NCBI GenBank assembly: GCA_013138965.1
Contig: WTBT01000012.1
Location: 3,497 to 67,496, forward strand
Origin: Candidatus Aegiribacteria sp.
GTDB lineage: Bacteria > Fermentibacterota > Fermentibacteria > Fermentibacterales > JCC-6
Length of the DNA stretch: 64,000 nt
Reading direction: 5' to 3'
A program made the position numbers and the translations under genes. A model generated the notes under the pieces. That model had not been told where the DNA came from. It ran no database searches and saw nothing but the letters and a program-made list of their open reading frames with translations. Below are positions 1 to 64,000 of this stretch, piece by piece; position 1 is the stretch's first letter, and each line of letters opens with the position of its first letter.

Positions 1-114
1 CGGAGATTTGAGGAGAATACTGGATGTATTTAACGATAATATGCGGGCATTATAGCCAGCTGTGTGGGTTTTATGCCAATGTTTCATTCTCGGACAGGCT
101 CCTAGGGAGGGAAT

Positions 115-1797
115 ATGTCTGATACATTTACTGGCGAAACTTACAATACTCTGTGTATCGATGCCGAAGGATATCTGGTAAAGGAATCTCCGGAGCAGGC
201 CAGGGAATTGCTGCAGAAGGCAATCTCACTGATTGCGACCAGACCCAGAGCCAGAAGCCTTCTCGCGGATACCTGCATGAGCATGGAATTGTGGTCTGAA
301 GCAAGGTCACAGCTAGAGATACTTATAACACTCGATGAGGGAAACATCGATAATAATTTTAAACTCGCTCAGGTTCTTGAAGAGCTTGGAGAGTACCAGC
401 TGGCCACGGACAATTACAGTGTAGTACTTGATGATGAACCTGACCATCACGGCGCCAATGTTGCCATTAAAAGAATTGAAATCAGAGCCAATGAGTCCGG
501 GGTCAACCTTGCAGATATTTTCAATGCTCGCCGGGGCGACGAATCCGGAGAAACAGGCACTGATGATGGAGCGGGAGAACTCAAAGAAGGATTACAGATA
601 TTCCCTGATCTTCCATCAGATGGATTATTCGCTGATTCTGAAGATGATGAAGAAAACAGTGTGGAAAGACTCTTGAAGAATATCGGGTTATCAGATGATT
701 CTCCAGAGGAAGAAGAGGATGATATTTCAGAACTGCTGGAGAATATCGGAGTATCCACCTCCCAGACTCTGCAGTCAGCATTTGCGAATTCGGAAGATTC
801 CGACGAAGAAGGCTTTTCAGAATTTCAGAAAGAGCCTGAATCAACTGGCGATGCTGAAGCGAAGAAGAATGCTGTAAGAAGTCTGGATGAGATATTCGGC
901 ACACCATCCGTGGCGGAGGAAGAAGTGACGGAGGCTGAACCGGAGACCGAGAAGCCGGAGAAAGAGGCTGAACCGGAGATCGAGGAATCCGAGGAGGAGG
1001 AAGATGTCTCTCCCTTCATTCCGGAGTCTGAAGAAAAAGATGAGGTGGAGTCTCTCTCTTTCAATTCAGGCGATACGCTGGAGGCCATTTTCAACGCACC
1101 CGAAGCCGATGAGCCCGAGGAAGAGGAAGCTGAACCGGAGGTTGAAGAGCCCGGGGAAGAGGAAACCGTACCGGAGGTTGAAGAGCCCGAGGAAGAGGAA
1201 ACCGTACCGGAAACCGATGGGCCTGAAGAAGAAGCTGAAGCTCCTGCGGAAAAGGAAAAGATTGCAGTCGTATTGAAACAGGAGGCGGATTTATCCTTTG
1301 ATCCCTGGTCAGCAGAATCGAGACTTCTGACCGTTCATATGAAATCGGGAACTGCGCGTGTAAAACATTGCATGCTTACCATCTATGAAAAATCAATAAA
1401 GACGGGGGTTTCCGACGATGAGGTACTTGAACTTTTCGGCGAGGGAACATTCCTTCTTAACTGCGGTTCTCAAGAGCCTCTGATAGTTGATCTGAAAGAG
1501 AATATGATTATCCGTAAAGATGCAGTTGTTTTCCATACGGGAACTATTACCGCTGAGCTGCTGGATATTCCGAAAAACGATTCTCTTTACGTAATAAAAG
1601 AGAAAATCCGTGAAAAGGTGATTTTCAAAACCGATCATCCCCTGCGAGTCATTCTCCTTGGGGGCAACAATCGCGTTTTCTACCTCAGGACGTCATCCAT
1701 TATGGCAACCGACCCTGAAATACTGCTTTCCCATACTGAAGCTCCCGAGGGTTATACTGAGATAACCGGCTTTGGAAAGGTATACCTCATCGAATGA
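115..1797 (+). CDS. Hypothetical protein: N-terminal TPR-like helical region, a long highly acidic E/P-rich low-complexity middle with tandem repeats, and a C-terminal globular domain of unknown function
   Basis: 560-aa ORF with an AGGGAGGG RBS before the ATG. The protein has an acidic repeat stretch (EEPGEEETVPEVEEPEEEETVPE) encoded by roughly 36-nt DNA tandem units around 1130-1215. No recognisable catalytic motif. Confidence 0.5.
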   Translation: MSDTFTGETYNTLCIDAEGYLVKESPEQARELLQKAISLIATRPRARSLLADTCMSMELWSEARSQLEILITLDEGNIDNNFKLAQVLEELGEYQLATDNYSVVLDDEPDHHGANVAIKRIEIRANESGVNLADIFNARRGDESGETGTDDGAGELKEGLQIFPDLPSDGLFADSEDDEENSVERLLKNIGLSDDSPEEEEDDISELLENIGVSTSQTLQSAFANSEDSDEEGFSEFQKEPESTGDAEAKKNAVRSLDEIFGTPSVAEEEVTEAEPETEKPEKEAEPEIEESEEEEDVSPFIPESEEKDEVESLSFNSGDTLEAIFNAPEADEPEEEEAEPEVEEPGEEETVPEVEEPEEEETVPETDGPEEEAEAPAEKEKIAVVLKQEADLSFDPWSAESRLLTVHMKSGTARVKHCMLTIYEKSIKTGVSDDEVLELFGEGTFLLNCGSQEPLIVDLKENMIIRKDAVVFHTGTITAELLDIPKNDSLYVIKEKIREKVIFKTDHPLRVILLGGNNRVFYLRTSSIMATDPEILLSHTEAPEGYTEITGFGKVYLIE

Positions 1798-1878
1798 ATC
1801 CCAGGAGTATATCCGGCAATCTGCATTGAGCAGTTCAGGTCTGGCTGACGCCAGACAATCTGGAGCAGTATCTAAAGT

Positions 1879-1954
1879 GGGGATGTAGCTCAGTTGGAAG
1901 AGCGCTGCCTTCGCAAGGCAGAGGTCGGCGGTTCGATCCCGCTCATCTCCACCA
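1879..1954 (+). tRNA. tRNA-Ala (anticodon CGC)
   Basis: GGGGATGTAGCTCAGTTGG...GGTTCGATCC...CCA cloverleaf, with acceptor GGGGATG/CATCTCC. The anticodon loop TTCGCAA gives CGC. The 3' CCA is encoded. Confidence 0.85.
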
Positions 1955-2045
1955 GATATTTCAACCTGAATAATGCCATGAAGATGAACTCTGTTCTGCG
2001 AATTCCATCTATTGCTGCTTTATATCTTCCAGAAAGCAGGTAAAC

Positions 2046-2834
2046 TTGCAGACCGGAAACCGGATAGAAATATCCTGGATGACCCAGCCCGGCCGTCTGA
2101 TATCAAGAATGGAATCGCTTGCCGACGGTTTTCATGGTTCATCAGCTATAGCGGGAGCTGCTGCTGTTGCTGAAAACGGTTCGCCGAATTCTTGTTGTGC
2201 GGAGAAGGCGGTTGCTGTCGTAAGGGATGCTTTCGCGGAAGGTGTTGCTTACGGTGTGGAGAGTGTATTCATGGAAGCTGTTGACGAAATCAATACATTC
2301 GCCCCGGAGGGGGAATGTGATTCATTATCCATGGCAGCCGCAGTCGTTCTGGGAGATGAAGTATGGGTGTATAGCAGGGGAACCTGTCAGGTCTTTCTTT
2401 CAGTAGCTGATTTCGGCGGGGGTGACTCGGAAAATGTTGTAGATATCGAAAGCAAAGGAATAAGGCACTTAATACTTAAACCAGGCCAGTCGATCATTCT
2501 ACTAACCAGTGGTCTGAGAGAGCTTATGGGATCCGTAGCGGCTAAGAAGCACTCTTTACTCTCTGGAAAGCCCTTATCCTTCTGCCTGTCCGAGATGATC
2601 AGTGAGACACGGATAAGGTTCAGAAAAAAGGGCGGGTCTGCTGCAGCAGTCAGATTGTGCGCCGATTCTGGAAGGATGAATCTACCAGGAAAATACATGG
2701 CATACCCACTTGCCTTTCTACTTGTTGCCGCCGCTGCGGCTGTTCTTGCTCTGTGCCTCAGCAGTGAGGGGAAGGATTCTCTTATCAGGGCTGATTCAAC
2801 ATCCAACGGTGAGGTCGTGATGCCGCTGAACTGA
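2046..2834 (+). CDS. Hypothetical membrane-anchored protein, possibly a degenerate PP2C-like phosphatase domain
   Basis: 262-aa ORF. It has weak PP2C-like motif spacing (LADGFHG, VYSRG, LLTSGL) and a C-terminal hydrophobic helix (YPLAFLLVAAAAAVLALCL). The assignment is tentative. Confidence 0.35.
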   Translation: MQTGNRIEISWMTQPGRLISRMESLADGFHGSSAIAGAAAVAENGSPNSCCAEKAVAVVRDAFAEGVAYGVESVFMEAVDEINTFAPEGECDSLSMAAAVVLGDEVWVYSRGTCQVFLSVADFGGGDSENVVDIESKGIRHLILKPGQSIILLTSGLRELMGSVAAKKHSLLSGKPLSFCLSEMISETRIRFRKKGGSAAAVRLCADSGRMNLPGKYMAYPLAFLLVAAAAAVLALCLSSEGKDSLIRADSTSNGEVVMPLN

Positions 2835-2889
2835 AATTTGCGGGCTAAACCCTCTTCTCTAATTTACCATGCGTTTGTATATTCATACT

Positions 2890-3160
2890 GCCGGCTGTGC
2901 TAGGCGGGGAGCTAGCGGTGCCCTGTACCCGCAATCCGCTACAGCGGGGCTGAAACATCTGTGCGGCAATGCGTAGCGAGTTTGCATTTATGTAAGTGGT
3001 GTTGATGACCAGGACCTGTGCGGCGTCAGCCCGTGAACCCCGTCAGAACCGGAAGGTAGCAGCGGTAAGCGATGTCTGGCGGGCGATGCAGGCCAACCTG
3101 ATCTGAGCTGGCTGCAGATTGCATCTCGTGAGGCTTGTCCAGCAGATATGTACGGCCGGC
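2890..3160 (+). ncRNA. ffs: Signal recognition particle RNA, long (Bacillus-type, Alu-domain-containing) form
   Basis: The 5' part (GGCTGTGCTAGGCGGGGAGCTAGCGGTGCCCTGTACCCGCAATCCGCT) nearly matches the B. subtilis scRNA Alu domain. The domain IV motif GTCAGAACCGGAAGGTAGCAGC matches the GGUCCGGAAGGAAGCAGC consensus. The 5' end CCGGCTGT pairs with the 3' end ACGGCCGG. The location immediately upstream of dnaX-ybaB-recR is the conserved one. Confidence 0.75.
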
Positions 3161-3324
3161 ATTTACCAGGAGGTTGCCCGGCAATGGACATTGAGCAGAA
3201 GAGCCGCATAGCTGAGATGGAATGATTACAGTTTTGAAGAGAATACTGATATGTCTCTGATAATATGTGGTTCCTTATGCCGATACTGCATTCTCGGACA
3301 GCATCCTAAGGAACGGAGGTATTT

Positions 3325-4698
3325 TTGAGTTATCTGGTGTTTGCGCGTAAATGGCGTCCTCAGTCATTTGAGGAAGTTCTGTCACAGGATCACGTCACAA
3401 TTACATTGAAGAACGCAATCGATACGGAAAGAATAGGTCATGCCTATCTCCTGACAGGTCCGCGTGGTGTCGGAAAGACTACTACTGCCAGAATTTTAGC
3501 AAAGGCTCTCAACTGTGAAAATGGTCCCACCTCAACGCCCTGCCAAAAGTGCGATTCCTGCAGAAGCATCACAGCGGGTAATCATATGGATGTCAGGGAA
3601 ATAGACGGCGCAAGCAACAGGGGTATAGACCAGATAAGGGATCTCAGGGAAAAGGCGCGTTATGCTACCGCCTCGGGAAAGTATAAAATATACATTATAG
3701 ATGAAGTCCACATGCTTACGAAAGAGGCATTCAATGCTCTCCTGAAAATTCTGGAGGAACCACCGGAATCGGTTGTTTTTATTTTCGCGACAACCCAGCC
3801 CAGAAAGATCCCGGACACGATCCTCAGCAGATGTCAGCGGTTCGATTTCAGGCGCATTCCCGTATCCGATATGTCGGAGTATCTGAAAAAGGAAGCCGCA
3901 AGTGAGGGTATTACTCTGGACAGTACTGCCCTTAGTCTGGTTTGCAGGGCCAGCGGAGGAAGTATGCGGGATGCTCTTTCACTGATGGATCAGCTTGTCA
4001 GTTTTTCCGGCAATGATATCAGGGGTGAAGAAGTTGCGACATTATTTGGTATGGTGAAAACAGACCTGCTTGCTGATATCACATCGGGTATACTGGCAGG
4101 GAATACTGCTCGGGCTATAGATCATGTGTCCGGAGCCCTTGCAGAGGGATACAGTGTGGATGAACTTCTGGATGCCCTGATCGTATTCCTTCGGAATCTC
4201 CTGCTGGTTACAGCCGGCGCCTCGAACAGCCTCAGCGATGTTCCGGAATCTGAAAGCAGACTGCTTCTGAAACTGTCGGAAGACCTCCCTGATATAGCGG
4301 TACTCAATATCCTGAGAATACTCAGCAGCGCCGCCGTTGAGGTTAAACGAAGCAGCCTCCCACGAGTAACACTGGAGACAGCCGTAATGACAGCATCGAA
4401 GCTGTCCAGAGCATTTTCAATAAAAGATCTGCCCCCGGTGGCAGACAAAGTTGTTGAAAGAAACAGCCAGACTACTACTACTACGCGCGAAGCCTCACCT
4501 GAGAAAGAGATAGCCGCTGACAGCAGCCAGGAGGGGAAAGAGCAGCCTTCGGTAGAAATTGCTGAGAATAGCGAACCAATCGAAGACACCGCGATATCAG
4601 CAGAAGATGAAGAAGACGATTCTGTAGCTAATGAAGACGATGAAGAGAAGGAGAAGGAGACATCCCGGACAATTCTGGGACTCTTTGATGCCGTCTGA
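3325..4698 (+). CDS. dnaX: DNA polymerase III subunit gamma/tau
   Basis: TTG start preceded by GGAGGT. It has Walker A (GPRGVGKTT), a zinc-module Cys cluster (CQKCDSCRS), the SRC motif (LSRCQRFDFR) and an acidic C-terminal tail. Confidence 0.9.
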   Translation: MSYLVFARKWRPQSFEEVLSQDHVTITLKNAIDTERIGHAYLLTGPRGVGKTTTARILAKALNCENGPTSTPCQKCDSCRSITAGNHMDVREIDGASNRGIDQIRDLREKARYATASGKYKIYIIDEVHMLTKEAFNALLKILEEPPESVVFIFATTQPRKIPDTILSRCQRFDFRRIPVSDMSEYLKKEAASEGITLDSTALSLVCRASGGSMRDALSLMDQLVSFSGNDIRGEEVATLFGMVKTDLLADITSGILAGNTARAIDHVSGALAEGYSVDELLDALIVFLRNLLLVTAGASNSLSDVPESESRLLLKLSEDLPDIAVLNILRILSSAAVEVKRSSLPRVTLETAVMTASKLSRAFSIKDLPPVADKVVERNSQTTTTTREASPEKEIAADSSQEGKEQPSVEIAENSEPIEDTAISAEDEEDDSVANEDDEEKEKETSRTILGLFDAV

Positions 4699-4729
4699 TC
4701 ACCGATGATAGTGTCACCTGGGAGGATCA

Positions 4730-5044
4730 ATGAATCAGAAACAGTTGAAGAAAATGATGGCACAGGCACAGCAAATGCAGGCCGGGGTAATGAAGGCACA
4801 GGAAGAACTTGCTGATGCGAGAGCAGAGGGAAAAGCTGCGGACGGACTGGTCAGAGCTGTAGTTACAGGGCAGGGAGATCTGGTTGAACTGTTCATATCT
4901 CCAGAAGTTGTCGACCCGGATGATGTTGAGATGCTGGAAGATATGATCCTTGTGGCAGTGAAGAACGCGGTGAAGGCAAGCCGGAAACTTTCCGAAGACA
5001 GAATGCAGGTTCTTGGAATACCAGGCATGGGAGGATTGATGTGA
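4730..5044 (+). CDS. ybaB: Nucleoid-associated protein YbaB/EbfC
   Basis: 104 aa. Typical YbaB sequence (MMAQAQQMQ...GLVRAVVTGQGDLVEL...GIPGMGGLM) in the conserved position between dnaX and recR. Confidence 0.85.
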   Translation: MNQKQLKKMMAQAQQMQAGVMKAQEELADARAEGKAADGLVRAVVTGQGDLVELFISPEVVDPDDVEMLEDMILVAVKNAVKASRKLSEDRMQVLGIPGMGGLM

Positions 5045-5628
5045 GTTCTGCCCTCTTTGACAGGCTCGCCGAACAGTTTCAGAGGCTTCCTGGCATCGGA
5101 AGAAAAACCGCAATGAGACTGGCATTCAGTATTGTTGATAACAGGGAGCTTGCCAGGAACCTTTCCGAAGCGCTCGGAATGGTCTGGCAGAAAGTCGGTG
5201 AATGCTCAATATGCAGGAATATCACCGAGAAAGACATTTGTGATATCTGTTCAAACAGTTCCCGCATTGATTCAATATGTGTGGTTCATAATCCCGCTGA
5301 CATGAGAGCGATTGAGGATGCGGGACTTTTCAGGGGTAAATACTTTGTGCTTCATGGGTTCCTTGCGCCACTTGACGGTATAGGCCCCGGTGAACTGGGA
5401 ATCGACAGATTCCGAAAAATGATCGACAGGTTCGAGGTTGATGAGGTTATCCTTGCCCTTGATTCAACCGCTGACGGAGAGGCTACATCTTCATACATTG
5501 CCAGAATTATGGAAACAAGCCGCGTGATGGTTACAAGACTCGCCAGGGGGCTTCCTCCCGGCGCCTCCGTTGAATTTGCCGATTCCCTGACCCTGGGTCA
5601 GGCCTTTCAGGGACGACAGAAAGTCTGA
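5041..5628 (+). CDS. recR: Recombination protein RecR
   Basis: HhH N-terminus (QRLPGIGRKTAMRLAF), a C4 zinc finger (CSICRNITEKDICDIC) and a Toprim domain. It overlaps the ybaB stop by 4 nt. Confidence 0.9.
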   Translation: MSSALFDRLAEQFQRLPGIGRKTAMRLAFSIVDNRELARNLSEALGMVWQKVGECSICRNITEKDICDICSNSSRIDSICVVHNPADMRAIEDAGLFRGKYFVLHGFLAPLDGIGPGELGIDRFRKMIDRFEVDEVILALDSTADGEATSSYIARIMETSRVMVTRLARGLPPGASVEFADSLTLGQAFQGRQKV

Positions 5629-5632
5629 GAAC

Positions 5633-6238
5633 GTGTGGTTAAACTGGCCTAATCGCATAACTATAATCAGAATACTGTTAAGTCCGCTTTTCATGGTCCT
5701 TCTGATCGACAACAGGCAGGAATCAAGGATAGCTGCTCTTGTTGTATTTTCCGTAGCTTCGCTTACCGACCTTTACGATGGATATCTTGCAAGAAAGTAC
5801 GGATGGATCACTAACCTTGGCAAATTTCTTGATCCGTTAGCTGATAAATTACTGGTAGCCCTGGCGCTGATTGGCCTGAACCAGATAGATCTTGTCCCGG
5901 GATGGGCATTATATCTTATTATAGGAAGGGAACTTATGGTGACAGGTCTCAGATCCATCACTGCCTATGCAGGGGTGCTTATTCTCCCATCCCGCATGGG
6001 GAAGTACAAAACATCATCACAGATGCTTTCAATGTTTTGCTATCTGTTGTTCTCCGTACTCGGCACCACCGAAAGGGCTGGTTTTCTCCAGAGCGGTGGA
6101 ATGGACCTTTCCGCGGCAAGGAATCTTCTGCTGTCTTCGGCTGACATTCTGCTGGTTGTGGCGGTACTCCTTTCCATCATTTCAGGTGCGGACTATTTCT
6201 GGCGTAACAGATCGGTACTTAGAAGGTTGGTTCTGTGA
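5633..6238 (+). CDS. pgsA: CDP-diacylglycerol--glycerol-3-phosphate 3-phosphatidyltransferase
   Basis: CDP-alcohol phosphatidyltransferase motif DLYDGYLAR...G...DPLADKLLV in a multi-TM protein. Confidence 0.8.
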   Translation: MWLNWPNRITIIRILLSPLFMVLLIDNRQESRIAALVVFSVASLTDLYDGYLARKYGWITNLGKFLDPLADKLLVALALIGLNQIDLVPGWALYLIIGRELMVTGLRSITAYAGVLILPSRMGKYKTSSQMLSMFCYLLFSVLGTTERAGFLQSGGMDLSAARNLLLSSADILLVVAVLLSIISGADYFWRNRSVLRRLVL

Positions 6239-6702
6239 AGAATTTTGAGTTGTCCGCCGGTACGGCTGTTGCTACGGTTTTTGGCACAGGCTTCATCCCG
6301 GTTGCCCCTGGAACCGCCGGCAGTCTGGTGTCAGCGGGGCTGTTCCTGGTACTTCGACAGACTGCGGTAATCACCTGGGTACTTTGCGCATGTTTCCTTG
6401 TTCTTGGTTACTGGGGCTGCCGAGCGGGAAGAAAAAAGTGGGGTGAGGATCCTTCAAAGGTAGTGATCGATGAGTTCGTGGGGTGCTGGATATCATGTAT
6501 GGCTGTTCCATCCGACTGGGGAATTGTCGGTATTGTCGCAGCCTTCGTGCTCTTCAGAGTTTTTGATATTCTTAAACCATGGCCTGTTTCTCTTCTCGAC
6601 AGGATGAAATCAGCGGCTGGGATTCTCCTTGATGATGTCGCGGCCGGTATTATGGCGGTACTTGTTATTCTGCTTGGAAGTGTGATCCATGGGGCTCTCT
6701 GA
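6235..6702 (+). CDS. pgpA: Phosphatidylglycerophosphatase A
   Basis: PgpA family signature FGTGFIPVAPGTAGSL...VVIDEF...DILKPWPV. It overlaps pgsA by 4 nt. Confidence 0.8.
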   Translation: MKNFELSAGTAVATVFGTGFIPVAPGTAGSLVSAGLFLVLRQTAVITWVLCACFLVLGYWGCRAGRKKWGEDPSKVVIDEFVGCWISCMAVPSDWGIVGIVAAFVLFRVFDILKPWPVSLLDRMKSAAGILLDDVAAGIMAVLVILLGSVIHGAL

Positions 6703-7183
6703 AATGGAACTTGTAAAGCGCATAGGAAGCATTATGCTGAAAGCGGGGACAACACTTTCATCAGCGGAATCCTGTACCGGTGGGATGGTGGCAATGCTTC
6801 TGACTTCTATTCCCGGATCTTCAGAATGGTTCATGGGTGGAGTAACTGCCTATTCGAACGTTTTGAAGACAGGCGTTCTTAATGTTCCCGCCTCTTTGAT
6901 TGAATCGGAAGGTGCTGTCAGCAGAGATACTGCTGTGGCCATGGCCGCAGGTATAAGAAAGCTCACCGGAAGTGATTTTTCGATTTCAGTTACCGGAATA
7001 GCAGGTCCCGGCGGCGGTTCATCGGAGAAACCTGTGGGCACAGTATGTATGGCTGTTTGCAGCAGCCGGTCAGTGTCCGCTGAAATGAAAATGTTCACGG
7101 GAGACAGGGATGTGGTCAGAAGGAAGGCGGCTGACTATCTTCTTGCGAAGTTATACTGTCTGCTGGAGAAAGAGGTGAATTGA
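6689..7183 (+). CDS. cinA: CinA C-terminal domain protein (nicotinamide-nucleotide amidohydrolase PncC-like)
   Basis: SAESCTGGMVA...GGVTAYSN...VSVTGIAGPGGG is a CinA_C signature. It sits in the common cinA-thpR-recA arrangement. Confidence 0.8.
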   Translation: MGLSEMELVKRIGSIMLKAGTTLSSAESCTGGMVAMLLTSIPGSSEWFMGGVTAYSNVLKTGVLNVPASLIESEGAVSRDTAVAMAAGIRKLTGSDFSISVTGIAGPGGGSSEKPVGTVCMAVCSSRSVSAEMKMFTGDRDVVRRKAADYLLAKLYCLLEKEVN

Positions 7184-7704
7184 GGATATTTGCCGCTCTG
7201 GAGTTGCCGCAGCAGGTAAGAAAAGAAATTACCGACTGGCAAAAACCGCTGACAGCACGATATCCTTCCCTTAAATGGGTACAGGGAGACCGTATCCATC
7301 TTACACTCCGTTTTTTCGGCGATATCCCTGAATCCGGAGTGAGGAGGATATGTAGTGTTCTGTCATCGTGGCATCCGGGCCCCCTTGAATTCTCCCTTGA
7401 CAGCATCGGCTCGTTCGGAAACAAGAAATCACCCTCGGTATTCTGGCTTGGAGGGAGTTTTCCGGAAGAGGTTTCCAAAGTAGCCTTTGAGCTTGGCTGG
7501 ATCCCCGATGAAAAGGGAAGAAAGGGCGGACAAAGGTTCGTTCCGCATCTGACAATTGCAAGGCGAAGGAATTCGAGCCCGCTGCCGAAGCTGGATCCAC
7601 CGGGAGAAATAAGGGGAGTATTTGAGGAAGCGATTGTAATTAACAGCAGGTTGACCTCCGATGGTCCCGAGTATACGTTCATTGAAAGATACGATTTACA
7701 TTAA
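7180..7704 (+). CDS. thpR: RNA 2',3'-cyclic phosphodiesterase (2'-5' RNA ligase family, LigT/ThpR)
   Basis: Two H-x-T-x motifs (HLTLRF and HLTIAR) about 90 aa apart, in a 2H phosphoesterase fold of 174 aa. Confidence 0.75.
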   Translation: MRIFAALELPQQVRKEITDWQKPLTARYPSLKWVQGDRIHLTLRFFGDIPESGVRRICSVLSSWHPGPLEFSLDSIGSFGNKKSPSVFWLGGSFPEEVSKVAFELGWIPDEKGRKGGQRFVPHLTIARRRNSSPLPKLDPPGEIRGVFEEAIVINSRLTSDGPEYTFIERYDLH

Positions 7705-7721
7705 GCTGAAAGGTTGATTCA

Positions 7722-8771
7722 ATGGCTGGAAAAAAGAACGGTTCTGGTGAAAAGGATAAGGCGCTGAAGGCTGCTTTCCATCAGATTCAGAAGCAGTTCG
7801 GTCAGGGAGCCATCATGAGGCTTGGAGAAAACCCTCATATGAAGGTTGACATCATACCCACCGGCTCAATAGCTCTTGACGCTGCGCTGGGTATCGGAGG
7901 CATTCCAAGGGGAAGAGTTATCGAGATATATGGGGCAGAGGCGTCTGGCAAGACAACGCTGGCGCTTCATATAATTGCCAGTGCCCAGAAATTGGGCGGC
8001 GAAGTTGCCTTTATTGACGCGGAACATGCGCTTGATCCCGTCTATTCGGAGAAACTGGGAGTGAATATTGACGCTCTCCTGGTATCCCAGCCATCCAACG
8101 GTGAACAGGCCCTTGAGATAACGGAAATGCTTGTCAGGAGCAATGCGATCGATGTTATCGTGATAGACTCGGTAGCAGCCCTGGTTCCCAGAGCCGAAAT
8201 AGAGGGCGAAATGGGTGACAGCCATATGGGCCTTCAGGCACGTCTGATGTCCCAGGCTCTCAGGAAGCTCACTGGTATTGTTTCGCAGTCCAAATGTGCC
8301 GTAGTGTTTATTAACCAGATCCGCATGAAGATAGGGGTTATGTTCGGAAATCCTGAAACCACGACCGGTGGAAGAGCCCTGAAGTTTTACAGCAGTGTAC
8401 GGCTGGATGTACGGCGAATTGCTTCAATTAAAGAGGGGGATCAAATAATCGGCAGCCGGACAAAGATTAAAGTAGTGAAGAACAAGCTCGCCCCTCCTTT
8501 CAGAAACATCGAATGCGATATACTTCACGGCTACGGCATTTCCCGGGAGGGTGAGCTTATCGATCTCGGGCTGGATAACGAGCTGGTTGCACGCAGGGGC
8601 ACATGGTATTCCATGGGTGATACCCAGCTGGGCCAGGGCCGGGAGAAGAGCAGGCAGTTCCTTGTAGATAACCCGAAAACCGCTGATGCGCTTGAAGCTG
8701 AAATCAGGAAGATACTTGAGATACCCGGATCGGGCAGTGCCTCTGAAGAGAAACAGGAGGAGAAGGAATAG
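7722..8771 (+). CDS. recA: Recombinase RecA
   Basis: The canonical RecA sequence is clear throughout ([66 protein letters not shown]). Confidence 0.97.
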
Positions 8772-8854
8772 CTGAACTTCCAATTGAGGAAATTGGCAGC
8801 GTCAGAGTCGGGTGGCGGCTTGTAACCACCTCGAAAGGCTGCTGGCTGCTTCCT

Positions 8855-9400
8855 GTGAAGAGTATCATCTCCATGGAACTGCATACGGGCTCGATCGTGG
8901 ATACAGCTGAGATCGAAGAAGCAGCTTTTGCGGAACAGCAATCTGCAGCTCGCAGTGATACGGAGAGATACCTTTCCCTGTCTGAGCGCACATCGCATCA
9001 GCTCAGGTCCTATCTGCTCGGCAGGAAATATCTTGAAAGGGTAGTCGACGATATGCTCCTGTGGGCTTGCCGTTGCGGCCTGGTTGATGACAGGCGGTAT
9101 GCTTCTGCCTACATCCGCAGTCATTCCCGAAATTCACCTATGGGAAATTTCAGGATCAGAATGGAGCTGAAGAAGCGGGGAATTACCGACAGCATTACGG
9201 ATGAACTTCTTTCTCGACGTGATGAGGGTGACCTGCAACAAACCCTTGTAAAGACTGTGAAGAACAAGTACGGTTACCTTGAGCGGCAAACGGGGCTGCG
9301 CAGAGCAATGGGGTATCTGCAAAGGAGAGGTTTTCAATATGACCTGATCAGCAGGGTCATGGATGAGGTTTTTCGGAATTCGGGGGAACAGACGGATTGA
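8855..9400 (+). CDS. recX: Regulatory protein RecX
   Basis: It lies immediately after recA. It has a three-helical-repeat organisation with RecX-like segments (ERYLSLSERTSHQLRSYLLGRKY, DDRRYASAYIRS). The N-terminal start may be 6-15 codons further in. Confidence 0.7.
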   Translation: MKSIISMELHTGSIVDTAEIEEAAFAEQQSAARSDTERYLSLSERTSHQLRSYLLGRKYLERVVDDMLLWACRCGLVDDRRYASAYIRSHSRNSPMGNFRIRMELKKRGITDSITDELLSRRDEGDLQQTLVKTVKNKYGYLERQTGLRRAMGYLQRRGFQYDLISRVMDEVFRNSGEQTD

Positions 9401-9906
9401 AGAACAGGTGGTATCATTTCTTCTGGACGGAACTGGGCAGAAGAATAACCGGTACAGGAACAGCCCTTCCCGGATATATCCCGGGCTCCATGGCTGAAGT
9501 TCTGCGTAACGAGCCTCCTGACCACGGGGAATCCTGTTTCCGGCTGGACTTAAAACTGTCTCCACGGAAATCCAGGAAGATTTACGGCTATACGTGGAAT
9601 GTTCTTCGAGAGCACGGATTCAGCCGTTCACTAAGACTGACTCCATGGGCTGGAATTACCATGCTGATCCCGTTTTACAGAGACGGCATCGGAGTTACTC
9701 CCCAGTCATTTTCCAGAAGAATCCCTCCGGAAAAAAGAGCCATGTCTCTTGTGGGAAGATCTGCTGCGGCGCTTAAATCGGGCTACAGCCTCTGGGTCAT
9801 TCCGGGTGAATGGAACGATGACATTCTGTCGATTTTCAGTAGTGGAGGTATAAAAGCCTGTTCTCTGGACAATCTGGCCGATATGTGCAGGAAGGGATTC
9901 CCTTGA
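9397..9906 (+). CDS. Hypothetical protein
   Basis: 169-aa ORF with a TTG start overlapping the recX stop. An alternative ATG is at 9490. No recognised motif. Confidence 0.3.
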   Translation: MKNRWYHFFWTELGRRITGTGTALPGYIPGSMAEVLRNEPPDHGESCFRLDLKLSPRKSRKIYGYTWNVLREHGFSRSLRLTPWAGITMLIPFYRDGIGVTPQSFSRRIPPEKRAMSLVGRSAAALKSGYSLWVIPGEWNDDILSIFSSGGIKACSLDNLADMCRKGFP

Positions 9907-10259
9907 AATTCTTCTTAATAAGCCTGCTGATCCTCCTCCTGCCTGTAGCGGGGCAGGATGCGAATATTCGAGATAACAGTCTTTCCGATATTCTCTTTTT
10001 TCAATACAGAGGAATATTCAGGGATCTTCTTGGCAGAAGGTGCGTATACTACCCCAGCTGTTCCCATTACGGTCAGGAGGCTATTGAATCACGGGGATAT
10101 GTGTTCGGCATCATGATGGCCATTGAGCGGTGGACGAGGTGTACTTCTGCAGCTTTCAGATATGGGGATTACAGGGTTACTGAAGGAGATAAACTCGCAG
10201 ATTCAGTGAATCCTGGAGAGGAAGTGATATGCTGGGGACGATTCTTGCTGCCCTTCTGA
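9885..10259 (+). CDS. yidD: Membrane protein insertion efficiency factor YidD, with an N-terminal hydrophobic extension
   Basis: YidD core motif (RRCVYYPSCSHYGQEAIESRGYVFGIMMAIERWTRC) preceded by a signal/TM-like segment (LKFFLISLLILLLPVAG). Confidence 0.7.
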   Translation: MQEGIPLKFFLISLLILLLPVAGQDANIRDNSLSDILFFQYRGIFRDLLGRRCVYYPSCSHYGQEAIESRGYVFGIMMAIERWTRCTSAAFRYGDYRVTEGDKLADSVNPGEEVICWGRFLLPF

Positions 10260-11071
10260 CCGTATTTCCGAGTTATGATTCTGATGAAGGCTTTGCCGAT
10301 TACCTGTACGGTCTGGGCGAATACGGTATGGCTTCACAGGAATACCTGAGGGTCATCTACGCCCACGATGAAGATACTCTGGCCTGCCCCCTGGTCTCTC
10401 TTCGCCTGGCCAGATGCTGGCAGGAGCTCGGGCGAAGGGAAGATGCTTTCTCTCTCTATACATTCCTTCACAGGAATCTGTCTGATACTGAACTTAAAGC
10501 CGGAGCGATGATGGGCGCCGGGTCGGCACTCGAAGAATCGGGGGATCTCGGTTATGCAAGAGAGCTGTATACAGACGCTGCGGTCACATCAGAGGATGCT
10601 GAAATAATGGCGAGAGCCGGTATAATGGCGAGTCTCATGAATGCCCGGATGGGTAACTGGCAAGCTTCCGCCGAAGAACTCAGAATGATATCCTCAACCG
10701 GAGGTCCCTTTTCCGATATCTCTTCAAGCCTTGCAGCAAAGGTTGCCGAAGGCCAATACCTTCCCCATCGCAGCCCCTTATGGTGTGGGATTTCCAGCGC
10801 TCTGCTTCCCGGTTCAGGACAGATGATCTGTGGCCACTATACCGACGGGATAATTGCTTTCGGTCTAAATGGAGCGCTGGCCTGGCTTTTCTATGAATCC
10901 CTGCAGGAGGATAATACAACGACTTCGGTGCTGCTTGGCTGGCTGGGCTTATCTTTTTATGGAGGCAATATTTACGGCGGTTCAAGAGCGGCGGTGACTT
11001 ACAATTTCGCAAGAAGACGTGAACTGCTGGAAGAGGTGAGCGGGATACTGGAGGATCAGCATCGATTCTGA
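10229..11071 (+). CDS. Hypothetical TPR-like membrane protein
   Basis: 280 aa. The N-terminal half is helical-repeat, the C-terminal half has Gly-rich hydrophobic helices (LWCGISSALLPGSGQMICG, LLGWLGLSFYGGNIYGG). It overlaps the yidD stop. Confidence 0.4.
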   Translation: MLGTILAALLTVFPSYDSDEGFADYLYGLGEYGMASQEYLRVIYAHDEDTLACPLVSLRLARCWQELGRREDAFSLYTFLHRNLSDTELKAGAMMGAGSALEESGDLGYARELYTDAAVTSEDAEIMARAGIMASLMNARMGNWQASAEELRMISSTGGPFSDISSSLAAKVAEGQYLPHRSPLWCGISSALLPGSGQMICGHYTDGIIAFGLNGALAWLFYESLQEDNTTTSVLLGWLGLSFYGGNIYGGSRAAVTYNFARRRELLEEVSGILEDQHRF

Positions 11072-11296
11072 CCTTGACTTTCTGTTTAAATTCTAACAGT
11101 TTAGCGGTTCCCTTCAGGTATACTCGTAGCCGATAGTCCCTGATGCGTTGCGGGGGTTCTCAAATGCGGAGATATAAGGGTTAATGCAGCTTTGGGTCTG
11201 AATAGAACTGTCTTGTTAAATAGTTGTATTCCATACATATCCATCTCACGGATTAATGGAATAATATAGCATGATTCGTAGTGGAGGTTCAGAATA

Positions 11297-11725
11297 GTGA
11301 AGACATATACGGCCAAAACCGGAGAGATAGAGAGGAAATGGTGGCAGATTGACGCCACCGGATATTCTCCCGGGAGACTGGCTTCCCGGATCGCCATGAT
11401 CCTTCAGGGCAAAAACAAGCCGGTATACACACCTCATATCGATACCGGTGATTTTGTTGTAGTGACAAACGTTGAGAAAATGAATTTCACAGGCAAAAAG
11501 CTCGATCAGAAGGAGTATGGACGTCATACCGGGTATCCGGGTGGAAGAAAGACTACAAGTATGAAGGTAATGCTGGAAAAGCATCCTGACAGGATTCTCA
11601 GAAAAGCTGTTCGGGGTATGTTGCCCAAGAACAGAATAGCCAGAAAACAGATTAAGAAATTGAAAATATTCGCTGGAAACGAACATGCGCATGCGGCACA
11701 GAACCCCCGGGTTCTGGAAGTCTAG
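11297..11725 (+). CDS. rplM: 50S ribosomal protein L13
   Basis: GTG start. The sequence is canonical L13 (KTYTAKTGEIERKWWQIDATG...HTGYPGG). Confidence 0.95.
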   Translation: MKTYTAKTGEIERKWWQIDATGYSPGRLASRIAMILQGKNKPVYTPHIDTGDFVVVTNVEKMNFTGKKLDQKEYGRHTGYPGGRKTTSMKVMLEKHPDRILRKAVRGMLPKNRIARKQIKKLKIFAGNEHAHAAQNPRVLEV

Positions 11726-11742
11726 CGGTCAAGGGTGGTGAG

Positions 11743-12129
11743 ATGAAACAGCATATAGGTGTTGGCAGACGAAAAAGCGCTACAGCAAGATGTTATCTAA
11801 AACCCGGAAAAGGTCATATCCGGATAAATCATAGAGATCCTAAAGAATACTTCTGTGATTTGTGGCAGCTGGAGCATGCCCTTAAACCCCTGGAGATCGC
11901 CGGGGTATCAAAGGACTTTGACCTTACAGTCAACGTTCGCGGTGGAGGGATAACAGGACAGGCCGGAGCTATAAGACTTGGAATAGCAAGAGCCCTGGTC
12001 GACGTTAACCCCGATTTCAGGCCTGCCCTGAAAGCTGAGGGTATGCTCAGGCGTGATCCGAGGATCGTTGAGCGAAAGAAATACGGGCAGCCCAAGGCAA
12101 GAAAGAGATTCCAGTTCTCCAAGAGATAG
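11743..12129 (+). CDS. rpsI: 30S ribosomal protein S9
   Basis: GRRKSATARCYLKPGKGHIRIN...GGGITGQAGAIRLGIARAL...KKYGQPKARKRFQFSKR. Confidence 0.95.
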   Translation: MKQHIGVGRRKSATARCYLKPGKGHIRINHRDPKEYFCDLWQLEHALKPLEIAGVSKDFDLTVNVRGGGITGQAGAIRLGIARALVDVNPDFRPALKAEGMLRRDPRIVERKKYGQPKARKRFQFSKR

Positions 12130-12259
12130 AATACTGCGCACTCTCTGTACATTGTGCGCTCAATACACACGGCTGGTGGTGATAAACCCCGGTGTTTCCA
12201 TCTGAATATGGAAATGGGTTCGATCAAGCCGGCTGGAGGATAACCGAAAGGAACAATCC

Positions 12260-13252
12260 ATGACAATACCTTCCATGAAGGAAATGCTTGAGGCCGGAAT
12301 ACATTTCGGTCACCAGAAGAGCCGATGGAACCCGAAGATGAAGAGCTATATCTTCATGGCTCGTAACGGTATACATATCATTGATCTTAAGAAATCGCGA
12401 GTGTTGCTCGAAGAAGCTGCAAATCTTGTTGCGAAAACCGTTGCCTCGGGGAAAAGCGTTCTCTTTGTGGCCACGAAAAAGCAGGGAAGAGAGTGCCTGA
12501 AAGAGCATGCTATCAGATGCGGTCAGTATTACGTTACCGAGCGCTGGATGGGCGGAATGCTTACGAACTTCAGAACGATCTCAAAGGGTATACAGACACT
12601 GATCGAGCTTGAACAGGCAGAGAAGGATGGATACCCCTCGAGCCTTACTAAAAAGGAAATTCTCAGGAAGAAGAGGCACAGGGAGAAGCTTGAGAAGGAT
12701 CTTACAGGTATTCGCCACATGAAAAAACTTCCCGGAGCGATTATTGTCGTTGATATCAAGAAGGAACAGATAGCTGTCAGGGAAGCAAGAAATCTGAAAA
12801 TTCCCTGCATAGGCATAGTGGATACGAACTGCGACCCGACAGAAGTCGATTATCCCATCCCCGGCAACGACGATGCCATTAAATCCATATCCATGATTGT
12901 GGGAACTCTGGCGGATTACGCGCTTCTAGGTGCAGAAGGAGCTACTTCGGAAGCTGCGGATGCCTTAGCATTGGAAGAGATGACTAAAGGACCGGCGGCG
13001 GAAAAGCCGAAGGAAGCTGCATCGGAAGAAAAAAGCGATGATGCCGGCAAAGAGAAAACAGAAAGCCCGAAGCCAGCGAAACCCGCCAGAAAGAAAACCA
13101 CAACGAAAGCTTCCGTGAAGACCGAGAAGAAATCGGTTTCAGGGAAGTCCGTGAAGAAGGCTGCCGAGAAGAAAACTACTGAGAATACCTATTCGGACAG
13201 TCCTGCCGAAAACCTGGACAATTCCGAAAAGGCAAAGGAATCGGGTGAATAA
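12260..13252 (+). CDS. rpsB: 30S ribosomal protein S2 with a roughly 80-aa Lys/Glu-rich C-terminal extension
   Basis: The S2 core is canonical (MLEAGIHFGHQKSRWNPKM...ERWMGGMLTNF). The tail is rich in K, E, S and T (PKPAKPARKKTTTKASVKTEKK...). Confidence 0.9.
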   Translation: MTIPSMKEMLEAGIHFGHQKSRWNPKMKSYIFMARNGIHIIDLKKSRVLLEEAANLVAKTVASGKSVLFVATKKQGRECLKEHAIRCGQYYVTERWMGGMLTNFRTISKGIQTLIELEQAEKDGYPSSLTKKEILRKKRHREKLEKDLTGIRHMKKLPGAIIVVDIKKEQIAVREARNLKIPCIGIVDTNCDPTEVDYPIPGNDDAIKSISMIVGTLADYALLGAEGATSEAADALALEEMTKGPAAEKPKEAASEEKSDDAGKEKTESPKPAKPARKKTTTKASVKTEKKSVSGKSVKKAAEKKTTENTYSDSPAENLDNSEKAKESGE

Positions 13253-13848
13253 TGGCTGTCAATCTTGATGATCTGAAGCAGATCAGAAAAGCCACCGGAG
13301 CAGGCATGTTGGACTGCAAAAAAGCACTTGATGAAAGTGATGGCGATATGGAGAAAGCCATTACAATTCTCCGCGAGAAAGGTATAAAAGTAGCTTCCAA
13401 GAAAGCTTCAAGAGATGCGGATGAGGGTCTTGTAGTATCGTATATCCATCCCCCCGGAAAGCTTGGAATTCTTGTTGAGGTGAACTGCGAAACGGATTTC
13501 GTCGCAAGGACAGAGGATTTCCAGAATTTCGCAAAGAAAATCGCCATGCATATAGCAGCTTACCCTCCAATTGTCGTTTCCCGTGGAAATTTGCCGAAGG
13601 AAGATGTGGAAGCTGAGAGGAAAGTGCTCCTCGCGCAGCTTGAAGGTTCGGGCAAGCCGGCTGAAATTATCGAGAAAATAATAAACGGCCGGATGGAAAA
13701 ATTCTATTCGGATACATGTCTGCTTGACCAGGAATGGTCGGACGACCCGGATGTTGGAACCGTGAAGGACGCTCTTACCGATCTGATAGGAAAGCTTCGC
13801 GAGAACATTGTGATCAGCAGATTCGCAAGGTTTTCGATAGGTAACTGA
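13252..13848 (+). CDS. tsf: Elongation factor Ts
   Basis: LKQIRKATGAGMLDCKKALDESDGDMEKAITILREKG is the UBA-like N-terminus of EF-Ts. The start overlaps the rpsB stop. Confidence 0.9.
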   Translation: MAVNLDDLKQIRKATGAGMLDCKKALDESDGDMEKAITILREKGIKVASKKASRDADEGLVVSYIHPPGKLGILVEVNCETDFVARTEDFQNFAKKIAMHIAAYPPIVVSRGNLPKEDVEAERKVLLAQLEGSGKPAEIIEKIINGRMEKFYSDTCLLDQEWSDDPDVGTVKDALTDLIGKLRENIVISRFARFSIGN

Positions 13849-14579
13849 TGAAAGAGGATGACCGGGCCGTTCAAGAGCGGGTACTTCTCAAACTCAGCGG
13901 AGAGGTTCTTGCAGGCGAAGCCGGTCACGGAATAGATCCTGATATCACGGGGGAACTTGCCGGAGCCGTTCTGGACCTTGCTGCCGCCGGCTGCAGTGTT
14001 GGAATAGTCACGGGCGGAGGCAATTTCATCAGGGGAAGGGATCTGAGATCAATTGATCGGATCACCGGAGATCAGATGGGAATGCTGGCAACGCTCATCA
14101 ACGGTCTGGCGTTCAGAGATGCGATAAGGAAGCGCGGCGGCAGAGCTGCTGTCCTCTCATCCATACCTGTTGAAGGTATCTTCGAAACCTTTTCACCGGA
14201 GAAAGCCGAGGAATACCTCAACCGTGGATACGTAGTCATATATGCAGGAGGAACAGGCAACCCGTGTCTTACTACGGACACCGCGGCTGCACTCAGAGCT
14301 GTGCAGACAGGGTGTTCTCGGTTGCTCAAGGGTACGAAGGTTGATGGTGTATACGATTCGGACCCAGCGCAAAATCTTGAAGCTGAACGATTTAAAACAC
14401 TAACATATGATGAGGGGCTCAAGCTTGATCTGAAGGTGATGGATGCTGCCGCAATTGCTATCTGTCGAGATGAAGGACTTCCTATTAGTGTTTTTGATAT
14501 ACGGGATCCGAAAAATATCCTCAGGGTATTCAAAGAACCTTCAATCGGAAGCCTGATAGGGGGAATGAACTGTGAATGA
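13848..14579 (+). CDS. pyrH: Uridylate kinase
   Basis: RVLLKLSGEVLAG...GIVTGGGNFIRG...TGNPCLTTDTAAALRA are UMP kinase motifs. Confidence 0.9.
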   Translation: MKEDDRAVQERVLLKLSGEVLAGEAGHGIDPDITGELAGAVLDLAAAGCSVGIVTGGGNFIRGRDLRSIDRITGDQMGMLATLINGLAFRDAIRKRGGRAAVLSSIPVEGIFETFSPEKAEEYLNRGYVVIYAGGTGNPCLTTDTAAALRAVQTGCSRLLKGTKVDGVYDSDPAQNLEAERFKTLTYDEGLKLDLKVMDAAAIAICRDEGLPISVFDIRDPKNILRVFKEPSIGSLIGGMNCE

Positions 14580-15129
14580 TCAGATCCTGAAGGATCTAAA
14601 GAGCACGATGAAAAAAGCGGTTGAGAACACCGCAAGGGAGATGGCTGTAATAAGGACCGGCAAGGCAAGTCCCGCTCTTCTGGACAATATACGGGTCGAG
14701 TGCTGGGGGGGGCTGCATCCCATAAAACAGGTGGCCGGAATATCGGCGCCGGAGCCCCGGCTTATCGTAATACAACCTTTCGATCCCTCGACATCAGATG
14801 CCATTGTCCGCGCCGTACAGAAATCGGACCTGGGCCTCAGAGCTTCCGCGGACGGACCTGTGGTAAGAATCCCCGTTCCAAAGCTGTCCGATGATCGCAG
14901 AAAGGAACTCAGCCGGCACGTTAAAAAGCTTGCTGAATCCGGAAGAACCTCGATAAGGAATATCAGAAGAAGCGGCAATGATGAACTGCACAAATCCAGC
15001 AAAGCAGGTGATATCACTGAGGATGAGGAGTACAAAACCCTTAGCGATATCCAGGATGCGGCAAATGAAGCTATAGCCGAAATCGACAAATATCTCGAAT
15101 CAAAAGAAGCTGAAATACTTGAAGTCTGA
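14572..15129 (+). CDS. frr: Ribosome recycling factor
   Basis: 185 aa with RRF sequence (IRTGKASPALLDNIRVECWG...DDRRKEL). Confidence 0.9.
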   Translation: MNDQILKDLKSTMKKAVENTAREMAVIRTGKASPALLDNIRVECWGGLHPIKQVAGISAPEPRLIVIQPFDPSTSDAIVRAVQKSDLGLRASADGPVVRIPVPKLSDDRRKELSRHVKKLAESGRTSIRNIRRSGNDELHKSSKAGDITEDEEYKTLSDIQDAANEAIAEIDKYLESKEAEILEV

Positions 15130-15841
15130 CTCTGCTTTTCTTACCCATGTGGGGATAATCATGGATGGGAACGGTCGCTGGGCAAGGTCTCGCGGTCTGA
15201 AACGGATAGAGGGGCATAAGGCAGCGGAGAAGGCCATTCATGATGCCGTTGAATACTGCGGTGAAAAGGGTGTTAAATACCTGACCCTGTACGCCTTCTC
15301 AACCGAAAACTGGAAGAGGCCGAAAGCCGAGGTCATTTTCATAATGACCCTTTTAAAAAGCTTCATAAAGCGCAATATCGATAATCTTGACAGAAACCGG
15401 GTCAGAATCAGAGCCACCGGTCGGTTTGAAGATCTGCCCCGTGGACCACTGAACGAACTGCGGAAAGCAATGACACGAACCGCTTCCAACGAAGGTTTGA
15501 ACCTGATTCTTGCCCTGAGCTACGGAGGCAGAGCGGAGATAACTGACGCAATTAGAAAGATCGCCCGGGATATCGATGCAGGACGGATGCAAACCTCCGA
15601 CATCACTGAAGATACCATTACATCCTGCATGTATCTCCCTGACGTGCCCGATCCTGACATCATCATACGTACGAGCGGCGAGCAGAGACTGTCGAATTTC
15701 CTGCTGTGGGAATCTGCCTATTCCGAACTCTACTTCACAGATGTTCTCTGGCCTGATTTCAGAAGGGTACATCTTGAGGAGGCTTTCGAGGATTACAGAT
15801 CGAGACAAAGACGGTTCGGCGATTTAGATCCCGACCGATGA
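15119..15841 (+). CDS. uppS: Undecaprenyl diphosphate synthase (cis-prenyltransferase)
   Basis: HVGIIMDGNGRWA...YLTLYAFSTENWKRP...RLSNFLLWESAYSELYF are UPPS signatures. Confidence 0.9.
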   Translation: MKSDSAFLTHVGIIMDGNGRWARSRGLKRIEGHKAAEKAIHDAVEYCGEKGVKYLTLYAFSTENWKRPKAEVIFIMTLLKSFIKRNIDNLDRNRVRIRATGRFEDLPRGPLNELRKAMTRTASNEGLNLILALSYGGRAEITDAIRKIARDIDAGRMQTSDITEDTITSCMYLPDVPDPDIIIRTSGEQRLSNFLLWESAYSELYFTDVLWPDFRRVHLEEAFEDYRSRQRRFGDLDPDR

Positions 15842-16656
15842 AAGCATTCAATTCCCTTGCGATCAGAGTGGCGGTAGCCGTTCCCGGCATGGGGATGTTC
15901 GTGGCGGTCGCGTTTCTTGACATACCTTTTCTGACAACCACATTTTTCGCACTTATTGCAGCCCTCTGTGCTATGGAAGCGGTCACTCTGTTCAGACCCG
16001 GCTCCGGTATGCCAATGAAAGCGGTATATGCTGCAATGATCGCCGGATCATCTGTTGCTGTCGCTCTTCTTGATCCGATTATCTCAATAGTTGTGATCCT
16101 GCTCCCCGGGGCAATCATCGGAGCGGTATGGATACTTGGCGACGGGATTAACCATGCACGCAGGAAAACTGCGGGAATCACAGGGATATCCGTTGCGCTT
16201 GCCCTGGGTTTCGGCCTGCTGGCAAGGCTGAGGCTGGATTTCCAGTCGCCCTGGGTCATGTTCGTACCTCTTCTGATCTGCTGGCTGGGGGATTCCCTGG
16301 CTTACTTCGCGGGGAGCGCCTTCGGACGGCATAAAATGGCGCCCTCCATCAGCCCGGCCAAATCCTGGGAGGGTTTTATTGCCGGGATAGCAGGCGCAGT
16401 CGGCGGAGCTGTCCTGGCGGGTACTGTCGGGGCTTCGTTTCCTCTGGTTACTATGCTGATGATAGGGATGACTGGAGGCATTGCCGCCGTCGCTGGAGAC
16501 CTGATGGAGTCTGCGATGAAGAGAGATGCTGGAGTAAAGGATTCCGGCTCATTCCTTCCCGGGCATGGGGGTTTTCTTGATAGATTCGACAGTATTCTGG
16601 CCGTTGTTCCGGTTGTATGGATTTTGCTGTTCCTCTTTGCGGGAACTCCGATATGA
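15838..16656 (+). CDS. cdsA: Phosphatidate cytidylyltransferase
   Basis: Multi-TM protein with the CTP_transf_1 C-terminal motif (SAMKRDAGVKDSGSFLPGHGGFLDRFDS). Confidence 0.85.
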   Translation: MKAFNSLAIRVAVAVPGMGMFVAVAFLDIPFLTTTFFALIAALCAMEAVTLFRPGSGMPMKAVYAAMIAGSSVAVALLDPIISIVVILLPGAIIGAVWILGDGINHARRKTAGITGISVALALGFGLLARLRLDFQSPWVMFVPLLICWLGDSLAYFAGSAFGRHKMAPSISPAKSWEGFIAGIAGAVGGAVLAGTVGASFPLVTMLMIGMTGGIAAVAGDLMESAMKRDAGVKDSGSFLPGHGGFLDRFDSILAVVPVVWILLFLFAGTPI

Positions 16657-17762
16657 TAAGGAAAGTGGCAGTCCTGGGAAGTACCGGGTCCATAGGAACC
16701 CAAGCTCTTGAAATTATTCACGCATGTCCCGAATTGGAACTGCATTCATTACTCTGCAACAGGAACCTTGATCTTCTTCTGAAGCAGAAGGAACAGTACG
16801 CCCCATTGGTAACCGCCATAGCTTCACCACGTGGAGAATGTCCTGATGGCGTAATAACCGGGCCGGAAATTCTTCAGAAGGTTATTGACGGGGCCGACAC
16901 GGTTCTCAACGCCATTGTTGGAAGCGCCGGCCTGCGAGCCAGCCTTATCTGCAGGGACAGGGGCATTACACTGGCCCTGGCCAACAAGGAAAGCCTTGTT
17001 GTAGGCGGCGAACTGCTTCGCGATCATATCTCAGCCGGCGGAATCATTCCCGTTGACAGCGAACACAGTACGATATTCAGATGCCTGCATCGGGAACCTC
17101 GCCCCGTAAGGAGTATTGTGCTGACGGCAAGCGGAGGTTCCGCACGGGATATCCCTGTTGAAAAACTACAGACCGCGGGTGTCGATGATATTCTGAATCA
17201 CCCCACCTGGGATATGGGGGCCAGGATAACTGTTGACTCGGCGACCATGGTGAATAAGGCCTTCGAGGTCATCGAAGCCCGATGGCTGTTCGGCGGCATA
17301 CAGGTTGACGTGGTTGTGCATCCTCAGAGCATAGTTCATTCTTTCGTAAGGCTTGAGGATGGTTCCTGGAAAGCTCTTCTGGGTAAGCCGGATATGAAGG
17401 TGCCGGTGCAGTACGCCCTGCAGTATCCCGGCCGCGAACTTGAACTGATATCCGATGACGGTCCCCTTGACTGGGGAACACTTGAGTTCAGCGAGCTTGA
17501 CGGGCGCAGGTATCCCGCCTTTGATATAGTTATGCGGGCCGGACAGGATGGAAAAACCTTCCCTGCGGCAGCGAACGCGGCAGATGAAGTAGCTGTTGCG
17601 GCATTTCTGGCCGGTAAGATCAGCTTCGGAGATATCGCCGTGGTTATCGAAGAGGTGCTTACCGGGCATGAGGCTCTGGAGATCAGTGATCATGAGACCG
17701 TTATGGAGGCCGACAGGGAATCACGGATTGATGCGGAAAGGATTGTGAGAAGGCTATGCTGA
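16653..17762 (+). CDS. dxr: 1-deoxy-D-xylulose 5-phosphate reductoisomerase
   Basis: I chose the internal ATG (MIRKVAVLGSTGSIGTQAL...) because it forms an ATGA overlap with the cdsA stop. The longer ORF from 16617 is unlikely. Core DXR motifs are present (ANKESLV, PVDSEHS). Confidence 0.9.
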   Translation: MIRKVAVLGSTGSIGTQALEIIHACPELELHSLLCNRNLDLLLKQKEQYAPLVTAIASPRGECPDGVITGPEILQKVIDGADTVLNAIVGSAGLRASLICRDRGITLALANKESLVVGGELLRDHISAGGIIPVDSEHSTIFRCLHREPRPVRSIVLTASGGSARDIPVEKLQTAGVDDILNHPTWDMGARITVDSATMVNKAFEVIEARWLFGGIQVDVVVHPQSIVHSFVRLEDGSWKALLGKPDMKVPVQYALQYPGRELELISDDGPLDWGTLEFSELDGRRYPAFDIVMRAGQDGKTFPAAANAADEVAVAAFLAGKISFGDIAVVIEEVLTGHEALEISDHETVMEADRESRIDAERIVRRLC

Positions 17763-18991
17763 GCATTCTGGCCATAATCTTCGGGCTTGGTTTGATAGTG
17801 TTGTTTCACGAGATGGGACATCTTCTCATGTCCAAGGCTCTCGGCCTGGAAGTCCCGCGTTTTTCCATAGGGTTTCCTCCACATATTTTCAAAAGAAAAA
17901 TTGGCAGGACGGAGTACTGCATAGGACTGATACCCCTCGGAGGATACTGCAGAGTTAATCTTGGCACCACGGGCGAACCGGTTACGGGTGTCTCATGGTT
18001 CAGGCGAGTTCTTGTGGCTCTTGCCGGTCCCTTCGCCAACCTTGTACTCACAACGCTTATACTTATAACCATATTCGGTATTGTAGGTTGGGATATAGAT
18101 ATTGCTCCCGCGGTTGCGGGCAATGCTGACAACTCCCTCGGCCTGGGAGTGGGAGATACTGTTCTTTCCGTAAACGGTTATCCCGTCGCGGACTATTATG
18201 AGATGCTGGGCGCGATGTATTCCGCTACTCCTGGAACAATGACCGTGGGGACAGCTTCTGGAATACTTGAGATGAGTTACTCCCTGCCTGTGGAAACTGT
18301 TCCTTTTCATGCCCTGATACCTGTGGTGATAGGCGAAGCCATGATAGGATTTCCGGCTTACGAATCCGGGATAAGAGCCGGGGACAGCATAATTGCCATC
18401 GATGGAAGACCTGTTGCCATATGGTTTGATTTTCAATCTTTAGTAGCAGCAGGTACTAAAGAACTAGCAATTGAATTCTACAGAAACGGTGTTATTGATA
18501 CGGCTTATGTAACCCCCGGGGAGTACGACGGCAAAATTCTGACAGGTGTTACCGTTCAACTGCCATCGGAGAGGGTCAGGCTTCCGTTTTTCAAAGCCAT
18601 AGTTGAGGGAGTCAGATCCGCTGGTGAGGGTACTGCATACGTATGTACAACGCTGTTCAGGCTGTTCAAAAAACCCGCGGAGCTGGCCGAGAGTTCGGGA
18701 GGTCCCATTTATGTGGCCGAAACCCTGGGGCAACAGGCCAGATCGGGATTACCCAGTTACCTGTATACTATCGCAAGCATATCCATGGCGATAATGATTT
18801 TCAATCTTCTTCCGATACCGGTCCTTGACGGGGGACATGTTGTCATCCTTGTCATAGAGGGTATCAGGGGAAAACCCATTTCCAAGAAGAATGTTCAGAT
18901 AATCCAGCAGACCGGCATGATAATCATCCTGCTGATCTTCCTCCTGATAGTCTTCAAGGACATTTCCAGAGTAATAACCCGCGTACGATAG
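17756..18991 (+). CDS. rseP: Site-2 protease RseP (zinc metalloprotease of regulated intramembrane proteolysis)
   Basis: HEMGHLLMSK (HExxH) in the first TM, PDZ domain(s), and the LDG motif (NLLPIPVLDGGH) in the distal TM. It lies downstream of uppS-cdsA as in the conserved operon. Confidence 0.85.
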   Translation: MLSILAIIFGLGLIVLFHEMGHLLMSKALGLEVPRFSIGFPPHIFKRKIGRTEYCIGLIPLGGYCRVNLGTTGEPVTGVSWFRRVLVALAGPFANLVLTTLILITIFGIVGWDIDIAPAVAGNADNSLGLGVGDTVLSVNGYPVADYYEMLGAMYSATPGTMTVGTASGILEMSYSLPVETVPFHALIPVVIGEAMIGFPAYESGIRAGDSIIAIDGRPVAIWFDFQSLVAAGTKELAIEFYRNGVIDTAYVTPGEYDGKILTGVTVQLPSERVRLPFFKAIVEGVRSAGEGTAYVCTTLFRLFKKPAELAESSGGPIYVAETLGQQARSGLPSYLYTIASISMAIMIFNLLPIPVLDGGHVVILVIEGIRGKPISKKNVQIIQQTGMIIILLIFLLIVFKDISRVITRVR

Positions 18992-19021
18992 GGTCAGGTC
19001 TTGCATTTGAGCATTATTATC
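18991..19021 (+). repeat. Dispersed repeat copy (GGGTCAGGTCTTGCATTTGAGCATT + ATTATC), abutting the rseP TAG stop
   Basis: The 31-nt string is identical to 38127-38157. The first G is the last base of the TAG stop codon. Confidence 0.8.
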
Positions 19022-19034
19022 AATTTATTTACCT

Positions 19035-19352
19035 TTATGGTTGGCAGGCTGGAGATGGAGGTTCAAGAATTGCGATGGTGTCGGCTATGCAGCTGTAAAG
19101 GTAAGCCCATGCTTCCGGATTTGATTCGCATGATTGTATAAGAGAGAGTAATTCAGTGTCCTCCGGCTTTTCCGGACGAAGGCTGTCAGCTGGCGGCAGA
19201 ACCCAGTGCCTCGCGAGGATTCCTGCCCATTCCCGGAGTTCACTCTTCATATTATCTGAAATACCACTGTAGGAATCGGGTTCATTACAGGATGTCAGAG
19301 TAATAATAAGAGAAATCATCAACGGGATTATGGCAATTGTATATATTCGCAT
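19035..19352 (-). CDS. Hypothetical small lipoprotein
   Basis: 105 aa. Signal peptide plus lipobox (MRIYTIAIIPLMISLIITLTSC). It lies antisense between rseP and the Omp85-family gene. Confidence 0.4.
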   Translation of the reverse strand: MRIYTIAIIPLMISLIITLTSCNEPDSYSGISDNMKSELREWAGILARHWVLPPADSLRPEKPEDTELLSLIQSCESNPEAWAYLYSCIADTIAILEPPSPACQP

Positions 19353-19428
19353 CGTACTCCTGTTCGAACGGGAACCCTGGCAGTATAGTCGAACTACGAC
19401 TGCCTGAACAGTGTTATCTGGAGGTTAA

Positions 19429-22400
19429 ATGAAAAAGGCATTGATTCTTTTCCTTCCTGTTTTATTCACGATCTGTTTCGCAACTTCCTATGGACGCAAC
19501 AAAGTCCAGGTAGGCGAACACGAATGGTGGGAGATACAGGGCAGGCATTTTACCATCTATTTCCCTCAGGGTGGAGAAATACCGGCGGAGACCCTTCTTG
19601 TACATACAGAAAGAGAGTTGATCAAGCTTTCCGAGGAATTCAATTACATGCCGGAGGAACCGATACCTATCGTGCTTTACATTTCCCCCGGCCATTTCAG
19701 ACAGACCGATATCAATCCATACGAAATACCACAGGCAGTTGGAGGATTCACTGAATTTTACAAAGGCAGGGTAGTAATACCCTTCACAGGTTACTGGTCG
19801 GAGTTTCGCCATGTAATAGCACATGAACTTAACCATGCTTTTATCTTCGATATGCTTTACAAGCGTTCCCTGCTTAACATCATTACCGGTGGTACACCTC
19901 TCTGGATGATGGAGGGTCTTGCCGAGTACACATCCCTCGGCTGGGATGCGGCTTCCGAAGCCGAATTCAGAGATATGGTCATATCTTATCAGATCGTTTC
20001 CATTGATGAGCTTTCCAGAAGAAATGATTATCTTGTTTACCGCGAAGGGCAGGCAATCTACCATTTCATGAACGAAAGGTATGGTGAGGAGAAGTACAGA
20101 GAATTCGTTCAGCGTATCAACATCCGAGGTAGAGGAAATTTTGATTCAAACGTGGAATCGAATGGTTCTTCCAATGGACAGCGAAGATCTGGAGATATCT
20201 TTGATGCGGTATTCGACATGTCCAGTGCTCAATTCAGTGAGAAATTCCTGGAATGGGCACGGGAAACATACTGGTCCGAGCTGGCCTGCTGTGAGAGTCC
20301 CAGTGATATCGCAAACGCCATTTACAGTGATGATGAAAGAATAATGCAGATCAACTCCATAGTATCAACTGATGGAAGGTTTATTGCCGGTGTCGAATAC
20401 CATCACGCGCATTTGGCAGTGACAGTCAGATCGGCCGTAACGGGTGAGGTAGAAGAAAGACCGTTTGTATCCGGAGGGATCTCTGATGTTTCAGTATCAC
20501 CCATGTATCGGATATGCAGTTTTTCCCCAACTGCTGATTCCATAGTCGTAGCGGCGCAGTATGTATCCGGAGATCAGCTTATCATCTGTTCTGATGGAAA
20601 GAAGGATAACCTTCCCTTTGAACTGGATCTGATCCGCGATCCTGCCTGGTCTTCCTGTGGTCGGTATATCGGATTTGCAGGCATGGACAGTGGCCAGCTC
20701 AATATCTACGTCTGGGATATTCTGGAACAGGAATTATCACAGATAAACGATGATATATCAGGGGAACGAGATCTCTCCTGGATCGATGACAGAATCCTTT
20801 GCGCTGCTGAATCAGTCAGTGGAGAGACGAGAATAATTGAATACACCCTTGAAGGCGAATCTGTTACTGTACTGGCTGATTCTTCTGAAATCAGATATCC
20901 CATCAGCGTTCCGGATGGGATACTCTTCATGTCTAACATGAGCGGTTTCCCTGACCTTTACCTGCTTCAGGATGGATCCGATGAGATTGTCCGACTTACA
21001 GCCCTTTACCGAACCATCGATTCCCCTTCCTGGGCTGCTTCCTCCGATATACTGACTTTCGTATCCAGAGACTGGAATGGAAGCGGGGTTTTTCTTGCAT
21101 ACGACATTATAGACAGACGGGTAATAGCATGTGAACATGGAGCCTTTCATGGAACTACTGCTGGAACGGAAGACAGGCTCATTCCTGAATATTATCCAAT
21201 AGCTGACTCAACAGAGGCATCAGAGCAACGCGGTCGTCGAGAATCCCGGAGCCCGACAGCTTCATCTGAGCTTATTCCTGAAGCTGCTCCGTCAGATGAT
21301 ATATCCGTTCAGCGCAGCGAGGATGAGTTCCTGTGCGGCATTTCCCCCTACACACCAAGACTGACCATAGATTACGTCAGCGCCATGGCAGCATACGATT
21401 CGTATTTAGGCATTTCTGGATACACTACCTTCATTCTCAGCGACATGCTTGCTCACCATCAGATCGTACTGAATACGAATCTGAACGGAGGCAGTCTCAG
21501 TGATGTGGATGTAGCGGTTTTCTATGGCTATCTTCCCCATCGTACTGATTTAGTCTTTGGCCTTATGCGGCAATCATACAGGTATCTGTTTAAGTTTTCC
21601 GATGGCCATTACGAAGAGGTCAGAGACGTTGATATTACTGGATTTGGTATGGCCAGGTATCCGATCAGTCCATCATTAAGGATCAGCGGTTTACTGGAGT
21701 ACAGGCATTTAAGTCGAACCGGAACCTGGAACTCAACTGCAGATATTGATGAGGATATTCTTTCTTTGCAGGCCGGGGTTGTCTTTGATAATGCCCTTTG
21801 GGGAAGTGTGGGTCCACGGGTTGGAAGCAGGCTCAGCATCGTAGGTGAATATGCTCCATCTATTTCAGGATCAGCAAGTTACAGTACAGTCATGTTTGAT
21901 TTCAGGAATTACCTATGGGTATCCCAGAGGGTTACATTCGCCACAAGGCTTGCGGGTGGAACAAGCTGGGGACCAGATGCGCAGAATTTCTTTCTTGGCG
22001 GCGCTATACCTCACAGGCTGTTATGGGGAAAAGTTGAGACCATTGATGAGCTTCTTGGTTTCTATACGAACTACGGCGATATCCTGAGGGGGTATGATTA
22101 CGCCTCTATTCAGGGACGCGGATACGGAATCTTTTCAGCGGAGTTAAGAGTACCATTCGTGAATACGCTGGCACTTGATGCCCCGCTCCCGCTTACCTTC
22201 AGAAACGGAAGAGGTGTTCTCTTCTTCGATCTTGGCTGCGCTTTCGATGACCTTTCCAGTTTTCATGGAGCTTCGACTGCAGGAGGTTATCATCTTGATG
22301 ACCTGAAGATGAGCCTGGGAATCGGATACAGAATCAACCTCGGCTACTTTCTGCTGAAGCATGATATCGCCTGGCGAACCGATCTTCGCGGCATTTCCCG

Positions 22401-22440
22401 CAAGCCTGAGCAGAATATAACCATCGGCGCTGAATTCTGA
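19429..22440 (+). CDS. Omp85/Bac_surface_Ag-family outer-membrane protein with an N-terminal HExxH (gluzincin-like) domain and a PD40/TolB-like beta-propeller; no POTRA domains
   Basis: 1003 aa. Signal peptide (MKKALILFLPVLFTICFA). HELNHAF followed by MMEGLAEY (HExxH...E). TolB-like repeats in the middle. C-terminal barrel with the Omp85 loop-6 motif (ILRGYDYASIQGRGYG) and a terminal aromatic residue (GAEF). It occupies the position downstream of rseP where bamA normally lies. Confidence 0.65.
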   Translation: MKKALILFLPVLFTICFATSYGRNKVQVGEHEWWEIQGRHFTIYFPQGGEIPAETLLVHTERELIKLSEEFNYMPEEPIPIVLYISPGHFRQTDINPYEIPQAVGGFTEFYKGRVVIPFTGYWSEFRHVIAHELNHAFIFDMLYKRSLLNIITGGTPLWMMEGLAEYTSLGWDAASEAEFRDMVISYQIVSIDELSRRNDYLVYREGQAIYHFMNERYGEEKYREFVQRINIRGRGNFDSNVESNGSSNGQRRSGDIFDAVFDMSSAQFSEKFLEWARETYWSELACCESPSDIANAIYSDDERIMQINSIVSTDGRFIAGVEYHHAHLAVTVRSAVTGEVEERPFVSGGISDVSVSPMYRICSFSPTADSIVVAAQYVSGDQLIICSDGKKDNLPFELDLIRDPAWSSCGRYIGFAGMDSGQLNIYVWDILEQELSQINDDISGERDLSWIDDRILCAAESVSGETRIIEYTLEGESVTVLADSSEIRYPISVPDGILFMSNMSGFPDLYLLQDGSDEIVRLTALYRTIDSPSWAASSDILTFVSRDWNGSGVFLAYDIIDRRVIACEHGAFHGTTAGTEDRLIPEYYPIADSTEASEQRGRRESRSPTASSELIPEAAPSDDISVQRSEDEFLCGISPYTPRLTIDYVSAMAAYDSYLGISGYTTFILSDMLAHHQIVLNTNLNGGSLSDVDVAVFYGYLPHRTDLVFGLMRQSYRYLFKFSDGHYEEVRDVDITGFGMARYPISPSLRISGLLEYRHLSRTGTWNSTADIDEDILSLQAGVVFDNALWGSVGPRVGSRLSIVGEYAPSISGSASYSTVMFDFRNYLWVSQRVTFATRLAGGTSWGPDAQNFFLGGAIPHRLLWGKVETIDELLGFYTNYGDILRGYDYASIQGRGYGIFSAELRVPFVNTLALDAPLPLTFRNGRGVLFFDLGCAFDDLSSFHGASTAGGYHLDDLKMSLGIGYRINLGYFLLKHDIAWRTDLRGISRKPEQNITIGAEF

Positions 22441-22501
22441 TGGGAATAAAGTATATTCCACTTTACGGCAGTATCATGAAATAGCACGGAGGAATTTCGA
22501 T

Positions 22502-23362
22502 TTGAAAATACTTTATCTTCTATTTATCTTGGTATCTATTGTTTCCGCATGGACCTGTCCGGCATGTGGTTCAGATAACAACGGGGATTTTTGTTCTGAT
22601 TGCGATCTCCCCCAACCCCCCGAGGGTATGGAGTATATAGGTCCTTCAACCGTAACGGTTGATGGAGAAGGTATCTCTGTTGATCCCTTTTTTATTGATA
22701 GAGAGCCTGTTATCTGCAGAGATATTCTCGACTGGCTTGCCCGGGAGATATCCAATGTCGACCAGATACCGGTTTACCTTACCGGGCAGGAAGAACTGCT
22801 TATGCCCGGCTCCAGCATGGGAGAAGATTTCGGGAACATCATCTTCGTCAGGTATACGCCATGGGTAATTTACAAGAACATGGAAGGTGGCGTAACCGGC
22901 GTTACCGTACAGACCGGCTGTTTTGATATTCCGGCTGCTTCGATTACATTCGATGCGGCAAGGCTCTACCTGAATGATAGCGGTAAAAGACTTCCCACAA
23001 GAGTGGAGATCTCAGCCGCTGCTTCAGTCGGCGCGATAGGGTTTGAAGATACATGGGAAGTCATGAATGCCTATTCTGATTTCATATCGATGACCCTTTC
23101 CGGCATTATAGGAATATCTCCTTCCAGACTGGCCATGTTTTCTGAGAATCAGGCGCCTGAGGAACGAATAATGTGGGAATGGACACGTGATGCATGGGAG
23201 CAGCCTCCCGGCACAATCTCGGATCTTCAATCTCCGTACGCACTGATATTCAAGCCGCTTGACCCTCCTGTTGAGGGAACAGCTATGAGGGAGAGCGGAT
23301 ATTACAACGTCATTTTTCGGGGAATAGTACCAATACCCTGGATTGACCATAGTGGAAACTGA
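22502..23362 (+). CDS. Secreted protein with an N-terminal zinc ribbon and an FGE-sulfatase (SUMF1, C-type-lectin-like) domain
   Basis: Signal peptide. CPACG...CSDC ribbon. FGE-family motifs (RLPTRVEISAAA, MWEWTRDAW) and a C-terminal NVIFRG. Confidence 0.5.
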   Translation: MKILYLLFILVSIVSAWTCPACGSDNNGDFCSDCDLPQPPEGMEYIGPSTVTVDGEGISVDPFFIDREPVICRDILDWLAREISNVDQIPVYLTGQEELLMPGSSMGEDFGNIIFVRYTPWVIYKNMEGGVTGVTVQTGCFDIPAASITFDAARLYLNDSGKRLPTRVEISAAASVGAIGFEDTWEVMNAYSDFISMTLSGIIGISPSRLAMFSENQAPEERIMWEWTRDAWEQPPGTISDLQSPYALIFKPLDPPVEGTAMRESGYYNVIFRGIVPIPWIDHSGN

Positions 23363-23380
23363 AACAGAAAGGAATAGAGT

Positions 23381-23983
23381 ATGAACAGTGTATTTAAAAT
23401 CCTTGTGACTGTTGCCGTAATCGCTCTTGTTATCGGCTGTGGAGGCAGAGATGTTACCCGAACCGATCCGGATACCGTAACTGATCTCAGCGGTTACTGG
23501 AACGAAACCGATGCCCACATGGTGGCTGACTCGATGATTACCCAGTGTCTTGACGGTAGATGGCTTGGAGATTTCTCATACAGGATAAGCAGGGGGGAAC
23601 GTCCGCTTCTTCCCGTAATTGTTGTTGGCGGAATCTACAATGCGAGTTCGGAACATATTAACACGGATATCTTCATGACTGCCATAGAGCAGGCTCTTCT
23701 GGAATCAGGTAGAGTTCAGATAGCGGCAGGCGGAACCGGCAGAGGTGAAGTCAGGTCTGAAAGACAAGACCAGACCATCTTCTCATCACCGGAAACTGCT
23801 GCCGCATTCGGTCATGAGATAGGCGCAGACTTCGTAATGACCGGAAATATAGGATCAATAGTTGATGAAGAAGGTAGTACCAGAAGTATGTACTACCAGA
23901 TCAGCCTGGAGCTTATCGATGTCGAAACGGCGCTTAAGTCCTGGATAGGAAGTCTCGAGATCAAGAAGATGATCGAGTGGTAG
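23381..23983 (+). CDS. Lipoprotein, LpoB-like (COG3417-type fold)
   Basis: Lipobox (VIALVIGCGG). The motif layout resembles LpoB (VIVVGGIYNASS..., ADFVMTGNIGSI..., YQISLELIDVETA). Confidence 0.45.
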   Translation: MNSVFKILVTVAVIALVIGCGGRDVTRTDPDTVTDLSGYWNETDAHMVADSMITQCLDGRWLGDFSYRISRGERPLLPVIVVGGIYNASSEHINTDIFMTAIEQALLESGRVQIAAGGTGRGEVRSERQDQTIFSSPETAAAFGHEIGADFVMTGNIGSIVDEEGSTRSMYYQISLELIDVETALKSWIGSLEIKKMIEW

Positions 23984-24045
23984 GAAAAACCCTCGAATCC
24001 TGCTGAGTTCCGAATGAAGTATCCGATTACGGAGAAAGTTAAGCT

Positions 24046-25368
24046 ATGATCAGACCATGCAATTCATTCGCTGCAGTTGCGATTGCATTGGCAGTTGTAA
24101 TTTGTGGTTGCGCAACCGATTATACCCGTGAAATGAGGCCGATAACCTCAAGCCTGAAGATGGATAGACCTGATCTTGCCATCGTAGAATTCAGAGAGAA
24201 TTTTACTGACTCCACCGGCAGGAACAGGCTTCTTTATCTTATGGAGCTGGGTAACCTGATGCGGCTTTCAGGTGATTTCCCCGCAGCGGAGAATCTGTTG
24301 CTTCAGGCTGACAGACTAAGCGATCAGCAGCGTGGAATTGAACTAGGGCAGGAAGTAGAGGCATTTCTAAGCAGCGATCTGGCCCTTGAGTTCCGAGGGG
24401 CAGATTATGAGAAGGTTTTCATAAATTACTGTTTAGCAGTAAGCTATGCCTCGGAAAATAATATGGAGGATGCACTGGTTGAATGCAGAAGGGTTAACGA
24501 CAAACTGCGGGTGCTTAACCAGAGCTATGAAGAGAACAAGAACAGGTACAGTGATGATGCTTTTATCAGATACCTTATGGGTATCCTCTACGAAAAGGCG
24601 GGAGATCTCAATAATGCTCTGATAGCTTACAGGAACAGTGCCGCCATATACGATTCTTCCTATGCGGTAGATTACGGAATATCAGCTCCGCAGCGGGTGA
24701 AATCCGACATCCTTAGACTTTCCAGTGAGCTTGGAATGCAGTCGGTGTATCAGGATTACTCCTCCCGATGGCCTGAAGTGATCTGGGAAAACGAGGGTCC
24801 CGATCTGGATCATGGTGAAATAGTGGTTGTTCTGGAGGCTGGAATGATCCCTCCCAGGGTTGAGAAATCTTATACCTTCGTTTTCAATAACCGGGTTTAC
24901 AGGGTTTCTTTACCGGCTATATCGAAGAAACGGCGCGAATCCTGGTCGGTCATCCTTTCCTCGGGAGATATGCAGACCCATGGATTCCTTGCCGAGGATC
25001 TTGCAGGTATAGCCAGAAAGAACCTTGAGGATCAGGCCGGACGTAATATCGTACGAGCTGTTGCCAGGCTGGCTGTAAAAGCCGGTGTGACAGAGGCGGG
25101 GGAACAGCTTGTGGAGGAACTTACTGAAGAGAACAGCGACATTTCACGTCTTACAGGTTTTCTTCTGAGTATTGTAGGTGCCGTTACTGAACGGGCGGAT
25201 CTGAGAGCATGGCTGACACTGCCCTCGCAGATATTTGTAGCCCGCCTCAGGCTTCCCGAAGGAGAGCATCCTGTCAGGGTTGAAGTAAATGGTCGGATTG
25301 TTTTCAGTGATGAATCCATGTCTGTAGATCCTGGCGAAATAAACCTGCTGTTTCTAAGGGAAGGTTAG
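24046..25368 (+). CDS. Hypothetical lipoprotein with TPR-like repeats
   Basis: Lipobox (VICGCATD). 440 aa of helical-repeat N-terminus plus a beta-rich C-terminus. It is co-oriented and tightly spaced with the two preceding envelope genes. Confidence 0.45.
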   Translation: MIRPCNSFAAVAIALAVVICGCATDYTREMRPITSSLKMDRPDLAIVEFRENFTDSTGRNRLLYLMELGNLMRLSGDFPAAENLLLQADRLSDQQRGIELGQEVEAFLSSDLALEFRGADYEKVFINYCLAVSYASENNMEDALVECRRVNDKLRVLNQSYEENKNRYSDDAFIRYLMGILYEKAGDLNNALIAYRNSAAIYDSSYAVDYGISAPQRVKSDILRLSSELGMQSVYQDYSSRWPEVIWENEGPDLDHGEIVVVLEAGMIPPRVEKSYTFVFNNRVYRVSLPAISKKRRESWSVILSSGDMQTHGFLAEDLAGIARKNLEDQAGRNIVRAVARLAVKAGVTEAGEQLVEELTEENSDISRLTGFLLSIVGAVTERADLRAWLTLPSQIFVARLRLPEGEHPVRVEVNGRIVFSDESMSVDPGEINLLFLREG

Positions 25369-25402
25369 TGTCCTGTCAGGCACTTGAAAGGACACTGGAT
25401 AA

Positions 25403-26056
25403 ATGACAAGATCAGAGCTCGCATCCATTATCGATCATACACTTCTTAAGCCCGAGGCCGTTCCGGATGATATAAAAAAATTATGCGAGGAAGCTATTCG
25501 TTTCGGATTCTATTCCGTCTGCGTCAACCCGCTATGGGTGCCGCTCGCTTCGGAGATTCTGAGGGAATCAGGACCGATAGTCTGTTCAGTCATAGGGTTT
25601 CCCCTCGGCGCTACAAACTGCATGGGAGAAGAAGCTTTAAAAGCTGTGGACTTAGGAGCCGGTGAGCTGGATATGGTTATACCGATCGGGCATCTGAAAA
25701 GCGGCTATATCAAGAAAACAGCAGCATATATTCAGGACGTGGTCCGCGCATCTTCAGGAAATCCGGTTAAGGTTATTCTTGAAACCTGTCTTCTAACTGA
25801 CGAGGAGAAGGTTCTTGGATGCAGAATCGCTATGGACAGCGGCGCTTCCTGGGTTAAAACCTCCACCGGTTTCAGCAGCGGCGGAGCTACGGTATCTGAT
25901 GTTGCTCTTATGCGGAGTACAGTCGGGGAAACACTTGGTGTTAAGGCATCAGGTGGAATCAGAACCCTTACGGATGCTCTCGCTATGGTAGAGGCGGGAG
26001 CCGGAAGACTGGGCTGCAGCGGAAGTATAGATATAATTGAGTCTCTGGATGTCTGA
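25403..26056 (+). CDS. deoC: Deoxyribose-phosphate aldolase
   Basis: IDHTLLKPEA...SVCVNP...VIGFPLG...KTSTGF (Schiff-base Lys region). 217 aa. Confidence 0.85.
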   Translation: MTRSELASIIDHTLLKPEAVPDDIKKLCEEAIRFGFYSVCVNPLWVPLASEILRESGPIVCSVIGFPLGATNCMGEEALKAVDLGAGELDMVIPIGHLKSGYIKKTAAYIQDVVRASSGNPVKVILETCLLTDEEKVLGCRIAMDSGASWVKTSTGFSSGGATVSDVALMRSTVGETLGVKASGGIRTLTDALAMVEAGAGRLGCSGSIDIIESLDV

Positions 26057-26081
26057 TGGTACTGATCGCAGGGAGATATTA

Positions 26082-26118
26082 GCGCAGGCAACTGGAGGGG
26101 TCAACCAGTTGCCTGCGC
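26082..26118 (+). terminator. Perfect 14-bp hairpin (GCGCAGGCAACTGG-9 nt loop-CCAGTTGCCTGCGC) 25 nt after the deoC stop; possible factor-dependent or U-tract-less terminator
   Basis: The inverted repeat is read directly from the sequence. There is no 3' U-run. Confidence 0.3.
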
Positions 26119-26335
26119 ATGTCCTGGATCACAATTCACTCTCAACAGCCGATCAGGGAGGGGATCAGACCGGCAGTATCACAAGAACGAAAGCCGGCAC
26201 TATAATCAATGCAAGAATGACTATCAGCCAGTTTTTCAATCCAGGTTTTTGCATTTTTAAGATCTCCCAACACTTTTGTATTTTCTACCGAACGCCTATA
26301 CCAAAGCAAGAACTTTGCCAGCTTGGGGATTTTTT

Positions 26336-28510
26336 ATGAGCAAAGATCAAATGAATCCAAGACAGAGGGAGGCTGTAGATTATACAGGAGGCCCCCTTCT
26401 TATACTCGCAGGAGCCGGAAGCGGCAAAACCCGGGTTCTTACAGCCAAAATAGCGGACATTATTGAAAAAGGTTATGCGGAACCATGGGAGATTCTTGCC
26501 ATGACCTTCACGAATAAAGCTGCACAGGAAATGAGAGGGCGGGTTGAGAGCGTGCTTCCCGGAAGAGGCGGAAGGGTAAGATTGGGAACATTCCATTCCA
26601 TCTGTGCCTGGATTCTGAGACGTGAAGCCCACTACCTTGGGTACAATCAGAATTTTGTTATTTACGATGCGGATGATCAGAAAACTCTGATCAGAAGGCT
26701 TCTGAAGGGAATAAATTCATCAACGAAAATTACTCCCGGCCTTGCGAAGGGATACATCTCAAGGAGCAAGAACGAAGGTATTTCATCAGAGGAAGCGATG
26801 CTGCAGGCATCCGGTCAGAGCGAGATCGATCTTGCCGAAGTTTATCATAAATACCAGGAACGTTTGAAATCCTCCGGGGCGTTTGATTTTGACGATTTGT
26901 TGACGGGAGTCCTCGCTATATTTCGTCAAAATGATGACATAAGAAAACTCTATTCTTCCATGTTCTCATACATTCTGGTTGATGAATACCAGGATACTAA
27001 TAAAGTGCAGCATGAGCTTCTGAAAGAGCTTTCAAAGGGTGGTGCTGGGATATGTGTCGTAGGCGATGACGATCAGTCCATCTATGCATGGAGGGGTGCT
27101 TGTGTAGAGAACATTCTGGAATTTTCTGAGGATTTTCCGGGCACCAGGATCATCAGACTGGAAGAAAATTACAGATCCAGCGGAAATATTCTGCGGGGAG
27201 CATCCGCGTTGGTAAATCACAATAGAAAAAGACACGGTAAAACACTATGGACAAAACAGGACGCCGGACATCCGATAACTGTCAAATGCCTTTACAATGA
27301 AACCGAAGAGGCGGAATGGATACTGAATGAGATAGTCGAACTGATAGAAGACGGCTCATGTCCATCTGATTCAATTGCCGTGTTATACAGGACGAACGCA
27401 CAGTCACGTCAGTTCGAGACTGTATGCAGAAAGCATGGTGTGAATTACGAAGTTGTGGGATCCCAGAGATTCTATGAACGGATGGAAATCAAGGATATCA
27501 TCGCTTATCTGAGAGTTGTTATCAACCATGATGACCGTCTCAGTCTTGAGCGGATAATCAACAAACCCGCAAGGGGGCTTGGAGGGAAAGGGAGAGCATC
27601 CTTTTTTGCTTTCGTGGATTCGAAGGGAATGGATCCTGTGGACGCAATGCTTATTTCCGATAGTATCGGCGGTATTACTTCCAGAGCATCGAAGGAGCTT
27701 TCAAAACTTGGAGAATGGTTCAGACTGACCGGGGAAAATGCCGCGGGAGGTGTATCAGCTTCTGAAATAGTAGACAGTCTTATTGACAGTACAGGTTTAG
27801 CAGCACAGTACGATACAGAAGATATTACGGATCAATCACGCCTTGAAAATATCACGGAGTTCAGAAGAAGTGTATCGGAATACGATCAGGCCGTTCCGGG
27901 CGGAGACCTGCCGGGTTTCATGACGGACATCAGTCTGGCTACAACCGTTGACGAGTACGAGGGAGAGAACAGCGGTAAAGTTGCCCTCATGACTCTTCAT
28001 TGTGCCAAAGGCCTTGAATTCAACGTTGTTTTCATAGCAGGACTTGAGGAGGGCATGCTCCCTTTCATCAGGCCGGGTGAGTTCACGCCTTCCAATATGG
28101 AAGAAGAGAGAAGACTTCTTTATGTGGGGATGACAAGAGCCCGTGAAAGGCTGCTGCTGACATGCGCATTGAACAGAAAAAGAGCCGGAGTTGCGCAATC
28201 CGGCCCATCCAGGTTCATAGCTGAAATTGCAAGCGGGGAAAGCAGAATACAGCCTGTGAAAGACGCATTCTCTGCCAGAGCTGAGAAAGATGACTTCACA
28301 GATGCGAATGAAAATATTACTACTTACAGCAGCGGAAATCTTATAAGACATCCAAGGTATGGCATAGGACTTGTGAAAAAGGCCGTGAAAACAGGATCTG
28401 AATGGAGGATTACGGTTGATTTCGGATTTGATGAACCCAAGACACTGGTGACTGGATATGTACCTATTCCAATTTTAAAGCAGAAAGGTTCAATAAGAGA
28501 CCTTGATTGA
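26336..28510 (+). CDS. pcrA: ATP-dependent DNA helicase PcrA/UvrD family
   Basis: Walker A ([16 protein letters not shown]), DEYQDTN, YRS, and the motif VI region ([14 protein letters not shown]...VGMTRA). I chose the ATG at 26336 ([14 protein letters not shown]) over the longer upstream ORF. Confidence 0.9.
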
Positions 28511-28520
28511 AAGGGAGATT

Positions 28521-29156
28521 ATGCAACTGTTTCTTGATACCGCGAACGTTGATGACATTAAGGAGATCGCCGCCTGGGGCATACTGTCCGGAGTTACGAC
28601 GAATCCTTCGCTTATTGCCAGGGAGGGCAGGGATTTCAGAGAAGTTATCAACGAGATCTGTGATATAGTCGATGGCCCAATAAGCGCCGAGGTTATCAGT
28701 GTGGAGAGAGAAGGAATGATAAGAGAGGCCAGGGAAAAGGCCGAATGGCACGAGAATGTGGTAATCAAGATCCCCATGGGGAAAGAGGGCCTGGCAGCTG
28801 TGTCCATACTTGAAAAGGAGGGAATACGGTGTAACGTTACCCTCGTGTTTTCTGCTGCTCAGGGGTATACCGCAGCCCTTGCGGGTGCTTCCTTTGTCAG
28901 TCCCTTCGTGGGAAGGTTGGATGATATTGGAACTCCCGGCATGGAAGTTGTAGCAGATCTTGCCGAGATATATGACCTTCATGGATTCCAGACCATGATA
29001 ATCGCTGCCAGTATCAGACATACACAGCATGTTGAGCAGGCGGCGCTTGCCGGAGCTCATATCGCTACGGTTCCCACTGCAGTTGTAAGAAAGCTTGTGG
29101 AACATCCTCTGACTGATATCGGATTGGAGAAATTTCTTTCCGACTGGAATAAATAG
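28521..29156 (+). CDS. tal: Transaldolase (short Fsa/TalC-type)
   Basis: [15 protein letters not shown]...GVTTNPSL...KIP (Schiff-base Lys). About 212 aa. The alternative start at 28503 adds 6 aa. Confidence 0.85.
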
Positions 29157-29181
29157 TTTATTATTTTGATGAGGTTAATAA

Positions 29182-30003
29182 ATGCTAGATAATGCTCAAA
29201 TGCAAGACCTGGCCCTACTGGTTCGATTGGATGTGATCGAGATGATACGAGCTGCGGGAAGCGGCCATCCCGGCGGTTCGTTTTCATCGGTAGAGATTCT
29301 TGTGGAGCTTTACTGGAATGTGATGAATATTCGCCCTGAGGAACCTCGCTGGGAAGGGAGAGACAGATTCATTCTCTCCAAGGGTCACGCATGTCCCGCA
29401 TTGTACTCGGTTCTTGCCAGAAGGGGGTATTTCGATCCAACTGAACTTATGACTCTTAGAAAACTTGGATCCAGGCTTCAGGGGCATCCGAACATGCACG
29501 ATCTTCCCGGTCTGGATGCCTCCACTGGAAGCCTTGGACAGGGTCTCTCCATCGCGTGCGGAATTGCCCACGGAATAAGGCTGGATGACAGGAAAAGCCG
29601 TGTTTTCTGCCTGCTTGGTGATGGAGAGCTGCAGGAGGGAAGCATATGGGAAGCGGCAATGACCGCCTCCCATTACAATCTGAAACATCTTACAGCTATC
29701 GTGGACCGGAACCGCGTGCAGCTGGATGGACCGGTTTCGGAAGTAATGGAGATAGAACCTCTTGTTGACAAATGGCTCGCTTTCGGATGGGACGTGATAG
29801 TTGCCGAGGGACACAGTATCCCGTCTCTTGAAAAGGCTTTTGAGCACTGCGGAGAAGCCCCCTTCCCATCGGTTATCATCGCTGATACGGTGAAGGGAAA
29901 AGGTGTTTCATTCATGGAGAACACATGCCTCTGGCATGGCAGATGTCCGGATGAAGATGAATACGCGGCAGCTGTCAGAGAGATTCGGGAAGGCCTTTCA
30001 TGA
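29182..30003 (+). CDS. Transketolase, N-terminal (TPP-binding) subunit
   Basis: AGSGHPGGSFS, the TPP-binding GDGE motif (LLGDGELQEGSIWEA), 273 aa. A GAGG RBS lies 7 nt before the ATG at 29182. The alternative ATG at 29197 is inside the repeat. Confidence 0.85.
   Translation: MLDNAQMQDLALLVRLDVIEMIRAAGSGHPGGSFSSVEILVELYWNVMNIRPEEPRWEGRDRFILSKGHACPALYSVLARRGYFDPTELMTLRKLGSRLQGHPNMHDLPGLDASTGSLGQGLSIACGIAHGIRLDDRKSRVFCLLGDGELQEGSIWEAAMTASHYNLKHLTAIVDRNRVQLDGPVSEVMEIEPLVDKWLAFGWDVIVAEGHSIPSLEKAFEHCGEAPFPSVIIADTVKGKGVSFMENTCLWHGRCPDEDEYAAAVREIREGLS
29191..29215 (-). repeat. Dispersed repeat copy, reverse orientation (GGGCCAGGTCTTGCATTTGAGCATT, 1 mismatch), lying within codons 4-11 of the transketolase N-subunit ORF
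   Basis: Reverse complement of AATGCTCAAATGCAAGACCTGGCCC. It supplies the in-frame peptide NAQMQDLA. Confidence 0.75.
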
Positions 30004-30935
30004 ATAATCTCAAGGCAACGCGGGAAGGGTATGTTGAAGGGATACTGCAGGCCGGGCGAGAGAACAGCCGGGTAGTTGTTATCGAAGGAGATGTTTCCCG
30101 ATCCATCGGGAGCGCTTCATTCGGAGAGGAATTCCCCGACAGATTCTTCAACCTCGGAGTAAGCGAGCAGGATATGCTGGGCGAAGCAGCGGGTCTTGCC
30201 CTCGAGGGCTTCATACCATTTGTGGGAACGTACGGCGTATTTATAGCCGGGCGCGCATGGGATCAGATCAGGACAAGCGTCTGTTATATGAATCTTGATG
30301 TTCGAATCGCCGGAGCGCATGGCGGAGTAAGCGTAGGACCGGACGGGGCAACACATCAGGCCCTGGAGGATGTAGCCCTCATGCGGGTGCTCCCCAACAT
30401 GAAGATCCTCGTGCCTGCTGATTCCAATCAGACAAGAGCAGCAGTTCTCGCCTCCCTTGAAGCTGACGGCCCCGTTTACATCCGTTTCGGAAGAAATCCC
30501 GTTCCTCAGCTTTACACCGGCGATGAGAAGGTGAAGATCGGTCGTGGGAATCTGCTGAGAGAAGGTAATGACGTAACACTGGTCGCGTGTGGAGCCATGG
30601 TGAGTTTATCCATCGAGGCGGCATCCATTCTCAAGGTGAAAGGCATATCCGCAGGAGTCATCGACATGGTTTCGGTGAAACCTCTTGACAGGGAACTTCT
30701 TGTGGGACAGGTCGAAAAGACTGGAGCCGTTATCGTGGCGGAGGATCACCAGGCTGCAGGCGGTCTCTTCTGCGCAGTAGCAGAGACCCTTGCGCTTGAA
30801 ATGCCTGTTCCCATAGATATTGTTGCCATGCAGGACAGTTTTGGCGCCAGCGGGTCCCCGGCTGAAGTGAGGGAGATATTCGGGCTTACAGCATCTGCAA
30901 TAGTTGAAAAAGCAGAGAAGATCCTGCATCAGTAG
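30000..30935 (+). CDS. Transketolase, C-terminal (pyrimidine-binding) subunit
   Basis: 311 aa. It overlaps the N-subunit stop (ATGA). The Pyr-binding and C-terminal domains are like the split TktA/B of archaea and some bacteria. Confidence 0.85.
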   Translation: MNNLKATREGYVEGILQAGRENSRVVVIEGDVSRSIGSASFGEEFPDRFFNLGVSEQDMLGEAAGLALEGFIPFVGTYGVFIAGRAWDQIRTSVCYMNLDVRIAGAHGGVSVGPDGATHQALEDVALMRVLPNMKILVPADSNQTRAAVLASLEADGPVYIRFGRNPVPQLYTGDEKVKIGRGNLLREGNDVTLVACGAMVSLSIEAASILKVKGISAGVIDMVSVKPLDRELLVGQVEKTGAVIVAEDHQAAGGLFCAVAETLALEMPVPIDIVAMQDSFGASGSPAEVREIFGLTASAIVEKAEKILHQ

Positions 30936-30976
30936 AACCGTTCAAGGAAGCTATATTTGTGTGAAATCCTCTGTTA

Positions 30977-31005
30977 TTGACTTGAAACATACCCGGTCGT
31001 AGTTT
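30977..31005 (+). promoter_or_regulatory. Candidate sigma70-type promoter (TTGACT-17 nt-TAGTTT) upstream of the dehydrogenase gene
   Basis: Motif read from the sequence. The -10 element is weak. Confidence 0.2.
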
Positions 31006-31060
31006 GCACGATATCTTGGATTCTGGTACTAATCGTTATTCTAAATTCAGGAGGAAATAA

Positions 31061-31969
31061 ATGGCGCGAGTACTTATATGTGACCCGGTTGCCCAGGATG
31101 CTATTGAAGCTATCCGCAAAGGCGGCCATGAAGTAGTCGAGAAAACAGGCATGTCAGTTGAAGAACTGATGGAGACCGCACCGCAGTTCGACGCTCTGGT
31201 CGTGCGCGGCGCGACAAAGGTCAGAAAGCCCGTCCTTGAAAAGGCGGCCAGGGGAAATCTTAAACTGATAGTCCGCGGTGGAGTAGGGCTTGATAACATC
31301 GATCTTGATGACGCTGCTGAACTCGGTATATCGGTCAGGAATACTCCTGCCGCAAGCAGCGTTGCCGTCGCCGAGCTTGCAATGGCTCATTTGCTGGCGT
31401 GCAGCCGCTTTCTTGGTCCTGCGAACTGCACCATGAAAAAAGGTGAGTGGAACAAGAAAGCGTACGGCAAGGGCAAAGAGCTCTGGAATTCAACGCTTGG
31501 TTTAATTGGATTCGGACGCATTTCAAAGGAAGTGGCCAAAAGGGCGAAGGCATTCGGGATGAAAATTATTTTCTTCGATCCCTTTATCGATGACGAAGAA
31601 GGTGCGCAAAAAGTAGATCTTGATACCCTGTGCAGGGAATCCGATTTCATAAGCCTTCACATTCCCCACAATACAGAAACCCATTACCTTCTGGACGCTC
31701 CTCAGTTCGACATGATGAAGGACGGAGTGATCGTAGTGAACTGCGCCAGGGGAGGCACGGTTAACGAAACCGCCCTTCTGGAAGCCATGAAATCCGGCAA
31801 GGTATTCGCCGCGGGAGTTGACGTTTACGAAGAGGAACCAGCCAAAGGAAATGTTCTTGCGGAATTCGAAATGACCGTGGCCACTCCTCATATCGGGGCA
31901 GGAAGCGCCGCCGCCTCGAAGCGTGTGGGCGCTGAAGTTGCCCGTACGATTAACGAATTTTTCGAGTAA
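31061..31969 (+). CDS. D-isomer-specific 2-hydroxyacid dehydrogenase (short-form D-3-phosphoglycerate dehydrogenase-like)
   Basis: NAD-binding GLIGFGRISKEVAKRAKAFGMK, catalytic region (NCARGG...D...H). 302 aa. A GGAGG RBS precedes the start. Confidence 0.8.
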   Translation: MARVLICDPVAQDAIEAIRKGGHEVVEKTGMSVEELMETAPQFDALVVRGATKVRKPVLEKAARGNLKLIVRGGVGLDNIDLDDAAELGISVRNTPAASSVAVAELAMAHLLACSRFLGPANCTMKKGEWNKKAYGKGKELWNSTLGLIGFGRISKEVAKRAKAFGMKIIFFDPFIDDEEGAQKVDLDTLCRESDFISLHIPHNTETHYLLDAPQFDMMKDGVIVVNCARGGTVNETALLEAMKSGKVFAAGVDVYEEEPAKGNVLAEFEMTVATPHIGAGSAAASKRVGAEVARTINEFFE

Positions 31970-31987
31970 AAGTATAAGATCATACAA

Positions 31988-33262
31988 TTGAAAGGTGGAT
32001 CCATGCGGAAAAACTGGATAGGTATTCCAGCCCTCATGATTCTCCTTCTGCTGCCTGCTTTGTCAGTTGCCCGGGGTGATGACGAAATATTGACACCGGT
32101 AGCAGAAGAACAGCTGGCGGAACCCGATCCCGGACTTGATGTGTCTGGCACAGTCACTGTGCAGGATAAGGATAACGATGCCGGAGACCTGCTGCTGGTC
32201 TCTTTCGAGTTGCCGGCAGATACCGAAGGTATCTTTGCCTACAATGTCTACAGGCGTGTTGCCGGTGAAGAGGGTGAAGGCTCCTGGAACCTGGTAGAGA
32301 TTATCCCCGCGGATGGGCTGTCGGAATTCATCGATGGTTACGATCCCGAGTATCCGATAGCGTCGGGAGTTCTGTACGAATACAGAATTGCGTCCGCAAC
32401 CGTTGATGGCGAAGAGTTCTTCGGCCCCGAGTGCGAGGCCGGAGTTGTCTCAAAAGGTGAAATCTACCATACCGGTAAAACAAAGATATTTATCGCCAGT
32501 ATTCTCTTCATAGGCCTTATCTTCTACTACTTCGGAAAAGCTCAAAAGGGCATAGAGATGTACATGCGGCCCATCGCCGGGATAGAGGCCATCGATGAGG
32601 CTATCGGCCGCGCCACCGAGATGGGGAAACCCGTGCTTTACGTCCCCGGGATCTCCAGCATCGCCGATGTGGCAACCATCGCAAGCCTTACCATTCTGGG
32701 AAGGGTGGCCAAGAAAATAGCTCTGTATCAGACGCCGCTTATTGTACCCAACCGTGATCCTATCGTATTTACGGTAGCCGAGGAAGTGGTTAAACAGGCG
32801 TACCTAGAAGCCGGACGTCCCGACGCGTACGATCCGGATTCGGTCTTCTTTGTCACCACCAGCCAGTTCGCTTACGTCGCGGCAGTCAACGGCATTATGA
32901 TGAGGGAAAAACCGGCCACCAATTTCTACCTTGGAATGTTCTATGCCGAATCGCTGCTGCTTGCCGAGACCGGTTCCCTTTCAGGAGCCATCCAGATAGC
33001 CGGAACCGATGCCGTGACCCAGCTGCCCTTCTTCATAACCACATGTGATTACACACTTATAGGTGAGGAACTTTATGCAGCCAGCGCGTACCTTGGCCGG
33101 GAGCCCAAACAGATAGGCGCCTTGAAGGGCCAGGATGCCTGCAAGGCAATAATAATGACTTTCATTACCGTTGCTCTGATATTCGGTGTAATTGATGTTG
33201 TAGCAAACACTCACATCCTGGACTGGTTTCGTGATCTTGTAACCAGTCCGATTGTAGATTAA
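31988..33262 (+). CDS. Uncharacterised membrane protein (gene 1 of a 4-gene operon)
   Basis: 424 aa. Signal peptide, then a beta-sandwich-like ectodomain of about 140 aa, a TM helix (IFIASILFIGLIFYYFG), a domain of about 230 aa and a C-terminal TM (AIIMTFITVALIFGVIDVV). I recognise no family. Confidence 0.5.
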   Translation: MKGGSMRKNWIGIPALMILLLLPALSVARGDDEILTPVAEEQLAEPDPGLDVSGTVTVQDKDNDAGDLLLVSFELPADTEGIFAYNVYRRVAGEEGEGSWNLVEIIPADGLSEFIDGYDPEYPIASGVLYEYRIASATVDGEEFFGPECEAGVVSKGEIYHTGKTKIFIASILFIGLIFYYFGKAQKGIEMYMRPIAGIEAIDEAIGRATEMGKPVLYVPGISSIADVATIASLTILGRVAKKIALYQTPLIVPNRDPIVFTVAEEVVKQAYLEAGRPDAYDPDSVFFVTTSQFAYVAAVNGIMMREKPATNFYLGMFYAESLLLAETGSLSGAIQIAGTDAVTQLPFFITTCDYTLIGEELYAASAYLGREPKQIGALKGQDACKAIIMTFITVALIFGVIDVVANTHILDWFRDLVTSPIVD

Positions 33263-33286
33263 GCCCACCGGAAGGGAGAAAGAACA

Positions 33287-33931
33287 GTGAAAAGAACTGT
33301 TCCGCTTATGATTGTAATGGTGGGCGGAATACTGATGATCCTGCAGTATTTCATTCCACACCAGATATCGCAGACCGTACTCGCATACTATACGGACTGG
33401 GCTCCAATAATTCTTGCGTTCGCGCTGGTACTTGGAGTCGGAAGTCTCACAAGAATTCATTCACACAAGATACGGAGGAAGGCGAAGAACTGGCAGTACA
33501 GCTATGCTGTTCTGATACCATTGTTCGGGATGCCTATCCTGGCGCACATATGGCCCGCATCCCTCAGCGGGGGGATGGATTCGCCCAGTATTTTCCATTT
33601 CCTCTTCATGCATGTGCAGGTTCCCATACAGGCAACCATGTTCAGCCTGCTGGCCTTTTACATCGCAAGTGCCGCTTTCAGGGCGTTCAGGGCTAAATCG
33701 GCGCTTGCCACACTGCTGCTGCTTGCGGCAGTGGTTGTAATGCTGGGTCAGGTGCCTATCGGAGAACTGTTCGGCAGATGGCTGCCGGAAACGGGGCTCT
33801 GGATTCTGCGTTACCCGAACCTTGCGGCCAAACGGGCCATAATGCTGGGTGTCGGGTTCGGTATGCTGGCAACAAACTTAAAAATAATATTCGGAGTCGA
33901 GCGCAACTGGCTCGGCGGAGCAGGGAAGTAG
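33287..33931 (+). CDS. Uncharacterised polytopic membrane protein (gene 2 of the operon)
   Basis: 214 aa with about 6 predicted TM helices. No family recognised. Confidence 0.5.
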   Translation: MKRTVPLMIVMVGGILMILQYFIPHQISQTVLAYYTDWAPIILAFALVLGVGSLTRIHSHKIRRKAKNWQYSYAVLIPLFGMPILAHIWPASLSGGMDSPSIFHFLFMHVQVPIQATMFSLLAFYIASAAFRAFRAKSALATLLLLAAVVVMLGQVPIGELFGRWLPETGLWILRYPNLAAKRAIMLGVGFGMLATNLKIIFGVERNWLGGAGK

Positions 33932-34933
33932 GTGAGTGCCGTGAATATCTGGGAAAGAATGCTCAACATAGACCGGCGCTGGATCTTCCTTGGAATAGGG
34001 ATAGTGTCAATAGTACCGTTCTTCATCAACTTCGGAATGCCTGTAAGAACTACCATTGAAGTCGAGAGTATTTACGATTACGTCGATGAACTGGGCTCCG
34101 AAAACGCAATCTTCATCAGTTTCGATTTTGCCCCCGGTACACAGGCGGAGAACATGCCCATGGCAGTGGCTGTTATGCGCCACGCGTTTTATAACGATGT
34201 TCCGGTGTTCATGACCGCGAACTGGCCTCTGCATCATGGAATGATGCTTGCCGCTATGGAGTATGTATTCAATCCGACTACGGAAGGATTTTATCAGGAT
34301 ATTGACTTCGATGACTGGAGGGAGCTTCGAGAAGCGGGCGTTACAGCCAAAGGCGACCTGGTTGATGCCTGGGAGAGCCAGGGGAACCAGCTTCCGGATG
34401 GAGCGATGGGCTGGGTTTTCGAGGGCAGGGATTACGCGGCTCTGGGGTACGCTCCGGTCTTCAACCTCGTGATACTGGGAATGACCATCTCAATAGAAAC
34501 GCAGTACCCTATCGACGCGCATGAAAATGCCCTTGGAGAGATGCCTATGCTCCAGGAACACAAGAGTCTCAGGGAAGTGGACCTGACTCTTACCTGTTCA
34601 GGCTCCGCTGCCTGCGAATGGTGGATCACATACGCTCGGGAGAAGATAGGGATGCCCGTGGCTTTCGGCGTTACAGCCGTCAGCGCTACGGATTACTTCC
34701 CGTACCTGCAGACGGGACAGGTGATAGGCCAGATGGGAGGCCTGCGGGGCGCCGCCGAGTACGAGGTGCTTCTGGCCGAGAATGGTATTACATCCTCCAC
34801 CGATAAGGCTTTCACCGGGATGGATGTCCAGTCAGTAGCACACATCCTCATAATTCTACTCATCATCATGGGTAACATCGCGTTCTTCGCGGGTGGTTTT
34901 CACAAGAAGGCACTGCTTAAGGAAGGGAGGTAG
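33932..34933 (+). CDS. Uncharacterised bitopic membrane protein (gene 3 of the operon)
   Basis: 333 aa. N-terminal TM (WIFLGIGIVSIVPFFINF), a soluble domain of about 270 aa and a C-terminal TM (VAHILIILLIIMGNIAFFAG). The start abuts the gene 2 stop. Confidence 0.5.
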   Translation: MSAVNIWERMLNIDRRWIFLGIGIVSIVPFFINFGMPVRTTIEVESIYDYVDELGSENAIFISFDFAPGTQAENMPMAVAVMRHAFYNDVPVFMTANWPLHHGMMLAAMEYVFNPTTEGFYQDIDFDDWRELREAGVTAKGDLVDAWESQGNQLPDGAMGWVFEGRDYAALGYAPVFNLVILGMTISIETQYPIDAHENALGEMPMLQEHKSLREVDLTLTCSGSAACEWWITYAREKIGMPVAFGVTAVSATDYFPYLQTGQVIGQMGGLRGAAEYEVLLAENGITSSTDKAFTGMDVQSVAHILIILLIIMGNIAFFAGGFHKKALLKEGR

Positions 34934-34936
34934 GAA

Positions 34937-35566
34937 ATGTATGAGACTATAGGCATCTGGGTAGGCGCGATTTTTACGCTTGCCATCTACTCTTTCCTTT
35001 ACAAGGAGAATTCCATCTACAGGCTTGCGGAGCATCTGGTGGTGGGCATATCAGCGGGATATGGAATGGCCATCACATACCAGATAACCATAAAGCCGAG
35101 ACTCGTAGATCCCCTCCTGAGCGGAGACCACTGGATACTGCTCATTCCGGGAATACTGGGATTACTGTACATAACAAGGTTCATTCCGCGGATATCCTGG
35201 ATGTCCAGATATCCCATAGGCTTCTACATGGGAACGGCCATGGGTGTTGGTTTTCCGCTTACCATGAAGGCGAGAGTGCTTCGCCAGCTGGAAGGCGCCA
35301 TGGTGCCCCTTTACCAGTCGGGCATGGCCTGGTACGAGGTGACAGGTAACGTGGTGATGATCCTTGGAACCCTTGCGGCTCTGATCTACTTCTTCTTCTC
35401 CAAACCGCACAAGGGGCTGTTCTTCGGTACTGGTTCAAAGATCGGTATCTGGGTGATCATGGTCGGTTTTGGCGCTACTTTCGGTTTTACCGTAATGGGC
35501 CGTATCAGTCTGCTCATCGGCAGAATACAGTACCTGTTGGGAGACTGGTTGCATGTTATAGAGTAG
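34937..35566 (+). CDS. Uncharacterised polytopic membrane protein (gene 4 of the operon)
   Basis: 209 aa with about 6 TM helices. It starts 4 nt after the gene 3 stop and has an AGGGAGG RBS. Confidence 0.5.
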   Translation: MYETIGIWVGAIFTLAIYSFLYKENSIYRLAEHLVVGISAGYGMAITYQITIKPRLVDPLLSGDHWILLIPGILGLLYITRFIPRISWMSRYPIGFYMGTAMGVGFPLTMKARVLRQLEGAMVPLYQSGMAWYEVTGNVVMILGTLAALIYFFFSKPHKGLFFGTGSKIGIWVIMVGFGATFGFTVMGRISLLIGRIQYLLGDWLHVIE

Positions 35567-35573
35567 CATGAAA

Positions 35574-35701
35574 GGGTCAGGTCTTGCATTCGAGCGTTTG
35601 AAATTGAAACAAAAGTGACAATGTGAAGGGGTCAGGTCTTGCATTCGAGCATTTGAAATTGAAACAAAAGTGACTAATGCTCAAATGCAAGACCTGACCC
35701 C
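35574..35701 (+). repeat. Composite repeat. Two direct units (GGGTCAGGTCTTGCATTCGAGCRTT + TGAAATTGAAACAAAAGTGAC) are followed by an inverted copy. This forms a 26-bp stem (1 mismatch) with a 22-nt loop.
   Basis: Direct units start at 35574 and 35628. The inverted arm is at 35676-35701 (AATGCTCAAATGCAAGACCTGACCCC). It is followed by the short repeats CCACTCATG / CCACTCGTG / CCACTCATG. Confidence 0.8.
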
Positions 35702-35791
35702 ACTCATGTGACCCCACTCGTGACCCCCACTCATGCCCCCATTTCACAGCTTGACCTTTTGAATCTGTTTTCGTAAATTGGCTCGAACGGT

Positions 35792-35867
<76 letters not shown>

Positions 35868-35999
35868 TTTCTAATTACTATTCCTTGTTCCGGGCTGTTC
35901 TTCCACTCAGGCATTTTTTCACCTTCCGATCTTTTCATTACCAACAGCCTGATATAGATTTACATATGAACTGTCCATTGTCAGTATGATCCATGACGG

Positions 36000-37115
36000 A
36001 TGAAAACGGGAGAGAACCGCTTGAAGATATTTCAAATCATCAACAGTCTGCAGATGGGCGGGGCCGAGAAACAGGCTCTGGGCCTCCATCAGCGGTACCT
36101 TGAACGGAATCATGACAGTATTCTTATTTCCCTTGCCGGGGAAGAAAGAGGATGGACGGGCAGGGGTGTATTCTCTCTTGGTTTCAGTACACCCTACAAC
36201 CCTTTCATTCTTCCCTCTCTTTTCGACATGAAGGATGAGCTTGACCTCAGGGAAGCTGATATCATACATGCCCATCTTTTTCCATCACAGCTTATTACAG
36301 GGCTTCTTCTGGAAGCCATGCCCCTCAGAGCTCGTTTTGTAACCACCGAGCACAGTACGGCTAACAGGCGAAGAGGAGCCTCTGCAGGCAGACTGATCGA
36401 TCGCTGGTTCTATCAGCGATTCTGTAGGATCATCTGCGTAAGTCAGGCCGCGGCTTTCGAGCTTGCTGAATGGATTCCGGAAGTTTCAGATAAATTGGAG
36501 GTCGTATTCAACGGTATTGATCTCAGTGAGTTCAGCAGAAAATCTTCCTCGCGCTATACCAACAGGAAAACCATACTTTCTGTGGGAAGGCTGACGGAAG
36601 CAAAGAACTATCACGCCGCAATTGAAGCCTTTTCACTTCTGCGCACCAGAAGCACTCTTGGTCTGCAGTACTGTATTGCCGGCGGCGGCAAGCTGGAGTC
36701 GGTGTTGAAAAACCATGCCCTCGAACTTGGCGTTTCCGGCAGCGTTAAATTTTTAGGAGAAATCAGTGATATATCCTCCCTGATGAAACAGGCTGATGTA
36801 TTCTTCATGCCTTCATCCAGGGAAGGTTTCGGGATAGCCGCAGTCGAGGCCATGGCTTCGGGATTACCCGTCGTTGCCTCCAGCCTTCCCGGGATCGGTG
36901 ACGTTGTTGGACGTGACCAGCACTGTGGCATTCTTGTTGATCCCGGTTCCCCCTCCGAAATGGCGGAAGCTCTGCAATGTCTGCTTGAAAATGACATATT
37001 GTCATGGAGGATGGGATCCAGTGCTTTAAAACGTGCTGGTACCTTCAGTATTGAAATCACAACTGATAAATATCTTGCACTGTATGAGAATATCCTGAAA
37101 AGAGAATCTGTGTGA
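36000..37115 (+). CDS. Glycosyltransferase family 4 (GT-B, retaining)
   Basis: EGFGIAAVEAMASGLPVV (EX7E motif region). N-terminal Gly-rich MGGAEK. 371 aa. Confidence 0.8.
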   Translation: MKTGENRLKIFQIINSLQMGGAEKQALGLHQRYLERNHDSILISLAGEERGWTGRGVFSLGFSTPYNPFILPSLFDMKDELDLREADIIHAHLFPSQLITGLLLEAMPLRARFVTTEHSTANRRRGASAGRLIDRWFYQRFCRIICVSQAAAFELAEWIPEVSDKLEVVFNGIDLSEFSRKSSSRYTNRKTILSVGRLTEAKNYHAAIEAFSLLRTRSTLGLQYCIAGGGKLESVLKNHALELGVSGSVKFLGEISDISSLMKQADVFFMPSSREGFGIAAVEAMASGLPVVASSLPGIGDVVGRDQHCGILVDPGSPSEMAEALQCLLENDILSWRMGSSALKRAGTFSIEITTDKYLALYENILKRESV

Positions 37116-37558
37116 ATATAGTTACAATGAAGAAGAGCGATTATGAAGAGTTGCTGGCGTTGTGGAGCGGCTTTACCGGTAATACCATGACCGGTGCCGA
37201 CAGCAGGGGGGATTTTGAGAAGTTTCTGAGCAGGAACTCTGATTACTGTTTTTCAGCATTTGAAAATGCTCGTCTTGTCGGATCTGTAATGGCCGGTAAC
37301 GATTCAAGAAGAGGATATATCTACCATCTGGCAGTGGATAACTCACTTCAGGCGAAAGGAACAGGCAGGAAGCTCATGGATGCCGCTGAAAATGCGTTGA
37401 GAGATGCCGGGATAGAGAAAGCCCACCTGTTCATATACACTGATAATACCGCGATAAAGTTCTACGAAAAAACCGGCTGGCACAGTCGCAGCGATATAAC
37501 GGTTATGAGCAAGGTGCTGATAGGGGATAAATACGTGGGCACCCGCATGGAGGAGTGA
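37112..37558 (+). CDS. GNAT family N-acetyltransferase
   Basis: Acetyl-CoA binding motif (LAVDNSLQAKGTGRKLM). 148 aa. It overlaps the GT4 stop. Confidence 0.7.
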   Translation: MNIVTMKKSDYEELLALWSGFTGNTMTGADSRGDFEKFLSRNSDYCFSAFENARLVGSVMAGNDSRRGYIYHLAVDNSLQAKGTGRKLMDAAENALRDAGIEKAHLFIYTDNTAIKFYEKTGWHSRSDITVMSKVLIGDKYVGTRMEE

Positions 37559-37659
37559 TGAACTTCCTTTTTTGTTTTCCAGCTGGCATGATAAGCCATT
37601 GAAGTATTATCCTCAGAACAATTGATGTAGAAACCGAGGGATAATGGTTTCTGGAGGGG

Positions 37660-38127
37660 TTGGCTGATTTGCCTGATCTCCTGGTCCCGTTGTACGATCT
37701 GCCCGGTAACCCGGAACAGGATGGTCTGTGGGTGGGAAAACCGCTCTCTCACCAAGCGCCCTCCGTGCTTTCATTCATCCATGACAATTTCAGCAGCGGC
37801 TGGAAGGCTGAAGCCGGGGCCGCCTTTGGATCCGTGCCACCCACAATAATCGTTGCCGCAGATTGCGCATCCGGCAGACTCGCCGGTTTCTGCTGCTGGG
37901 ACTGTACTGCAAAGGGGTTTCTGGGACCAATAGGTGTGCACGATGACTTTCGCGGAAAAGGTGTCGGAAAAGCTGTTGTGATCGCAGCGCTTCACAGTAT
38001 GAGGGAGGCTGGTTACGGTTACGCTGTAATAGGTGCCGCGGGACCTGTTGAATTCTTCCGGAGGATATGCGACGCCAGAGTCATTGAAGACAGTACCCCG
38101 GGAATATACGGCAACCCAATAAAGTAG
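37660..38127 (+). CDS. GNAT family N-acetyltransferase
   Basis: GVHDDFRGKGVGKAVVIAAL motif A. 155 aa. Its TAG stop is fused to a repeat copy. Confidence 0.6.
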   Translation: MADLPDLLVPLYDLPGNPEQDGLWVGKPLSHQAPSVLSFIHDNFSSGWKAEAGAAFGSVPPTIIVAADCASGRLAGFCCWDCTAKGFLGPIGVHDDFRGKGVGKAVVIAALHSMREAGYGYAVIGAAGPVEFFRRICDARVIEDSTPGIYGNPIK

Positions 38128-38157
38128 GGTCAGGTCTTGCATTTGAGCATTATTATC
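38127..38157 (+). repeat. Dispersed repeat copy (identical 31-mer to 18991-19021), abutting the GNAT gene TAG stop
   Basis: GGGTCAGGTCTTGCATTTGAGCATTATTATC, followed by a low-GC stretch of about 150 nt. Confidence 0.8.
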
Positions 38158-38308
38158 CTATTATTATCAGCTATTGATATAATCATACCGTATCTACTTG
38201 AGTAAATGTTTAGCCTGCTATTAAGGCAATCGCTTGGCCTAAGGCATATTATTAATTATTATGGCCACTACAAATAACCCATAAGTTGGAGAAGTGTGGT
38301 ACGTCCCC

Positions 38309-39727
38309 CTACCAGGACCAGATTACTTCAAGGAATGATGAGAATTCCGAGGAAGATTCACCCGAAACATGCTTTCGGTTCCTTATCCATTTATTTCCGA
38401 CTTCTCCGTGAATTTCAAGAAAATCAAGAGGATACCATCCGAGGTGCAGTTCCGCGCCGGTAATGTACTCAATGGTTCCTGAAGGGAAAGTGCCGCTGGT
38501 AGAGGCCGAGTCAGGCCAGCCCTCCTGAACGGTTCCCTCTCCATGTCTTGTGTGATCCAGGGTGATCTCGCCCAGAACTGGCCAGGCGGCTGACGTTCCA
38601 AAGGACAGTGTTACCCTGTCGGCGTCAGGCCCCAGACCCGAGCCGATTATATCTCCATGATGCAGGTAGTAATTACATGGTCTTCGCTGGCCGTAAACGT
38701 ACCTGTCAATTCTGGTGTATTCGATCACTGTTCCCAGATCAAGCGAGTTGATGTAAGCGGACAATCCTGCCGTCCAGCCGAGCTTGTTGGGCCTGTTGCC
38801 TGTATTCTCGTACTGTATATCATCGATAAGGAGTTCGCCGTAGGTTTCAATACCTTTGAAAGGTTTCCATGATACATCGAAGCTGAAAAACGCGTTGTCA
38901 TCCACCCGTTCGTTCCACTGCACGGGGTACCAGGGAATGACAGGGTTCATGTACGCGAAATCCAGCCCTTCCGATTTGAAGAGAATGGATTCACAGAGGC
39001 CTATTCGAAGGTTTTCCCGCGGAGAAATATCCAGCCTGTGAGCTGTAAGGTACGTTCCTGAATCGCTGTCGACCGTGGATGTGAATCCTGTGAAAGTAAG
39101 CATGTTCCACAGGTTGAACTGGACTTTCAGCATATCAAGAGGGGGACTGTTATCCGAGATCAGAAGCTGAGTAAACCTGCCTGGCCCCCATCTCTGGGGT
39201 ATTCTCCCGAAACTGAGCGAAAAGGTTTCGTTATTCCAGCGGAGATAGCCCCAATCCACGTAGAGGTGCCTTCCTCTTTCCAGACCCTCGTGGTAGGGAG
39301 AGAAATAGTCGGGTGGATTCTCGTCGGAACCTGTCCAGATCGAGAGCCTTTCGTCGAGACACAGCCCGGGAAGAATATCGACAAAAAGCCTGGCTGTGGC
39401 TCCGATTCTGGTCTCGAAACTGTTGGAGTAATTGAGCGCCTCCCCGGCAATCGTTCCTGTCAGTAAGAATGCAGGGCTTTCCTGCCAGGATCCAATTGGG
39501 GATGAGCTTCTGCTGAAAAGGAATTTCTCGATACTTCCCAGGGAACCTGTCGATGAATTCTCGTCATTAAGAAAGTGGGAATCCACAAGTGGAAACGTTC
39601 CGGGAAGCATGGCTTCCGATTCAGTCTCCAGCATGTAAAGCCACCAGTTGAGAGGATCCTGAAGGGGCAGTCCAGCCTGCTGACCTGCTCCTATCAATAG
39701 TCCCGCCGCCAGTACAGCTACCGTCAT
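38309..39727 (-). CDS. Hypothetical secreted/outer-membrane beta-rich protein
   Basis: 472 aa. Signal peptide (MTVAVLAAGLLIGAG), a high content of aromatics and Gly, and a C-terminal ...VIWSW typical of an OM beta-barrel. Confidence 0.4.
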   Translation of the reverse strand: MTVAVLAAGLLIGAGQQAGLPLQDPLNWWLYMLETESEAMLPGTFPLVDSHFLNDENSSTGSLGSIEKFLFSRSSSPIGSWQESPAFLLTGTIAGEALNYSNSFETRIGATARLFVDILPGLCLDERLSIWTGSDENPPDYFSPYHEGLERGRHLYVDWGYLRWNNETFSLSFGRIPQRWGPGRFTQLLISDNSPPLDMLKVQFNLWNMLTFTGFTSTVDSDSGTYLTAHRLDISPRENLRIGLCESILFKSEGLDFAYMNPVIPWYPVQWNERVDDNAFFSFDVSWKPFKGIETYGELLIDDIQYENTGNRPNKLGWTAGLSAYINSLDLGTVIEYTRIDRYVYGQRRPCNYYLHHGDIIGSGLGPDADRVTLSFGTSAAWPVLGEITLDHTRHGEGTVQEGWPDSASTSGTFPSGTIEYITGAELHLGWYPLDFLEIHGEVGNKWIRNRKHVSGESSSEFSSFLEVIWSW

Positions 39728-40968
39728 CTATCTTCCTTTCTCCTCAACTCTGCCACTGTCTCCACATGATCCGTCTGTGGAAACATATCAAGAGGCTGTA
39801 TTCCTGCAACAGCCCATCCGCCTTCACATATTACTTTCAGATCCCTTGCCAGCGAGAAGGGGTTGCAGCTTACATAGACAATCCTCTCCGAGACGACTCT
39901 TCGCAGAAGGCGTGAGACGCTGATCCCCAGCCCACTGCGCGGAGGATCGACAATAACGGTGTCCCATATCTGTTTAGCCCTTATCGTATCCAGCAGGAAA
40001 TGCCTTGTTCTGCCGGTCAGAAAGTCAATTCCCTTAATTCCGGAGAGTTCGGCAGCCTCTTTTCCGGATGTGGATGAATCAGGATTCAGCTCGACAGAGG
40101 TTACTTTCGCCCCCTCCGACGCCAGGGGCAGACTAAAAGTTCCGCAGCCTCCGTAAAGGTCCAGGATTTTCCTGTCCCCTCCGCATAAGCCAGTTACAAT
40201 GGAGATGATAATGTCAGCGCACCCGGTATTCACCTGGAAGAACGTACCCGGTCTCACAGGATAGGTAAAACCGCTGGAGATCTCATGGAGTGCTGATCCG
40301 GGCGGGTCAACCTTCCAGCCATCCCTTTCTTTCCATGCGATAATATCCGAATCACTGCTGCCGGTAATTCCGTGAGCCGGGGGCCCTGAAAACTCGAACA
40401 TGGTTTCGGAGGTTCTCTCAGATGCTCTTACCGACACTCTCCTGTTACCATTCAGCTGTTTCTCAAGAAGCCTTCCGAATGCCCTCTGTCCTCTTCCGTT
40501 GAGCAGCGGACAGCCATCAACATTCATGGTGTCTCCCCTGAAGCGGTGCAGTCCCGGTTTCCCGTTCACAATATCAAAGGAAACACGATTCCTGTATCCC
40601 TCTGTGTCTGGAGACGGAACAACATCTTTCATGAATTCATCATGGTACTCGATATTGGCTCTCGCAAGCGCCTTTTCTACCCAGTTCCGCTTCCAGAAAA
40701 GTTGCCTTGAATAGATCAGGTTCTGGAGGGAGCAACCTCCACATTCACCGAAACAGCTGCAGAAAGGTTCGGTTCGAAAGGGTGATATCTCAAGGATATC
40801 CACCAGCTCCGCCTCGATAACGTTCTTTCCTACCTTTGTCGTTCTGCATCTGACTGTTTCTCCGGGGAGGGCTCCCCGGATGAACACGGTTTTTCTGCTC
40901 GGGCCGGAGGAGATTCCTCCCACTCTGTTGCCCAGGGCGGTTATCTCAACTGTAATTTCATCATTCAT
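39724..40968 (-). CDS. rlmD: 23S rRNA (uracil-C5)-methyltransferase RlmD/RumA family
   Basis: TRAM N-terminus, a 4Fe-4S Cys cluster (CSCFGECGGCSLQ), SAM-binding LDLYGGCGTFSLPLA, and the catalytic C-terminal region (SCNP). Confidence 0.8.
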   Translation of the reverse strand: MNDEITVEITALGNRVGGISSGPSRKTVFIRGALPGETVRCRTTKVGKNVIEAELVDILEISPFRTEPFCSCFGECGGCSLQNLIYSRQLFWKRNWVEKALARANIEYHDEFMKDVVPSPDTEGYRNRVSFDIVNGKPGLHRFRGDTMNVDGCPLLNGRGQRAFGRLLEKQLNGNRRVSVRASERTSETMFEFSGPPAHGITGSSDSDIIAWKERDGWKVDPPGSALHEISSGFTYPVRPGTFFQVNTGCADIIISIVTGLCGGDRKILDLYGGCGTFSLPLASEGAKVTSVELNPDSSTSGKEAAELSGIKGIDFLTGRTRHFLLDTIRAKQIWDTVIVDPPRSGLGISVSRLLRRVVSERIVYVSCNPFSLARDLKVICEGGWAVAGIQPLDMFPQTDHVETVAELRRKEDR

Positions 40969-42116
40969 CAGAAAGTTCCCGGATCAAAACTCCGTCGTCT
41001 CCTGTGCCATTCCCTTCTCCATGTGGTATAACGGCGTTCTTCAACAGCCATCCTTATCTTACCCATGAGCACGGAGAAATAGTGGAGATTGTGAAGTGTC
41101 GCGAGAATGGGCGCAAGCCACTCTTTCGCTGTGAAAAGGTGGCGGATGTAGGATCTGGAATAGGTGCTGCAGGTGTAGCATCGGCATCCCTGCTGAACCG
41201 GAGCGGTATCATTTCGGAAACGGGTATTTCGTATATTGATGTGCCCCCCCGGGACGAAGAACGCTCCACCCCTGGCATTCCTCGTGGGGACAACGCAGTC
41301 GAACATATCCACTCCGAGAGCTACAAAATCGACGAGATCCGCCGGTTTTCCCACTCCCATCAAGTATCTTGGCCTGTTCTCAGGAAGATAGCCTATACAG
41401 GATCTGACCGCTTTCATCATCAGACTTCTGGGTTCGCCCACTGATACTCCTCCTATTGCGTACCCGTCGAATTCCATTCCGGCAAGAATCTCTGCGGACT
41501 TCCTCCTTAGATCCGGAAATGCTCCGCCCTGCACGATACCGAATAGCGCCTGTCTGTCTCCGGTGTGCATTCTCCTGGCCCGTTCAGCCCACCTGAGGGT
41601 AAGCCCCAGGGATTCCTCAGTCCGATTCCGGTCGCTGGGTTGTTCAAGGCACTCGTCAAGGACCATCATGATATCGCTTCCGAATATTTTCTGGGCTTCC
41701 ATGACATTTTCCGGTGTAAGAAGGTGGCTGGAGCCATCGATATGTGACTGGAAATGGTATCCCTCCTCGGAACGTTTTCTCAGTTTTGAAAGGCTGAACA
41801 GTTGAAATCCGCCGCTGTCGGTAAGGATATTCTTCTCCCATGACATGAACTTGTGGAGGCCACCGGCATCGGCAATAATCGCAGTGCCTGGCCTGAGGTA
41901 CAGATGGTACGTATTGCCGAGAATTATCTGCCAGTTATCCTTGAGAAGATCGGAATTCCTGACGGTCTTTACGCTTGCCTGGGTGCCCACAGGCATGAAT
42001 ACAGGGGTTTCGACCTTTCCATGGGCAAGGCTTAGCAGGCCTCTTCGGGCTTTTCCCGACTTTCCAAGGAGATTGAACGAAGGGATGTGTTCCAGATTAA
42101 GTTCCTTCAGGTTCAT
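40968..42116 (-). CDS. tgt: Queuine tRNA-ribosyltransferase
   Basis: ARRGLLSLAHGKVETPVFMPVGTQASVK, zinc site CxCxxC...H (CRCYTCSTYSRSYIRH). I chose the internal ATG (MNLKELN); the longest ORF extends to 42164. Confidence 0.85.
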   Translation of the reverse strand: MNLKELNLEHIPSFNLLGKSGKARRGLLSLAHGKVETPVFMPVGTQASVKTVRNSDLLKDNWQIILGNTYHLYLRPGTAIIADAGGLHKFMSWEKNILTDSGGFQLFSLSKLRKRSEEGYHFQSHIDGSSHLLTPENVMEAQKIFGSDIMMVLDECLEQPSDRNRTEESLGLTLRWAERARRMHTGDRQALFGIVQGGAFPDLRRKSAEILAGMEFDGYAIGGVSVGEPRSLMMKAVRSCIGYLPENRPRYLMGVGKPADLVDFVALGVDMFDCVVPTRNARGGAFFVPGGHINIRNTRFRNDTAPVQQGCRCYTCSTYSRSYIRHLFTAKEWLAPILATLHNLHYFSVLMGKIRMAVEERRYTTWRREWHRRRRSFDPGTF

Positions 42117-43542
42117 ATTGTTGATCAGGGGATGGGGTTTCTTCAGCTGTCCCGGAAGGTTCACTGCTTTCTATATCTCCGGAAGATTCGGTGCTGTCCA
42201 CATTTACAACGGCGGTGGTATCTTCGGTAACACTGGTTCCGGGCGGGTTTTCCGGGACGGCTTCAATGCCTCCGGAAGATTCGGTGCTGTCCACATTTAC
42301 AACGGCGGTGGTGTCCTCGGTAACGCTGGTTCCGGGCGGATTTCCCGGAACAGCTTCAATGCCTCCGGAAGATTCGGTGCTGTCCATATTTACAACGGCG
42401 GTGGTATCTTCGGTAACGCTGCTCACGGGGGGTTCCTGAACAGTTTCATCAGCGGGGGGAGGTGCCGTTTCCGGCAGACTCTCCTCTGGTGTCGGCAGGA
42501 TCAGCGAATCCACTTCAATAAAGTCATCTATCCCCATCGAATCGGCTGTTGAAAGCGAATCCACCGGCGCGGTGATCGAATCGGAGACTACGATACTCAG
42601 GTCTGGTGATACCGAATCCGGCAGAAGAACAACTGAATCCTGCGCTACGGTATCCTCATCAGCAGGTATTGTCTCTTCTGTAATTGTGACCGGTATAGAA
42701 TCAGCGAAAGTGGAATCCTGCTCAACCATTAGATCCTCCATTGTGACCGAAAGGTCTTCCTCAAGTATCAGAATGGAATGATCCGGATCAAGTCTTCTTA
42801 TTTGTTCCAGCTCGAGGAGCAGGTCCTCTTCCATTTCGTTTCTGTAGTAAAGGCTTGCCAGCCTTACATGGTATTCAAGACTGTTCGGATACATCGCCTT
42901 CATTTCCAGATACGAGGCAAGAAGCTCTCTTTCTTTTTCAGGCAGGCTGTGAACTGAAGAGATCCTTCCCCCTGATCTGACCACTGAGAGTTTTGATGGA
43001 ACAAGGATAATTACAGCTGTAACCATCAGGGAAACCATGGTGTACGAGATCACTTTCATCAGAGCTTTTCTCCTGCTCCGGAATATCTCCTCATCAGGCC
43101 TGGGGTCCATATCGGCATCCAGGGGTACTATCCTTGTGCCTGAGATCATCTGCAGAATTGTCTTCCCTGTTCGAGGTACCGGAACCAGTCCGGCACACAG
43201 AAGGAGCATAAGGGGAGGAGTCATCAGAAGTCTTCTCAGAGTCTGCCACTCTGAAGGTCTGAAGCCGTTCAGACTGATTTCGGCAAGGCCGAATGCCTCA
43301 AGGGGACACTGTCCCCTGCTTCCTGTCCGAGAGCGTTCCAGCCATGCCAGCATGGTTACGGCAAGAAAGTAACTGAGAGGCAGGAGGATAAACCAGTTCC
43401 CTGAAATAAAGTTGAAAACAGTATCCAGAAGGAGTGTCCAGGAAAGAATTACTGCGAGTTCGAGAAGATAGAATCCGGCCAGATGCCTTACCTTGGGTGA
43501 TATTCTGTTAAGAAAAGCATGTTTTCTGGCGGTGACAGTCAT
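42097..43542 (-). CDS. Hypothetical membrane protein (RDD-like N-terminal TM region) with C-terminal Thr/Ser/Glu-rich tandem 31-aa repeats
   Basis: 481 aa. N-terminal TM helices. The C-terminus carries about 2.8 copies of a 31-aa repeat (TEDTTAVVNVDSTESSGGIEAVPENPPGTSV) encoded by 93-nt DNA repeats. Confidence 0.45.
   Translation of the reverse strand: MTVTARKHAFLNRISPKVRHLAGFYLLELAVILSWTLLLDTVFNFISGNWFILLPLSYFLAVTMLAWLERSRTGSRGQCPLEAFGLAEISLNGFRPSEWQTLRRLLMTPPLMLLLCAGLVPVPRTGKTILQMISGTRIVPLDADMDPRPDEEIFRSRRKALMKVISYTMVSLMVTAVIILVPSKLSVVRSGGRISSVHSLPEKERELLASYLEMKAMYPNSLEYHVRLASLYYRNEMEEDLLLELEQIRRLDPDHSILILEEDLSVTMEDLMVEQDSTFADSIPVTITEETIPADEDTVAQDSVVLLPDSVSPDLSIVVSDSITAPVDSLSTADSMGIDDFIEVDSLILPTPEESLPETAPPPADETVQEPPVSSVTEDTTAVVNMDSTESSGGIEAVPGNPPGTSVTEDTTAVVNVDSTESSGGIEAVPENPPGTSVTEDTTAVVNVDSTESSGDIESSEPSGTAEETPSPDQQYEPEGT
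42178..42456 (-). repeat. 93-nt tandem repeat, about 3 units, in frame within the preceding CDS
   Basis: Units start at about 42178, 42271 and 42364 on the + strand (TCCGGAAGATTCGGTGCTGTCCACATTTACAACGGCGGTGGT...) and are over 90% identical. Confidence 0.8.
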
Positions 43543-44561
43543 TTTCCGGACTCCTGTTCAATCAACATGGCATCCCCGTAACTGTAGAAGCGGTAGGATT
43601 CATCAATAGCATGCTGATAGGCCTTCATCATGAATTCATATCCCATGAACGCTGCTACAAGACATAAAAGAGAGCTTCCTGGAAGATGGAAATTCGTTAT
43701 CAGAGCATCCACGTTCCTGAATCTGTATGGAGGGAATATAAAGATTTCAGTCTCACCCGATAAAGACTCTCCTGATTCTATATCGATGGACTCGAGAACT
43801 CTGGTTGTAGTTGTTCCCACCGCCACTATCCTTCCCCCGGCACGTTGCGTCTTTCTTATTGCAGACAGGCTCTCCGCGGAAATATGGTATTCCTCCGGAT
43901 CAAGGCTGTTTTCTTCCAGGATCTCCATGCGGAGCGGCTGGAAGGTGCCGGGCCCCACGTGCAGAGTTACATGGGCATTGTCTATGCCGGCATTCTGAAG
44001 GTCGGTAAGAAGATCCGGCGTGAAATGGAGCCCCGCAGTGGGTGCCGCTACCGCTCCTGTTTCAGATGCGTAGACGGTTTGATATCTTGTATCATCCAGT
44101 TCCTCCGGGTCCCGTTTAATGTATGGAGGCAGGGGGACCTGCGCTGTTTCTCGGAGCCTCTGCTCTGCATTCTTCCCGGGGTTGAACCTGATAACTGCCC
44201 TGCCATGCTTTAAGCGCTTTTCCACAGTACAGTATAGGCCATTCATGAACTCCAGCCGCATTCCCGGTTTTGCCGCCCTGCCGGGACGGACAAGTGCTTT
44301 CCATCTGTTTTCCTCAAGTTTCTTCAGCAGGAAAATTTCCGCTTTGCCGCCTGTATCAGCCTTTCTGCCTTTCAGCCTGGCTTTGAAAACTCTTGTATTG
44401 TTTAAAACCAGAAGGTCACCAGGAACAAGGAAATCGGGGAGCCTGCTGAAAACAGTGTCTCCGATGCTGCCCTTGCTGATATCAGCCGTTAGAAGCCTGC
44501 TCCCCGCCCTGTCATTCAGAGGTATCTGAGCGATCAACTCTGGAGGCAGGCTGTATTGCAT
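43539..44561 (-). CDS. queA: S-adenosylmethionine:tRNA ribosyltransferase-isomerase
   Basis: MQYSLPPELIAQIPLNDRAGSRLL is the QueA N-terminal signature. I chose the ATG at 44561 rather than the ORF's extended start at 44621. Confidence 0.85.
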   Translation of the reverse strand: MQYSLPPELIAQIPLNDRAGSRLLTADISKGSIGDTVFSRLPDFLVPGDLLVLNNTRVFKARLKGRKADTGGKAEIFLLKKLEENRWKALVRPGRAAKPGMRLEFMNGLYCTVEKRLKHGRAVIRFNPGKNAEQRLRETAQVPLPPYIKRDPEELDDTRYQTVYASETGAVAAPTAGLHFTPDLLTDLQNAGIDNAHVTLHVGPGTFQPLRMEILEENSLDPEEYHISAESLSAIRKTQRAGGRIVAVGTTTTRVLESIDIESGESLSGETEIFIFPPYRFRNVDALITNFHLPGSSLLCLVAAFMGYEFMMKAYQHAIDESYRFYSYGDAMLIEQESGK

Positions 44562-44590
44562 GCTGGTTCTGGAGAGTCTCATAGAGCTCA

Positions 44591-47152
44591 TCAGGATAAT
44601 GGAAGCCGGACTGTGAACCATGTGCCGAATCCCGACCTGCTTCGGACACTGACTGTGCCGCCCATCTGTCTGGCAAAACTCTTTACAATGGTCAGCCCTA
44701 TTCCAAGCCCTGCTGCGTGTCTGCCTGAGCTACTGCCCGTGAAGAACCTGTCAAAAACGTTTGGAAGATCCTCGGGAGCAATCCCTTCTCCCGTGTTGAA
44801 AACCTCAAGCATCCAGTGATTGCTGCCTTCCAGCCTTACCTCTATCCTGGCGGATCCTCCGGGTTTGTTATGCTGTATGGCATTATTTGCCAGATTGCCG
44901 ATTATCTGTTCAAGCCTGGATCTGTCAAAGAATGCAGTGAATGGCTCAGAAGGAAGTTCAGCATTCACGGTAACACCCTGGCTCCTGCCCTTCTCGCAAA
45001 GGACCGGAAGCAGCGAGAAAACTACGTCAGAAGGGCTGGCCCAGGATGTTTCAAGGCTTTCCTCGCTCAACTCGATCTTCATGAAATTAAGCATTCTCTC
45101 AGCATATTCAACCAGGTTTATCAGAGCGGTATTCATTGAGTCAAGTGATTCTCTCTGGGCTTCTGTAAGTTTACCGAGTTTTTCTGATACAAGAAGGTCC
45201 GTATGACCTCTGAGAGTAGTAATGGGAGCTCTCATGCGGTATGAAAGACTCATTAAGAGGTCTTCCAGTCCGGGGATGTTTTCATTGGCTTTATCCTTCC
45301 TCTGGATGCCTTCTTCATTGCTTACTCCTCTGCTGTCCCTGAACAGCCACAGCGAGAGAGTTGTGCCTATTGTCTGAAGAAATCTTCCAAGAGGGTATCC
45401 GAAGGCATCTCTTCTTGAGCAGCCTACAGTCAGTGTTCCCATGGTTTTACCGTTTGATATGAGAGGGATTGACAGCTCACTTCTTGAAGAGGGAAAAATG
45501 GGAGAGAATCTCTGGTCAACTGCTGTATCCGGAATATAGCATATCTCCGTATGTGTATATGCCCATGATGTTATTGATGGGATCTCAATCCGGAGAATGC
45601 CGGGATCAGTCGAAGTGCCGAACGAAACCAGCTGTTTGAGAACAGGTTCCCTGGAACTGACCGTATGAACAACCAGGTAATCAGCGCCTATGATCGATCC
45701 GATTTCACCAAGCAGAGTCTGAACATTCCGCTCACGGCCCTGCAGGATGGTCATGAAGACCGAGATTGCGTTGAGAAGTTTGATCATACCCTGCAGGTAA
45801 TGGTTTGACTGAATGTATTCAGCCAGTACAGGCGAAAGGCTGAGTACAAGTCTTCCCAGTGAATCGGAAATTCGGGAAGATATGCCTGTAATCCTCACGT
45901 AAGCCTGATCATGCTTCTGCTTTACCGGGATCGTAACATTGTGGCCCAGCAGGTCCTCAGTCCAGAAGACAGTTTTCTTTGTCTTGAGCTGTTTTTCATG
46001 GGCAGGCAGAGCTACCTCGCCGACCGTAACCCTCATGGATTTTGAAGCATAGACAGCTCCCCTTGCACCTGTGCCGACTCTGAGAAATTCCAGAATGTCC
46101 CTTGCGGAACTCTTATCCTGATCCGGCTCATGAAGAATATCCATCAGTTCATTGATGGTCTGATTTATAAGAGGAGCTGTATCGGAACCCTCTATCTTGT
46201 CAACTGGTACGAGAAAGGCAAGTATAATCTCCCTTTCAGGCATTAGAAGGCTTGTTATTTCAAACTGCTGCGTAACATTCTCTGAAATGGATATACCCGA
46301 CCTGAACTGAAAGGGAGCAACCATAGAATCAATCCGTTTTTCAGTCAGTTTGGCTACTCTATCCCTGTCCTCCTCCGCAATCCAGTCAAGGAATTTTGTC
46401 TTAACGGGATCGTTGCCGCCAACTTTTGAAACTAAATGAACAGCATGACTGTTCATGGCTGTAATAGTACCTTCATCGTCAATTTTAATGGCAGGTATGG
46501 GCACTACTGAAAACATCGTGCGAGTGAACATTGAATCGTTCTGCTCGAATGTACTCATTGCCATTGACGGGGATGCAAATGACGCTACAAGCAGTTCGTT
46601 CAGAACTCCCGATTTTCTGAGGGATATTACCTGTGATTTTCTACTCTTCCGTCCTTTCTTTGTCAGAACGGAGAAATCCCTGGTCTGGTGTCCGGACAGG
46701 CATTTTGAACTGGCTGACAAAAAAGCTGTCATCGAAACCTGATCCAGGAAATCTTTCAGGGAGGATAAATCATATCCGGCAAAGAGGATATTTGCGGATT
46801 CGGTCATGGCGAAGATTCTTCCTGAGCCGTCGGTAAGAATGCTCGGCCTGCCACCCTGAATAACTTCCATCCATTCCTCCAGTTCTAATTTGGATGGATT
46901 TTTCAGTATTACAATTCTTTCAGTGCCTGCGCTTACCGATGAAGACAGCCAGATCTGATCACCCAGCAGGATAGGAAAACAGCCATCCTCCTGTGTGGAA
47001 AGTGCGTTTATCACTGCGTCCCGTTCCATCGGTATCCGATCCAGAAGATGCGCAAGAGACGGGGATATTCTGCTGACAGCATTGTTGTTAAGCAGCAGAG
47101 CGCTGGATTCGTCGGTAAGTGAAAAACAGAATGCTTTATTCTTACTTGACAA
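44591..47152 (-). CDS. Multi-domain sensor histidine kinase (several GAF/PAS-like domains + HisKA + HATPase_c)
   Basis: 853 aa. H-box (LSYRMRAPITTLRGHTDLL), N-box (IGNLANNAIQHN), G-boxes (DTGEGIA, GLGIGLTIVK). Confidence 0.8.
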   Translation of the reverse strand: MSSKNKAFCFSLTDESSALLLNNNAVSRISPSLAHLLDRIPMERDAVINALSTQEDGCFPILLGDQIWLSSSVSAGTERIVILKNPSKLELEEWMEVIQGGRPSILTDGSGRIFAMTESANILFAGYDLSSLKDFLDQVSMTAFLSASSKCLSGHQTRDFSVLTKKGRKSRKSQVISLRKSGVLNELLVASFASPSMAMSTFEQNDSMFTRTMFSVVPIPAIKIDDEGTITAMNSHAVHLVSKVGGNDPVKTKFLDWIAEEDRDRVAKLTEKRIDSMVAPFQFRSGISISENVTQQFEITSLLMPEREIILAFLVPVDKIEGSDTAPLINQTINELMDILHEPDQDKSSARDILEFLRVGTGARGAVYASKSMRVTVGEVALPAHEKQLKTKKTVFWTEDLLGHNVTIPVKQKHDQAYVRITGISSRISDSLGRLVLSLSPVLAEYIQSNHYLQGMIKLLNAISVFMTILQGRERNVQTLLGEIGSIIGADYLVVHTVSSREPVLKQLVSFGTSTDPGILRIEIPSITSWAYTHTEICYIPDTAVDQRFSPIFPSSRSELSIPLISNGKTMGTLTVGCSRRDAFGYPLGRFLQTIGTTLSLWLFRDSRGVSNEEGIQRKDKANENIPGLEDLLMSLSYRMRAPITTLRGHTDLLVSEKLGKLTEAQRESLDSMNTALINLVEYAERMLNFMKIELSEESLETSWASPSDVVFSLLPVLCEKGRSQGVTVNAELPSEPFTAFFDRSRLEQIIGNLANNAIQHNKPGGSARIEVRLEGSNHWMLEVFNTGEGIAPEDLPNVFDRFFTGSSSGRHAAGLGIGLTIVKSFARQMGGTVSVRSRSGFGTWFTVRLPLS

Positions 47153-47237
47153 TATTCACCTCGCATGTATTTATTACAGCACTTGCAGGACGATACACAA
47201 ATTCTATATTAAAGACCAAGTCAAAAGGGAGGTTTGT

Positions 47238-47684
47238 TTGGAAAGGCAGTGTCTATGCAAATGGGATATGTCTTCAAAGGACTGGAAAAGTGCTATTTCG
47301 GAACTGTTAAAAGAATTCTCCTTCAAAACAACAACTGAGAACCTGCTTCAGACCGCCCTGGAAACCAGGGAACTGGCCGAACCGACTGTTGTGCATGAAG
47401 ATATCGCAATTCCTCATTGCCGAAGCATACTGGTAGATGATTTCATGATTATCATCGGGAAATCCGAAGAAGGTATCCCATGGCCTGAGGAAAAAGTGAC
47501 CGTTATCATACTTTTCATTACTCCCGTTAAACCATCAGGACCAAGTGAACACATGGAGCTTATCAAACATATTGCGAAAACCCTCCGTTCGGGGGGCGCA
47601 GATAAAGTCCTGTCCGCCGTGTCTCCTTCTGAAGCAGCTTCAATACTGAAATTCAGTTATGAGGGAAACCCCGAAAATGATTAA
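47238..47684 (+). CDS. PTS EIIA type-2 domain protein (PtsN/EIIA-Ntr-like)
   Basis: EIIA-2 fold with the His region (HEDIAIPHCRS). TTG start at 47238 after an AAAGGGAGG RBS. The longer ORF from 46995 overlaps the kinase gene and is rejected. Confidence 0.55.
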   Translation: MERQCLCKWDMSSKDWKSAISELLKEFSFKTTTENLLQTALETRELAEPTVVHEDIAIPHCRSILVDDFMIIIGKSEEGIPWPEEKVTVIILFITPVKPSGPSEHMELIKHIAKTLRSGGADKVLSAVSPSEAASILKFSYEGNPEND

Positions 47685-48030
47685 GGAACTTGAGAAACTC
47701 ATAAGCCTTCACGATCTCGATGTCATGATATCCGATCTGGCAAACAAAGACATCAGTAAGCAGGAGAAAAAGCTCGGGTTATCACCAGACTCAGCCGCGG
47801 AACGACTTCAGAAGATGAGGAGTAAGCTGGCCTTAACTATCGATCGTAAGTACAGAGATCTGTATGATCAGCTTGCCAGTCATTACGGAAATGCTGTAGT
47901 ACCCGTTGTCAACCAGCTATGCAGCGGCTGTTTCACACAACTGCCGACCGCTTTTTGTGCGTCTCCGGAACGGAACGATCAAGTAGAAACGTGCCCTTCA
48001 TGCGGCAGGTTCATCTATTGGTGTAACTAA
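47659..48030 (+). CDS. Zinc-ribbon domain protein (coiled-coil + C-terminal CxxC...CxxC)
   Basis: 123 aa with CSGC...CPSCGRFIYWC. Confidence 0.45.
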   Translation: MRETPKMIKELEKLISLHDLDVMISDLANKDISKQEKKLGLSPDSAAERLQKMRSKLALTIDRKYRDLYDQLASHYGNAVVPVVNQLCSGCFTQLPTAFCASPERNDQVETCPSCGRFIYWCN

Positions 48031-48059
48031 AGTCGATAAATTCTGAGGGAGCTCTAAAT

Positions 48060-49535
48060 ATGGAACTGTCCAGCAGCAGACTAGCCCTTACATATGATGA
48101 TATCCTGCTTCTTCCGGGGAGATCCGAAATACTGCCTTCCGAAGCGAATCTTAAAACAAGGCTTACCGGTGAGATAATCCTCAACATTCCGGTTCTGAGT
48201 GCCGCGATGGATACAGTGACTGAAGCTGATATGGCAATAGCGCTTGCCCAGGAGGGTGGAATGGGAGTGATTCATAAGAACCTCTCACCGACCAGCCAGG
48301 CAAAGCATGTCAGGCGTGTTAAACGAGCTGAAAGCGGTGTAATCGTGGATCCGGTCGCACTTGGAATCGATGACACTATCGCTGATGCCCTTGAGCTTTC
48401 GCAGCAGGAAGGAGTTTCCGGTTTTCCAGTTCTGGAGGCCGGCAGACTCGCAGGTATGTTGACTAACCGGGATTACCAGTTTGAGGTCGATGCGTCAACT
48501 CCTGTAAGGGAACTGATGACTCCCTGGGAAAGGCTGATAGTCGCCCCCCCCGAAACTGACCTTGAAGATGCGCTTGTATTACTGAGGCAACACAGGCTCG
48601 AGAAGCTTCCTCTTGTTGACGATGAACGGCATCTTATCGGCCTGATAACTGTCAAGGACATACACAATGCGATCAACTATCCGAACGCATGCAAAGATTC
48701 TACAGGTCGTCTCAGAGCCGGAGCGGCCGTAGGTGCAGGTGATGAAGCAGTCACCCGATCAGCTCTTCTGGTAGAAGCTGGAGTTGACTGTCTGTTCATC
48801 GACACCGCCCACGGCCACTCGGTGAAGGTGATAGAAACGGTATCGATTCTGAGGAAAGAATTCCCGAAGGTTGCGATCGTGGCCGGTAACGTTGTTACGG
48901 CTGATGCCACAGTTGACCTGATCAAAGCAGGTGCAGACGGGATAAAAATCGGCGTAGGCCCCGGGTCAATCTGCACTACAAGGGTTATCGCAGGGGTCGG
49001 ATGCCCTCAGTTTACAGCTGTTTATGAATGTGCGTTGGCTGCTGCCGCATACGATGTTCCTGTTATTGCTGACGGTGGTATCAAGTACTCAGGGGATATA
49101 GTCAAAGCACTTGCTGCGGGAGCTTCTTCCGTAATGATAGGAAGCCTTCTTGCCGGGATATCAGAAAGTCCCGGGGAAACAACTATTTACAAAGGCAGAA
49201 AGTATAAAATATACCGCGGAATGGGATCCATTGCGGCTATGAAGCGTGGCAGCGCCGACAGATACTTCCAGAATGACAGAACCGAGAAGAAGTACGTGCC
49301 GGAAGGTATCGAGGGAATGGTTCCTTTCAAGGGACCCCTCGTCGATTATCTGAACCAGCTCATCGGAGGTCTCAGGCAGGGTATGGGCTACGTGGGAAGC
49401 AGTACTGTTGAAGAGTTGCCCCGGAAAGCAAGGATCGTAAGAATTACATCAGCCGGTCTCAGGGAAAGCCATGCCCACGATGTAATGATAACTAAGGAAG
49501 CTCCGAACTACTCTACTGATGGACATGCTTTCTAA
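48060..49535 (+). CDS. guaB: Inosine-5'-monophosphate dehydrogenase
   Basis: Tandem CBS pair inserted in a TIM barrel, the catalytic Cys loop ([11 protein letters not shown]) and [17 protein letters not shown]. Confidence 0.95.
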
Positions 49536-51138
49536 CCTGCTTTCAACCGTTGCTGAGGGCGGTAAAGTCCTTCTGGAGGAGGAAAGCTATCTTCTCGCAA
49601 GGGTTTCAATTGATGGAAGAACAATGCTTGCTGAAATCAGCAGCGGGTCTTCCGGCGGATTGTCACCCGGGGACTGGCCGGATATAGACGGTGTCCTGCT
49701 TCCCGATTCAATGATTCATCCCGGAAATGACAGCGGAACCAGGATTCTTCTGTTTTCAATTCCCGACAGCGCTGAATTATACCTTGAAACAATTGTGCGG
49801 GATGGAGGGTTTTCCGAGGCTCATGCGCTGGAAGCGGGAAAGAAAGTACTTGATATCCTGAGAAGGATTCACGATGACGGCTACAGAGTCGGCTACCTGG
49901 GACCCGAGAATGTCCTTAGAACTGACACCGGCAAACACTTTGTTCTCGGCGGCGCAAGAGGCATACCTGATACTCCTTTCTCACCTCCGGAGGCAGTGGG
50001 AAGAACCGCCGATGATCCGCGAAGCGATATTTGCGCTCTGGGTCTGTTCGTTTTCAGGCTTATCGCCGGCAGTGACAACCGTGAGATCCAGGTCGAAGCT
50101 TGGAACAACCTTTCAGACAGGGTTCTTGAACTGCTTGAGAATATGGTTTCCCCGGAGGCGGACAACAGATTCCCCAATCTGATAATTCTTAATAACGAAT
50201 TGAAGAATATAGAACCGGAAGACGAGACAGAAGAATTGGAGACAGTCATAAAGCACTCCTGGAACACAAGAAGGAAAGTAGTTGTTTCTATTCTTGCGGT
50301 ATTCATAATTGTGATGATCACCGTATTACTTCTGATCTTTAAACCCGAACGACGGCAGGAGCTGCAGAGCATTGAACCCGACTCCATTGCCCGTGTTCAG
50401 GAGAGCGATCCGCTCGAGGCTGATCAGGGTTCACCTTCGGAAGAAACCGGTTTCCTTCAAAGCGATACACTTGCCGAACCTGTTATATGGATAAGCAACA
50501 GTACCGGTCAATCGGGCAGAGCCAGTGAATTCCGTCAGGGTCCGGCATCGGAGTATTCCATAGTCTACACATGTACAGGAAGCTCCCGCGGCAATTCAAT
50601 ACTGCTGGCCCGCAGGGATGATCCGTATCTTCCCCTCGAGAACCAGGAAAGGATATGTTCCATCGCAGAACACCTGACTTCTAGCGACTCCACAATACGG
50701 ATTGCCCCGATTGACATAACACTGCTTCTCGGCAGCGACATTACCGATGACAGAATTTTGCCGGGTATTGTCATGCCCGTTTCAGACCCCGCGGGTACAT
50801 TGTACATTGATATAGCGAATCATGGTCTTGAAGGCACATACGGTGGGGTGGGGGCTGCGACATGGGTAAGATCGGTTCTGAATGACAGGAGCATTGTACT
50901 GAATGGAGAGGAATGGCTGATAACGGTTGTGGATTTTCGTAACGGAGACAGGCTGAACACGGAACTGGGGGTACCTGCCGCTCTTGATTCCACACTCTTT
51001 CTTTACCGCATTCATCTGCCTCTGCTTGTTGCGGCGGAGGAAGAGTTCAGGAAATTATTCCTTGGGAACACAACAGACGAACATTCCCGCGCAGCCTCAC
51101 CGGACCCGCCGGATATCTGGATCCTTCTTGGCAAGTAA
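49519..51138 (+). CDS. Hypothetical bitopic membrane protein with a degenerate protein-kinase-like N-terminal domain
   Basis: 539 aa. A kinase-like segment (RRIHDDGYRVGYLGPENVL) lacking HRD/DFG catalytic residues, a central TM (VVVSILAVFIIVMITVLLLIF), then an extracytoplasmic domain of about 260 aa. Confidence 0.4.
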   Translation: MDMLSNLLSTVAEGGKVLLEEESYLLARVSIDGRTMLAEISSGSSGGLSPGDWPDIDGVLLPDSMIHPGNDSGTRILLFSIPDSAELYLETIVRDGGFSEAHALEAGKKVLDILRRIHDDGYRVGYLGPENVLRTDTGKHFVLGGARGIPDTPFSPPEAVGRTADDPRSDICALGLFVFRLIAGSDNREIQVEAWNNLSDRVLELLENMVSPEADNRFPNLIILNNELKNIEPEDETEELETVIKHSWNTRRKVVVSILAVFIIVMITVLLLIFKPERRQELQSIEPDSIARVQESDPLEADQGSPSEETGFLQSDTLAEPVIWISNSTGQSGRASEFRQGPASEYSIVYTCTGSSRGNSILLARRDDPYLPLENQERICSIAEHLTSSDSTIRIAPIDITLLLGSDITDDRILPGIVMPVSDPAGTLYIDIANHGLEGTYGGVGAATWVRSVLNDRSIVLNGEEWLITVVDFRNGDRLNTELGVPAALDSTLFLYRIHLPLLVAAEEEFRKLFLGNTTDEHSRAASPDPPDIWILLGK

Positions 51139-51154
51139 AAATGCGCGGTTATTA

Positions 51155-51184
51155 TTGACTTTCTTTGAAAAATTCGGATATTAT
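51155..51184 (+). promoter_or_regulatory. Candidate sigma70 promoter TTGACT-18 nt-TATTAT upstream of the CarD-like gene
   Basis: Motifs read directly from the sequence, about 30 nt before the ATG at 51214. Confidence 0.3.
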
Positions 51185-51213
51185 GCTGAAAAATGTTATT
51201 TCCGGGAGGACTG

Positions 51214-51849
51214 ATGAAGTATAACATCAATGGTAAAGTTGTTGATCCAATTCATGGCGCTGGAGTGATTACTGAGATATCCGATCAGATGGTTTCCGGT
51301 GAAATTTGTGAATGCGTTGTGATCGAGATAGTAGTAGGAAAGAAAAGAGTGATGTTGCCTACTGAAAGTCTTGATCACGCTGAATTGAGGCCGGTTGTCT
51401 CAGGGGAGGAGCTTGATGACGCGATTCAGGAACTTTTCAGGGAACCGGAGGAACTGCCTAAGGACTGGCGGAGAAGAATAGAGAAATTGAAGGACAGGGT
51501 TCATTCCGGAGAGCCCAAGGAAGTGGCTAAAGCCATCAGAGATATAATCGCCCGGTCCGTTCTGAATAAAATGAATCCATCCGAGAAACGTGTACTCAAC
51601 GAAGCAATCAATGTATTCTCCGGTGAGGTGGCTCTGGTCAGAAATATACGCAGTGATTCCGCCAGGGATCTTATCAGGCGATCTGCCCGGGAGGGTGTTC
51701 AGCAGAACGTTGAGGCGAAAAAGAATGAACAGGCAAGCAGAGAAGCTGCCGGTGAAACCGGAAGCACTGAGAGTAAGGAGGATGGATTGGTATCAAAGAA
51801 AAGCTCGGGAACAGGGAAATCCGGGAAGAAATCAAGCGGGAAGAAATAA
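51214..51849 (+). CDS. CarD/CdnL-family transcriptional regulator (RNA-polymerase-interacting domain) with a Lys/Ser-rich tail
   Basis: MKYNINGKVVDPIHGAGVITEI...KRVMLPTESLDHAELRPVVS matches the CarD_CdnL_TRCF N-domain pattern. Confidence 0.7.
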   Translation: MKYNINGKVVDPIHGAGVITEISDQMVSGEICECVVIEIVVGKKRVMLPTESLDHAELRPVVSGEELDDAIQELFREPEELPKDWRRRIEKLKDRVHSGEPKEVAKAIRDIIARSVLNKMNPSEKRVLNEAINVFSGEVALVRNIRSDSARDLIRRSAREGVQQNVEAKKNEQASREAAGETGSTESKEDGLVSKKSSGTGKSGKKSSGKK

Positions 51850-51869
51850 CACCCGGTAAATGATATACT

Positions 51870-53177
51870 TTGATTATGTATTCCACTAGAGAACAGAATG
51901 AGCTGGAGCGGGTTCTCCTGGTAAGAGCCCGCATAGGTAACGAATCGGAAGATGCCGGTTCCTCGCGGGAGATGATAGCTTTGATTCTATCCGCTGGCGG
52001 TTCTGTTGTTGCACAGGAATCCCAGAAGAGGAAAACACCGGACCCCGGACTGTTCATAGGCAGAGGCAAGGCTGATGAACTAAGAGAAATCGCCCTCATG
52101 GAGAACACCAGCACGATAGTCTTCGATCATAACCTGTCTTCAGGTCAGGTATCGAGACTTGAGGAAGTAACGAACTGCAAGGTAATTGACCGTACGGAAC
52201 TCATACTCGCCATATTCGCCGAACAGGCGCGAACCAGAGAAGCCAAACTTCAGATAGAACTCGCTCAACTTCGATATGCTCTGCCAAGGCTTTCGGGGAT
52301 GTGGCACCATTTTTCAAGACTGGGCGCGGGTATTGGAACCCGGGGTCCGGGGGAAACACAGCTTGAGATCGACCGTAGACGGGCAAGATCCAGAATATCA
52401 TTTCTTGAGAAGAAGATTGAAGAGGTTGAATCCCGCTGGAAGGTCGTTTCCGCGGGACGCACAGGAATGTTCAACATTACTATCGTAGGATATACAAATG
52501 CCGGTAAAAGCACACTTCTGAATACTCTGTGCAATACCGAGCTTTATACAGCGGATAAGCCCTTCGCAACCCTTGATACCACTTCCCGCCGCTTGATACT
52601 CCCGGACAATTCCGAAGTGCTGATATCGGATACTGTGGGTTTTATTGAAAGACTCCCCGAGACCCTTGTCGCGAGTTTTCATACAACACTTGATGTAGTC
52701 AGGAAGGCAGACCTGCTGCTGGTGGCCGTTGACAGGTCAAGCCCCTCCAGAGGCAGGCATATCAATGCGGTTAGAAATACACTCCAGCGAATAGGCGTTG
52801 AGGAATCCGTACCGAGACTGACTGTCTGGACGAAGTGTGATGCAGTTGATGATTTCAGGTGTCCAAGGAGCGGTGTTGCTGTATCTGCCTTAACGGAGTT
52901 CGGGCTGGACGTTCTTCTGAATCGAATCACAGGATACAGAGACAGATCACTTGATTGGTTTGAACTTGTACTGGAACGCTATGACAGCGCAGTTCTCCAC
53001 TGGCTTTACAGCGATTGCGTTGTAAGAGATGTTACAAATGGCGAAGATGGTTCCGTCAGGGTTCTTGCCGGAGCTTCAAAAGGTTATGATTCAGTTGAGG
53101 GAAAAATGGATGGAGCAGATCTTGTAAGAAGTATTGTAAGATTGGCTGAACCACCTCAAACAGTATATGCGGGATAG
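51870..53177 (+). CDS. hflX: GTPase HflX
   Basis: HflX N-domain, G1 (VGYTNAGKSTLLN) and G3 (DTVGFI). 435 aa. Confidence 0.85.
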   Translation: MIMYSTREQNELERVLLVRARIGNESEDAGSSREMIALILSAGGSVVAQESQKRKTPDPGLFIGRGKADELREIALMENTSTIVFDHNLSSGQVSRLEEVTNCKVIDRTELILAIFAEQARTREAKLQIELAQLRYALPRLSGMWHHFSRLGAGIGTRGPGETQLEIDRRRARSRISFLEKKIEEVESRWKVVSAGRTGMFNITIVGYTNAGKSTLLNTLCNTELYTADKPFATLDTTSRRLILPDNSEVLISDTVGFIERLPETLVASFHTTLDVVRKADLLLVAVDRSSPSRGRHINAVRNTLQRIGVEESVPRLTVWTKCDAVDDFRCPRSGVAVSALTEFGLDVLLNRITGYRDRSLDWFELVLERYDSAVLHWLYSDCVVRDVTNGEDGSVRVLAGASKGYDSVEGKMDGADLVRSIVRLAEPPQTVYAG

Positions 53178-53186
53178 TAATAGAAT

Positions 53187-53624
53187 ATGTATGAAGAGAT
53201 TGACTCAGAAAAACTCAGAGTGAACCTGAATGCCAGGCTTAAGAGCCTTCATGATCTTTATTCGGGAGACCTTATATCGAAGAGTACACTTTCCAGCCAG
53301 CTTCTTGAACTTATAGCTTCGCGGGAAGCAAAAACCTTCTGGGATCTTACCATGAAGAAGGATATAACCGCAAGACGCATGCTGACCATGCTTGAAGATC
53401 CTGACAAATGGAAGAAGGATTCCTCATCACCGGAAGAAGAAAGACAGATGGTACTCAAGAAGAGGCTGGCTGATGTATTCTTTTCAGATGAAGATTCTTA
53501 CGATTTTATTCTGGAAATGCTTCTTGACACAGCCAACCTTCCGCATTTCGAATCCATAGTGTATTCCCGGAACGGGAAGTCATCCTTGAAAAAATCAGGA
53601 GCCAAACTCAGCGTACTGGACTGA
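53187..53624 (+). CDS. Hypothetical protein
   Basis: 145-aa ORF, helical, with no recognised motif. Confidence 0.35.
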   Translation: MYEEIDSEKLRVNLNARLKSLHDLYSGDLISKSTLSSQLLELIASREAKTFWDLTMKKDITARRMLTMLEDPDKWKKDSSSPEEERQMVLKKRLADVFFSDEDSYDFILEMLLDTANLPHFESIVYSRNGKSSLKKSGAKLSVLD

Positions 53625-53666
53625 AGACTGAGCATAAACCGGATTTGATTCGCAGCCGACCTGTAT

Positions 53667-54626
53667 GTGATGTCCAGTAAGGAGATACAGTTGAAAAAAC
53701 CCCTATTTCATATAATTGGATTACTACTCACCGCAGCGGCGCTGTATTACCTTGTCGACTCATTTCTGAGTGGAGCTGCCCAGGCTGGAGGGTTATCAAA
53801 TCTACTGCTTTTTGACCCTCTGCTGTTTGCCGTTTCGTTTCTGCTCATGGTGCTGCACCTTCTTGCAGCCGCCTGGTCGTGGATGCTGGTCTGCTCTGTT
53901 GCAGGCGCGGAGATCTCATTCGGTCAGGCGTTCAACGTTCATTTTCTGGCTCAGGTTGGTAAGTACATCCCCGGCAAGGTATGGGGAGCTGTGGGGAAGA
54001 TAGGCCTTTCCAGGAAAATAGGTATGTCCTCAACGAAGACCGGGCATGCTCTGATACTTGAAAGCCTTTTCATAGTGGCCGGATGTCTTCTGATGTCGCT
54101 GCCGGTAATCCCCCTGGCTGCGAATCGGATTGGCCTTGGAACCATACTGAGCGTGATAATCGTAGTAGCATCGGTAGCTGTTGTGCTTTTCACGGCACAT
54201 CCCAGAGCTTTCAGAAAGCTGCTTAAGATCGTTGGATCCATCACCGGCAGGGACATTGATATCGAAGATCCGGGTTTTGGCAATATACTCAAACTTCTAC
54301 CTGTTTACATTCTTGTTTTCATTCTGCAGGGAGTGGCCTTCGTCTTTCTGGCAAGAAGCTTTGGAATGCATCTGCCCTTCTATCCCGGAGCCTTTCTTCT
54401 TCCTACGGCTGTAGGGATCGGATTTCTGGCAATCTTCTCTCCGGGCGGTCTGGGCATCCGTGAGATCTCCCTTGTATGGCTCATAGGGGTGATTATGATT
54501 TCCTCCGAACCGGGACAGGCATCCCTGATCTCGATTGCTGCCAGATTATGGATAACACTGGGTGAAGCCCTTGCGTTTCTGGTTGCCGCAATATGGTGGG
54601 GAGCAGGCAGGAAGGAAAACGGTTGA
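53667..54626 (+). CDS. UPF0104-family (lysylphosphatidylglycerol-synthase-TM-like, flippase-like) membrane protein
   Basis: About 8 TM helices and the family motif AQVGKYIPGKVWG. Confidence 0.6.
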   Translation: MMSSKEIQLKKPLFHIIGLLLTAAALYYLVDSFLSGAAQAGGLSNLLLFDPLLFAVSFLLMVLHLLAAAWSWMLVCSVAGAEISFGQAFNVHFLAQVGKYIPGKVWGAVGKIGLSRKIGMSSTKTGHALILESLFIVAGCLLMSLPVIPLAANRIGLGTILSVIIVVASVAVVLFTAHPRAFRKLLKIVGSITGRDIDIEDPGFGNILKLLPVYILVFILQGVAFVFLARSFGMHLPFYPGAFLLPTAVGIGFLAIFSPGGLGIREISLVWLIGVIMISSEPGQASLISIAARLWITLGEALAFLVAAIWWGAGRKENG

Positions 54627-54760
54627 TATCCAGCATCCTTCAGCCATCAGGCGCATCCTTAAGCACCTGGGTCTGTGGGAAGACCCGAGACCTCCACCTG
54701 AATTCGCTGGAACTGGTCTGCGAAGCGGATGCGAATTCCCGGATCTCTTTTCTGTATTCC
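54625..54760 (+). pseudogene. Possible mobile-element remnant: a short frame encoding ...DIQHPSAIRRILKHLGLWEDPRPPPEFAG..., reminiscent of the C-terminal tail of IS91-family (Y2) transposases
   Basis: The frame has no credible start and overlaps the end of the UPF0104 gene. The motif resemblance is from memory only. It borders a low-GC islet. Confidence 0.25.
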
Positions 54761-54786
54761 TGACCGTGAGTCATCGGAGGCAGGAT

Positions 54787-55407
54787 TCATATCGAATATT
54801 CAGTCAAGGTTTCTGGCGCGTTATCAATACCAGCATCTTTAAAAGCCTTCTCCAGTAAATCTTTCACTTCAAGATCTGATGCCCAGTGTTTCAGATATTC
54901 TTTATCCAGAGAATCCTTCTGTACTTTGAGCACACCAAGAACGTCACTCCACTGGCGATCGGATACGCCTCCACCTAAAAGAAACCATGCAAGTTTGCTC
55001 AGAATAACATCTTCGGGAGATGCAAGAAAGAATTCGATGGCTCTGTGGTCTTCATCCAGGGTGTCTTTTCTTCGCCTTTTGAGTGCTTCTATATTGTAAG
55101 GTGCGTTTTTCGTGATGAAGACATCAATTTTAAGCATTGTATCGAGATGGATAATGTTGAAGGATGAACATCTTCTGATAGCATCCAGAATCATATCTGC
55201 ATCAATGTAATAAGAGGATTCAAGCATTCTGACAAGAGATTGGACATGTTTAGTTTTTAAGTCCGACACCATATCAACATCCATTGTCGAACGGGCTATT
55301 CCGTAAGCAGAACTGGCAACTGAGCCTCCGATGAAATAATGAATGCCAAGTTTTTCAAAAGCTTCAGCAACAGGTTCTATCGCTACCAGTATATCGGGGT
55401 CTTTCAT
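54787..55407 (-). CDS. Nucleotidyltransferase-fold protein (Pol-beta-like GS...DxD motif) with a C-terminal helical domain
   Basis: 206 aa. IGGSVASSAYGIARSTMDVDMVSD (GS-x10-DxD). Local GC is visibly lower than in the flanks. Confidence 0.5.
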   Translation of the reverse strand: MKDPDILVAIEPVAEAFEKLGIHYFIGGSVASSAYGIARSTMDVDMVSDLKTKHVQSLVRMLESSYYIDADMILDAIRRCSSFNIIHLDTMLKIDVFITKNAPYNIEALKRRRKDTLDEDHRAIEFFLASPEDVILSKLAWFLLGGGVSDRQWSDVLGVLKVQKDSLDKEYLKHWASDLEVKDLLEKAFKDAGIDNAPETLTEYSI

Positions 55408-55661
55408 AATGATCTGGTTTCTATGTATTCTCGAAGAAGACCTGCTAATCTTTCTCCGTAATGATAGGATACAAATATGAGATTTAGTTCCTTTTTATCT
55501 AATTCAGGATTTGCTCTCATGATTGCGCGTCGTGAAAGCTTTATGGTGCTTTGAGATAGTGAACGCACTCTTGAGATTCGTTTTGAGATACTCGAAACGC
55601 GAATTAACGATATTAGCAATTCTTCTATTTCGGGATGAGTGTCACGGGACTGTGGTATCAT
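55404..55661 (-). CDS. Small protein (85 aa) translationally coupled upstream of the nucleotidyltransferase gene; candidate antitoxin/regulatory partner
   Basis: Its stop overlaps the nucleotidyltransferase start (ATGA). No recognised motif, and it is not HEPN. Confidence 0.35.
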   Translation of the reverse strand: MIPQSRDTHPEIEELLISLIRVSSISKRISRVRSLSQSTIKLSRRAIMRANPELDKKELNLIFVSYHYGERLAGLLREYIETRSL

Positions 55662-55997
55662 TTTTCTGCTTTCCGTTATAACGATAGGAAACTGGATTCT
55701 CTTCCTTCTGCAATATTGCCCTGAAGAACGCCCCTGCGTCTCCTATACGATCGAATATTTTGCCTGAACTGACAATACCGCCGGTAATCCTGCGCCGTCA
55801 ATGCCATGTACGGCTGACGGGCACTCGGCAGTTGATACGGATGAGCAGGCGAACTATCATGCATCGAGGCCTTGAGATATCCGTTTCTGTTGGATGGTTG
55901 TGATTTATCAGCCAGCGAGAGGAGGACGAGGGCTATGAAGATGAGTTTTAGCCCTTCCGGCTCGCCTATACTCCAAACAGATCTTTACCAAAGACTG

Positions 55998-56732
55998 TTA
56001 CGGGATGTATTTCCCGGATTCGCCCAGTTCCTCAAGCACAAGCAGTGCGGAGTCCGCATAATACCCTTCCGGTGACAGCATCAGGTATCTGCTGATAGCG
56101 TCACCAGCCCTGAGGTAATCTTCCCACCCCAGATAAACCCTTGCAAGTTCCCAGCAGGCGGGAGAATAACCTGCCTCAACAGCGGGAAGAAGTATCTCCC
56201 TTGCCTCGGCTCCTCTTGATGTCCTGCGGTAGACCGACGCAAGCAGAACAAGTGATTCGGGGCATGTGGAACCCTGGCGCTGAACACCCTTTGAGAACCA
56301 CATTTCCGCCGAGTCCATCTCCCCAAGCTTCAGCCATGCTTTTCCGCTCTGCAGCCAGATTGCAGGGGTGGTCGGTGAGCGGATAAAGGCACTGTCTGAC
56401 ATGAGCGCAGCGCTATCAGGTTTATCTGTTTCAAGATAGAGTTTTGATAGTTCGTAGAACCCTCGATAATCGTCCGGACAGGTATCCATGTACTGTCTGA
56501 AGTAATCAGTGGCGCGGTTCCATGACTGCCACATCGCATGGATCATTCCCAGGCCAAGCACAGCAGTATGGTATTCTTCGCTGAGTTCAAGCGTCTGCTG
56601 AAATTCCTCTTCGGCCTGCTCAAGAAGCCCCTGCTGCATATATGCCATACCCGTATCAAGATGGAGCTGTGCGGAAAGATCATCTATATCAATTGAAAGA
56701 AGGGTTAAACACAGAATTATGAAGATCTGCAT
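55998..56732 (-). CDS. Secreted TPR-repeat protein
   Basis: Signal peptide (MQIFIILCLTLLSI), then 5-6 TPR-like repeats. 244 aa. Confidence 0.5.
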   Translation of the reverse strand: MQIFIILCLTLLSIDIDDLSAQLHLDTGMAYMQQGLLEQAEEEFQQTLELSEEYHTAVLGLGMIHAMWQSWNRATDYFRQYMDTCPDDYRGFYELSKLYLETDKPDSAALMSDSAFIRSPTTPAIWLQSGKAWLKLGEMDSAEMWFSKGVQRQGSTCPESLVLLASVYRRTSRGAEAREILLPAVEAGYSPACWELARVYLGWEDYLRAGDAISRYLMLSPEGYYADSALLVLEELGESGKYIP

Positions 56733-56831
56733 AAGAAGCCTGGCCTTTCATGGTAATTCACCTTATCATATTTCATTAAGATATGCCCGTCATATATTGT
56801 TTCATTTCCCTAGAACTGACAAGGACACGTA

Positions 56832-58190
56832 ATGGACAGATACGATCTTGTGATAATAGGCGGAGGACCGGCAGGATACATTCCTGCCATAAGGGCTGCT
56901 CAGCTCGGTAAGAGGGTTGCGGTAGTGGAAGAGGAGTCTCTGGGCGGAACCTGCCTTAACCATGGATGCATCCCGACAAAAACCCTGGTTGCCAGCACAA
57001 CACTCTTAAGGAATTCGCGGAATGCGAGGAAATACGGTCTTGAAGGGAGTCTGTCCTTCTCATGGGATAGACTTTCCAGAAGGAAAGATATGGTGGTAAA
57101 GCGCCTGAGGAGTGGTGTGGAAGCACACTTCAAACATCTTGGTATCGATATTTTTCGCACTCACGCGGTGTTGAAGTGTCCTGGTGAGGTTATCGCCGGC
57201 GATGTCCTGCTTGAAACTGATTACGTACTGCTGTCTCCCGGCTCACTTCCCCTGATGCCGGGGCCGTTTTCAGCAGATGGGGTACAGACAAGCCGCGATG
57301 TCCTTTCATGGGACACTCTTCCCGAGAGTCTGCTCATTGTTGGCGGAGGAGTGATAGGCTGTGAATTCGCATCCATCTTCGCCAGCCTGGGCGTCGGAAT
57401 TACTATCGTTGAGATGCTGCCTTCAATACTGCCCGGCATAGATGATGATATCCGACAGGTTGTTCATAACTCCCTGAAGCGGTCAGGCATTAAGATTATT
57501 AACGGAAACGCGGCGGAGAGTGTAAATGTATCTGATAAGGGCGCCGATGTTACGTTGAACAATGGAATACAGCTGTCTGCGGAAAGGATCCTGGTTTCTA
57601 TAGGTCGAAAGGCAAGAACTGATGGCCTGGGCCTTTCAGCGGCAGGAGTTGAATTTTCATCTGTTGGAATTCAGACGGATGAGAACCAGATGACTAATCT
57701 TGACGGAGTCTACGCGGCGGGAGATGTCACCGGAAAATGGCAGCTCGCTCACGCGGGGAGCGCTCAGGCTCTCGCGGCTGTGGACCACATGTTCGGACGC
57801 GGTAACAGGAAAGTCAATCCTGATGCGATTCCAGGCTGCATTTTTACTTCCCCTGAAATAGCCACGGTTGGCCCCGGTCAGGAGGAGTGGGAAAAGAGAG
57901 GTATTTCCGTCATAACGGGTATCTCCAGGTACATCGCGAACGGCAAGGCAGTGGGAATGAATGAAACGGAAGGCTTTGTGAAAATAATCGCACGGGAGAA
58001 CGATGGAATCGTAGTAGGAGTCCAGATGGTCGGTGCTGACGCAAGCAGTCTTATTGGCGAAGCTGTCATGGCGGTAAATCTGGGTGTACAAGCATCTGAA
58101 ATCGGGGAGATGATCCATCCGCACCCCACCCTGTCAGAGCTGTATATGGAAGCCGGGGAATCCTTTGGTGCTGGAGCCATTCATGGCTGA
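56832..58190 (+). CDS. lpdA: Dihydrolipoyl dehydrogenase
   Basis: FAD-binding GGGPAGY, the redox disulfide (GGTCLNHGCIPTK), an NAD site (IVGGGVIGCE) and a C-terminal HPHPTLSE. Confidence 0.9.
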   Translation: MDRYDLVIIGGGPAGYIPAIRAAQLGKRVAVVEEESLGGTCLNHGCIPTKTLVASTTLLRNSRNARKYGLEGSLSFSWDRLSRRKDMVVKRLRSGVEAHFKHLGIDIFRTHAVLKCPGEVIAGDVLLETDYVLLSPGSLPLMPGPFSADGVQTSRDVLSWDTLPESLLIVGGGVIGCEFASIFASLGVGITIVEMLPSILPGIDDDIRQVVHNSLKRSGIKIINGNAAESVNVSDKGADVTLNNGIQLSAERILVSIGRKARTDGLGLSAAGVEFSSVGIQTDENQMTNLDGVYAAGDVTGKWQLAHAGSAQALAAVDHMFGRGNRKVNPDAIPGCIFTSPEIATVGPGQEEWEKRGISVITGISRYIANGKAVGMNETEGFVKIIARENDGIVVGVQMVGADASSLIGEAVMAVNLGVQASEIGEMIHPHPTLSELYMEAGESFGAGAIHG

Positions 58191-58968
58191 ACCACAGGAC
58201 AAACTCATCTCTGCCATTATCGATCTTGTTCAGATCGTTAGAAAACTCCGAAGTCCTTCCGGCTGCAGCTGGGACAGGGAACAGACCGTTGAATCGCTCA
58301 GCCCCTTCATGCTCGAAGAAGCCTACGAAGTTGCCGATGCGATTGAAAAGGATGACATGAAGCTTCTCAGGACTGAACTGGGCGACCTTCTTCTTCATGT
58401 TATTATGTCAGCTGAGATATGCGAAGAGCGGAATGAATTTTCACTGAAGGATGTTGTTGAAGGTATATCTGAAAAACTTATCAGGCGACATCCTCACGTG
58501 TTCAAGCAGCAAAGCGGTCTTTCAGCCGCGGAGGTGGAAAAGCAGTGGGAGGCTATAAAGGCGCAGGAGAAGAAGGATGAGGGCTTCTTTGGTTCCATTC
58601 CACCGGTTATGCCTGCTCTTCAGACCGCATGGAGGATCCAGCAGAGAGCTTCAGAAGTGGGATTTGACTGGCCTGACGCCCGGGGTGCCCTGAGCAAGAT
58701 TTTCGAAGAGATTCGCGAATTTGAGGCTTCATGTGAAAGTGGCGATACTGAAGCTCAGAATGCTGAGCTCGGCGATGTTTATTTCAGTATGGTGAATTAC
58801 TGCAGACTGCTTGGTTTCGAACCGGAAGCTGTATTAAGGGCCAATAACCGCAAATTTATTAAGAGGTTCACCAGAATGGAGCGAATACTCAAGGAAGCAG
58901 GTATTTCCCTTAATGAAGCCGACATGAACATGATGGAGAATGCCTGGCAGAGAGCCAAACTTGAATAA
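58183..58968 (+). CDS. mazG: Nucleoside triphosphate pyrophosphohydrolase MazG
   Basis: Two MazG domains (EEAYEVADAIEKDD...ELGDLLLHV and EEIREFEA...ELGDVYFSMV). The start overlaps the lpdA stop. Confidence 0.8.
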   Translation: MAEPQDKLISAIIDLVQIVRKLRSPSGCSWDREQTVESLSPFMLEEAYEVADAIEKDDMKLLRTELGDLLLHVIMSAEICEERNEFSLKDVVEGISEKLIRRHPHVFKQQSGLSAAEVEKQWEAIKAQEKKDEGFFGSIPPVMPALQTAWRIQQRASEVGFDWPDARGALSKIFEEIREFEASCESGDTEAQNAELGDVYFSMVNYCRLLGFEPEAVLRANNRKFIKRFTRMERILKEAGISLNEADMNMMENAWQRAKLE

Positions 58969-58969
58969 T

Positions 58970-60250
58970 CTAACCCTTGCTTCTCTTGTGTTCGTACATT
59001 CTGCGGTCCGCCTCGGACAGTGTCTCGTGAATTGAAATCGCGGATTTGGAATTCCAGTGGGAATGACCGATCGAAAGGGTCACCGGTGAACCGATGATGT
59101 GAGTAGTATTTTCAGCAAGCTTGACACCATTGATAAGCCTGTCTCTGACTAATGATGCCGTCTGTCCGGTTTCTATCAGTATCATGAGAAACTCGTCTCC
59201 TCCGTAGCGGATGAGATAGTCGCTTTCCCTGATGGATTCAATAAGGTATGAAGCCACTTCCCTGAGGATTTTATCCCCGGTCAGATGACCGTAAAGGTCG
59301 TTGATCTCCTTGAAATTGTCAATATCGATCATAAGAAAACCGATACTGGTGCTGTACCTCTCAGCTCTGATTTTTTCGCGGTTCATGGCTGTCTGGAAAA
59401 AGTTGCGGTTGAATACGCCGGTAAGGGGGTCGTGAATGGCCAGATTTCTGAGTTTTCTTTGTAGAGTGATCCTCTCCACCGTTCCTGTAAGATGCCCGGC
59501 AAGCATTTCAAGAATATTGGTATCGTCATTCGTGAAGGCGTCCGGTTCATTTGAGACGCATTGAAAAACAGCATTGGAGCCGATTGGTATTGAAACCCCG
59601 GATCTGAAAGTTTCGTTTTCCGGGTTTATTGCAGGTATCTCGTCATGACTTTTGAATTGAAATGTGCGTTTTTTCGCAAATGCCATTCCGATAAGACCGA
59701 AATCCGGGTTCGTCTTGTTTCCGATGCGATCATTCAGTTCAGGTGATGTAGCTACAACAGTAAGTATTCCATCTTTCTCAGTGACTATCTGGCACATCAT
59801 ATCAGGGAGAAGTATCTTGGTTGAATCTATGGCGATTTGGAAGGCATTTTTTTTCATCGTGCATGTTTCAAGTTTCGATCCTGCGTCATGGAGTATTCTA
59901 AGTCTGCGCCTGGCAAGTCGCAGCTGCCAGTCCATCTGCTTTCTCTCAATGGAATGTCGGATCGCTCTCCAGATGGAATCCGGTTCGAGCTTTCCCTTCA
60001 CCAGGAAATCCTGGGCTCCCGCCTTCAGGGCGTTGAGCTCGATTTTTTCGTCATCGATTTCCGTAAGAACGATAAGGGGGACTTTCATGGCATAGCGACA
60101 GATCTGCAGCGCGGTTTCGTCGCCGGAACTGTCGGGAAGATCCAGGTCTGCTACGATAACATCGAAGTCATGCTCCCTGATCCTGTCCAGTGCGGAAGCC
60201 AGGTTATCCGCCCTCTCAATGCGGAACTCTTCAGATGATATATCATTCAA
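58970..60250 (-). CDS. Response regulator with GAF and GGDEF (diguanylate cyclase) domains
   Basis: REC (DVIVADLDLPD, K in FLVKGK), a central GAF-like domain, and GGDEF (RYGGDEF) with the I-site RxxD. The first canonical start (TTG at 60250) truncates the REC beta1 strand. Confidence 0.75.
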   Translation of the reverse strand: MNDISSEEFRIERADNLASALDRIREHDFDVIVADLDLPDSSGDETALQICRYAMKVPLIVLTEIDDEKIELNALKAGAQDFLVKGKLEPDSIWRAIRHSIERKQMDWQLRLARRRLRILHDAGSKLETCTMKKNAFQIAIDSTKILLPDMMCQIVTEKDGILTVVATSPELNDRIGNKTNPDFGLIGMAFAKKRTFQFKSHDEIPAINPENETFRSGVSIPIGSNAVFQCVSNEPDAFTNDDTNILEMLAGHLTGTVERITLQRKLRNLAIHDPLTGVFNRNFFQTAMNREKIRAERYSTSIGFLMIDIDNFKEINDLYGHLTGDKILREVASYLIESIRESDYLIRYGGDEFLMILIETGQTASLVRDRLINGVKLAENTTHIIGSPVTLSIGHSHWNSKSAISIHETLSEADRRMYEHKRSKG

Positions 60251-60584
60251 AACGATGCGGAAATTTCTTGCATCCTCAAGGTTGTTTTCGATCAGAAGAA
60301 TCTCAAGTGAAGATTTGATGGCAAACCTTTCGTTTCAGTTCTTTCATTCAGCAAAGATTTTAAAGACATTCATAATAGAGAGTAGAGAAGTGTTTGCGTC
60401 AAGATTGAATATAACCCGCATCGAAATTTGTATCTGTGAAGGATGCAGGTTAATCCTGAAAAGGATATCCATTTCATGTGCTGATCCGGATGATGTATTG
60501 ATTCATATTGACTTCAGCACGTTCAGATACAATTTTGTAATGAAGAATACGTTATAGCCCTGTCCCACCTGGTGGATTGGAAAA

Positions 60585-61496
60585 ATGCAGATTACATATA
60601 TTTTCACGTTCTTAACGATCATAACGTCCAGCCCGTTATGCAATCCCAATGGGCTTGATCACGGCGATACACTTTCAAGAATAACACTGCCCGAAGGATT
60701 CTATGCAACGGTATACAGCAGAGGGATCGACGGGGTTGACGGACTTGCCTTCTCCTCTTCGGGGTACCTGTATGCCGCTTCAGAAGTGAATGGAGCCGTC
60801 TACAGGATAGATGAACATGGAAATGCGGTCATGGTGGCTGACAGCCTGGATAATCCCGAAGGTCTGGCCGTTGACACCTCAGGACTGGTTTACGTTACCG
60901 AGGACGCGGAATACGGACGTCTGATGGCAATCAAGCCTTCAGGAGAGATGGAAATCCTCTTCGACAGCCTTCAATATCCTGAAGGAGTAACATTGATCGA
61001 AGAAGGCATCTTTGCTGTTACCGAATCCAGTCTGGAAGCATCGATTATCCCTCCTATACTGACCGGTGTTCGCATGATTGACATGAATGGCTCGTGCCCG
61101 CTTTTCTCTTCGCTTTATCTATGGAGCTGCTCAGATCTTGTTGCTGACAGCAGCGGTGCTCTCTACGTGTGCAATGAGCTTTCCGGCTACGGCTTTATTC
61201 AGGCTTCTCTATTGCGTATCGATCCTTATTCCGGGGAATGGGAGGTTTTATGCAGCGGCCTCCGTTCCTGCGAAGGCATCTGCTTCAGCTTTGATGGCTA
61301 TTTTCCTCTGTACGTTGCTGAAGAAGACACCGGAACAGGTTCGGGCAGGCTTTCCATGGTGGATGAAGACGGTACTGTGACTTTATTTGCCGAAGGCTTT
61401 TACAACATTGAAGATGTTGCGGTGGATTCCTCCGGGGGTGTCTATGTAAGTGAGGATACTACCGGTATGATCATTCTAATCAGGGGGAAAGACTGA
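60585..61496 (+). CDS. Secreted beta-propeller protein (NHL/SMP-30-like repeats)
   Basis: Signal peptide, then repeated motifs (GLVYVTEDAEYG, GALYVCNELSG, GGVYVSEDTTG). Confidence 0.45.
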   Translation: MQITYIFTFLTIITSSPLCNPNGLDHGDTLSRITLPEGFYATVYSRGIDGVDGLAFSSSGYLYAASEVNGAVYRIDEHGNAVMVADSLDNPEGLAVDTSGLVYVTEDAEYGRLMAIKPSGEMEILFDSLQYPEGVTLIEEGIFAVTESSLEASIIPPILTGVRMIDMNGSCPLFSSLYLWSCSDLVADSSGALYVCNELSGYGFIQASLLRIDPYSGEWEVLCSGLRSCEGICFSFDGYFPLYVAEEDTGTGSGRLSMVDEDGTVTLFAEGFYNIEDVAVDSSGGVYVSEDTTGMIILIRGKD

Positions 61497-61536
61497 TCAG
61501 ACAGATATATTTATTCCTGGAATCAAGGGGGGTCAA

Positions 61537-63069
61537 TTGTCCAGACTTGATGATTTGAGATCTGAAGCGCTTTCAGGCGGTGGCAAGAACAGGATCAGGA
61601 AAAGGCATGAGGATGGCAAGCTGACAGCAAGAGAACGTCTTCATCTGCTCCTTGATCCGGAGACGTTCAATGAAATGGGCATGCTGGTCACCCACAACTG
61701 CAATGATTTCGGCATGGGGGGAAAGAAGATCCCCGGAGACGGCGTAGTAACAGGTTACGGAAAAATCCACGACCGGCCGGTTTACGTTTATGCGGAGGAC
61801 TTCACCATCTTTGGAGGTTCGCTTTCAAAGGCCGTAGCGGACAAAATATCACGGCTGCAGGATCTTTCTCTGAAGAACGGTGTTCCGATAATCGCCATAA
61901 AGGATTCCGGAGGAGCAAGGATCCAGGAGGGAGTCAACTCCCTGGCGGGTTATGGGGATATTTTTTTCAGAAACGTTAAAGCTTCCGGCGTTGTGCCCCA
62001 GATATCTGCCATCATGGGGCCATGCGCGGGCGGAGCTGTCTATTCCCCTGCCCTGACCGATTTCGTTTTCATGGTCGATCAGACCGGTTACATGTTCCTG
62101 ACGGGACCTGACGTGATAAAAGAAGTCACCCATGAGGATGTAACTTTCGAGGAACTCGGCGGTGCTGCCGTTCACAGCAGTAAAAGCGGCGTCTCCCACT
62201 TTGCCGTCAGCTCCGAGGAGAAATGCCTGGCGATGATAAGGGAACTCATGACATATCTGCCTCAGAACAACATGAGCGATCCACCCATGATGCAATGTAC
62301 TGACTCTGTGGAAAGAAGTGATGAATCACTGGATACGGTGGTGCCGGCGGATTCGTCAATGCCCTACGATATGAAACTGGTAATACAGTCAGTTATCGAT
62401 GACGGAAAGCTCTTTCAGGTTCATGAAGACCACGCTCCCAACATGATAGTGGGATTCGCAAGAATGGATGGAAAACCAGTGGGTATAGTGGCAAATCAAC
62501 CTGCTGTGCTTGCAGGTGTACTGGATACCCTTTCTTCTGCCAAAGCTGCAAGGTTCATAAGGTTCTGCGATTGTTTCAACATACCCTTACTTGTGTTTGA
62601 GGATGCGCCGGGTTTTCTGCCGGGGGTTGAGCAGGAGCATGCGGGGGTTATCAAGGAGGGGGCAAAACTCCTTTACGCTTTCTGCGAAGCCACCGTACCC
62701 CGGATCACCGTTGTAACCAGAAAAGCGTTCGGCGGAGCTTACATAGCGATGAATTCCAAGAATATAGGCGCTGATATGAATTTCGCCTGGCCTTCGGCGC
62801 AGATCGCAGTGATGGGAGCCAGGGGGGCTGTAAAGATCCTGTACAAAAGGGAGATCGCAAAGGATGAAGACCCTGAATCTCAGCGACAGCTTCTCATCGA
62901 TGAATATGACGAAATGTTCAGCAATCCCTGGGTGCCTGCAGGGATGGGATATATAGATGAGGTCATCAAACCTCACGAGACAAGATTCAAAGTGATCTCC
63001 TCGCTGAGAATCCTGGATGGCAAACGCGAGACCATGCCTCCAAGGAAGCACGGAAACGGACCATTATGA
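61537..63069 (+). CDS. Acyl-CoA carboxylase carboxyltransferase subunit (propionyl-CoA carboxylase beta / methylmalonyl-CoA carboxyltransferase 12S-like)
   Basis: 510 aa. GGGKNRIRKRHEDGKLTARERL...FTIFGGSLS...PVGIVANQP are typical of the PccB/AccD5 family. Confidence 0.9.
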   Translation: MSRLDDLRSEALSGGGKNRIRKRHEDGKLTARERLHLLLDPETFNEMGMLVTHNCNDFGMGGKKIPGDGVVTGYGKIHDRPVYVYAEDFTIFGGSLSKAVADKISRLQDLSLKNGVPIIAIKDSGGARIQEGVNSLAGYGDIFFRNVKASGVVPQISAIMGPCAGGAVYSPALTDFVFMVDQTGYMFLTGPDVIKEVTHEDVTFEELGGAAVHSSKSGVSHFAVSSEEKCLAMIRELMTYLPQNNMSDPPMMQCTDSVERSDESLDTVVPADSSMPYDMKLVIQSVIDDGKLFQVHEDHAPNMIVGFARMDGKPVGIVANQPAVLAGVLDTLSSAKAARFIRFCDCFNIPLLVFEDAPGFLPGVEQEHAGVIKEGAKLLYAFCEATVPRITVVTRKAFGGAYIAMNSKNIGADMNFAWPSAQIAVMGARGAVKILYKREIAKDEDPESQRQLLIDEYDEMFSNPWVPAGMGYIDEVIKPHETRFKVISSLRILDGKRETMPPRKHGNGPL

Positions 63070-64000
63070 ACCGCATCAGTAAAATCCTTATAGCGAACAG
63101 AGGTGAGATAGCTGTCAGAATAGCACGCGCCTGTCATGAAACGGCGATAACTTCAGTCGCTGTTTTTTCAGAGGCTGACAGATCAGCCAAGCACGTAAGG
63201 TATGCGGACGAAGCCTACGAAATAGGTCCTGCTCCCTCAGTAGAAAGCTATCTGGTAATTGACAGGATTATCGAGACCGCTGTTAGATCCGGCTGTCAGG
63301 CGATCCATCCCGGTTACGGATTTCTTGCCGAAAATCCTGCCCTGCCTGCGGCCTGTGCTGCGGAAGGACTTATTTTCATCGGTCCTGACGCGGATTCAAT
63401 GGCGCTTCTCGGAAACAAGACGGAAGCGCGAAAGGTGATGGAGAAGGCCGGGATACCCATAATACCCGGAGCAATGGAACCCCTGAAGTCCGAAGCGGAA
63501 GCTCTGGTTGCTGCAGCGGAAGCAGGATACCCCGTTCTCCTTAAGGCCGCCGCAGGAGGCGGAGGAAAGGGTGTTCGTGTTGTTCATTCGGAAGATGAAC
63601 TGCCGTCCGCCTTCATAAGGGCTGGTGCCGAAGCTCTCTCCGCATTCGGCAATCCAGATGTTTTTCTGGAGAAGTACCTGATCGAACCGAGACATGTTGA
63701 AATACAGATTCTCGCTGACAACTACGGTAATGTTATACATCTCAACGAGAGGGAATGCTCGGTTCAGAGACGTTATCAGAAACTCATTGAGGAATCCCCC
63801 TGCTGCATGCTCGACGAAGCAATGAGAGAGAGAATGGGCAAAGCTGCGATTACCGCCGTCAAAGCTTCAGGGTATACGAACGCAGGTACGGTGGAATTTC
63901 TTGTTGATTCGTCCGGGGATTTTTTCTTCCTCGAGGTTAACACCAGGCTTCAGGTTGAACACCCGGTAACCGAGATGATAACGGGGATAGACCTGGTCAA
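63066..64000 (+). CDS. Biotin carboxylase subunit of acetyl/propionyl-CoA carboxylase (5' partial; continues beyond the window)
   Basis: MNRISKILIANRGEIAVRIARACHE...LLKAAAGGGGKGVRVV...YLIEPRHVEIQ. The ATG overlaps the preceding stop (ATGA) and there is no stop before the window end. Confidence 0.85.
   Translation, partial: MNRISKILIANRGEIAVRIARACHETAITSVAVFSEADRSAKHVRYADEAYEIGPAPSVESYLVIDRIIETAVRSGCQAIHPGYGFLAENPALPAACAAEGLIFIGPDADSMALLGNKTEARKVMEKAGIPIIPGAMEPLKSEAEALVAAAEAGYPVLLKAAAGGGGKGVRVVHSEDELPSAFIRAGAEALSAFGNPDVFLEKYLIEPRHVEIQILADNYGNVIHLNERECSVQRRYQKLIEESPCCMLDEAMRERMGKAAITAVKASGYTNAGTVEFLVDSSGDFFFLEVNTRLQVEHPVTEMITGIDLV

What the first reader, a model, noticed from the sequence alone, without database searches (positions are those of the whole stretch)
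54625..55661. Low-GC islet with a translationally coupled small-ORF + nucleotidyltransferase pair beside a transposase-like remnant: candidate toxin-antitoxin or defence-type module
Between a UPF0104 membrane gene and a TPR gene lies about 1 kb of visibly AT-richer DNA on the opposite strand. It encodes an 85-aa protein whose stop overlaps (ATGA) the start of a 206-aa Pol-beta-type nucleotidyltransferase (GS…DVDMVSD). A short frame at the islet border encodes …ILKHLGLWEDPRPPPE…, which I associate with IS91-family transposase tails. Small-partner + NTase pairs are typical of MNT/HEPN-like and AbiE-like TA/abortive-infection systems, and also of ANT-type modifying enzymes. The partner here is not HEPN-like, so the pairing may be an undescribed variant.
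Basis: partly seen in the sequence, partly recalled or inferred. Interest (0 to 1): 0.6.

Follow-up and report, generated by a model that had tools for sequence, protein, structure and literature searches.

The report
Horizontally acquired MenAT1-like toxin–antitoxin pair
This is a two-gene toxin–antitoxin-type module, a small helical protein plus a nucleotidyltransferase whose closest solved relative is the tRNA-modifying toxin MenT1 of M. tuberculosis, inserted by horizontal transfer between two housekeeping genes of an uncultured Aegiribacteria/Fermentibacteria genome; it is an ordinary member of a large, so far unnamed branch of a known family, and the neighbouring 'transposase tail' is not real.

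Summary
The two ORFs, the ATGA overlap, the GS…DVD motif and the low GC are all real. The pair (54787-55661, minus strand) is the lowest-GC stretch of its size in the 64-kb window (0.40 vs 0.49, z = -3.7). It is absent from the same site in 19 syntenic Aegiribacteria/Fermentibacteria genomes.

The 85-aa protein belongs to a large family (851 clusters). 27 of 94 members give sub-threshold hits to Pfam 'Rv0078B-related antitoxin' (MenA1), and hhalign gives P = 4e-4.

The two genes co-occur in 76 of 76 loci across several phyla, usually overlapping by 4 nt, under purifying selection, and are sometimes fused.

The 'IS91 tail' has no homologue. In a relative the orthologous DNA carries a stop and an indel, so it is non-coding host DNA.

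Verdict: a MenAT1-like toxin–antitoxin module, a new member of a known kind. The TA reading is supported. The 'undescribed variant' and transposase readings are not. Toxicity, the tRNA target and the antitoxin mechanism are inferred.

The parts
55404..55661 (-). 85-aa small helical protein, candidate antitoxin (distant MenA1/Rv0078B-like)
   Evidence: ORF. There are 39 close homologues and 851 cluster representatives. The AF2 model has five helices, pLDDT 76. 27/94 family members give sub-threshold hits to PF18993 'Rv0078B-related antitoxin' in a constant register. hhalign against MenA1 homologues gives P 4e-4 for window residues 24-62 vs MenA1 5-43. dN/dS is 0.17-0.18 and it evolves faster than the NTase. 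D7, T8, E13, L35, S36, R45, A46, Y68 and G69 are near-invariant.
54787..55407 (-). 206-aa DUF6036 nucleotidyltransferase, candidate MenT1-like toxin
55404..55407 (-). ATGA stop/start overlap (translational coupling)
   Evidence: The same 4-nt overlap occurs in 51 related loci and a 14-nt overlap in 13; nearly all others overlap or abut.
54820..55674 (.). DNA block shared with loci from other phyla; the transferred unit is essentially the two ORFs plus about 13 nt of leader
   Evidence: blastn shows 77-80% identity to Desulfonema magnum CP061800 and other loci L001-L005, ending at these borders.
55772..55801 (-). Promoter-like site TTGACG-18-TATTGT, about 110 nt upstream of the small ORF (weak evidence)
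   Evidence: Consensus scan; the number of sites in the region is no higher than in shuffles. Both hexamers are conserved in the 92%-identical sister contig L107.
55662..55997 (.). Right flank of the insert, origin unknown. It replaces the DUF4282 gene that most relatives carry next to the TPR gene
   Evidence: No similarity to any of 114 fetched loci other than the sister contigs L107-L109, which match up to 55817. The 62-aa ORF at 55676-55864 has no Pfam hit.
54627..54786 (.). Left flank. 54627-54733 is host non-coding DNA shared with relative L012 and holds the supposed 'IS91 tail' frame; it is not a transposase remnant
   Evidence: blastn to L012 is 83-85% identical. The L012 frame has a stop and an indel. 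There are no homologues.

Best explanation
A horizontally acquired, self-contained toxin-antitoxin module of the MenAT1 type.

Shown:
- The module consists of two translationally coupled genes that always travel together.
- It was inserted at a variable intergenic spot of an Aegiribacteria/Fermentibacteria chromosome.
- The downstream protein has a MenT1-like (short AbiEii/DUF1814-type) nucleotidyltransferase fold with a complete, invariant set of catalytic residues.

Inferred by analogy with MenT1/MenT3/MenT4 (PMC10435456, PMC7450476):
- The free NTase adds nucleotides to the 3'-CCA ends of tRNAs, which blocks aminoacylation and arrests translation and growth.
- The upstream 85-aa helical protein neutralises it by binding over the active site.
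- As shown for MenA1 (PMC11375011), the small protein may also push the invariant Thr41 towards bound NTP so that the toxin auto-phosphorylates and is switched off.

The biological role is not determined. It could be genomic stabilisation or addiction, stress-induced growth arrest, or abortive-infection-like phage defence.
For: 1. Foreign origin. The pair is absent from the UPF0104/TPR gap in all 19 syntenic relatives. It has the lowest GC in the window. Its DNA is 77-80% identical to loci in Desulfonema and other hosts, and protein relatives at 65-82% identity occur in Planctomycetota, Latescibacterota, Cloacimonetes, Nitrospirae and Desulfobacterales.
2. Obligate pairing. The small gene lies immediately upstream in 76/76 loci. 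The ATGA overlap is present in 51 of them. Recurrent single-polypeptide fusions exist. Neighbourhoods are unrelated, some TA-rich.
4. Antitoxin identity. 27/94 family members hit PF18993 'Rv0078B-related antitoxin', while the next most frequent family is hit by only 3 members. The register is constant and lies on the functional N-terminal part of MenA1. hhalign gives P 4e-4.
5. Both genes are intact and under purifying selection, with the small one evolving faster. A sister lineage at 92% identity keeps both genes.
6. Orphan small genes and truncated NTases occur, as expected if loss of the toxin is tolerated but loss of the antitoxin alone is not.
Against: - No experiment. Toxicity, neutralisation and the tRNA target are all inferred.
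- The window's own small protein does not hit PF18993 even at E<=10. All family hits are below the curated cutoff (14-22 bits against 27.1). The profile does not find the MenA1 chain in the PDB, and the AF2 model has no significant fold match.
- MenA1's key contact residues L12, L14 and V19 are not visibly conserved in the hhalign alignment.
- The NTase belongs to Pfam DUF6036, not AbiEii/DUF1814. Its C-terminal half has no sequence-level match to MenT1.
- PADLOC has no hit.
- Recurrent fusions of the two parts are unusual for a classical labile-antitoxin system.
Confidence: 0.72

Rival explanations
1. A non-toxic two-subunit, sometimes fused, nucleotidyltransferase. The small protein would be an obligate activating or substrate-targeting subunit rather than an antitoxin, and the pair would modify some cellular RNA, protein or metabolite as an accessory function.
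For: Recurrent in-frame fusions of the small protein to the NTase occur in divergent members. Co-occurrence is strict, 76/76. The small protein carries an extra invariant N-terminal D7-T8 segment that MenA1 lacks. The antitoxin homology is only sub-threshold.
Against: The best structural match is a proven toxin, and the partner's only recurrent family signal is that toxin's antitoxin. The module shows patchy, HGT-like distribution, AT-rich composition and insertion into unrelated contexts including TA islands. Orphan small genes without an NTase exist. Fused toxin-antitoxin proteins are known elsewhere (own knowledge: CapRel SJ46).
Confidence: 0.12
2. An antibiotic or small-molecule nucleotidyltransferase of the ANT(2'')-Ia / LnuA type, carried as a resistance cassette.
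Against: MenT1 scores 5 Z units higher and aligns over the whole length. There is no NCBIfam hit, and that library includes NCBI's resistance models. Resistance NTases do not come with an obligatory overlapping 85-aa partner (76/76). The MenT-type phospho-acceptor Thr is invariant. No match was found on viral contigs. Plasmids were searched only with the 50-aa 'tail' peptide, never with the NTase or the small protein, so plasmid carriage of the pair is untested.
Confidence: 0.05
3. Reversed polarity, as in HEPN-MNT systems: the NTase is the antitoxin and neutralises a toxic small protein by nucleotidylating it.
For: Small-partner + minimal-NTase pairs of the HEPN/MNT kind exist (own knowledge). 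The small protein has invariant Thr/Ser/Tyr residues (T8, S36, Y68) that could accept a nucleotide.
Against: The small protein is not HEPN: it has 85 aa, no Rx4-6H motif and no Pfam hit. The NTase does not hit NTP_transf_2 (1/39 at E 0.038). Gene order, with the small gene first and evolving faster, is that of antitoxin-then-toxin. Orphan small genes persist without the NTase, which a toxin could not do.
Confidence: 0.04
4. A question of biological role, not exclusive of the best explanation: the module works as an abortive-infection / anti-phage system like AbiE.
For: MenT toxins belong to the AbiEii family (PMC10435456). 10/39 relatives weakly hit the AbiEii Pfam. Some loci lie among other TA or defence-like genes such as PIN/DUF433, Fic, XisH/XisI, HipA-like and an MmeI-type methylase.
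Against: There is no PADLOC hit and no AbiEi-type partner. In the window and in several loci the pair sits alone among housekeeping genes. None was found on viral contigs. No phage data exist.
Confidence: 0.2

Closest known systems
MenAT1 (MenA1/Rv0078B - MenT1/Rv0078A) of Mycobacterium tuberculosis
   Same: - Gene order: small helical protein upstream, ~196-aa NTase downstream, in one operon.
- Active-site set: Thr-x-Asp-x-Asp, Lys and Asp at near-identical positions.
- The small protein has no DNA-binding domain.
- Weak but recurrent similarity of the small protein to PF18993, on MenA1's functional N-terminal helix.
- Location in atypical, horizontally acquired DNA.
   Different: - Only ~15-19% sequence identity for the NTase.
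- The NTase falls in Pfam DUF6036, not AbiEii/DUF1814.
- The small protein is 85 aa rather than 68. It has an extra ~20-aa N-terminal segment with an invariant D-T motif and lacks MenA1's disordered C-terminal tail motif (RPGA..GD).
- MenA1 contact residues L12/L14/V19 are not visibly conserved.
- The family is far larger (at least 1,900 NTase hits and 851 small-protein clusters) than the 21 MenA1 homologues reported.
- The family lives in anaerobic and sediment lineages.
- Recurrent fused forms exist.
AbiE (AbiEi-AbiEii) and MenAT3/TglT-TakA, MenAT4
   Same: The same NTase superfamily, with four motifs. The toxin is controlled by an upstream partner. The Ser/Thr before the DxD is used for (auto)phosphorylation in MenT3 and, per a 2026 preprint title and abstract (10.64898/2026.01.19.700257), in AbiEii.
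Pfam DUF6036 (PF19502), 'nucleotidyltransferase of unknown function'
   Same: The window's NTase scores above the curated cutoff, and 37/39 relatives match.
   Different: Pfam gives no function or partner, and no paper in the searchable library mentions DUF6036. The link to MenT1 and to a conserved upstream partner is what this analysis adds.
HEPN-MNT (type VII) systems
   Same: A minimal Pol-beta-type NTase paired with a second small gene, often overlapping.
   Different: There is no HEPN partner. The gene order and likely polarity are opposite, and the NTase does not match NTP_transf_2.
ANT(2'')-Ia / LnuA resistance nucleotidyltransferases
   Different: Lower structural similarity than to MenT1. 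They have no partner gene, and no resistance-model hit was found.

Membership tests
MenAT1-type TA system | Toxin with the short MenT1/AbiEii-type nucleotidyltransferase fold | tested here: met
MenAT1-type TA system | Catalytic residues: motif I/II G-S...T-x-D-x-D, motif III Lys, motif IV Asp (MenT1 T39, D41, K137, D152) | tested here: met
   T41/D43/D45 align to T39/D41/D43 in the HMMER alignment. K138 (EDVILSKLAW) and D155 (DRQWSDVLGV) resemble MenT1 HLIAMKLLARD and PQDRSDLRALV as read from the mutagenesis primers. All are invariant in 83-86 of 87 homologues. The C-terminal equivalence rests on position, pattern and fold, not on a significant sequence alignment.
MenAT1-type TA system | Toxin is a sequence member of DUF1814/AbiEii (PF08843) | tested here: not met
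   The window NTase has no PF08843 hit at E<=1. Only 10/39 relatives give weak hits, best E 1.4e-4. It is a member of PF19502 (DUF6036) instead.
MenAT1-type TA system | Small antitoxin of the Rv0078B family (PF18993) encoded immediately upstream | tested here: inconclusive
   Position and size are met (76/76 loci). On sequence, the window protein has no hit. 27/94 family members hit PF18993 at E<0.1, best 7.3e-6, all below the 27.1-bit cutoff and in a constant register. hhalign against nine OCR-derived MenA1 homologues gives P 4e-4, probability 35%. There is no PDB sequence or fold hit to MenA1.
MenAT1-type TA system | NTase is growth-inhibitory and is neutralised by the cognate small protein | not testable with these tools
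   Needs expression assays.
MenAT1-type TA system | NTase extends tRNA 3'-CCA ends; the antitoxin binds across the active site and induces Thr auto-phosphorylation | not testable with these tools
   Needs biochemistry (tRNA-seq, Phos-tag, mass spectrometry). A complex prediction could not be run here.
Pfam DUF6036 (PF19502) | Score above the curated gathering threshold | tested here: met
   24.6 bits against 23.6, E 2.5e-5; 37/39 relatives match.
HEPN-MNT | HEPN partner with an Rx4-6H motif, and an NTP_transf_2-type MNT | tested here: not met
   The small protein has no HEPN Pfam hit and no Rx4-6H motif. NTP_transf_2 is hit by 1/39 relatives at E 0.038.
AbiE (AbiEi/AbiEii) | COG5340 wHTH AbiEi antitoxin upstream; recognised by defence-system models | tested here: not met
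   The partner is an 85-aa helical protein with no HTH hit. PADLOC has no hit for either protein.
IS91-family transposase remnant | Detectable similarity to Y2 transposases; coding frame conserved in orthologous DNA | tested here: not met
   No hit in Pfam or NCBIfam, in plasmid tblastn or among 5.8 billion proteins. The orthologous L012 DNA has a stop within the motif plus an indel. A remnant of about 25 residues is too short for a powerful test, so a very old remnant cannot be strictly excluded.
ANT/Lnu resistance NTases | Match to curated resistance models; stand-alone gene | tested here: not met
   No NCBIfam hit. The fold is similar but ranks below MenT1. The partner gene is obligatory.

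The most novel reading that the evidence does not exclude
The DUF6036 + 85-aa-protein family is a distinct and very large environmental branch of MenAT-like systems, and it works differently from MenAT1. The small protein carries an extra, invariant N-terminal D7-T8 segment and has repeatedly fused to the NTase. It may therefore act as a cis-acting auto-inhibitory or trigger-sensing domain, as in the fused CapRel systems, or as a pseudo-substrate or phospho-relay. That would differ from a freely exchangeable, labile antitoxin that bridges two toxin protomers.
Probability: 0.15. Interest if true: 0.55.

Novelty: new member of a known kind. Interest (0 to 1): 0.3.

Why it matters
The finding has modest value in four respects.
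1. It assigns a probable function and a partner to a Pfam 'domain of unknown function' (DUF6036) that has thousands of members in uncultured anaerobic bacteria.
2. It suggests that the MenAT1 architecture, described from 21 mostly actinobacterial homologues, is far more widespread than reported.
3. The strictly conserved Thr before the DxD supports the proposal that antitoxin-induced auto-phosphorylation is a general control mechanism of these toxins.
4. The recurrent fused forms offer natural single-chain versions on which to test that proposal.

For the genome itself, the pair marks a recombination-prone intergenic spot that holds different cargo in each Aegiribacteria species.

Tried and rejected
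- IS91 transposase tail. No hit in Pfam or NCBIfam, plasmid tblastn or the 5.8-billion-protein search. The orthologous frame in L012 is broken. Rejected.
- HEPN/MNT, AbiE and other defence-system models. No PADLOC hit, no HEPN and no AbiEi. Rejected as family assignments.
- Phage carriage. No relative on 2.9 million viral contigs.
- Direct sequence link of the small protein to the solved MenA1 chain. None was found with the family profile or with single members. The Foldseek search of the small model gave nothing significant.
- Sequence alignment of the NTase C-terminal half to MenT1. None was found. The equivalence of K138 and D155 therefore rests on fold, position and the primer-derived local sequences.
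- RNA elements in the islet. Only one sub-threshold Rfam match, which is meaningless.
- Flanking direct or inverted repeats as target-site duplications or element ends. Only short, chance-level repeats were found. No integrase or transposase lies next to the pair in any locus examined. attC-type sites were looked for by eye only and not tested formally.
- A 10-bp palindrome upstream of the small ORF (55710-55719) as an operator. It is not conserved in the 92%-identical sister contig.
- Literature on DUF6036. None in the searchable library.
Full report
**Observation**

The minus strand between a UPF0104/LPG_synthase_TM membrane gene (53667-54626, +) and a TPR gene (55998-56732, -) carries two ORFs. 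One is an 85-aa ORF (55404-55661) and the other a 206-aa ORF (54787-55407). The stop of the first overlaps the start of the second as ATGA. The 206-aa protein contains GGSVASSAYGIARSTMDVDMVSD.

The compositional claim holds on calculation:
- The pair has GC 0.401 against 0.494 for the window.
- For 875-nt windows the sd is 0.025, so z = -3.7.
- The ten lowest-GC positions in the whole 64 kb all lie on the pair.
- GC3 is 0.28 and 0.36, against 0.46-0.53 in the six neighbouring genes.

**Host and insertion**

The neighbouring HflX-like protein retrieved 19 syntenic loci from Candidatus Aegiribacteria / Fermentibacteria MAGs at 70-91% identity (taxonomy). All of them keep the order HflX, 145-aa protein, UPF0104, then TPR on the opposite strand, Lpd and MazG. 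None contains either gene of the pair.

The gap between the convergent UPF0104 and TPR genes ranges from 21 bp to 4.9 kb across these species. It holds different cargo in different species:
- most often a DUF4282 membrane protein;
- elsewhere DUF188, DUF3795, secreted proteins, a flippase plus glycosyltransferase, or a TetR regulator.

Host homology to the window stops at about 54620-54631 and resumes exactly at 55998. The window lacks the DUF4282 gene. An independent assembly reproduces the window's arrangement exactly (L110). Three short contigs from other samples carry the same insertion, with the same flanks, at 92% nucleotide identity and with both ORFs intact.

**The pair as a mobile unit**

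The DNA of the pair (54820-55674) is 77-80% identical to loci in Desulfonema magnum and in other metagenomic contigs. The similarity ends within about 13 nt upstream of the small ORF and at the normal C-terminus of the NTase.

The NTase has at least 1,936 homologues. The top 120 are 64-94% identical and come from Planctomycetota, Latescibacterota, Cloacimonetes, Nitrospirae and Desulfobacterales. A profile of the small protein finds 851 cluster representatives, nearly all 82-90 aa long.

In 85 loci examined, 76 had enough upstream sequence to score. All 76 carry the small gene directly upstream of the NTase. The junction is the 4-nt ATGA overlap in 51 loci, a 14-nt overlap in 13, and another overlap or abutment in nearly all the rest. 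In four or five loci the two genes form one reading frame. Several divergent database proteins of about 281 aa are such fusions.

The neighbourhoods are unrelated to each other:
- housekeeping operons (L004, L111, L114);
- TA-rich islands with PIN/DUF433, Fic, XisH/XisI and HipA-like genes (L001, L113);
- occasional orphan small genes or truncated NTases (L112, L113).

No integrase or transposase is adjacent in any of these loci, and no relative was found on viral contigs. Both genes are under purifying selection: dN/dS is 0.10-0.18 where dS is not saturated. The small protein accumulates non-synonymous change about 1.3-2 times faster than the NTase in most comparisons (roughly equal in L004).

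**The NTase**

It scores just above the curated cutoff for Pfam DUF6036 (24.6 against 23.6 bits). Of 39 relatives, 37 match DUF6036 and 10 weakly match AbiEii. It has no NCBIfam or PADLOC hit.

The AlphaFold2 model has pLDDT 86 and is disordered only in the last 10 residues.
- By Foldseek the best matches are the five MenT1 (Rv0078A) chains, E 7e-8 to 2e-6 and TM about 0.6 over the full length.
- The only PDB hit of the sequence profile is also MenT1 (E 0.11). That alignment places R39-x-T41-x-D43-x-D45 on MenT1 R37-x-T39-x-D41-x-D43.

MenT1's catalytically important residues are T39 (the phospho-acceptor), D41, K137 and D152 (PMC11375011). The published mutagenesis primers spell HLIAM-K137-LLARD and PQDRS-D152-LRALV. 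The window protein has EDVILS-K138-LAWFL and SDRQWS-D155-VLGVL. T41, D43, D45, K138 and D155 are invariant in 83-86 of 87 homologues.

The C-terminal equivalence is an inference from position, local pattern and fold. A profile of the C-terminal half found no significant sequence match.

**The small protein**

The window's copy has no Pfam, NCBIfam or PADLOC hit. The model is a five-helix bundle (pLDDT 76) with no significant fold match.

When 94 diverse family members were scanned individually, 27 hit Pfam PF18993 'Rv0078B-related antitoxin', with best E 7.3e-6. The next most frequent family was hit by only 3 members. Rv0078B is MenA1, the cognate antitoxin of MenT1. The hits are all below the curated cutoff (14-22 bits against 27.1). 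They share one register: family residues about 19-58 align to profile positions 2-40 of 63. That part corresponds to the MenA1 N-terminal helix, which is sufficient for antitoxin activity (PMC11375011).

A profile-profile comparison against nine MenA1 homologues gave P 4e-4, probability 35%, over 39 columns in the same register. Those nine sequences were transcribed from the OCR text of the paper's Fig. S2, so they are approximate.

Points against a close relationship:
- No direct PDB sequence hit to MenA1 was obtained.
- MenA1's contact residues L12, L14 and V19 are not visibly conserved.
- The family has an extra N-terminal segment of about 20 residues with invariant D7-T8, which MenA1 lacks.

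I therefore treat the relationship as distant homology or analogy. It is made credible mainly by its coincidence with the independent MenT1 assignment of the partner.

**The 'IS91 tail'**

The frame reading ...ILKHLGLWEDPRPPPE... lies in 54627-54733, immediately after the UPF0104 stop codon.
- It has no Pfam or NCBIfam match.
- It has no IS91-like tblastn hit in 72,556 plasmids.
- It shares not even three 5-residue words with any of 5.8 billion proteins.
- The same DNA is present downstream of UPF0104 in one relative, L012, at 83-85% identity. There the frame reads ...RRILNNPDL*QDPRP..., and a 1-nt indel follows.

It is shared non-coding host DNA, not the border of the mobile unit. The test has little power for a 25-residue remnant, so a very ancient remnant cannot be formally excluded. 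Nothing supports one.

**Mechanism**

Shown: the module's architecture, its foreign origin, the obligate pairing, the purifying selection, the MenT1-like fold and the intact catalytic set.

Inferred from the MenT literature (PMC7450476, PMC10435456, PMC11375011):
- The NTase adds nucleotides to tRNA 3' acceptor ends and arrests translation.
- The small protein blocks the active site.
- The small protein may also promote auto-phosphorylation of Thr41.

The biological role is open: stabilisation, stress response or phage defence.

**Rivals**

- A non-toxic two-subunit enzyme is supported mainly by the fusions.
- An ANT/Lnu-type resistance enzyme has a lower fold score, no model hit and no explanation for the obligatory partner.
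- A reversed HEPN-MNT-like polarity is contradicted by the absence of HEPN, by the gene order and by the orphan small genes.

**Novelty**

The pair is a new member of a known kind. The additions are an annotation link (DUF6036 plus an unnamed 85-aa family equals a MenAT1-like module) and the observation that this branch is large, phylogenetically scattered and sometimes fused. A specialist would not be surprised, so interest is about 0.3.

Noticed in passing
window 54627-55997; loci L006-L024 between the UPF0104 and TPR genes: The gap between the convergent UPF0104 and TPR genes is a variable spot in Aegiribacteria/Fermentibacteria, from 21 bp to 4.9 kb. Its cargo differs by species: a DUF4282 membrane protein (most common), DUF188/YaiI, DUF3795, secreted proteins ending ...WG.(I/L)K..F, a flippase plus glycosyltransferase, or TetR. 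The window lacks the DUF4282 gene, and L007 keeps only a truncated copy.
   Followed up: partly
P0168, P0172, P0267, P0044, P0033; loci L003, L027, L091, L100, L106: The small protein and the NTase are encoded as one polypeptide of about 281 aa in several divergent relatives, about 5-7% of loci. They are either natural fused toxin-antitoxin forms or frameshift artefacts; their diversity argues for real fusions.
   Followed up: partly
L113 5001-5258; L112 5001-5857: L113 has an orphan small-protein gene with no NTase downstream. L112 has a small gene followed, after a 120-nt gap, by a shortened 159-aa ORF. The pattern is consistent with decay of the toxin and retention of the antitoxin.
   Followed up: no
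window 54787-54819 (NTase residues 196-206): The window's NTase is 206 aa, against the usual 193-196. The extra 10-residue tail has pLDDT below 50. DNA similarity to other phyla ends at about 54820, which suggests the original stop was lost at the insertion junction. A few other relatives (P0001, P0004, P0050, P0069) are also 206 aa.
   Followed up: partly
L107-L110 (same or sister genomes): The automatic gene calls on these contigs list the NTase but not the intact 85-aa ORF upstream of it. The small partner is easily missed in annotation.
   Followed up: no
small-protein family member P0274 (residues 5-51): P0274 weakly resembles a single 42-residue kinesin-light-chain-type TPR repeat (HP...HP spacing), with summed E 2e-5 against PDB 4y6w/4y6c. 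This is probably helical-hairpin convergence. One family member also hit TPR_10 weakly.
   Followed up: no
P0205 (2559 aa): A huge AT-rich repeat protein matches positions 44-81 of the small-protein profile 26 times (…IRKAIFKLNPDLNNKNIKIY…). This is most likely a spurious low-complexity resemblance.
   Followed up: no
L001 (Desulfonema magnum CP061800, 791849-804439): In this complete genome the pair lies directly downstream of a group II intron reverse transcriptase gene. XisH/XisI, a D12-class methyltransferase and a HipA_C-like gene are nearby, so the region looks like an accessory or TA island.
   Followed up: no
window 55676-55864 (-) and 55710-55719: A 62-aa ORF in the GC-normal spacer upstream of the pair has no family hit. 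A perfect 10-bp palindrome, GCAATATTGC, lies 50 nt upstream of the small ORF but is not conserved in the 92%-identical sister contig.
   Followed up: partly
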